Shown here one piece after another: positions 1 to 26,445 of a stretch of DNA of 26,445 nucleotides. Origin of the DNA: a virus (lineage: Duplodnaviria; Caudoviricetes). How positions within the stretch are numbered: position 1 is the stretch's first letter; each line of letters begins with the position of its first letter. The notes under the pieces are model-generated. The model did no database searches and was not told the origin of the DNA. It saw only the letters and a program-made list of their open reading frames with translations. Both the position numbers and the translations under genes were made by a program. The stretch is taken from positions 1-26,445 of IMG/VR virus record IMGVR_UViG_3300005758_000110, one strand, 5' to 3'.

Positions 1-1
1 A

Positions 2-766
2 TCATTTGAAAGGCATAGACAAAATTCACAAAAAGAGTTAGGCGATGGATGTGGTAGATTAATGTGGTTAGCATGGGGCGGTGACGAAGGCATTGAATGG
101 GCACAAAGAAAATTAGAACAAATTGATAGAGAAAAAATGATTGTTAATCCAAGAGCAGGTGAAACCAAAGATGAATTTGTTTCTCGATGTATAGCAGTTG
201 AAGTTGAATCAGGAAAAGACCAAGACCAAGCGGCTGCAATTTGTTATTCTAAATGGGATGAGCAAAGCATGAAAGGTCAATTTAAATTCTTTGCAAATAA
301 AGAAAGACGTTTAATTAGTGGGGCGTTAATGCTTGCTGATTTACCTATTTATAGAAGCGATGAGAGCGGAGAATATTATGTAGTATTTGACAAAGAGCAA
401 ATTGAAAAGATTGCACAAAGGTTTTTCAAAAAAGGCTATACACATAATGTAAATATGATGCATGATAGCGAAAGACAAGTTGATGGGGTTTACATGGTTG
501 AATCTTTTATTATTGACAAAACAAGAGGCATTAAAACTCCCGAAGGTTATCCTACATTAACGGAGGGTAGTTGGTTCGGAACTTTTAAAGTAGATAATAA
601 CGAAGTTTGGAATGATTTTATAAGAACAGGAGTGTTTAAAGGTTTTAGTGTTGAGGGTGCTTTTGCCCATAGAAAGCTAAAAGATGCCCCTATAAACGTT
701 TTAGAAAGTTTAGCGGATAGAATACACAATTTAAGAAAAAAAGTTGCTGAGATTGCAACTAAATGA
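2..766 (+). CDS. Prohead serine protease, XkdF-like (5' truncated), with accessory N-terminal domains
   Basis: The frame is open from base 2 (SFERHRQNSQKELGDGCGRLMWLAWGG...), so the real start lies upstream of the window. The core has 'RRLISGALMLAD.PIYR', 'NVNMMHD' and 'W...IRTGVFKGFSVEG', typical of XkdF-like phage proteases. It lies directly before scaffold and capsid. Confidence 0.8.
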   Translation, partial: SFERHRQNSQKELGDGCGRLMWLAWGGDEGIEWAQRKLEQIDREKMIVNPRAGETKDEFVSRCIAVEVESGKDQDQAAAICYSKWDEQSMKGQFKFFANKERRLISGALMLADLPIYRSDESGEYYVVFDKEQIEKIAQRFFKKGYTHNVNMMHDSERQVDGVYMVESFIIDKTRGIKTPEGYPTLTEGSWFGTFKVDNNEVWNDFIRTGVFKGFSVEGAFAHRKLKDAPINVLESLADRIHNLRKKVAEIATK

Positions 767-780
767 TTTTAATGTACTTT
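754..780 (+). promoter_or_regulatory. Candidate phage late promoter TGCAAC-N14-GTACTTT (copy 1)
   Basis: The same two boxes at the same spacing recur at 2984-3010 and 8226-8252, each just upstream of a structural gene start. Confidence 0.6.
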
Positions 781-795
781 ATAAAAAAACAAGCA

Positions 796-1398
796 ATGGA
801 AAATAAAAAACAAACTTTTAAAGAAGTTTTTTCAGAAATGAAAGAATTATTCAAAGACATTTTTCAAGACGAAATTAAGGACTTGAAATTTGCTGACTAT
901 AAAGCTAAGGATGGTTCTATTATTCGTACAGATACCGAAGAAATCGCAATCGGTTCTAAATTACAAGTTATAACTCCAGATGGTGTTATGGATTTGCCAG
1001 TTGAAATAACTGAAATGGTTATCATGGTAAATGAAATGCCAATGAAAGTTTACGTTGAAAACGGAGTTGTAAAAGGCATCGAACCTGAAGAAGTAATAGA
1101 AGAGCCAGTTATGGAAGAAATGGCATCCGATAACAATGAACAATTTGAAGCAAAGTTTGCTGAATTAAACGAGCGTTTATCAAAATTAGAAGCTGCATTA
1201 GGTTTGTCAAATCAGGCATTAGAAGCTGCGAACAATTCTATTTTAGCTCAAACTGATTTAAACAGAAAATTATTTTCATTGATTGAAAAAGTTGCAGACG
1301 CTCCAAGTGTTGAGCCTAAGTCAACTTCAAAAGAAAACTTTAAAAAAGCACAACCAACAAGTTTAGAAGAATTTAGAAAAAAAGTATATAACTATTAA
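796..1398 (+). CDS. Capsid scaffolding protein
   Basis: Acidic, with a coiled-coil C-terminal half, located between protease and major capsid. ATG 796 after an A-rich leader is preferred over 763. Confidence 0.7.
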   Translation: MENKKQTFKEVFSEMKELFKDIFQDEIKDLKFADYKAKDGSIIRTDTEEIAIGSKLQVITPDGVMDLPVEITEMVIMVNEMPMKVYVENGVVKGIEPEEVIEEPVMEEMASDNNEQFEAKFAELNERLSKLEAALGLSNQALEAANNSILAQTDLNRKLFSLIEKVADAPSVEPKSTSKENFKKAQPTSLEEFRKKVYNY

Positions 1399-1420
1399 CC
1401 AATAAAAAACAAAAAACACA

Positions 1421-2386
1421 ATGGCATTTTCATTTGATTCAATGACAGCTTATGTAGAAGAAAACAGAGCTGACCTCATCACCAAAGCAATTTTAGGTGG
1501 TGTAACCTTAGGAAAAGGTGTAGACATCCGTACAGGCATTAAGTCTACAGAAAAAATCCCTGTATTAGAAAGTACAGTACCGTTCCAAGCAGAAGCGTGT
1601 TCATTCACAACTTCGGGAACTACAACTTTCTCTCAAGTATCAATCGCAACTGTAGGTATTAACTTCGCAGAACAATTCTGTTTGAAAGATTTAAATACTT
1701 ACTATACTCAAAAGTATTTACCAGCAGGAGCAAACAATGATTCATTATCTATTGCACAAAACATTATCGACAGAAAAATTGCTCAAGTAGCACGTAACGT
1801 TGAGAATATGATTTGGGCAGGTAAAACTACTTATACTAATTCAACTGTATTAAAGCAGATGAATGGTTGGTTAGCTACAATTGACACAGCAGGTACAGCA
1901 GTAGCAGCAACACCATCAACTTTAAATTCAACTAATGTATTAACTATATTTGATGACATTTACGCAAAAGTACCTTCTGCTGCAATCGCAAACGAGCCTA
2001 TCGTTGCTTTCTGTGGTTATGATACTTTTAGAACATTAGCTGCAAAGATTACATCAACTTATGGAATTTATGGTTCACAGTACACAACTGATAACGTATG
2101 GAACAATTGGGAATTAATGTACCCAGGAACTAACATGAAGGTTGTTGGCGTACCAGGATTAAGTGATGCAGCAGTTGATACAGGTTCTGTACCTACAGCA
2201 GTAAGAAATCGTATTATCGCAACTTACGCTTCAAACTTAGTATTCGGTACTGACTTACAATCAGACTTAGAAAATATCGAAGCTTGGTATTCCAAGGACG
2301 ACAGGGTTTGGCGCGTCTTTGGTGCATTTCGTGCAGGATGTGCAGTGAAATTCATTGACCATGTAGTACAATACACTAACGCTTAA
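1421..2386 (+). CDS. Major capsid protein
   Basis: 321 aa; 'CSFTTSGTTTFSQ..I', 'E.FCLKDL..YY' and 'NLVFGTDL.SD' pattern of Bacteroidota phage capsids; follows the scaffold and is followed by a terminator. Confidence 0.85.
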   Translation: MAFSFDSMTAYVEENRADLITKAILGGVTLGKGVDIRTGIKSTEKIPVLESTVPFQAEACSFTTSGTTTFSQVSIATVGINFAEQFCLKDLNTYYTQKYLPAGANNDSLSIAQNIIDRKIAQVARNVENMIWAGKTTYTNSTVLKQMNGWLATIDTAGTAVAATPSTLNSTNVLTIFDDIYAKVPSAAIANEPIVAFCGYDTFRTLAAKITSTYGIYGSQYTTDNVWNNWELMYPGTNMKVVGVPGLSDAAVDTGSVPTAVRNRIIATYASNLVFGTDLQSDLENIEAWYSKDDRVWRVFGAFRAGCAVKFIDHVVQYTNA

Positions 2387-2395
2387 TTATTAACT

Positions 2396-2419
2396 AAGGG
2401 AGTGTAACAACTCCCTTTT
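2396..2419 (+). terminator. Intrinsic terminator after capsid gene
   Basis: Stem AAGGGAGT (2396-2403) / ACTCCCTT (2410-2417), 6-nt loop, short T run. Confidence 0.65.
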
Positions 2420-2432
2420 AAAATTTTAAAAC

Positions 2433-2942
2433 ATGCCTTGTAATATTATTGAAGGATTAACATTAGACTGCCGCCAAGGTGCGGGTGGTGTAAAAAAAAT
2501 ATATCTTACAGAGTTTGCCAATGTTTCAACGATTACAAGTTCATCGGGTCAAGTTAGTGCAATTACAATGGTAGCAGGAAAAAAATTCTGGACTGTTGAG
2601 GTTGAGTTAGAAGATGCGCAATTTGATGAGAATGCGACTGTAAGTATTGAAAACGGGACAACTTTTTATGAGCAAAGTTTAGTTTTTTCAGTTTATAAAA
2701 TGACTGCAAAAAATAGAAACATTGTTCGTTTACTAACACAAAACAGATTGATGGTTATTGTTCAAGATGCAGACGATGTTTATCACTTAGCAGGTGAAAC
2801 AAGAGCGATGCATTTAACAGCAGGAACTTCATCAACTGGCAAAGCAATGGGCGATAAGAATGGCTACTCAATTACTTTAACTGGCAAAGAGCCTTTACCA
2901 AGTAATAAAGTAAATTCGGGTGTGATTTCAGGCATCATATAA
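2433..2942 (+). CDS. Virion structural protein, probable major tail (tube) protein
   Basis: 'MPCNI..G..LDCRQGAGGVKKIY', 'ENGTTFYEQ' and 'GKAMGDKNGYSITLTG.E' resemble the protein that follows the capsid in Bacteroidota phages; Thr/Ser/Gly-rich, 169 aa. Confidence 0.6.
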   Translation: MPCNIIEGLTLDCRQGAGGVKKIYLTEFANVSTITSSSGQVSAITMVAGKKFWTVEVELEDAQFDENATVSIENGTTFYEQSLVFSVYKMTAKNRNIVRLLTQNRLMVIVQDADDVYHLAGETRAMHLTAGTSSTGKAMGDKNGYSITLTGKEPLPSNKVNSGVISGII

Positions 2943-2967
2943 TTCCCCAGTTCGTTTGATTTGATTT

Positions 2968-3000
2968 CGGAGGGTTGCAGAAATGCAACCTTTCGTTTTT
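2968..3000 (+). terminator. Intrinsic terminator with GAAA tetraloop
   Basis: CGGAGGGTTGCA-GAAA-TGCAACCTTTCG (two G-U pairs) followed by TTTTT. Confidence 0.8.
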
Positions 3001-3010
3001 ATGGTACTTT
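2984..3010 (+). promoter_or_regulatory. Candidate phage late promoter TGCAAC-N14-GTACTTT (copy 2), overlapping the terminator
   Basis: Boxes and spacing are identical to copy 1; 7 nt upstream of ATG 3018. Confidence 0.6.
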
Positions 3011-3017
3011 GTAAAAT

Positions 3018-3416
3018 ATGCAAATAATAAATAAAGGGCAAAACAATTTCTTAGTATTTACCTTAACAGAAAAGGTTACTTTAAGCAATCCTTACTATTT
3101 ATTTTCATTTAAACATCAAGTGTTAATGAGTTCGGTAAATTTCATTGCAAGTGATGTAAGTTCGTTTCCTACTCGTTTCAATAAGTTTTTAATAACTGAA
3201 ACAACGGGAACTGTTAATTTAACGAGTGGTATTGTATCTTTGCCTGAAACAGGATTTTATGAATATTCAATTTATGAGCAAACAAGTTCAAGTAATTTAA
3301 ATGTAGATAATGCAACGGGATTACTTGAAATAGGAATGGTAAAAGTTGAAAGTCCAGTCCCTGTTATTAATGCTTATGATAATCAAAATAAAACGATTAT
3401 AACCTATGGAGAATAA
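3018..3416 (+). CDS. Putative virion structural protein (beta-rich)
   Basis: 132-aa ORF between the tail-tube-like gene and the portal; overlaps the portal start. Confidence 0.5.
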   Translation: MQIINKGQNNFLVFTLTEKVTLSNPYYLFSFKHQVLMSSVNFIASDVSSFPTRFNKFLITETTGTVNLTSGIVSLPETGFYEYSIYEQTSSSNLNVDNATGLLEIGMVKVESPVPVINAYDNQNKTIITYGE

Positions 3417-5451
3417 TATATACGATGTAATTAACCTTAAACTACAAGCTCATAAAACGCCTGTATTTAAAGAAGAAAAATCAAAAGACTGGGTAATTTA
3501 TGGAACAGATAAAGAAGGCGGTTATTATAACAATTATCCATCTTATTTGCTTTATTTATATAATCGTAGTTCTAAACATAACGCTTTTATTAATGGTAAG
3601 GTATTATATATTTGCGGTGCTGGTGTTGGTTTTGATAGTACTGATTTATCAATTGAAGATATAGCAATAGCAAATGATTTTTTAAATAAAGAAAATACAA
3701 ACTTTGATACATTAAAAGATATTGTAAAAAAATGTGTTTTAGATAAAAAATTGTTTGGAGGTTATTATTTAGAAGTTATTTGGAATAAAGCAGGTAACAA
3801 CTTTGAGTTATTACATTTTCCTTATAACAATTTAAGAAAGGCAAAAGATGCGGATGGGTATTGGTATTCAAAAGACTGGAGCCAACAAAAGCAAAGCCCT
3901 GAACAAACGGATTTAGAGTATATTCCTTTATTTGACCCTAACAAACCAAACGGAAGGCAAGTATTCGTTTCAAAAGAATACAGACCCGATTTGGATGCCT
4001 ATCCTTTGCCTGACTATGTAGCAAGTGCTGTTTATGCTGAAGTTGATGTTGAGCTTTCTAATTACCGTTTAAATGCGATTAAGAGTGGTTTTAATGCAGG
4101 AACTATTTTAAATTTTAGTAATGGCAGACCAACTGAAGAAGAGAAAGAAGAAATTGAAGCAAGACTAAAAGAGAAGTTTACAGGAACTGATAGAGCAAAC
4201 AGTTTACTAATTTCATTTAGTGGCAATAGGGATTCAGCTCCAACAATAGAACATTTAACACCTCAAAATGTAGATGCGCAGTTAACCGAATTAAACGACC
4301 AAGTAATTCAAGAATTAATTATCGGTCATCACATTCCAAACCCTATGTTAGTTGGAATAAAAACAGCAGGGGAGTTGGGAACTAAAGACCAGATAAATGA
4401 TAGTTATGAGTTATATAAAAACACTTATATAATCCCTAATCAAAAAGAAATAGAAAAAGACTTTAACTATCTTTTAAAGTTAAAAGGATTTTCAAATCGT
4501 ATTTACTTAAAAGAGTTGGACCCTATTGAAGAGCAGTTACCTATTGAAGAAAAAATAAAGGTAATGACTCCTGTTGAAATTCGTGAAATGTATGGATTGC
4601 CTCCATTAGATGTTAAGGCTACTGCAAGTGCAAACGCTATTAATGATGCTTTAAATACATTATCTCCATTAGTTGCAACTAAAGTATTAGAGACAATGGA
4701 TGCTAACGAAATTAGAGCGTTAATATCTTTGCCACCATTAGATGAAGAAGACAAACCAAAACAAATAGTTTCAAGTGCTATTCACAGATTTGAAGACCAA
4801 ATATGCGACCATTCATTTGCATCTGAAAGTGAAATTGATGAAGTAATTGAAATATTTAAAATGTTTGGGGATGATAGAGAAAACTATGAAGTGATTGAGC
4901 AAACATTCATGAATGAAGATAATCGCTTTGAGTTTGCAGTTGATGTAAGTCCATTAAGCAAACAAATTAAAAGAGACATTGTTGGCTTATTAGATAAAGA
5001 CCCATTAATGGATAACAAGACAATTGCAGATACTTTAAGAATAAAAGAAGATAGAGTAGCTGACTTAATCCAAGACATGGTAAAAGAAGAGCTAATCAAA
5101 GTAAAAGAAACAACCACAGGCGGTCAAAAAAAAGCGATTAGAGTACCTTCAACTGCTGCAATTAGAACATCAAATAAATTAGGTACAGATACTGAAGACT
5201 ACAAAATAATGTATACTTATGAATGGAGAGCAGGTGTTAAGCCTGACAAACGAAATTCAAGAGAGTTTTGTGTTAAGTTATTGGATGCAAATAAAATGTA
5301 TTCGAGAGCGCAAATAGAACAAATCAGTAAAATAGTAGGATATGATGTTTGGAATTATCGTGGCGGTTGGTGGACCAGAAAAGGCGGTCAAACACGTACA
5401 CCTTTTTGCAGACATATTTGGAGCGCAAATGTTGTAAAAATTAAAAAATAA
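3406..5451 (+). CDS. Portal protein with C-terminal HTH-like and MuF-like extension
   Basis: N-terminal ~400 aa have portal-type motifs ('YG..N.YP.YL..LYNRSSKHNA.I..K', 'KFTGTDRA', 'HHIPNPMLVGI', 'MTPVEIRE..GLPPL'). The C-terminal 'SREFC...YRGG...FCRHIW' is MuF/minor-head-like. Confidence 0.85.
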   Translation: MENNIYDVINLKLQAHKTPVFKEEKSKDWVIYGTDKEGGYYNNYPSYLLYLYNRSSKHNAFINGKVLYICGAGVGFDSTDLSIEDIAIANDFLNKENTNFDTLKDIVKKCVLDKKLFGGYYLEVIWNKAGNNFELLHFPYNNLRKAKDADGYWYSKDWSQQKQSPEQTDLEYIPLFDPNKPNGRQVFVSKEYRPDLDAYPLPDYVASAVYAEVDVELSNYRLNAIKSGFNAGTILNFSNGRPTEEEKEEIEARLKEKFTGTDRANSLLISFSGNRDSAPTIEHLTPQNVDAQLTELNDQVIQELIIGHHIPNPMLVGIKTAGELGTKDQINDSYELYKNTYIIPNQKEIEKDFNYLLKLKGFSNRIYLKELDPIEEQLPIEEKIKVMTPVEIREMYGLPPLDVKATASANAINDALNTLSPLVATKVLETMDANEIRALISLPPLDEEDKPKQIVSSAIHRFEDQICDHSFASESEIDEVIEIFKMFGDDRENYEVIEQTFMNEDNRFEFAVDVSPLSKQIKRDIVGLLDKDPLMDNKTIADTLRIKEDRVADLIQDMVKEELIKVKETTTGGQKKAIRVPSTAAIRTSNKLGTDTEDYKIMYTYEWRAGVKPDKRNSREFCVKLLDANKMYSRAQIEQISKIVGYDVWNYRGGWWTRKGGQTRTPFCRHIWSANVVKIKK

Positions 5452-5454
5452 AAC

Positions 5455-6018
5455 ATGGCAACAGTATTACTTTTAACAGCAACATACATTAAGGACTATA
5501 CATTTATAGACCCTAATGTAGATGAAAAATATATTCGTATATCGATTGAGGAGGCTCAAAAGATACATATTAGAAATTATATTGGTTCGGGATTATACGA
5601 TGAGATAATTAACCAAGTAAGCACAAACACATTAACAGCTTTAAATACTGATTTATTAGATAACTACATTATACCAGCTTTAAAATGGTGGGTAATGGTT
5701 GAGGCTGCTCCATTCTTAACTTATAAGGTAACTAATAAAAATATTGTAAAAAAGAATAGTGATAACAGTACGGGAGTTGATTTTAACGAACTTAACTCAT
5801 TTATGAATTTAGTTACTGACAAAGCTCAATACCATACTAAAAGATTAATTGATTTCTTATTTGAGTATTCAGACCAATATCCGTTATATGATAACCCTGG
5901 CGATGGGTTTAATGTAATTTATCCGCAAGGTTATTCTTACGAAGAAAGTATTTATTTAGGTCGTAACCGTTCAGTATTTAGCTATGAAGAAAAATTCGAA
6001 AAAAGAAAACGTTACTAA
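5455..6018 (+). CDS. Head-tail connector/adaptor protein
   Basis: Helical; 'I..NVD...I...I..AQ..HI..Y.G..LY' family pattern; directly after the portal. Confidence 0.6.
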   Translation: MATVLLLTATYIKDYTFIDPNVDEKYIRISIEEAQKIHIRNYIGSGLYDEIINQVSTNTLTALNTDLLDNYIIPALKWWVMVEAAPFLTYKVTNKNIVKKNSDNSTGVDFNELNSFMNLVTDKAQYHTKRLIDFLFEYSDQYPLYDNPGDGFNVIYPQGYSYEESIYLGRNRSVFSYEEKFEKRKRY

Positions 6019-6109
6019 AAAGAGTGGATATAAGCTCTTTAACAAAATTGAAATACTTAAAAAATTTTTGAATGATAACGTTAAACCAAATAATAAAAAA
6101 CCTAAATAA
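5984..6109 (+). CDS. Small lysine-rich protein (41 aa), not in ORF track
   Basis: MKKNSKKENVTKKSGYKLFNKIEILKKFLNDNVKPNNKKPK fills the gap and overlaps both neighbours, as most genes here do. Confidence 0.45.
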   Translation: MKKNSKKENVTKKSGYKLFNKIEILKKFLNDNVKPNNKKPK

Positions 6110-6677
6110 TATTGCGAATGCGCATTATCAAATTAATTCATTTGGTAATGGCAGCGTGATTGAATTTGCAACAAGTGGGATTACAAACTATCCTGCTATG
6201 TGGGTTGATTATGAGCCGCCACAATTACAAGGCAATGCTTTTCAAAATGTTTTGCGTATCTATATAATGGATAGGCTAATTAAAGGAAAGAAAAACGAAC
6301 TTGAATTATTTAGTGATATTCAACAAATATGTTTAGATATTATTGCTCAATTAAACTCAACTATTTATGGTTGGAAGTTAGTAAGTGATAATATTACTTT
6401 AAACCCATTTAGTGAACCACGATTTGATGACGAAGATGCAGGTTACTATTTTGATGTTACATTAAAAGTTCCTTTTACTTTTGATAGATGCCAAATACCA
6501 TTTGATTCAAGTATAACGAACCCAAGTGTATCGAGTGGACTTGTAACCATAGTAAACCAAAACGGAACGGTTATAACGACTTTAAAAGGCGGTGAAACAT
6601 ATACCGTAATTCAAGTTAGTGCAATAGATGGGGGAGCTTCAAATACAACTTATACAAATTCGATAATACAAGCATGA
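6072..6677 (+). CDS. Neck / tail-completion-like protein
   Basis: 'YPAMWV', 'IYIMD', 'PF.E.RFDD..AG' pattern; lies between the adaptor and the tail fibre. Confidence 0.5.
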   Translation: MITLNQIIKNLNNIANAHYQINSFGNGSVIEFATSGITNYPAMWVDYEPPQLQGNAFQNVLRIYIMDRLIKGKKNELELFSDIQQICLDIIAQLNSTIYGWKLVSDNITLNPFSEPRFDDEDAGYYFDVTLKVPFTFDRCQIPFDSSITNPSVSSGLVTIVNQNGTVITTLKGGETYTVIQVSAIDGGASNTTYTNSIIQA

Positions 6678-8233
6678 GTACAATAACAGCGCAAATACAA
6701 TTAAGAAGAGATACATCTGCAAATTGGACTAATAACAACCCTGTTTTATTAGCGGGTGAAATAGCTTTAACTACTGATGTATTTTATGCAGGAACTGACC
6801 AGCCAAGACAAAAAATAGGCAATGGAGTTGATACATGGTTAAATTTAGATTATATCCCTGAAGGTGGAGGTTCAAGTTATCCTGAAAATCTTTTCTTAAC
6901 CGTTGTAAATAAAACTGGAGATAATTTATTAGCAAGTGGATATAAAGTTTTAAGAGTACAAAGCGCACAAGGTGAAAGATTAGCAGTTGATTACGCATTA
7001 GCTAATAATGATGCAAATAGTGCAGATACTATTGGAGTTGTTTATGAAGATATAGATAATAATCAAACAGGAAAAATAGTAGTAATTGGAGAATTAACAG
7101 GATTAGATACAACTGGAGATGTACAAGGTGAAACATGGACTGATGGTGATTTATTATTTTTAAGTCCATTTGTTGATGGTGAAATTACTAATATAAGACC
7201 AACTGCGCCAAACCATACGGTAGTTATTGGTTACGTTGTACATAAAAATGCTAACAATGGAAAAATTTATATTAAAATAGATAACGGATATGAAATTGGA
7301 GAGCTACATAATTGTTATTTACCTTCTCCATTAAACAATCAGGGTATATTTTGGAGTTCAGGAACTACTCGATATGAGAATAAAAGCATAACAACTGTAT
7401 TAGGTTACACGCCTGAAAATTCAGCAAACAAAGGAATTGCAAATGGTTACGCTCCACTTGGAAATGATACTAAAATAGATGCGGCTTATTTACCAAGTTA
7501 TGTAAGTGATATTTTAGAATATGCGAACCTTGCCGCTTTTCCTGCAACGGGGCAATCAGGAAAAATATATGTAGCATTAGATACAAATAAAGTTTACCGT
7601 TGGAGCGGAAGTATTTATATTGAAGTATCAGCAAATAGTGGTGTTTGGGGTTCAATAACAGGAACATTAGCAAATCAAACAGACTTAATAAATTATTTAG
7701 ATACAACAAGTTTAAGTATAGGAAACAATGCTGTAACATATAGCGGTCAATATAAATTAAATGGGTTTTATGGTATAAAGGGTGCATCTATTAATTGGAA
7801 TGGTTATATACATTTACAGCCTTATTTGATTAATAATCCACATGTAATAACTGAAATAGGGTTGGAAGTTACAATAGCAGCAGCAGCTTCAAATATAAGA
7901 TTAGCTGTTTATCAGGATAGTTCGGGAGAGCCAGGCGCATTACTTCAAGAAAGTTCAAATATATCTTCAGCAACAACAGGATTTAAAAACTTTGTATTAA
8001 CAAGTCCTATTTCATTAACATTATCACAAAAAGTTGTTTGGTTAGCTTTTCAAGTTTCAAGTGCTTCTGTACAATTAAGGACTGGTCAAGTATTTAATTT
8101 TATAGGTAAACAAACAACTGGTTCAGGTGGCGATAATAGGCAAAAGTCTCAATCATTTGGAGCTTTTTCAAATCCAATTGGAGCAAATACGAATGTTAAT
8201 TTTTCAGTTGCAATGTGGGTAAGAGTTCAATAA
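6674..8233 (+). CDS. Tail fibre / receptor-binding protein with Mtd_N-like N-terminus
   Basis: N-terminal 'QIQLRRDTSANWTNNNPVLLAGEI' is the Mtd_N/hyaluronidase N-terminal anchor motif. Internal 'NKG.ANGYAPL...KI...YLPSYV.D.LEY....FPATG..GKIY' fibre module; beta-rich C-terminal domain. Confidence 0.75.
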   Translation: MSTITAQIQLRRDTSANWTNNNPVLLAGEIALTTDVFYAGTDQPRQKIGNGVDTWLNLDYIPEGGGSSYPENLFLTVVNKTGDNLLASGYKVLRVQSAQGERLAVDYALANNDANSADTIGVVYEDIDNNQTGKIVVIGELTGLDTTGDVQGETWTDGDLLFLSPFVDGEITNIRPTAPNHTVVIGYVVHKNANNGKIYIKIDNGYEIGELHNCYLPSPLNNQGIFWSSGTTRYENKSITTVLGYTPENSANKGIANGYAPLGNDTKIDAAYLPSYVSDILEYANLAAFPATGQSGKIYVALDTNKVYRWSGSIYIEVSANSGVWGSITGTLANQTDLINYLDTTSLSIGNNAVTYSGQYKLNGFYGIKGASINWNGYIHLQPYLINNPHVITEIGLEVTIAAAASNIRLAVYQDSSGEPGALLQESSNISSATTGFKNFVLTSPISLTLSQKVVWLAFQVSSASVQLRTGQVFNFIGKQTTGSGGDNRQKSQSFGAFSNPIGANTNVNFSVAMWVRVQ

Positions 8234-8252
8234 TAATAAATAATGGTACTTT
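8226..8252 (+). promoter_or_regulatory. Candidate phage late promoter TTCAAT-N14-GTACTTT (copy 3)
   Basis: Same downstream box and spacing with a degenerate upstream box; 15 nt before ATG 8268. Confidence 0.5.
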
Positions 8253-8267
8253 AAAAATAAAAAACAA

Positions 8268-8549
8268 ATGGCAAACGCATTAAGATTAACAGCAAACGGT
8301 GGCTGCGAATATATAGATAACACAGTTGCGAGAACAGGCAAGAAATATTATTGTTTTATTGTTCAGGCTGATACAGTAGTTGCGACTTTAACAGGTGGCT
8401 TTGCACCCGATACTACAACAAACTATTTAACATCAATAGGTTTAAGTGGAAAAACATTAAAGCAAGGTGCTATTATTTACGCTCCTGGCGATGCTGTTTT
8501 TACTAACTTAACTTTAACAAGTGGTTCAATTATAGCTTATTCAGAATGA
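8268..8549 (+). CDS. Small virion protein (beta-rich)
   Basis: 93 aa ending 'FTNLTLTSGSIIAY'; in the tail region, with a strong A-rich leader. Confidence 0.5.
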   Translation: MANALRLTANGGCEYIDNTVARTGKKYYCFIVQADTVVATLTGGFAPDTTTNYLTSIGLSGKTLKQGAIIYAPGDAVFTNLTLTSGSIIAYSE

Positions 8550-9355
8550 TTTTTTTAGGATTAACACCTAAGAGATATACACCATTAGGTGGAACTACAA
8601 CTGATGCTGATGCACAGGCTTTTATTACAGCGGCTGGAATTACAGATGCTACTCAAAAAAGCGCAATTAATCAACTTGTATTGGATTTAAAGAGTGCTAA
8701 CATTTGGACTAAAATGAAAGCTTTATATCCAATTGTTGGGGGTACTTCAACAACTCATAAATGGAATTTAAAAAATCCTTTGGATACAGATGCTGCTTTT
8801 AGATTAAATTTTTCGTTAGGTTGGACACATTCAAGTAATGGCATGACACCAAATGGGACGAGTGCTTTTGCAAATACTTTTTGTGGTACAAATGAGATGA
8901 ATATAAATAGTGCGCATATTTCATTTTATTCAAGAACTAACAATTCTGTATCAGGTCAAGAAATGGGTGCATTACAAAACCTTCCAAATAGTTATACAGA
9001 TTTATCATTAAATTATCCAGGATATGGAGCTTTTACACGAATAAATAATGGCGGAACACCTGTTGGAGTAGTAAATTCAGATTCAACTGGTTTTTATATA
9101 GCAACAAGAACAGCATCAAACATATTAAATCTATTTAAAAATAATAACAAAATAAGAGCAGGAACAGATTTATCAAATGCAACATCAACAAGACCAATAT
9201 ATATAGGAGGGTTAAATAATCAAGGAAGTGCTGGTTTTTATACAAATAGACAATGTGCATTTGCCTCAATAGGCGATGGCTTAACAGATACAGAAGCAGC
9301 AAACTTTTATACAGCGGTAAATACATATCAAACAACTTTAGGAAGAAACGTTTAA
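8546..9355 (+). CDS. Virion/tail-associated protein with lectin (ConA-like) fold candidate
   Basis: 'DADAQAFITAAGITDATQKSAINQLVLDLK...W.KMKA.YP.VGG' and C-terminal 'CAFASIGDGLTD.EA...YT.V..YQT.LGR', a family I recall from freshwater Bacteroidota phages. Confidence 0.55.
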   Translation: MIFLGLTPKRYTPLGGTTTDADAQAFITAAGITDATQKSAINQLVLDLKSANIWTKMKALYPIVGGTSTTHKWNLKNPLDTDAAFRLNFSLGWTHSSNGMTPNGTSAFANTFCGTNEMNINSAHISFYSRTNNSVSGQEMGALQNLPNSYTDLSLNYPGYGAFTRINNGGTPVGVVNSDSTGFYIATRTASNILNLFKNNNKIRAGTDLSNATSTRPIYIGGLNNQGSAGFYTNRQCAFASIGDGLTDTEAANFYTAVNTYQTTLGRNV

Positions 9356-9367
9356 AATAAAATAATT

Positions 9368-9586
9368 ATGGAAGGCAGAATAGTAACAGAGCAACAAGCA
9401 AATGAACTACAAGGAGTATTCATTGATGCTGATACATTTTTTAATTTCGTTCAAGACATTGACGGAAAATACTTTATGTTTACAAGTGAACAGGATGAGG
9501 CTGAAATAGCAAATACTCAATACGCTTATTTATTGGATATTCCATTAAGTCCTTATACACCACCACCACCAACACCAATACCATAA
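9368..9586 (+). CDS. Small acidic protein, possible fibre assembly chaperone
   Basis: 72 aa after the fibre-like gene; 'FNFVQDIDGKYF' and a Pro-rich tail. Confidence 0.4.
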   Translation: MEGRIVTEQQANELQGVFIDADTFFNFVQDIDGKYFMFTSEQDEAEIANTQYAYLLDIPLSPYTPPPPTPIP

Positions 9587-9592
9587 TAAATT

Positions 9593-9799
9593 ATGAAAAA
9601 TTTTTTAGAATATATTAAAAAGTACGGAGCGACTGCCGTATTAGTTGCATGGTTAATGCATACAAATTATCGAGTAGCTATTTTAGAAAGCAAATTATAT
9701 TCATGCTTAGAAAGAAATCAATTTATGCAGCAATATCAAAGACAAAATGCTTGTATATTACCTAAAAAACTAAGTTATGAAACTGAAAGTAATTCGTGA
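9593..9799 (+). CDS. Small membrane protein of lysis cassette (holin-like)
   Basis: One hydrophobic segment (YGATAVLVAWLM); overlaps the endolysin start. Confidence 0.4.
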   Translation: MKNFLEYIKKYGATAVLVAWLMHTNYRVAILESKLYSCLERNQFMQQYQRQNACILPKKLSYETESNS

Positions 9800-10202
9800 A
9801 ACAAAAACAGATATTAGTACAATTGGAAGGCTTTTCGTAAATGAAAAGTTTTTCTGTTATACACTTGAAGATAAAGATAGAGCATTGAAACAAACCGATA
9901 CTTTGATTTATATTCAGGCAAAAAAGATATTTGGAGTTACTGCAATCCCATCTGGAAGCTATGAGTTGATAGTTAATCAAAGCCCTAAATTCAAAAGGAT
10001 GTTACCTCGCATTCTTAATATAAAAGGATTTGATGGGGTTTTAATGCACAGAGGAAACACAGCGAATGATTCATTAGGCTGTATTATTTTGGGTTATCAA
10101 AAAGGCGATAACGCAATCTTTGATAGTACTAAGGCAGAAAATGATTTGGTAAACCTTTTGTTATTGCACAAAGACGAAAAGCATACTATTGAAATAGTAT
10201 AA
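9777..10202 (+). CDS. Putative endolysin, DUF5675 / L,D-peptidase-like
   Basis: 'STIGRL...FCYTLED', 'TAIP.G.Y' and His/Cys motif 'VLMHRGNTANDSLGCIILG'. Confidence 0.75.
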   Translation: MKLKVIRETKTDISTIGRLFVNEKFFCYTLEDKDRALKQTDTLIYIQAKKIFGVTAIPSGSYELIVNQSPKFKRMLPRILNIKGFDGVLMHRGNTANDSLGCIILGYQKGDNAIFDSTKAENDLVNLLLLHKDEKHTIEIV

Positions 10203-10231
10203 AAAAAGCCCGACTTACTCGAAGTCAGGCT
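10201..10231 (-). terminator. Minus-strand intrinsic terminator
   Basis: AGCCTGACTT-CGAGT-AAGTCGGGC+T7 on the minus strand. One pair is U-G on minus but A-C on plus, which fixes the orientation. Confidence 0.75.
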
Positions 10232-10272
10232 CAATCATGAAATTTAGTTACATATTGTGTATGAAAAGAACG
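10201..10272 (-). ncRNA. Putative ~70-nt small RNA antisense to the lysis operon
   Basis: Bounded by a minus-strand Bacteroidota promoter (10278-10306) and a minus-strand terminator (10201-10231); the 5' end is approximate. Confidence 0.6.
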
Positions 10273-10277
10273 TGGTG

Positions 10278-10306
10278 CAAATATAATAAATTTTTTTTAT
10301 GCCAAA
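10278..10306 (-). promoter_or_regulatory. Bacteroidota sigma-A-type promoter (minus strand)
   Basis: TTTG (10306-10303), 17-nt spacer, TATATTTG (10285-10278). Confidence 0.6.
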
Positions 10307-10775
10307 CTTTTTAAGTAAAATATTTTCAGGCGGAGCTGGTTCAGTAATTGATTCTGTTTCCAACGTTGTGGACAAATTTGTCCAAACCAAAGAAGAAAAA
10401 GATGCTGCTAATTTAGAACTGCAAAAGGTTTTAAATAGTCATTTAGAAGTAATGGAGCAAGAAGCAACTAAGCAATTAGAGGTTTACCAAAAAGAAATGG
10501 ATTCAGCTCGTAACAGAGAAATTCAAATTGCAACCGCAGAGAAAGCTCCATTGTTAAATAAGATAGTTACACCTGTTTTAGCTTTAATAGTTATTCTATT
10601 AACCTTTATATTGTTTTATGTATTAATGTTTAAGCAAGTAGGCAACGAAAAAGATATTATTATTTATGTGTTGGGAGTTTTAAGCGCAGTATGTACTCAA
10701 ATTGTAAGTTACTATTTTGGAAGTTCACAGGGTTCAGCTCAAAAACAAACACAAATTGACAAATTAATGAAGTAA
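10299..10775 (+). CDS. Putative holin
   Basis: Amphipathic N-terminus, 'SARNRE' motif, two TM segments and 'YYFGSS' ending; adjacent to the endolysin. Confidence 0.7.
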   Translation: MPNFLSKIFSGGAGSVIDSVSNVVDKFVQTKEEKDAANLELQKVLNSHLEVMEQEATKQLEVYQKEMDSARNREIQIATAEKAPLLNKIVTPVLALIVILLTFILFYVLMFKQVGNEKDIIIYVLGVLSAVCTQIVSYYFGSSQGSAQKQTQIDKLMK

Positions 10776-10802
10776 AATTTTCTATTTGATTTTCAAGTAG
10801 TT

Positions 10803-10836
10803 AGCAATTATTTAACAAAATAGTTGCTTTTTTTTT
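10803..10836 (+). terminator. Terminator at end of late/lysis operon
   Basis: AGCAATTATTT (10803-10813) / AAATAGTTGCT (10818-10828) followed by a long T run. Confidence 0.6.
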
Positions 10837-10865
10837 GGTTTATATTAAAAATTGCTTTAAATTTG
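10834..10865 (+). promoter_or_regulatory. Bacteroidota sigma-A-type early promoter
   Basis: TTTG (10834-10837)-N20-TAAATTTG (10858-10865), a consensus -33/-7 promoter. Confidence 0.8.
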
Positions 10866-10889
10866 CTTTATAATTAAAAACAAACAATC

Positions 10890-11231
10890 ATGAAAACAGA
10901 ACAATTACTTGGAGCTATTGAATACATTTTACATGAGTTCAATAACGTAAACGACAGTCACTCGGAAGTTAGATTTGACCGCATGAGGTTTATTATTATT
11001 GATAACGGTTTAACAACTACAATTAAATGCGAATATAAATATAGAGATGCATTAGTTTTAGTTGAGCCAAAAAAAGATAATATAGATGCTATTTGGAATC
11101 ATGAAGTTCAAATAACAACTTACCGATTTGATTTAAAAAACAATGATGAGTTTTTCAGTTTCTTAACTTATAACTTAAATAAAATGTTTGCTAACTTTTT
11201 AACACTTAATCCTTATGAAAAAGCTATTTAG
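10890..11231 (+). CDS. Hypothetical early protein
   Basis: 113-aa ORF, first gene after the early promoter, with an A-rich leader. Confidence 0.6.
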   Translation: MKTEQLLGAIEYILHEFNNVNDSHSEVRFDRMRFIIIDNGLTTTIKCEYKYRDALVLVEPKKDNIDAIWNHEVQITTYRFDLKNNDEFFSFLTYNLNKMFANFLTLNPYEKAI

Positions 11232-11343
11232 TTTAACAGGAGCTATTGACTGGTGGACAAGAAGAAACCATGATAGCGTAAGACAATCATTTAACATTGA
11301 ACACTATTTTAAAGTATTAAAAGCAAAAGGAATAATAAAATAA
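11215..11343 (+). CDS. Small hypothetical protein (42 aa), not in ORF track
   Basis: MKKLFSLTGAIDWWTRRNHDSVRQSFNIEHYFKVLKAKGIIK; overlaps the upstream gene, and its TAA is the TAAC core of the attC-like element. Confidence 0.55.
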   Translation: MKKLFSLTGAIDWWTRRNHDSVRQSFNIEHYFKVLKAKGIIK

Positions 11344-11395
11344 CGTGTCGCAGCTATGCGCTCGTTTTAATGGCGCATAGGTGCTGTTAGGCGTA
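11341..11395. repeat. attC-like imperfect hairpin
   Basis: TAAC-gtgtc-GCAGCTATGCGC (11350-11361)...GCGCATAGGTGC (11373-11384)-t-GTTAGGC; GC-rich in an AT-rich genome. Confidence 0.7.
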
Positions 11396-11425
11396 TGTGG
11401 CGGTTAATTAAACGAAAAATTAAAT

Positions 11426-12112
11426 ATGGAAAACGGAATAAGAATTTTAATAGCTTGTGAAGAAAGCGATGAAGTTAGGGGAAGATTTGAGCAAATGGGT
11501 TTTGATGCTTGGAGTTGTGATTTGCAAGAAAATAGAAACCCTAACGCAAATCATTATCAAGGAAATGTTTTTGACATTATAGATGACAATTGGGATGCAA
11601 TGATAGCATTTCCACCTTGCACACATTTAGCTGTGAGTGGAGCAGCTTGGTTTGAGCAAAAGCGAAAAGATGGCAGACAGCAACAAGGGATTGACTTTTT
11701 TTTAGCGATTGCAAGAGCCAAAATAAAACACATAGCAATAGAAAATCCAGTAGGAATAATGAGTAAAATTTATATGCCACCAACACAAGTAATACAACCA
11801 TATTATTTTGGCGATAAGGCACAAAAAACAACTTGCCTTTGGTTGAAAAACTTTCCACCATTATACCACAATGCAACACCTAATTTATTTGATGATGTAG
11901 TAACACATACTGACAAAGGCGAGTTTTTTGAATGGATTGATAGTAAGACTGGAAAGAAAAAAAGGCAACCTTTGTGGTTTAAAGAAGCAAGGAGTTTAAA
12001 AGGCGATGAACGAAGCAAGGTAAGGTCAAAAACATTTCCGGGAATAGCACAAGCTATGGCAAGTCAATGGGGTAATTATCTTATGGAAACGTATCGTAGC
12101 CATTACGCCTAA
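11426..12112 (+). CDS. DNA cytosine-C5 methyltransferase-like protein (phage type)
   Basis: 'ILIACEES...F...G.DAWSCD' SAM-binding start, catalytic 'FPPCTHL', 'IENPVG', 'K.TCLWL' and 'RSKTFPGIA.AMA.QWG'. Confidence 0.75.
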   Translation: MENGIRILIACEESDEVRGRFEQMGFDAWSCDLQENRNPNANHYQGNVFDIIDDNWDAMIAFPPCTHLAVSGAAWFEQKRKDGRQQQGIDFFLAIARAKIKHIAIENPVGIMSKIYMPPTQVIQPYYFGDKAQKTTCLWLKNFPPLYHNATPNLFDDVVTHTDKGEFFEWIDSKTGKKKRQPLWFKEARSLKGDERSKVRSKTFPGIAQAMASQWGNYLMETYRSHYA

Positions 12113-12162
12113 CTTACTTATTTGCGCTACTTTATAGCGACTTATATAAAAATAAATAAAAT

Positions 12163-12378
12163 ATGAAAATACCAAAACAAACAAAACAAACTATTGATGA
12201 GTTCTACTCATTTGGAGACCAGACTAAATTAAGAAGGTTTGGAATAAGCAAAGGGAAAAAGTTTAGCTTAGTAACAATAAGTAAAGCATTTAAAACAGGT
12301 GAATGCAATGATGATCTTCTCGACTTAATTAATGAATTTTATAAACTAAAAACTAAAAAGTATGGAAATGTATACTGA
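12163..12378 (+). CDS. Small basic protein, possible HTH DNA-binding
   Basis: 71 aa; 'SLVTISKAFKTG' resembles a recognition helix (weak). Confidence 0.4.
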   Translation: MKIPKQTKQTIDEFYSFGDQTKLRRFGISKGKKFSLVTISKAFKTGECNDDLLDLINEFYKLKTKKYGNVY

Positions 12379-12574
12379 TAACTTAGGTAAAATGAAAACG
12401 GATATGTTAGTAAGATTAAGACATACAGAATCTCAATTAATGGAAATAGCTGAAAAAGTTGGAGTAAATAACAGGCTTGAGATATTTGACAATGATTTAA
12501 TTGATAGATATGTAGCCTTAAAAAACCAACTAAGTATTTTAACATATAATTTTTTAAATAAAATTTGCTTATAA
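12362..12574 (+). CDS. Hypothetical protein
   Basis: 70-aa helical ORF coupled to the upstream gene. Confidence 0.5.
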   Translation: MEMYTDNLGKMKTDMLVRLRHTESQLMEIAEKVGVNNRLEIFDNDLIDRYVALKNQLSILTYNFLNKICL

Positions 12575-12594
12575 ATTAATTATAATTATCTTTG
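12564..12594 (+). promoter_or_regulatory. Bacteroidota sigma-A-type promoter
   Basis: TTTG (12564-12567)-N19-TATCTTTG (12587-12594); the ATG is only 5 nt downstream. Confidence 0.8.
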
Positions 12595-12599
12595 CAATT

Positions 12600-12848
12600 A
12601 TGAAAAAAACACAATCAATGGCGATACTCGATGCTTTACTTGCTGGCATTGTAGTTAATGGCTCAAACGCCTATGCTATTACTAAAAAAGAATGCAAGTG
12701 CGGAACTCTTAACCTTCATAAACTTATAGCTATTATTAGAGAGTTAGGTTATACAGTAAATGAGGAATGGAAAACAAATCCAAAAACAAAAACAGGATAT
12801 AAAGAATTTTCAATAACTAACAAAAAACAAAAGAAAAATGGAAACTAA
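12600..12848 (+). CDS. Winged-HTH DNA-binding protein
   Basis: 'TQ..AILDALLAG.......A........L...I..IRELGY.V..EW' pattern of small phage HTH proteins. Confidence 0.6.
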   Translation: MKKTQSMAILDALLAGIVVNGSNAYAITKKECKCGTLNLHKLIAIIRELGYTVNEEWKTNPKTKTGYKEFSITNKKQKKNGN

Positions 12849-13095
12849 ATTAAACAGCGGAGCAATTTTTAAGAATGCTAAAAAGACAAATGAAAAGCAA
12901 CCTGATTATCAGGGTACGGTAAATGTAAATGGAAAAGAAATGCAGATTAGTATGTGGTTAAAAGAAAGCCAAAAAGGAACTAAATATTTTAGTGTTGCGT
13001 TTCAAGAGCCATTTAAAAAAGATACTGAAAATAAAACGTATTCAAATGAAACAAAGTACACCCCAAAAATAGAAGACGATGGATTACCATTTTAG
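12838..13095 (+). CDS. ssDNA-binding-like protein (DUF736-like)
   Basis: 'NSGAIFKN..K..EKQPDYQG...V.GKE..IS.W' plus an acidic 'DDGLPF' C-terminal tail typical of SSBs. Confidence 0.65.
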   Translation: METKLNSGAIFKNAKKTNEKQPDYQGTVNVNGKEMQISMWLKESQKGTKYFSVAFQEPFKKDTENKTYSNETKYTPKIEDDGLPF

Positions 13096-13144
13096 TCTAT
13101 TCACTACAAAAACGTATAAATAAACAGAATTAAAACTATCTATC

Positions 13145-13384
13145 ATGAAAATTACAATTGAAAAAAAAGAAAGCGTTGAGATTGAAGTTCAATTACCAAC
13201 TTACGTAAAAAACAATAATCATTATTTTAAAATAGAAGAAAACAAAACTACCTCTATTTATAATAGTGAAAAAAACTATGAAATTGAAATCAATGAATAT
13301 ATGATGAGATTTCCATTTGAATACGATGAAATAACAGAAAGTGAATTCAATGAAGTATATAACCAAGTAAAATCAAAATTATGA
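13145..13384 (+). CDS. Hypothetical protein
   Basis: 79-aa acidic ORF; overlaps the next ATG by ATGA. Confidence 0.55.
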   Translation: MKITIEKKESVEIEVQLPTYVKNNNHYFKIEENKTTSIYNSEKNYEIEINEYMMRFPFEYDEITESEFNEVYNQVKSKL

Positions 13385-13923
13385 AAACTACAGAAAAGAA
13401 CGAAAAACAAAGTTTATTTAAAAGCTTAGCAGCATTCCAACAAGAAGTGCCAGTTATTCACAAAGAAACAAAAGGTTACGGATATTCTTACGCAGACCTT
13501 CCAACTATCTTTGATAAAATCAATCCATTGTTAGCTAAGCACAATTTAGGATTTACTCAACCAATAATGGGCAATTGTGTTAAAACAATTATATTCCAAA
13601 CTGAAACAGGGGAAACAATTGAATCATTAACTGAAATTCCACAAGGAGTTCAATTAAAAGGTATGAATGATTTTCAGGTTTTAGGTAGTGCAATTACTTA
13701 CATTCGCAGATATGCTTTAAGTTCAATTTTAGGATTAGTTACCGACAAAGATACTGATGCGGCTGGTGAACAAACAAAGCCAAGTAAACCTATTTTAAAA
13801 GCCGATACAGAACACTTTGGCAAAGCAGTTGAGTATTTGATGAAAGGTGGGTCTATCGATGCTATAAAGGCAAAATATGAGGTTAGTCAGGAAGTAGAAA
13901 CCAAACTAATAAAGTCAATCTAA
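13381..13923 (+). CDS. erf: ERF-family single-strand annealing protein
   Basis: 'YSYADL..I...I.PLL..H.L' and 'GSAITYIRRYALSSILGL..D.DTDA' ERF signature. Confidence 0.9.
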   Translation: MKTTEKNEKQSLFKSLAAFQQEVPVIHKETKGYGYSYADLPTIFDKINPLLAKHNLGFTQPIMGNCVKTIIFQTETGETIESLTEIPQGVQLKGMNDFQVLGSAITYIRRYALSSILGLVTDKDTDAAGEQTKPSKPILKADTEHFGKAVEYLMKGGSIDAIKAKYEVSQEVETKLIKSI

Positions 13924-14267
13924 TGGAAAGCACAATTGTTAATTGGTCAGTAGTGAATGAAGAGCAAATTGAAGAAGTTTTTATTAAAATGAGATATTTT
14001 GAAGGAACTTGTGAAAGATGCAATTATTCAATTAAAAAATTTCATTCAGATGTTGTTGGTTTTGGTATTAAGCATAAAGCAATAAAATCAGACTGGGATG
14101 TGAAAAATTTTGTTTTTGAATTGATAAACATTCCTTTTGATTATGAAAATATGACTGACAAACAAATGAAGTTTTTAAGAGCAATTTCAAAAAGATATTT
14201 AATAACTCCTTTAAAGTTCAAATTAGAAGATTATACTAATGAAAAAAAACAAATGAAATTTAATTAA
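13923..14267 (+). CDS. Hypothetical protein inserted between ERF and exonuclease
   Basis: 114 aa with CERC and 'MTDKQMKFL'; its first 14 nt duplicate the start of the next gene. Confidence 0.55.
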   Translation: MESTIVNWSVVNEEQIEEVFIKMRYFEGTCERCNYSIKKFHSDVVGFGIKHKAIKSDWDVKNFVFELINIPFDYENMTDKQMKFLRAISKRYLITPLKFKLEDYTNEKKQMKFN

Positions 14268-14269
14268 TT

Positions 14270-14923
14270 ATGGAAAGCACAATAGAAATATATTCGCCTG
14301 AATGGTTTATTAACCGACAAGGTAATTTCACAGGTAGCGAAATTTGGAAGCTAATGACTGAAGCACGTTCTAAAAAGGACGTGCTATCCAAAACAGCAGA
14401 AACTTATATTCTCGAAAAGGTATGGGAAAAATTAAGCGGTGAGGTTAAGCAAGGTATAAATAATGCTGCAACCGAATTTGGTAATGACAATGAGCCTATT
14501 GCAAAGAAATTTTACACATCTGTAACTGGCAATGATGTTAAGGAATCTTTAATGCTTTATTCAAACGAAATAGAAGGCTTAACAGGCAGCCCTGATGGCT
14601 TAGTAGGAGAAGATGGGTTAATCGAAGTTAAATGCCCTTACAATGGCGCAAATCATTTAAAACATTGCTTTATTACAAGTGATGAAACTTTCTTAAGTGA
14701 ACAACCTGAATACTATTATCAAATGCAATGCTATATGTTATTAAGCGGTCGTAAATGGTGTGACTTCGTTTCTTTCGACCCTCGTATTATTTCAAACTTA
14801 GGCTTATTTATTTATCGAGTAAATGCCAATGAAGAAATACATACTAAAATGAAAGAAAAAGTAATAGCAGCAAGGGAACTATTTAATCAATACTTTGAAT
14901 CATTTAATGGCAAAAAAAATTAA
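14270..14923 (+). CDS. YqaJ / lambda-type exonuclease
   Basis: 'SPEW...R.G..TGSE', 'G...EP.A', 'GSPDGL', 'IEVKCP' and 'YYYQMQ' PD-(D/E)xK motifs. Confidence 0.9.
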   Translation: MESTIEIYSPEWFINRQGNFTGSEIWKLMTEARSKKDVLSKTAETYILEKVWEKLSGEVKQGINNAATEFGNDNEPIAKKFYTSVTGNDVKESLMLYSNEIEGLTGSPDGLVGEDGLIEVKCPYNGANHLKHCFITSDETFLSEQPEYYYQMQCYMLLSGRKWCDFVSFDPRIISNLGLFIYRVNANEEIHTKMKEKVIAARELFNQYFESFNGKKN

Positions 14924-15440
14924 AGATAAAAAATGCAAGGAGTGTGGGAATACCTACACTCCATTTAATAGCCTTCAACAAGTTTGCAGTCCTAAATGCC
15001 ATTCTATATTTATTGAAAAAAAAGAATGGAAGAAAAAGAAAGCTGAAATGATAAAAAATTTAAGGACAAGAACGGAATGGCTAAAAATTTTGCAAACTAC
15101 CTTTAATTCATTTATTCGCTTAAGAGACAAAAATAAAGGCTGTATTAGTTGTGGTAAACAATTAAAAGAAGGAAACACCGATGCGGGCCATCTGTGGCCA
15201 ACTAAATACTCAAACATTCGTTTTAACGAGTTTAATGTGAATGGCCAATGTTCAAGGCCATGTAATAAAGATAAGTCAGGAGACATCAATAATTACAGAA
15301 TTAACTTTGTTAAAAGATACAGCGAAGAAAAACTAAAAGAACTGGATGAAATTGCTCATATAGAAAAAAAATACACGATTGAAGAAATACAAGAACTAAT
15401 TAAAATTTACAAATTAAAAATCAAAGAACATGGAAAATAA
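14895..15440 (+). CDS. ninG: NinG/Rap-like recombination endonuclease
   Basis: 'KKCKECG...Q.VCS..C', 'FN.FIRLRD...CISCG', 'DAGH', 'RFNE.NV.GQC...CN'; the start may be ATG 14907. Confidence 0.85.
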   Translation: MNHLMAKKIKDKKCKECGNTYTPFNSLQQVCSPKCHSIFIEKKEWKKKKAEMIKNLRTRTEWLKILQTTFNSFIRLRDKNKGCISCGKQLKEGNTDAGHLWPTKYSNIRFNEFNVNGQCSRPCNKDKSGDINNYRINFVKRYSEEKLKELDEIAHIEKKYTIEEIQELIKIYKLKIKEHGK

Positions 15441-15609
15441 AGAAAAATTAATAGAAATCGTTTACAATTACTTATGTTATGATATAAAATCAGACAATAG
15501 ATGGCACGACCCAAGTTCAAAAAATGAACATTGGTTAAAAGTAAAAAAAGATGCTGAAAATATTGTTAATTTAATAATCAAAGAATATGGAAAAAACACT
15601 AACACCTGA
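15430..15609 (+). CDS. Small hypothetical protein (59 aa), not in ORF track
   Basis: MENKEKLIEIVYNYLCYDIKSDNRWHDPSSKNEHWLKVKKDAENIVNLIIKEYGKNTNT fills the gap and overlaps both neighbours. Confidence 0.6.
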   Translation: MENKEKLIEIVYNYLCYDIKSDNRWHDPSSKNEHWLKVKKDAENIVNLIIKEYGKNTNT

Positions 15610-15868
15610 ACAGGCAAAACTTGAATTTGAAAGCCATTTATTAATTGGTTTATTCAAGGCTACAATTGAGCAAAGCACTCACTTAACAGGTAAATACAAA
15701 CAAAAGATGCTGGCTGACTTTAATCTATGGCAAAGAATCGGTTTTAAACTTTTAGAACAACTTGAAAAAAGGAATATAACGGAAGGTGAATACTTGGATA
15801 AAATAGGAGATATTTACCACACTATGAACTCAAATATGCGTGAAGAATTTTACAAAGGATTGGAATGA
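15587..15868 (+). CDS. Hypothetical protein
   Basis: 93-aa helical ORF; ATGA overlap with the MTase gene. Confidence 0.55.
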   Translation: MEKTLTPEQAKLEFESHLLIGLFKATIEQSTHLTGKYKQKMLADFNLWQRIGFKLLEQLEKRNITEGEYLDKIGDIYHTMNSNMREEFYKGLE

Positions 15869-16485
15869 AAGTAACAGATAAAATAGAAATAACAAATGAA
15901 GATAACATGGAGCTAATGGCTCGCTATCCTGATAACTATTTTGATTTGGCAATAGTTGACCCACCTTATGGGATTGATATAAATTTAAGTGGAACACATT
16001 TTAAAGAAAAATACGAAATTAAAAGCTGGGATAAAGAAACACCAACAGACAAATATTTCAATGAATTAAAAAGAGTTTCAAAAAATCAAATCATCTGGGG
16101 TGGAAACTATTTTTTAGATAGGCTTGGAAATTGTAAATGTTTTGTTATTTGGGATAAAAAAATAGCTGAAGATATGAGTTTTGCAATGTGTGAAATGGCT
16201 TGGACTTCTTTTAAAAATGGAGCAAAGATATACAAAACAACCGCAACACAACTTGAAAGAATACACCCTACCCAAAAACCTGTTGCACTATACAAATGGC
16301 TCTTAAACAAATACGCAAAGCAAGGCGATAAAATACTTGACACGCATTTAGGTTCTGGAAGTATAGCAATAGCTTGTCACGATTACGGATTTGATTTAAC
16401 AGCGTGTGAACTTGACAAAGAGTATTTTGATAAAGCCATTCAAAGAATAAAAAACCATGTTAGCCAACAGAAATTGTTTTTATAA
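15865..16485 (+). CDS. DNA N6-adenine/N4-cytosine methyltransferase (beta class)
   Basis: DPPY catalytic motif near the N-terminus, 'HPTQKP' and 'ILDTHLGSGS' SAM-binding motif. Confidence 0.92.
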   Translation: MKVTDKIEITNEDNMELMARYPDNYFDLAIVDPPYGIDINLSGTHFKEKYEIKSWDKETPTDKYFNELKRVSKNQIIWGGNYFLDRLGNCKCFVIWDKKIAEDMSFAMCEMAWTSFKNGAKIYKTTATQLERIHPTQKPVALYKWLLNKYAKQGDKILDTHLGSGSIAIACHDYGFDLTACELDKEYFDKAIQRIKNHVSQQKLFL

Positions 16486-16500
16486 TTAAAAAACTTTTTG

Positions 16501-16508
16501 TATATTTG
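16501..16508 (+). promoter_or_regulatory. Bacteroidota -7 promoter element for the replication operon
   Basis: TATATTTG followed by C; the -33 element is not clear. Confidence 0.65.
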
Positions 16509-16512
16509 CAAA

Positions 16513-16594
16513 AGATGAGTTGCAGCATCTATAAAAAAATTAATTATCCCTTTGGTGAGTAGAGCCTGCAACCTCGAAAGCCGAAGGGTTTTTT
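16513..16594 (+). ncRNA. Structured leader/small RNA with kissing loops and terminator
   Basis: Hairpin 1 AGATG/CATCT has loop AGTTGCAG. Hairpin 2 CCCTTTGGT/GCCGAAGGG has an internal GAGTA/GAAA loop and apical loop CCTGCAAC, followed by T6. The two loops are complementary over 7 nt. Confidence 0.7.
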
Positions 16595-16631
16595 ATTATC
16601 AGTTATTGGTTATCTTAAAACCATTAAAATT

Positions 16632-16865
16632 ATGGAAAGAATAAAAACAATTTTTTGTTCATCTGAAAAATCAGATGTTAATTTTGAAATGGAGTGTTTT
16701 AAAAACACTCGAAATGAAATTTATATTCAAATAAAAAATCCTGAAAATGAACATGAATTTATGTTTATTTGTTTAGACAAAAAAACAGCCATTAAATTTT
16801 CTAAATTATTAAGACGTGAAATTTCTTATATAGAAAGTGAGGTGGATGATGAGGAAAGCAATTAA
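16632..16865 (+). CDS. Hypothetical protein
   Basis: 77 aa, 'ICLDKKTAIKFSKLLRREIS'; first gene after the leader RNA. Confidence 0.55.
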   Translation: MERIKTIFCSSEKSDVNFEMECFKNTRNEIYIQIKNPENEHEFMFICLDKKTAIKFSKLLRREISYIESEVDDEESN

Positions 16866-17484
16866 ATTTTATAATAGTTATTTTGAAGTTGCAAGTCAGT
16901 TAAATGATAAAGATAGATTAGCATTTTATGATGCTTTATTTAATAAGCAATTTAAAAACATAGAACCAAATTTAAAAGGAATGGCAAAATTTGCTTATAT
17001 ATCTCAAAAACATTCCATTGATGCTCAGGTTAAAGGTTATTATGATATTACTAAAGATGAACAATTTAACCCTAATAAACCCCCTACACAAGGGGGTACT
17101 ATACCCCCTATCGAACAAGTAAAAGAAGAAGTAAAAGAAGAAGTAAAAGAAAAAGAACAAATAATAGAGTTTAATGTTTTTTGGAATTTATATAATAAAA
17201 AACTTGGCAATAAAGATTTATGTGAAAAAAAATGGAATAATCTTAAAAATGATGATAGAAAAAAAATTATTGATACATTACCAAACTTTATAAATTCTAT
17301 AAAAGATAAACAATACCAACCTTATCCTGAAACATATTTAAACAATAAAAGATGGAATGATGAAATAACAACTGAAAAAAAAATATTACCAGTTGGAATA
17401 AAATCAGTGGCAGAACAAATTGAGGAAATGAGAAGGTATGGAGAAGATAGGTTTAATAAAATGAAAGAGGAGGGTGAGTTATGA
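16846..17484 (+). CDS. Replication initiator (DUF6291-like N-terminus, helical C-terminal domain)
   Basis: 'F..FWNLY.KK' and 'YPETYLNNKRWNDE' C-terminal motifs, a low-complexity linker with DNA repeats, and a position before the helicase. ATG 16846/16849 is preferred to GTG 16837. Confidence 0.7.
   Translation: MMRKAIKFYNSYFEVASQLNDKDRLAFYDALFNKQFKNIEPNLKGMAKFAYISQKHSIDAQVKGYYDITKDEQFNPNKPPTQGGTIPPIEQVKEEVKEEVKEKEQIIEFNVFWNLYNKKLGNKDLCEKKWNNLKNDDRKKIIDTLPNFINSIKDKQYQPYPETYLNNKRWNDEITTEKKILPVGIKSVAEQIEEMRRYGEDRFNKMKEEGEL
17068..17160. repeat. Iteron-like repeats, putative replication origin within the initiator gene
   Basis: ACCCCCTA at 17079-17086 and 17103-17110, inverted AGGGGGT at 17091-17097, then 3 tandem AAGTAAAAGAAR (17117-17152). 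Confidence 0.6.
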
Positions 17485-19295
17485 TAACAATATTTAAAGA
17501 TTTTAACGAAACCAAAAATCCTTATTATTTGCCTATTGAAAAAGTACTGCAAAGAATTAAAGAATGTAAAATCCAAAATAAAATAGATGAATTAAGAAAT
17601 GAAAAAGATGAAAAGAAAAAAAGTATATTAAAAAAGAAATTGCCTTGTATTTGTTTTTCAGGCAAATTTTTAACACGTTCTGATAAAGATTTAACTGAAC
17701 ATTCAGGTTACATTATTTTGGATTTTGATAAATTAGATAATGCAGAGGAATTTAAAATATCTTTAAAACGCTTTAATTTTATTTATAGCGCATTTATTTC
17801 TCCAAGTGGTAATGGAGTTAAGGCAATAGTAAAAATACCTCCTATAATCGAAAAACATAGGGGTTACTATCGTGGAATATTAAAAGTATTTCCAGAATTA
17901 GATAGTACATCAATAAATGAAAGTCGTATTTGTTTTGAATCTGTAGATGCTAATTTATGGATAAATAAAGATGTAATTGAATTTACAGATTATGTAGAAG
18001 TAGAAAACATAAAAACAAAAGATGTTAAAATAAAAAAAGCTACAAAAACAGATTACTCTAAAGTAAACATTTCATTAGAAATGATTAGAAATTCAATTGA
18101 TGGAGGTAAACACGCTACTCTTTTGAAGGCATCTAAATTAATGGGTGGTTATATTGCAACTGGTTATGTAGAAGAAAATGAAGCTATAAGATTACTTGAA
18201 AAAGAAATAAATGATAAAGGAGTAGATAATTTTGATACTGCAAAACAAACTATTTTAGATGGAATTAATTATGGTAAAACACAGCCAATAATTGAAGAAC
18301 CTATAAAACAAACAAAAGTTAAATCAACAATTAATGTAAATGATAATGATTTTTCATTTTTAGCAGATGAAAATGATATTAATAATTATTTAATTGAATG
18401 GAGACAAGGAACATTTAAAAAAGGATTATCAACTGGTTTAGATACATTAGATAATTATTTTTTATTTAAAAGAGGTAACTTTAATGTTTATAATGGTTTT
18501 GATAATGTAGGAAAGTCAACTACTCTTTGGTATTTTTGTTTATTAAGTTCTCTTTATCATGGTTGGAAATGGATAATATATTCAGCGGAAAACAGAAATG
18601 GCTCAGTAATTAAAAGATTGATTGAATTTTATTGTGGAGAAAAAATACATTTATTAAAAGAAATGCAATATGAAAATGCTTATAATTTTATAAAATCAAA
18701 ATTTACTATAATTAATAATGAACAGATGTATAATTATAAAGATATACTTACAATTACTGAAAAATTACTCTTAAAAGATAAATACGATGGTTTATTATTA
18801 GACCCTTACAATTCTTTAAAAATAGATTTATCAGATAATAGTAAATTAAGTACACATGAATATCATTACGAAGCTGCAAGTGAAATGCAAATGTTTGCCA
18901 AAAAAAGAGATATTTGTGTATATTTAAACTGCCATGTAGTAACAGGAGCAATGAGATTAAAAACTGCACCTATGAAAGCAGATACAGAAGGTGGAGGAAA
19001 ATTTGCAAATAAAGCTGATGACTTTGTAACTATACATAGAGAAACACAAGACCCTGAAAACTGGATGTGTACTCAACTACATGTAAGAAAAATTAAAGAA
19101 ATTGAAACTGGAGGAGGTTATACTCCATTAGATGTGCCTTTTATTTTAAAAATGAAAATTAATAATTGTGGATTTACTGATATTTATGGAAATGACCCAA
19201 TAGTAAAATGGAAACAATTATCTACAAGACAAGTTGAAATAAAAGAAACAAATAACTATTTTTTAAATGATAAACCAAATCATGAGCCTTTTTAA
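17481..19295 (+). CDS. Primase-helicase fusion (VirE_N/BT4734-like primase-polymerase domain + DnaB-like SF4 helicase)
   Basis: N-terminal 'KKKLPCICFSGKF', 'SGYIILDFD', 'FISPSGNGVK', 'SRICFES.D'; C-terminal Walker A 'GFDNVGKST', 'YSAEN', 'LLLDPYN', 'GGGKFANKAD'. Confidence 0.8.
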   Translation: MITIFKDFNETKNPYYLPIEKVLQRIKECKIQNKIDELRNEKDEKKKSILKKKLPCICFSGKFLTRSDKDLTEHSGYIILDFDKLDNAEEFKISLKRFNFIYSAFISPSGNGVKAIVKIPPIIEKHRGYYRGILKVFPELDSTSINESRICFESVDANLWINKDVIEFTDYVEVENIKTKDVKIKKATKTDYSKVNISLEMIRNSIDGGKHATLLKASKLMGGYIATGYVEENEAIRLLEKEINDKGVDNFDTAKQTILDGINYGKTQPIIEEPIKQTKVKSTINVNDNDFSFLADENDINNYLIEWRQGTFKKGLSTGLDTLDNYFLFKRGNFNVYNGFDNVGKSTTLWYFCLLSSLYHGWKWIIYSAENRNGSVIKRLIEFYCGEKIHLLKEMQYENAYNFIKSKFTIINNEQMYNYKDILTITEKLLLKDKYDGLLLDPYNSLKIDLSDNSKLSTHEYHYEAASEMQMFAKKRDICVYLNCHVVTGAMRLKTAPMKADTEGGGKFANKADDFVTIHRETQDPENWMCTQLHVRKIKEIETGGGYTPLDVPFILKMKINNCGFTDIYGNDPIVKWKQLSTRQVEIKETNNYFLNDKPNHEPF

Positions 19296-19357
19296 AAATA
19301 ATATGAAAAAAACTGATTATCAATTTATTTTGTTTTCAATCTTATTACTTTTTGATT

Positions 19358-19365
19358 TACTTTTG
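19358..19365 (+). promoter_or_regulatory. Bacteroidota -7 promoter element immediately before the sigma-like gene
   Basis: TACTTTTG, 5 nt before GTG 19371; same geometry as at 12587-12600. Confidence 0.5.
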
Positions 19366-19370
19366 CAAAA

Positions 19371-19874
19371 GTGATTGAGGAACTCGTAAACAATAAAATA
19401 TACAAACAAATAACTCGTAATATTTGCCACAATCACGAATTACTTGAGGATTTACATTCGGAGGCTATTATTGTGATAATTGAAAAACAAATTGACTTTT
19501 CAACTATTAGAAACCTTCGCCATTACTTTTCAACCGTTTGCTGGTTAACTTGGCACTCAAATAAATTTAGAAAACGTTATTTTGTTGAACACGTTACATT
19601 TGTGGATAATTTAAATGAAATAGTTGAGCAAAATGATAATATTGATTATTCAGCTTTAATCAGCTTTTTAAATGACTCCCCACAAACAGAAAATGAATTT
19701 TACGAACAAAATCTTTTAAAGCTTTATATTCAGCATGGGGATGCTAAAAAGTTAAGCGATAAAACAAAGATACCTTATAGAACGGTAGCAAACGATATAA
19801 AAAAAATCAAAGAAAAACTCAAACGACAACACAATGAAAAAAATTCTCATCAAAGCGAACATGGGGAACCTTAA
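19371..19874 (+). CDS. Phage sigma-factor-like protein (ECF-type, regions 2 and 4)
   Basis: 'EDLHSEAII' region-2-like segment and a C-terminal HTH 'AKKLSDKTKIPYRTVANDIKKIKEKLK'; at the early/late boundary. Confidence 0.65.
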   Translation: MIEELVNNKIYKQITRNICHNHELLEDLHSEAIIVIIEKQIDFSTIRNLRHYFSTVCWLTWHSNKFRKRYFVEHVTFVDNLNEIVEQNDNIDYSALISFLNDSPQTENEFYEQNLLKLYIQHGDAKKLSDKTKIPYRTVANDIKKIKEKLKRQHNEKNSHQSEHGEP

Positions 19875-20874
19875 CGGTTTATCATTTCACCGATTAATAG
19901 TTCCTTTTGCAAAAATATCCGATATGGTAAACTTCCAATGTGATGTTTTCCCTGACTTAGATGTTGCAACCGATGAGCAGCTTAAACAATATTCAGCAGT
20001 AGTTTATCAAAGAGAAATCGATACAGGTGGCAAATCATTAGAAATAATTAAAAAGTTTCACTCATTAGGAATAAAAGTAATATTCGATATTGACGACATC
20101 TGGACTTTACCTAAAAGCCATTATTTAAGTAGACTTTACGACATACACAATATACCAGACCAAACAATTGAAATTCTTAAAAATGTTGACTTAGTAATAA
20201 CCACTACCAAACATCTGGCATCAAAAATTAAAAGATACAATAAAAACGTTGAGGTTATTCCAAACTGTTTAGACCATGAAGACGAGCAATGGAAAGCAAA
20301 CAAAAGCAAAAGCGACAAAATAAGGTTTGGTTATATTGCAGGGATATTCCACAAAGGCGATATTTCAATTTTGGAACTACCTATTCGTAAAGTATTGAGG
20401 CACGATATAAACGCTCAATTTGTTTTAGGCGGTTACAATGATAATGCAGATTATCACTACTACGAAAAAGTAATGAGTGGCGGTAAGGTAACCGATAAAT
20501 ATCAAAGAGTTTACAGTTTGCCAGTACATGATTATGGTAAGGCTTATAACGAAACAGATGTAAGTTTAATTCCTCTTCAATCAAATTCATTTACTGAATG
20601 CAAAAGTGAAATTAAATTACTCGAAGCTGGTTTACATGGCAACCCTGCAATAGTAAGTGATGTGCTACCTTATAACACTTTTCCCAAAGAAACAGCAATA
20701 TTCTTAAAAAACAATGATATAAATGGCTGGTTTAAGGCAATAAGAGAATTAACCAGAAATGAATCAATGAGAAAGGAATATGCAGAAAGTTTACAAAAAT
20801 ATATTGAAAAACATTATAATATAAACAAATGGACGGAAGTAAGGAAACAAATCCTCGAATCGGTATTGGCGTAA
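19834..20874 (+). CDS. Glycosyltransferase, GT-B fold (GT4-like)
   Basis: 'G..FHRL..P', 'DIDDIW', 'VIPNCLD', 'DVSLIPL....F..CKSEIKLLEAG', 'IVSDV.PY'. Confidence 0.85.
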   Translation: MKKILIKANMGNLNGLSFHRLIVPFAKISDMVNFQCDVFPDLDVATDEQLKQYSAVVYQREIDTGGKSLEIIKKFHSLGIKVIFDIDDIWTLPKSHYLSRLYDIHNIPDQTIEILKNVDLVITTTKHLASKIKRYNKNVEVIPNCLDHEDEQWKANKSKSDKIRFGYIAGIFHKGDISILELPIRKVLRHDINAQFVLGGYNDNADYHYYEKVMSGGKVTDKYQRVYSLPVHDYGKAYNETDVSLIPLQSNSFTECKSEIKLLEAGLHGNPAIVSDVLPYNTFPKETAIFLKNNDINGWFKAIRELTRNESMRKEYAESLQKYIEKHYNINKWTEVRKQILESVLA

Positions 20875-21488
20875 CAACCACTCCAAACAGATATGAGTAC
20901 ATTGATAGATGGCTTGAATACTTTGAAAAGTTTAAACCTAAAAACTATCACTTACACATACATACTGACGAACATTACAAAGGTGTTGCCTATTCAAAAA
21001 ATCAAAATTTAAAAACATTACAGGATTGTGATTATATTTTCCTATTTGACGACGACTGCTATCCTGTTAAACCTGACTGGGCAAAGTTTTTTATTGAATC
21101 AAATTACAATCATTTACTTTACTTACAACCATACCATAGAATAAAAAGCAAAATAAACAATTTAGAGAGCTATCACGATTGTGGTGGGGTGTTAATATAC
21201 TTAACAAAAGAAGTATTAAATAAAGTCGGTTATTTTAATCCTGAGTATGGGCAGTATGGATTTGAACATGCAGGTTACTCAAATCGAATATATAAAGCTG
21301 GTTTAACATCATCCCCTTATCAACAATTAACAGGAACTGATAAATATTTTTTTTCAAAAGATTACATGAATATAGAACACAAATCGAGTATTCCAATTTA
21401 TAAAAAGAATAAATTAATTGAAGAAAATCGAAAAGTTTTTTTAAAGGAATTACAAAGCGAAAAAATTTATTATAACTTTGCAGAGTGA
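20829..21488 (+). CDS. Glycosyltransferase, GT-A fold (GT2-like)
   Basis: 'IGIGVTT', 'GVAYSKN..L', 'IFLFDDDCYP' DxD motif, 'VG.F...YG.YGFEH'. Confidence 0.8.
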   Translation: MDGSKETNPRIGIGVTTTPNRYEYIDRWLEYFEKFKPKNYHLHIHTDEHYKGVAYSKNQNLKTLQDCDYIFLFDDDCYPVKPDWAKFFIESNYNHLLYLQPYHRIKSKINNLESYHDCGGVLIYLTKEVLNKVGYFNPEYGQYGFEHAGYSNRIYKAGLTSSPYQQLTGTDKYFFSKDYMNIEHKSSIPIYKKNKLIEENRKVFLKELQSEKIYYNFAE

Positions 21489-22174
21489 ACGAACACATCC
21501 TTTTTAAATTAGCAACTCGAAGTCGACCACATAAAGCAAAATCAGCTATTGATAATATTATTGCTAATTGCAATTCAATGAATTACACAATATTAGTAAG
21601 CATTGATGAAGATGACTTAACCATGAAAAACTTTGAACATAAAGACGATAATGTTTTTATAATCAAAGGAACTTCCAAAAATAAGATTGATGCTATAAAT
21701 AGGGACATGGATATTTTTGAAGGTTGGAAAATACTTATTAATACTTCGGATGACATGGTATTTAACATAAAAGGTTTTGATGAAATAATAAGACAGGATT
21801 TTAACGGATATTATGACCAAGTATTACATTATACAGATGGATATCAAAAAGGAAACTTAATGACAATGAGTATAATGGGTTATGATTACTATAAACGTTT
21901 CAATTATATTTACTATCCTGATTATATTTCTCTTTGGTGTGACATGGAGGCAACCGAAGTAGCTCATTTGCTAAACAAATATAAATACATGGGCGATGCA
22001 AAGCAATTGTTTACACACGCTCATCCTGCATGGGGATTGACTGAATACGATGAACAATACAGAAAAACTGAAAGTCAAGTAGTTAATAATCATGATAAGA
22101 CTTTATTCAATTATCGAAAATCAGAAAATTATTTTTTGCCTGACCATTTAATAATAAACAAACCTAAATATTAA
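21485..22174 (+). CDS. Glycosyltransferase, GT-A fold
   Basis: 'ATRSRP', 'SIDEDD', 'KIDAINRD', 'LINTSDDM', 'Y.SLWCD.E', 'H.HP'; GTG start overlaps the upstream stop. Confidence 0.7.
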   Translation: MNEHILFKLATRSRPHKAKSAIDNIIANCNSMNYTILVSIDEDDLTMKNFEHKDDNVFIIKGTSKNKIDAINRDMDIFEGWKILINTSDDMVFNIKGFDEIIRQDFNGYYDQVLHYTDGYQKGNLMTMSIMGYDYYKRFNYIYYPDYISLWCDMEATEVAHLLNKYKYMGDAKQLFTHAHPAWGLTEYDEQYRKTESQVVNNHDKTLFNYRKSENYFLPDHLIINKPKY

Positions 22175-22773
22175 TGTATAGTCAAAATAACGAAGAAGAA
22201 GTAATATCAAACTATTTTGGAAACAAAATAGGTAACTTATTAGATATAGGGGCAAACGATGGAATTACTTTATCAAATAGCAGAAAATTAATAGAATTAG
22301 GTTGGAGTGGTGAATTAATTGAACCTGCAGAAATGCCTTATAACAAACTTGTAAATTTATATAAAGACAATAAAAAGATTAAATTACATAATATAGCTAT
22401 ATCGGATTTAAGAGGTGAGCTAACTTTTTATTCAAGTGGAGAACATGTAGGTAATGGAGATAGTGATTTACTTTCTACTCTCTCAATAGTTGATAAACAA
22501 AAATGGGAAAATACAACAGTATATAAAGAAATTAAAGTCCAATCATTAAAATGGATTGATTTTTATAATTGGCAAATTTATGACTTTATAAATATAGATG
22601 CTGAAGGTTATGATTTAAGCATTTTAAAACAAATGGATTTAAAAGAATTGGGATGTAAATGTTTATGTATTGAACACAATGGACATCAATATAATGATAT
22701 AATAAGAGAATTGAAAAAATATAATATGAAGACAATTTTAGTAAATAACGAAAACATAATAGCAGCAATATAA
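22174..22773 (+). CDS. FkbM-family methyltransferase
   Basis: 'MYSQNNEE', 'LDIGANDG...SNS..L...GW.G..IEP', 'DFINIDAEGYD..IL'. Confidence 0.9.
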   Translation: MYSQNNEEEVISNYFGNKIGNLLDIGANDGITLSNSRKLIELGWSGELIEPAEMPYNKLVNLYKDNKKIKLHNIAISDLRGELTFYSSGEHVGNGDSDLLSTLSIVDKQKWENTTVYKEIKVQSLKWIDFYNWQIYDFINIDAEGYDLSILKQMDLKELGCKCLCIEHNGHQYNDIIRELKKYNMKTILVNNENIIAAI

Positions 22774-23354
22774 TGGGAATTACAGATTTTAGTTTACTTA
22801 TTTTAAATAAGTATATCAACGAACAAAAAACAGTATTAGAGTTAGGAGCTCAAAATCTTTATGTGGAATCATATCCAAGCGCACCGTATGCAGATAAATA
22901 TTATACTGCAAAAGGATTAGAATATACTTGTATTGATTTAAATAAAGAAAACAATGCTATGGAATTAGATTTATCTATAAAACAAAATTTAGATAAATTT
23001 GATATAGTTACTGACTTTGGAACTTCCGAACATATTGGTATTGATGGCAAACATGACCCAAAAGCATTTTATAATTGTTGGTTAAATAAACATAATGCTT
23101 GTAAAATAGGAGGTTTAATTATTAGTGAAAACCCAAAAACAGGCAATTGGATAGGTCATGGTTTTAATTATGTGACTGAAAACTTTTATAGACAATTAGC
23201 TCAATCAAATGGTTATGAGATACTTGAAATAGGCGAACATCCTGCAATGAATAACATAACAGATGGTTGGAATATTTATTGTGTACTTCGCAAAACTCAA
23301 GAAAAATTTATGACATTAACTAATTTTAAAAAATTAGAATTTTATACATCATGA
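22773..23354 (+). CDS. Class I SAM-dependent methyltransferase
   Basis: 'VLELGAQ', 'YTCIDLN', 'FDIVTDFGTSEHI', 'GG.II'. Confidence 0.8.
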   Translation: MGITDFSLLILNKYINEQKTVLELGAQNLYVESYPSAPYADKYYTAKGLEYTCIDLNKENNAMELDLSIKQNLDKFDIVTDFGTSEHIGIDGKHDPKAFYNCWLNKHNACKIGGLIISENPKTGNWIGHGFNYVTENFYRQLAQSNGYEILEIGEHPAMNNITDGWNIYCVLRKTQEKFMTLTNFKKLEFYTS

Positions 23355-23932
23355 TACTTTCAATCCTTATACCAACTGTACCTCAAAGGGCTAACCTTTT
23401 TTTAGAGCTTCATAGAGAAATTAACTCTCAATTAGAAATCACAAACGCATTTGGAATAGTTGAGGTTATTTCAGATGATGCACCAGTAGGTACAAAAACT
23501 ACAGGTCAAAAGAGAAATGACTTAATTAATGCAGCGCAAGGCGAATATGTTTGGTTTATTGATGATGATGATATGATAATGCCAAATGCACTTAAAAACG
23601 TTTTAACAGCATTAGAACAAAAACCTGATGCATTAGCTATTAATGGAATAATCACTACTAATGGTGTAGATAAAAAAGAATGGTATATAAGTAAGGATTT
23701 AGAATATATTGCAGATTGGTCTAAAGGATATGAAGTTTATTTAAGACCAACAAATCATATTACACCAACTAAAAGAGAAATAGCAAAACTAATAAAGTTT
23801 GAAGATAAAAGTAACTTTGAAGATTATGCTTATTGCATGGAACTCAAAAGATTAGGATTAATTAAAACAGAAGTTAAAATAGACGAACCTGTTTACCATT
23901 ATAGATACATCAACTATGATAAACTTTACTGA
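23351..23932 (+). CDS. Glycosyltransferase family 2
   Basis: 'LSILIPT..R', 'G.KRN.L...A.GEYV.FIDDDD', 'FED' and 'YHYRY'. Confidence 0.88.
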   Translation: MILSILIPTVPQRANLFLELHREINSQLEITNAFGIVEVISDDAPVGTKTTGQKRNDLINAAQGEYVWFIDDDDMIMPNALKNVLTALEQKPDALAINGIITTNGVDKKEWYISKDLEYIADWSKGYEVYLRPTNHITPTKREIAKLIKFEDKSNFEDYAYCMELKRLGLIKTEVKIDEPVYHYRYINYDKLY

Positions 23933-24611
23933 ATGCGCAATAATATGTTTTGCAAATAGCAGCTATTCAAAGGGGGCGCAAAGATTAAGAGAAAGTGTAA
24001 CTGAACATAATTTTAAAGGTGAACTATTTATTTTCACAGATGAAACGCAAGTTCCATGTCCGCTTCACTCACAAAATCCTTACGCTTTTAAAACTTTTAT
24101 ATTTGATAGAGTAAAAAATTTAGGCTTTAAAAAAATACTATGGGTTGATTCATCTGTTTATTTAATTAAAAACATAGACCACATATTTGAATTAATAGAT
24201 AAAGATGGATATTTAATGCAAGAAGCTGGTCATCATGTAGGAACTTGGGCAAATGATAAATGTTTAAATTATTTCAATATAAATAGAGATGAGGCATTAA
24301 ATATGTTAATGTATGGAAATGCAGGTTTATTAGGATTAAATTTTGAAAATGAAATAGCTATTAAATTTTTTAACAAATGGCACCAGGCATCAAAAGACGG
24401 AATATTTATCGGTAAATGGAATAATAACGATAAAACAGAAAGCGAAGATGAAAGATGCAAAGGTCATAGGCATGATATGACTTGCGGAAGCATAATAGCA
24501 AATCAACTTAAAATGAAATATCATTCAGGGCAAAGTATATTAATGTATGGCGCACCAGAAGATGAATCATTAAACGAAACAATAGTATTTAAAGCTCAAG
24601 GAATTAATTAA
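23916..24611 (+). CDS. Putative nucleotide-sugar transferase (GT-A-like)
   Basis: 'PYAFK', 'ILWVDSS', 'NAG', 'HRHDMT..S' resemble GT-A enzymes with a C-terminal HRHDQ-type motif. Confidence 0.6.
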   Translation: MINFTECAIICFANSSYSKGAQRLRESVTEHNFKGELFIFTDETQVPCPLHSQNPYAFKTFIFDRVKNLGFKKILWVDSSVYLIKNIDHIFELIDKDGYLMQEAGHHVGTWANDKCLNYFNINRDEALNMLMYGNAGLLGLNFENEIAIKFFNKWHQASKDGIFIGKWNNNDKTESEDERCKGHRHDMTCGSIIANQLKMKYHSGQSILMYGAPEDESLNETIVFKAQGIN

Positions 24612-24832
24612 TGTTTCAACTACTCGCAACTACATACATAATAGCAAAGTTTATCCCCAAACCTTTATGGTTACATCGTAAACCATTTACTTGTCCTCTT
24701 TGCTTAACTTATTGGACTTTCTTAATTTATCAAATAATTAACTTTACAACTTATTTTGATTTGATTACAATTCCTTTTACCTTTGCATTAATAGCTTCAC
24801 TTTTTGAACGATTAAACGATAGGTACTTATGA
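24611..24832 (+). CDS. Small membrane protein with CxxC (DUF1360-like)
   Basis: Hydrophobic; 'KPFTCPLCLTYW'. Confidence 0.55.
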   Translation: MFQLLATTYIIAKFIPKPLWLHRKPFTCPLCLTYWTFLIYQIINFTTYFDLITIPFTFALIASLFERLNDRYL

Positions 24833-25026
24833 CCGAAGAAATAAAACAATCTTTGTTAAATTGGGAGTCAATGGGTAAAAACTACTCCCCAACGTTCAAT
24901 TGGAGTGAACTTAACGAAATAGCTATCAAATCAGGTAATAAACCTTTTAACTTAGGATGCTCAGAATGTAGGAGACAATTACTCGATTACTTATTAGCAA
25001 TAATTAAAGATGGAGCAAGTAAATAA
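24829..25026 (+). CDS. Small hypothetical protein with CxxC
   Basis: 65 aa, 'GCSECRR'. Confidence 0.5.
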   Translation: MTEEIKQSLLNWESMGKNYSPTFNWSELNEIAIKSGNKPFNLGCSECRRQLLDYLLAIIKDGASK

Positions 25027-25219
25027 TCCTCAACATTACGGTGGAAAAGAAAATACCTATGAAGCAATAAAAGTAATTGAAGCATGGGAACTAAACTTTC
25101 ATTTAGGCAATGTAGTAAAATACATAAGCAGAGCAGGTAAAAAAGACAAAACAAAGTTAAAAGAAGACTTATTAAAAGCAAAGTGGTACTTAGATAGATA
25201 TATAGATAAAGTATTATGA
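25010..25219 (+). CDS. DUF3310 family protein (T7 gp1.7-like nucleotide kinase domain)
   Basis: 'VNNPQHY', 'GNVVKYISRAGKK', 'EDLLKAKWYL'. Confidence 0.85.
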   Translation: MEQVNNPQHYGGKENTYEAIKVIEAWELNFHLGNVVKYISRAGKKDKTKLKEDLLKAKWYLDRYIDKVL

Positions 25220-25665
25220 ACTTAGGCAAAGACGAAAAAGGAAGATTTACAGAAAAAAATATTTGGGCTTACTTAGATAAAAACTCAGGAAGACCAAGAA
25301 AATATAACACACCCGAAGAGCTTTTACAAAAAGCATTAGAATATTTCCAATGGGCTGAAGATACCCAAAAGGGAAAATATGCTGAAGCTCATCTTAGATT
25401 ATGGTTAGGTTTCTCACGTTCGAATTGGAGAGACTATAAACAAAGTCCCGAATTTTCGCACACAATGGATATAATCGACTCAATTTTTGAAGGTGACAAT
25501 GAGCAAAGGTTAATGTGGGCAGGGTCTACACAGGGAGCTATATTCAAATTAAAGAATAAACATGGTTGGAAAGACGAACAGCATAACAACAATACAAACC
25601 AAAATATAACAGTTGACTTCGGTAACTCTTTACACACCTCACAACAACCAACAGATAATACATGA
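25216..25665 (+). CDS. terS: Terminase small subunit
   Basis: 'KDEKGRF', 'GRPRKY.TPEEL.....EYF', 'GAIF.LKN..GW.D'; immediately before TerL. Confidence 0.8.
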   Translation: MNLGKDEKGRFTEKNIWAYLDKNSGRPRKYNTPEELLQKALEYFQWAEDTQKGKYAEAHLRLWLGFSRSNWRDYKQSPEFSHTMDIIDSIFEGDNEQRLMWAGSTQGAIFKLKNKHGWKDEQHNNNTNQNITVDFGNSLHTSQQPTDNT

Positions 25666-26445
25666 TTCAATAAACAAAGACCCTTATAAGTATTATGTAA
25701 TTAATATCGGTCGTCAGTTTGGAAAATCATTATTAGCAACTAATCAACTATTATATTGGATTTTATCTAATAAATGTGAATGCGCATGGGTAAGTCCTGT
25801 TTACAATCAGGCAAACAAGGTTTATGAGCAAATAGTTTCGGCTTTTGCAAATACTGATATTATCACTAAAAAAGATAGTCAAAAATTAAAGATAGTATTC
25901 TGCAATGGCTCAATGTTGCAATTCTTTTCAGCTGAGCGATACGATAACATTCGAGGCTTCACATTCGATTACTTAGTTTGTGATGAGTTTGCATTTATGG
26001 ACGAAAAAGCATGGACAGAAGTTTTAAGAGCAACTGTTTTGGTAAAAGGTAAAAAAGTGCTTTTGATTTCAACTCCAAAAGGAAAGAATCACTTTTACAA
26101 GTTACATCAATTGGATGGCATCAATGAGCAGTACAAGTCTTTCACAATGACTTCGTATGATAACCCAATGATTAATCCATCCGAGATAGACGATGCAAAG
26201 TTAACACTACCTGAAATGATATTCAGGCAGGAATACTTAGCGGAGTTTATTGATGGGTCTGCAATGCTATTCAATAACCGACAACTAACGGATAATAAAT
26301 CTTACGGTAAAGGATTTGCAGGTATTGACTTGGGAAGGGCTGACGACTATTCAGTTCTGTCTATATTTAACGAAAAAGGCGAACAGTTTTATATTGAACG
26401 TTGGAGGCATAGTGATTGGTCCACAATAGTAAAGAATATTGCAAA
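25613..26445 (+). CDS. terL: Terminase large subunit (3' truncated), not in ORF track
   Basis: TTG start just after an in-frame TAA (25607-25609): MTSVTLYTPHNNQQ..., Walker A 'GRQFGKS', 'IRGFTFDYLVCDEFAF' Walker B, 'ISTPKGKNHFY', nuclease 'GIDLGRADDYSV'; open to the window end. Confidence 0.92.
   Translation, partial: MTSVTLYTPHNNQQIIHDSINKDPYKYYVINIGRQFGKSLLATNQLLYWILSNKCECAWVSPVYNQANKVYEQIVSAFANTDIITKKDSQKLKIVFCNGSMLQFFSAERYDNIRGFTFDYLVCDEFAFMDEKAWTEVLRATVLVKGKKVLLISTPKGKNHFYKLHQLDGINEQYKSFTMTSYDNPMINPSEIDDAKLTLPEMIFRQEYLAEFIDGSAMLFNNRQLTDNKSYGKGFAGIDLGRADDYSVLSIFNEKGEQFYIERWRHSDWSTIVKNIA

Follow-up and report, generated by a model that had tools for sequence, protein, structure and literature searches.

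A putative one-cassette array at an attI-like docking site among the early genes of a Caudoviricetes phage

Positions 11341-12139 of the window (the whole 26,445-nucleotide stretch of viral DNA that was analysed) very probably form a one-cassette array at an attI-like docking site, at which relatives carry other cassettes or none, and where cassettes are likely moved at the tetranucleotide TAAC by a tyrosine recombinase of the host. The initial annotation had read the locus as an integron-like gene cassette, and this reading holds: alternative cargo, an empty site in a sister lineage and arms that co-vary across the gene were all found, so that the cassette behaviour is established by comparison of related sequences.

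Locus layout and alleles at the junction

The IMG/VR record IMGVR_UViG_3300005758_000110 is a linear Caudoviricetes sequence, from a freshwater phage, of 26.4 kb and 77% completeness that carries portal, capsid, Erf, YqaJ, NinG and primase-helicase genes, and DNA related to this phage is present in freshwater and aquaculture metagenomes. The methylase cassette sits among the first early genes of the window, and all of its features lie on the + strand. To its left, a 42-aa open reading frame (11215..11343; flank conserved in loci L026, L027, L030 and L160) ends in the TAA that begins the left TAAC core (11341..11344), so that gain or loss at TAAC leaves this frame intact and, as had been claimed, excision would preserve its stop codon. 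An attC-like hairpin of the short subfamily (11341..11389) extends from the same core and consists of TAAC, an unequal spacer, a stem with a G/G mismatch, an 11-nt loop and GTTA. The gene body comprises a left arm (11386..11401), whose GTTA core is a candidate second exchange point, a leader with the start codon (11400..11432), a predicted 228-aa orphan cytosine-C5 DNA methyltransferase (11426..12112), a trailer encoding part of a C-terminal tail that is absent from plain homologs (12085..12100), and a right arm that is complementary to the left arm and holds the stop codon and the right TAAC (12099..12113). Leader and trailer are common to cassettes of unrelated MT-A70 methylases. An attI-like docking site (12110..12139) is made up of TAAC, ~10 nt, GCGC and a 5-bp inverted repeat at 12125-12139, and a downstream 71-aa early gene (12163..12378) anchors the locus in relatives. 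The initial annotation had correctly placed the TAAC copies at 11341 and 12110 (769 bp from the first to the second), the stop codon inside GCCTAAC, and the perfect 10-bp inverted pair with its 4-bp extension at 11386-11401 and 12099-12113. The sequence past the second TAAC, however, is no neutral flank; the conserved docking site at 12110-12139 had been overlooked.

The cargo is probably transcribed by read-through from a Bacteroidota-type -7 promoter box at 10858..10865; boxes of this type, assigned with what we take to be the Bacteroidota promoter consensus, lie upstream of several operons in the window. Sigma-70 promoter and terminator scans of the window gave results at or below chance, and a longer promoter pattern had 0 matches. 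Elsewhere, the window holds a second methylase gene of the N6/N4 type that is not in cassette form (15865-16485), a GC-rich intergenic stretch with a T run after a promoter-like box, possibly a leader or terminator and unrelated to the cassette hairpin (16540-16605), and a block of glycosyltransferase-like and methyltransferase-like genes ahead of the small terminase gene (19834-24611), of which the first gene, when scanned, proved to be a glycosyltransferase.

When related loci are compared, the unit that is gained or lost is the hairpin together with its downstream gene, with boundaries exactly at TAAC. Alternative cargo at this TAAC, which had been predicted, was found in several relatives: L030 has a different single cassette at the window's left junction and L028/L160 an array of several cassettes, each terminated by the same docking site, and contigs of run X3 have 190 other letters between the same boundaries, while in runs X2, X9 and X13 other hairpins begin at the same TAAC. 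Alleles diverge directly after the left core, the probable crossover point for cassette gain and loss. The predicted empty site is exact in a sister lineage: of 14 locus rows there that share one left junction, one (L162) is empty, and inserts of nine different lengths occur among the others. L162 and L164 agree in 192/200 nt on the upstream side and in 46/47 nt on the downstream side. By contrast, the window's own junction offers a single unconfirmed joint, in a contig of X2 that skips exactly 769 bases with four shared letters (29 nt on the short side, the letters between being unknown). This skip is absent from a second contig alignment, and no exact empty allele of the window's own junction occurs among the 27 viral loci with the docking site. 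One joint in X2 that ‘goes back’ may stem from a circle or just from the hairpin that comes next in some other array.

The whole platform is missing from L026, L027 and runs X1, X5 and X8, in which 11339 is joined to 12163; as this joint is not at TAAC, other processes also act at the locus. In a tree of the downstream gene, both platform and platform-free states occur in all three deep lineages (the platform loci being pattern-selected), and three of the seven rows scored as ‘none’ (L169, L177 and L184) carry the docking site one gene further upstream; for these reasons, whether the platform was gained or lost cannot be read from the tree.

The hairpin family and the arms of the gene body

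On the + strand, 11341-11395 has a folding energy of -13.3 kcal/mol (z -3.7), which none of 200 shuffles equalled, against -9.8 kcal/mol for the - strand; the fold agrees with the imperfect hairpin with a G/G mismatch and unequal spacer described previously. It is the only hairpin of attC-like type within the window, and a genome-wide repeat finder did not have the element among its top rows. Judged by the pattern searches with which the viral and genome loci were picked, the hairpin at 11341-11389 is one of a large family, with members in viral contigs and in chromosomes of Bacteroidota. The short pattern retrieved 23 viral loci with 16 different first open reading frames behind it (5 duplicates, 2 without a called frame), and a 27-mer from longer hairpins at least 120 loci in genomes, out of an estimated ~290 genome stretches with a match; among the matches listed for this second search, 73 of 80 titles name taxa that we take to belong to the phylum Bacteroidota. 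Hairpins on these chromosomes are ~126 nt long and occur in arrays of up to 18 in one locus. One such array (L114:1115-9272) has 18 hairpins and a recombinase of 580 aa that is much extended at its N terminus, and several of its short cassettes are duplicated. Hairpins were called by an ad hoc arm-pairing script that skips some of them, and 15 of the 80 listed genome loci gave none.

The TAACG strand forms the more stable fold in 41/47 phage and 177/224 chromosomal hairpins, and at one arm position a mismatch is fixed (a match in 2 of 125 cassettes), which gives a G.T pair on this strand. The site had been called non-canonical, and indeed its spacer is 5/9, with no extrahelical base in the stem, as against 5/5 in the Vibrio sites of L270. 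The inverted gene polarity claimed for the window likewise recurs in the viral cassettes: of 34, 28 have the gene in the direction seen in the window, 0 in the opposite one and 6 are uncalled, whereas 94 of 113 chromosomal cassettes are canonical (opposite to the window), 6 are as in the window and 13 uncalled, that is, 28/28 called viral cassettes reversed versus 94/100 called chromosomal ones canonical. Four of the six chromosomal exceptions are on one contig, L046, where an array with phage-type gene polarity (8996-13912) in a Flavobacterium bin is probably a prophage or phage contig. Rfam had no match for the window region or for 17 loci, one tmRNA aside. Identity with Flavo-1 (RF01705) was ruled out by the lack of an Rfam match and by the different sequence in the source alignment, as given in the parts consulted of PMC2864571 and PMC9723704. 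A tmRNA gene lies just beyond the cassette array of one viral contig (L012:4255-4640).

The 10-bp inverted pair on its own is modest evidence, being reached by 12 of 2000 shuffles of the same flanks, and one of the other 43 genes in the window has an 11-bp AT-rich flank match; family comparison was therefore needed. For each cassette, the five variable bases that follow GTTA were compared with the five that precede the next TAAC, the latter read as reverse complement; all 5/5 positions agreed in 20/33 phage and 90/113 chromosomal cassettes. As a control, the flank upstream of the same hairpin gave such matches in 0/33 and 6/111, and 2000 shuffles reached at most 6 (phage) and 12 (chromosomal); this family-wide comparison excludes a chance origin of the arms. 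The failure of 13/33 phage cassettes is due in part to the hairpins skipped by the detector. In L191, which has the same methylase cassette, both arms are altered in step, a compensatory change that, with the arm test, bears out the covariation of the hairpin's arm with the far end of the adjacent gene. The cores had also been matched to the integron consensus GTTRRRY/RYYYAAC; the sequence does fit, but partly by luck, since positions 5-7 vary freely across 125 cassettes. In L001 (860-885), a hairpin between two cassette bodies has been cleanly deleted and the arms fused, as slippage over the stem might produce; the two genes are thereby locked in position.

Two phage pairs (L169/L187 and L006/L021) have gene bodies that are 100% identical but stand in changed contexts, and in both the gene has kept its upstream hairpin, as expected of crossover at TAAC. 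Somewhat older pairs have not kept it: the methylase body, 93-94% identical in the window, L189 and L191, has three different hairpins, and the hairpins of L164/L276 (98.9% identical bodies) and L273/L275 (96%) differ likewise. On these sequence comparisons, the link between a hairpin and its gene is short-lived. Because the same body occurs with different hairpins that share only a 3' end of 5-9 nt ending at GTTA, we infer a second crossover at GTTA, for example by excision between two hairpins on the other strand. Allele boundaries at TAAC and hairpin swaps at GTTA suggest that the second core is used as well; in integrons, according to the portion of PMC5027507 consulted, the other strand is disfavoured for crossover.

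Docking site, recombinases and origin of the cargo

Arrays of the family terminate in a TAAC with no hairpin after it. A profile built from 21 bacterial array ends ranks 12110 first of the 518 YAAC sites in the window (10.7 versus 4.6 for the next), and the same docking site is present in 27 viral loci. By position and profile, 12110-12139 appears attI-like, with chromosomal counterparts placing this entry site at the recombinase end of the array. A tyrosine recombinase was recognised by motif in 15 genome loci (picked by hairpin pattern), and the docking site lies between array and recombinase in 11/11 traceable chromosomal loci, at a distance of no more than 210 bp in 10 of them; cassette genes and recombinase run in one direction in 8 of these loci and diverge in 3. 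All seven array-linked recombinases tested fall below the TIGR02249 cut-off and match the integron-integrase model in two pieces, and 12/12 that were aligned are without the IntI-specific insertion present in Vibrio IntI.

A match to PF00589 is absent from the 77%-complete record of the window, as is any tyrosine recombinase from five related records (three at least 90% complete), including the complete close relative G001. The initial annotation had noted that the window has no integrase and suggested an external recombinase, with which these absences are consistent. Among larger phage records, one of five has a recombinase near hairpins; in this 127-kb record (G007), a 276-aa array-type recombinase (L269:1132-1962) lies a few hundred bases from two hairpins. 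The docking site itself moves. In a related phage the same 21-nt site, at an array end, precedes a different gene, a homolog of that from window position 19301 onward (L025:1343-1363); it also precedes other genes in L165, L169, L174 and L179, and a metagenome scan found it in one locus, before another gene.

The cargo protein matches PHROG 757 (E 5.9e-59) and had no Pfam, NCBIfam or PDB sequence match. In 13 sequences of its family FPPC is invariant and EN(P) nearly so, which we take to be the catalytic Pro-Cys and Glu-Asn motifs of C5 methylases. A structural model (pLDDT 72) has DNMT3, M.HaeIII and M.HhaI as best Foldseek matches (E 3e-5 to 8e-4, TM 0.3-0.55), and motifs and predicted fold together point to a cytosine-C5 DNA methyltransferase, whose role would presumably be against host restriction. 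Most viral relatives are plain genes: among the best 80 of 302, 76 had enough flank, and of these 3 are cassettes and 73 plain. Four plain homologs are 90-93% identical to the cassette gene, over ~11438-12079 only. The leader (11400-11432) recurs in eight viral loci, three with this gene and five with an unrelated MT-A70 methylase that shares the trailer too. These data are most simply read as the replacement, perhaps via the Erf/YqaJ pair, of the cargo of an existing shell by a plain phage gene; in the methylase gene tree the cassette forms share an open fork with the four plain genes instead of forming one clade, so that the order of events does not follow from it and the replacement stays a hint. 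A short direct repeat at the start codon and near the gene end (11424-11435 and 12083-12093) could mark the entry of the gene into the shell.

Proposed mechanism and relation to known systems

In the mechanism we propose, a host recombinase, a relative of IntI without the IntI-specific insertion, would act in trans during infection and join the docking site, as double-stranded DNA, to a hairpin folded from its TAACG strand, which is the coding strand in phages and the non-coding one in hosts; the excised cassette would presumably be circular. New cassettes would land beside the docking site and be read through from the upstream early promoter, which could account for the reversed polarity of the phage genes. 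A second, less frequent exchange at the GTTA core probably swaps hairpins between gene bodies, and the cargo is likely to shield phage DNA from host restriction.

Four other explanations were weighed. That the locus is an ordinary integron cassette, an orphan attC recombined by classical IntI, would explain the cores GTTAGGC and GCCTAAC, the canonical polarity of host arrays (94/100 called) and the fact that a family member was called attC by HattCI (PMC9892861, in the part consulted). We nonetheless consider it very unlikely, given spacers of 5 and 9 nt where Vibrio attC has 5 and 5, recombinases that lack the insertion (12/12) or fall under the TIGR02249 cut-off (7/7), and the case of P12002L_attC1, which has the same 11-nt loop and for which the same part of PMC9892861 gives no verified IntI1 recombination. 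Also quite unlikely is a process without any site-specific enzyme, in which hairpins are repeated linkers and the Erf/YqaJ (Red-like) pair swaps modules by short homology. The phage does encode Erf and YqaJ and no tyrosine recombinase, and the platform-free alleles and the gene fusions into leader and trailer resemble microhomology events; yet gain and loss boundaries have only the 4-nt TAAC in common and hairpin swaps 5-9 nt ending in GTTA, arm complementarity across the gene would be useless in linear homologous exchange, and the chromosomal docking site adjoins a recombinase gene.

Intergenic RNase III hairpins are found in T7-like phages, and the better-folding strand is the mRNA strand in phages, as it would be if the hairpin were mainly an RNA signal between early genes (an RNase III site, terminator or stabiliser). 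In chromosomes, however, the better-folding strand is non-coding, so that strand asymmetry follows the hairpin and not the gene; Rfam, Flavo-1 included, had no match and no terminator was found, and arms, empty sites and docking site would be left unexplained. We regard such a main function as highly improbable, and the hairpin may have a secondary RNA role. The many near-identical copies before unrelated genes, and their exchange independently of gene bodies, could also be expected of a MITE or REP-like repeat that inserts alone near genes, but the unit added in the allele series is hairpin plus gene, ending at the docking site, and pairing between the arms spans the gene and not the hairpin, which makes this explanation scarcely credible.

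Site-specific movement of cassettes by a host recombinase is thus the preferred reading, and the sequences suggest that it belongs to a likely integron-like, barely described gene-shuffling system of Bacteroidota. A bolder proposal, conceivable but somewhat short of an even bet, is that small lytic Bacteroidota phages carry only the 30-bp docking site, borrow a host recombinase from an unrecognised sister lineage of integrons, and make cassettes by dropping ordinary phage genes into shells of leader, trailer and arms that already exist and by swapping hairpins at the second core, with this locus being such a creation caught in the act. If true, lytic phages would use a host enzyme to rotate anti-restriction genes. 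How cassettes first arise is a long-standing open question; here, the 90-93% identity of the cassette to its plain parent genes, and a shell in common with an unrelated gene, make one such route directly testable.

Like classical integrons, and sedentary chromosomal integrons such as Vibrio arrays in particular, the system has promoterless single-gene cassettes with complementary ends, conserved AAC/GTT cores, a strand-biased hairpin, chromosomal arrays and, beside the gene of a tyrosine recombinase, an entry site that does not form a hairpin (for attI and integron definitions, see the parts consulted of PMC8946536 and PMC5027507). Integrons recombine folded single-stranded DNA with replicative resolution; of this, the present sequences show the strand bias in folding. 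A classical integron is recognised by a linked intI product with the IntI-specific C-terminal insertion, intI_Cterm (PMC4889954), which the array recombinases lack. Inner attC geometry, in the consulted part of PMC5027507, comprises a central spacer that is nearly symmetric and, at the L box, extrahelical bases; here the spacer is 5/9 instead of 5/5. Genes point away from attI and are read from Pc in integrons, and point toward the entry site in the phage form, which also has no linked recombinase. With these three defining features absent, the system works like an integron and is not one. It further differs in its longer outer arms with a fixed mismatch, in a recombinase that is co-directional with the cassette genes in 8/11 loci, and in the swapping of hairpins between gene bodies. 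Nor is it a CALIN, which has two or more attC sites without an integrase, there being one hairpin in the window.

The portion of PMC8618304 consulted lists Bacteroidota merely among phyla with integrons. Qi et al. 2023 (PMC9892861) list the Polaribacter phage P12002L among phage CALINs, and in the sections consulted (section 3.4, Table S3) P12002L_attC1 is the single site, out of six phage sites, without verified IntI1 recombination. This site is a hairpin of the window's family, with the same 11-nt loop and architecture, upstream of a methylase gene, and P12002L holds at least six further family hairpins, on the gene strand or nearby. The two copies of P12002L attC2 (L157:29228-29240 and 37254-37266) each lie at the downstream end of a cassette run, which is the docking position. 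Where consulted, that study treats its sites as ordinary attC of divergent direction and names no separate family, docking site or recombinase; a search of mostly open-access literature found no description of the hairpin family beyond it. The suggestion of an undescribed system thus stands in so far as the family has not been described as such, and falls short in that one member is in print as a phage ‘attC’.

The cargo belongs to the orphan phage C5 DNA methyltransferases (PHROG 757), most of which are plain genes, with 3/76 testable homologs in cassette form. The site resembles attG sites (bioRxiv 10.1101/2022.09.11.507474, in the part consulted) in that cassettes lie at double-stranded sites away from an integrase gene. 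The attG consensus given there is only GWT, however, whereas conservation at the site in the window extends over ~20-30 nt; many cassettes reuse this motif, and it matches the site that adjoins the recombinase in host arrays.

What the first reader, a model, noticed from the sequence alone, without database searches (positions are those of the whole stretch)
16501..16594. Kissing-loop, bulged-G leader RNA with terminator in front of the replication operon
Seen: right after a -7 promoter box, the hairpin 1 loop GTTGCAG (16519-16525) is exactly complementary to CTGCAAC (16566-16572) in the apical loop of hairpin 2. Hairpin 2 carries an AGUA/GAA internal loop and is followed by U6, so it doubles as a terminator. 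Known: AGUA/GAA is the sarcin-ricin/loop E motif, and P4 CI RNA and P1 C4 RNA control phage operons through short loop complementarity. Inference: an RNA attenuator or immunity/copy-control switch that gates the initiator and primase-helicase genes, possibly acting in trans on superinfecting relatives with the same loop sequence.
Basis: partly seen in the sequence, partly recalled or inferred. Interest (0 to 1): 0.72.

Follow-up and report, generated by a model that had tools for sequence, protein, structure and literature searches.

The report
Address-coded kissing-loop phage leader RNA
In front of this phage's replication genes lies an 82-base leader whose first hairpin loop exactly matches the loop of a predicted transcription-stop hairpin; related phages keep the match with dozens of different 7-letter 'addresses', and it likely works as a self-silencing RNA switch that lets the genes be read briefly and then turns them down.

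Summary
The 7-bp loop-loop match is kept in 65 of 66 well-stemmed homologues found without using the loop sequence. In all, 109 distinct elements carry 39 different 7-mers. Rfam has no match.

It is not replication-specific. Of 86 downstream genes, 40 are endonuclease-type and 21 replication-type. Close relatives carry a different, two-loop leader behind the same promoter.

Folding predicts the loop pairing forms in the nascent RNA before the terminator can (88 of 88). That is the kissing-loop-versus-terminator logic of the guanidine-IV riboswitch, but here the loop is hypervariable. Codes differ between elements with identical stems and between copies in one genome (0 of 15 pairs share one). 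This suggests the terminated RNA silences same-code leaders in trans.

P4-style prophage immunity fits poorly: integrase in 2 of 23 records, downstream target in 7 of 94. No expression or functional data. The scan noted this family before on other DNA.

The parts
16501..16508 (+). Bacteroidota sigma-A-type -7 promoter box TATATTTG; predicted transcription start 16513
   Evidence: Sequence. The box sits at -12 to -5 in Flavobacterium (PMC9723704, passage). An exact TAnnTTTG lies within 45 nt upstream of the code in 66 of 88 homologues, 9-10 nt away in 37 of those 66.
16513..16530 (+). Hairpin 1 (5 bp, 8-nt loop) at the predicted 5' end of the RNA
   Evidence: 5 of 5 pairs show double changes; 81% of cells paired.
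16519..16525 (+). 5' address word GTTGCAG (loop 1)
   Evidence: Exact complement of 16566-16572; covaries in 65 of 66 loop-blind homologues.
16531..16547 (+). AU-only single-stranded linker (17 nt)
   Evidence: family median 18 nt, 91% AU.
16548..16588 (+). Hairpin 2: 9-bp terminator-like stem (16548-16556/16580-16588), AGUA/GAA loop-E-type internal loop (16557-16561/16576-16579), 3-bp stem (16562-16564/16573-16575), 8-nt loop
   Evidence: 9 of 9 lower-stem pairs show double changes; 95-96% paired.
16566..16572 (+). 3' address word CTGCAAC (loop 2)
16589..16594 (+). U6 tract; predicted end of an 82-nt terminated RNA
   Evidence: Sequence; termination itself not measured.
16632..16865 (+). 77-aa ORF of unknown family, first gene behind the leader; optional in relatives
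   Evidence: No Pfam or PHROG hit. In L002/L005/L008 the leader joins directly to the initiator gene; the same joint is seen in public runs.
16837..17484 (+). Putative replication initiator (DUF6291 N-terminus, phrog_270 C-terminus)
17481..19295 (+). Primase-helicase (BT4734-like_N, DnaB_C; phrog_18375)

Best explanation
It is a promoter-proximal leader whose two hairpin loops carry a matched 7-base word, and it likely acts as a self-silencing transcription attenuator in which pairing of the loops within one nascent RNA favours read-through while terminated copies would block that pairing in later transcripts carrying the same word. Shown: the fold, the covarying loop match, the position between promoter and gene, and the rapid turnover of the word. 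Predicted by folding: loop 1 captures the loop-2 word as soon as it is made, before the 3' strand of the terminator exists; if loop 1 is occupied, the terminator hairpin forms. Inferred: released 82-nt RNAs accumulate and pair with loop 1 (or loop 2) of new transcripts. That would give a burst of expression in a freshly infected cell and then shut-down, separately for each word, and a co-infecting phage or incoming endonuclease cassette with another word would escape. The role of the AGUA/GAA motif (likely stiffening the stem or presenting the loop) is untested.
For: Covariation. Folding order: in the RNA ending at GAA the word helix has P>0.5 in 88 of 88 elements, against 2 of 88 when loop 1 is given a non-cognate word in silico. 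At full length the two-hairpin terminator fold is the more stable in 70 of 88. For the window, the word helix dominates for 3' ends 16573-16585 and the hairpin pair at 16588; with loop 1 blocked the upper terminator stem reaches P 0.82 at 16585 and 0.97 at 16588. Precedent for kiss = read-through with the same topology: guanidine-IV riboswitch (PMC11611296, passages). Word as address: of 26 element pairs with identical stems (27 nt), 18 differ in word and 15 of these at three positions. Of 15 within-genome pairs, 0 share a word and all differ at two or more positions. Two runs each hold the same scaffold with two different words (X3, X5). Downstream genes are ones that plausibly need a limited dose: endonucleases, initiators, primases. 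Precedent for a leader-derived RNA causing termination in trans: P4 CI (PMC4825925, passage).
Against: No transcript ends, expression levels or functional data: only assembled contigs were available. ViennaRNA scores neither the kissing geometry nor loop-E stacking, so the nascent-fold result could overstate the word helix. A 17-nt linker may be long enough for kiss and terminator to coexist (my geometric estimate); linker and stem length are uncorrelated (rho -0.09, p 0.42, n 84), which decides nothing. Within-genome orthogonality is weak statistically: random elements share a word only 6% of the time. All 14 independent pairs differing at two or more positions has p of about 0.05 under a one-clade null (45 of 227 between-contig pairs differ at 0-1 position). 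The identical-stem pairs come mostly from three words in one clade and are not independent. Word positions 1, 2, 4 and 7 are biased (G, U, G, G), so structure also constrains the word.
Confidence: 0.45

Rival explanations
1. Cis-only kinetic throttle: the loop pairing and the terminator compete in each transcript and set a fixed read-through fraction. Nothing acts in trans, and the word drifts or is shuffled by cassette recombination.
For: Needs only the predicted folding competition. Most records carry one copy (39 of the 46 matching records; 41 of 42). Leaders and downstream genes are swapped as cassettes. T4 endonuclease genes are dosed by leaky terminators (PMC2988022, passages).
Against: A purely structural helix should change more slowly than its flanking stems, yet 15 of 26 identical-stem pairs differ by three compensated pairs, and copies in one genome never share a word.
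Confidence: 0.25
2. Ligand- or protein-gated switch like the guanidine-IV riboswitch: a small molecule, or a phage or host protein binding the AGUA/GAA motif or the kiss, tips the balance towards read-through.
For: Same topology as guanidine-IV and Gd4v (PMC9788692, parts 1-2; PMC11611296). AGUA/GAA and four word positions are conserved; GAA follows the 3-bp stem in 5 of 5 true elements from a scan that did not ask for it.
Against: [quoted passage not shown] Downstream genes are unrelated DNA-acting proteins, not a metabolic regulon.
Confidence: 0.15
3. The kiss forms in the finished 82-nt RNA and stabilises it (or the terminator). The element is then a stable small RNA or strong terminator cap, and the downstream gene is expressed by leak or from other promoters.
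For: The linker is rarely under 14 nt (1 of 88), as if it must span the whole of hairpin 2. The two-hairpin fold is the more stable at full length in 70 of 88.
Against: The word helix is predicted to form before the terminator and to enclose its 5' strand. In the guanidine-IV case extension of the terminator stem sterically opposes the kiss. In most homologues the start codon lies within about 20 nt of the U tract, with no room for a second promoter.
Confidence: 0.12
4. A DNA-level element (origin, cruciform or recombination site) rather than an RNA.
For: It often precedes replication genes, and the word pairing is strictly Watson-Crick in 65 of 66 loop-blind cases.
Against: The stems hold many G-U pairs that work on one strand only. 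The AGUA/GAA motif and T tract are directional, the 5' hairpin starts at the predicted transcription start, and about half of the copies head endonuclease genes.
Confidence: 0.03

Closest known systems
Guanidine-IV (mepA/GGAM-1) riboswitch and the Gd4v motif
   Same: Two hairpins joined by a loop-loop pseudoknot, the 3' hairpin being an intrinsic terminator; there, kissing gives read-through (PMC11611296 passages; PMC9788692 parts 1-2).
   Different: [quoted passage not shown] This one has 39 loop words, an AGUA/GAA internal loop, a phage habitat, and endonuclease or replication genes downstream.
Phage P4 CI RNA (seqA/seqC) and P1/P7 c4 (immI; Rfam RF01695)
   Same: A leader-derived RNA segment complementary to a site just behind the promoter. 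In P4 it causes premature termination of replication genes (PMC4825925 passage); small sequence differences in immI separate P1 and P7 immunity (PMC6906374 passage).
   Different: No RF01695 match; a single loop rather than the C4 cloverleaf (C4 shape recalled); a downstream target in only 7 of 94; mostly integrase-free phages. The two-loop leader of L014-L016 looks closer to the C4 layout.
Terminators and hairpins that dose T4 homing endonuclease genes (mobE, segF, seg43(25))
   Same: A hairpin or leaky terminator limits transcripts of free-standing endonuclease genes (PMC2988022 passages).
   Different: Those are simple hairpins inside or next to the gene, with no loop-loop word and no own promoter-leader cassette in the passages seen.
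TEG147 (Rfam RF03535)
   Same: The same kind of hairpin: stem, AGUA/GAA internal loop, upper stem, U tract; two homologues score 23.6 and 27.5 bits.
   Different: Far below the 56.1-bit gathering score. The 29 distinct matches to a TEG147-derived pattern (some chance) start just behind promoter-like sequence and show no 5' hairpin matching their loop; the best upstream complement was 5 nt or less in 27 of 29.
Counter-transcript attenuators of plasmids (pT181/pIP501 type; recalled)
   Same: Kissing-initiated RNA control of termination ahead of a replication initiator, with loop sequence setting specificity.
   Different: They use an antisense promoter; no enrichment of an opposite-strand -7 box was found here (12 versus 9 of 94).

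Membership tests
Guanidine-IV / Gd4v riboswitch | 5' hairpin loop pairs with loop of a 3' terminator hairpin | tested here: met
   (covariation; pairing itself not probed).
Guanidine-IV / Gd4v riboswitch | [quoted passage not shown] | tested here: not met
   39 words in 109 elements; positions 3, 5 and 6 vary widely; feature from PMC9788692.
Guanidine-IV / Gd4v riboswitch | Downstream guanidine exporter, MATE, GNAT or transaminase genes | tested here: not met
   None among the Pfam hits of 86 downstream proteins.
Guanidine-IV / Gd4v riboswitch | Rfam model match | tested here: inconclusive
   No guanidine family hit, but I did not check that a guanidine-IV model is in the library.
Guanidine-IV / Gd4v riboswitch | Ligand-dependent read-through | not testable with these tools
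   Needs transcription assays.
P4 CI / P1 c4 antisense immunity RNA | Match to C4 model RF01695 | tested here: not met
   0 matches at E<=10.
P4 CI / P1 c4 antisense immunity RNA | Complementary target upstream, just behind the promoter (seqA-like) | tested here: met
   16519-16525; 65 of 66.
P4 CI / P1 c4 antisense immunity RNA | Second complementary target downstream (seqC-like) | tested here: not met
   None in the window: the 6-of-7 match at 16888 is Val-Ala coding sequence that stays unchanged in relatives with another word. Present in 7 of 94 family members (6 right behind the U tract, 4 of them one clade), control 35 of 3102.
P4 CI / P1 c4 antisense immunity RNA | Maintains a lysogenic state | tested here: inconclusive
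   Tyrosine integrase in 2 of 23 records (1 over the cut-off), resolvase in 0 of 23; plasmid-like or carrier states are not excluded.
P4 CI / P1 c4 antisense immunity RNA | Processed stable RNA that acts in trans | not testable with these tools
   Only assembled contigs available.
Flavo-1 (RF01705) | Rfam model match | tested here: not met
   0 matches at E<=10.
TEG147 (RF03535) | Score above gathering threshold; hairpin directly behind the promoter | tested here: not met
   23.6 and 27.5 bits versus 56.1; TEG147-like elements lack the 5' partner hairpin.
Plasmid counter-transcript attenuators | Antisense promoter on the opposite strand | tested here: not met
   Opposite-strand TAnnTTTG in the first 160 nt downstream in 12 of 94, against 9 of 94 in the window 140-300 nt downstream.
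Loop E / sarcin-ricin / bulged-G motif | AGUA opposite GAA, closed by helices on both sides | tested here: met
   Invariance in the alignment is partly by search design, but GAA was present in 5 of 5 true hits of a scan that did not require it. 3D geometry not tested.

The most novel reading that the evidence does not exclude
Phages of Bacteroidota and their selfish endonuclease cassettes run a protein-free, address-coded RNA latch. The terminated leader is its own repressor, each cassette has a private 7-base address, and addresses diversify to escape silencing by co-infecting relatives or by other cassettes in the same genome. This would be an RNA-only self/non-self and timing system in mostly integrase-free phages, with one-loop and two-loop versions swapped at the same promoter.
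Probability: 0.4. Interest if true: 0.86.

Novelty: new variant of a known kind. Interest (0 to 1): 0.7.

Why it matters
If right, it shows how phages without repressor proteins could time replication genes, limit toxic homing endonucleases and tell kin from non-kin using only an 82-base leader. It would turn the guanidine-IV riboswitch architecture into an RNA-sensing one. It would also supply a natural set of about 40 candidate orthogonal attenuators for Bacteroidota genetics. Even as a cis-only throttle it is an abundant RNA family absent from Rfam, with unusually clean pseudoknot covariation and a simple bench test.

Tried and rejected
Rfam at permissive E-values on the window, the short region and 30 homologous or related loci: only sub-threshold matches, apart from one tRNA elsewhere in L014. 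Flavo-1 and C4 models: none.

blastn of the element against GenBank phages: 12 records, none covering the leader's structured part.

A loop-anchored pattern (about 1500 estimated matches) was nearly all chance: 5 true elements by eye among the rows printed. A promoter-anchored pattern added 3 new elements from 83 loci.

Cellular genomes: 6 of 56 pattern matches had the loop complement, all among phage-like genes judged by eye. The model hit only the centre genome among 151 of one Bacteroidota family, but only 29 candidates per genome were scored, so this is weak.

A second copy or target in the window: none; the next model hit scored 19.6 bits and other GTTGCAG sites lie in coding sequence or lack the structure.

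Linker-versus-stem correlation: -0.33 with a crude parser, -0.09 with a fold-based one; uninformative. The terminator-stem column was mis-indexed and is not used; the 3-bp upper stem served as proxy.

Read laying: all four runs in each call were assembled contigs, so no start, end, strand or level could be read; DNA may be present in the one RNA-labelled library.

TEG147 as a processed form of this RNA: rejected.

Dropped from the within-genome count: the second copies in G028 (6-nt word, 4-bp upper stem) and G219 (5' end cut off), both with words unlike their partners. G247 and G249 hold the same two elements and count once.

Full report
1. Setting. The window is a 26.4-kb virus record, 77% complete, with structural genes followed by an ERF/YqaJ/NinG recombination block, a DNA methyltransferase, and a replication block: 77-aa ORF, DUF6291/phrog_270 initiator, primase-helicase. 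A Bacteroidota host is inferred from the TAnnTTTG promoter type and from 5 of the 6 true matches in cellular assemblies being labelled Bacteroidota.

2. The observation. With the -7 box at -12 to -5 (PMC9723704, passage), transcription would start at 16513, the first base of hairpin 1, and a terminated RNA would be 82 nt. A shuffled upstream stretch holds the loop complement in 96 of 100,000 trials. The unconstrained best fold pairs the 5' segment with the top of hairpin 2; it is 0.4 kcal/mol better than the two-hairpin fold, so two folds compete.

3. Covariation. I scanned viral contigs with a pattern that fixes only the internal loop, the 3-bp stem and a T tract (121 loci of about 310 estimated). 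Of 106 distinct matches, 105 had enough upstream DNA. Among the 66 with an unbroken lower stem of 8 bp or more, 65 carry the exact reverse complement of their own loop within 75 nt upstream, in 24 different words; 14 of the remaining 39 do too. Non-cognate pairings match in 6 of 4146. A second loop-blind scan gave 21 of 21 after dropping 3 duplicates and 1 truncated locus of 25; it overlaps the first set. On a 53-sequence alignment, 93.9% of cells pair against 66.5% in shuffles, and 23 of 24 pairs show double changes. The kissing helix in that alignment was selected for, so one search is the unbiased test. In all, 109 distinct elements carry 39 words.

4. What it heads. Of 89 elements parsed, 86 gave a downstream ORF of 40 aa or more. 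Forty are endonuclease-type (30 by Pfam: NUMOD4/HNH, GIY-YIG, NUMOD3, EndoVII, T5orf172; 10 more by PHROGs). Twenty-one are replication-type (11 DUF6291, 2 Prim-Pol, 2 HTH_36, 6 initiator or DnaD-like by PHROGs). One is BRO and the rest are unassigned (only 26 of the 86 were run against PHROGs). So the element is a portable promoter-leader cassette, not a replication-specific device. Three relatives with 88-97% identical primase-helicase DNA, two of them with the identical 29-nt promoter, carry a different leader and a different initiator. That leader has a three-way-junction terminator whose two loops each match a 5' segment, the longer match covarying. Cultured Tenacibaculum phage JQ has a third version at the same position, with a 10-nt match to the terminator loop and no AGUA/GAA (read by eye).

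5. Distribution. The covariance model finds one copy in the window (90.5 bits, next 19.6). It matches 46 of 47 and 42 of 42 virus records chosen from these loci; the one miss is the relative with the two-loop leader. Seven and one of those records hold two to four matches, and four further two-copy records appear. In 596 Gb of cellular genomes only 6 of 56 pattern matches were real, all in phage-like context by eye. Tyrosine integrase was found in 2 of 23 mostly complete records and resolvase in 0 of 23, so these are largely non-integrating phages.

6. Mechanism. Predicted: in the RNA made up to GAA, before the terminator's 3' strand exists, the word helix has probability above 0.5 in 88 of 88 elements, and in 2 of 88 with a non-cognate word. 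At full length the two-hairpin fold wins in 70 of 88. With loop 1 blocked, the window RNA folds into the terminator hairpin. These energies omit kissing geometry and loop-E stacking. The same topology is established for the guanidine-IV riboswitch, where the kissing loop hinders completion of the terminator and extension of the stem opposes the kiss (PMC11611296, passages). I took this lead from earlier scan notes and checked it in the papers. I therefore read kiss = read-through.

7. What gates the switch. This step is inferred from how the word evolves. Of 26 pairs with identical stems, 18 differ in word, 15 of them at three positions, that is six compensated changes (not independent pairs). 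Copies in one genome never share a word (0 of 15 pairs, 14 independent, all two or more differences); this has p of about 0.05 against a one-clade null. Two runs each contain the same scaffold with two words. A ligand pocket would not behave so; an address would. The simplest reader of the address is the terminated leader itself, as P4's CI RNA is derived from its leader and causes termination of replication genes (PMC4825925, passage). There is no sign of an antisense promoter (12 versus 9 of 94), and a P4-like downstream target exists in only 7 of 94. I put the full latch model at 0.45, a cis-only throttle at 0.25, ligand or protein gating at 0.15, a stabilising kiss at 0.12 and a DNA element at 0.03.

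8. Known families. No Rfam family reaches threshold; Flavo-1 and C4 give nothing. It works like guanidine-IV in topology and, if the inference holds, like P4 CI in logic, but it fails membership of both (see tests). TEG147 shares the loop-E terminator hairpin only (listed as a sarcin-ricin match in PMC13085918 and as a 60-nt RNA in PMC5826253, passages).

9. Is it in print? Ten searches found no description, but the library lacks most subscription journals. Passages of PMC2864571 and PMC5737381 showed no such motif; their supplements were not searched. PMC10690425 (passages; supplement tables) lists automated viral candidates upstream of NUMOD4 or GIY-YIG genes. DNAVirus_1203 (96 nt) and DNAVirus_1290 (92 nt), wholly or partly freshwater, could overlap this family, but their alignments could not be read. 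Other papers were seen as follows: PMC9788692 parts 1-2 of 6, PMC2988022 passages, PMC6906374 passages, PMC9723704 passages. The C4 cloverleaf shape and the pT181/pIP501 attenuators are recalled, not read here. Earlier scan notes describe this architecture in other genomes; they are not independent support.

10. Verdict. A real RNA leader family of probable Bacteroidota phages, absent from Rfam and very well supported structurally. New variant of a known kind; interest 0.70.

Noticed in passing
L014 483-620, L015 1503-1640, L016 1214-1350; also L448-L458: A different leader behind the same promoter: a 5' hairpin plus a long terminator with a three-way junction whose two loops each match a 5' segment, the longer word covarying. 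It resembles the recalled P1 C4 layout; no Rfam match in the four of these loci scanned.
   Followed up: partly
L447 2155-2260 (Tenacibaculum phage JQ, MT002873.2): A cultured phage has a related leader without AGUA/GAA but with a 10-nt match between the 5' hairpin loop and the terminator loop, before the same small ORF-initiator-helicase order. A possible bench model.
   Followed up: partly
L143, L154, L168, L200, L017, L116, L484 (just behind the U tract): A third copy of the word sits directly before or across the start codon in a minority of elements, a seqC-like arrangement.
   Followed up: partly
window 10285-10200, minus strand: A TAnnTTTG box followed about 45 nt later by a strong 11-bp hairpin and T tract, with no ORF: a possible short antisense or non-coding RNA; the hairpin also has a T run usable on the plus strand after the 9777-10202 gene.
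   Followed up: no
window 15865-16485 and 16632-16865: The methyltransferase gene before the promoter and the 77-aa ORF after the leader are both absent in some relatives; public runs show joints 15864-16482 and 16597-16855.
   Followed up: partly
L501-L554: TEG147-like loop-E terminator hairpins occur in many non-viral contigs directly behind promoter-like sequence, several ahead of genes starting with a conserved 'ILVDGGY'-type motif (NYN-like RNase by recall, not tested).
   Followed up: no
window 19834-24611: A run of glycosyltransferase- and methyltransferase-like genes follows the replication block (judged from translations of the first three; not scanned).
   Followed up: no
L014 5684-5753: A weak tRNA match (31.6 bits) just before the small terminase-like gene in a close relative.
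   Followed up: no
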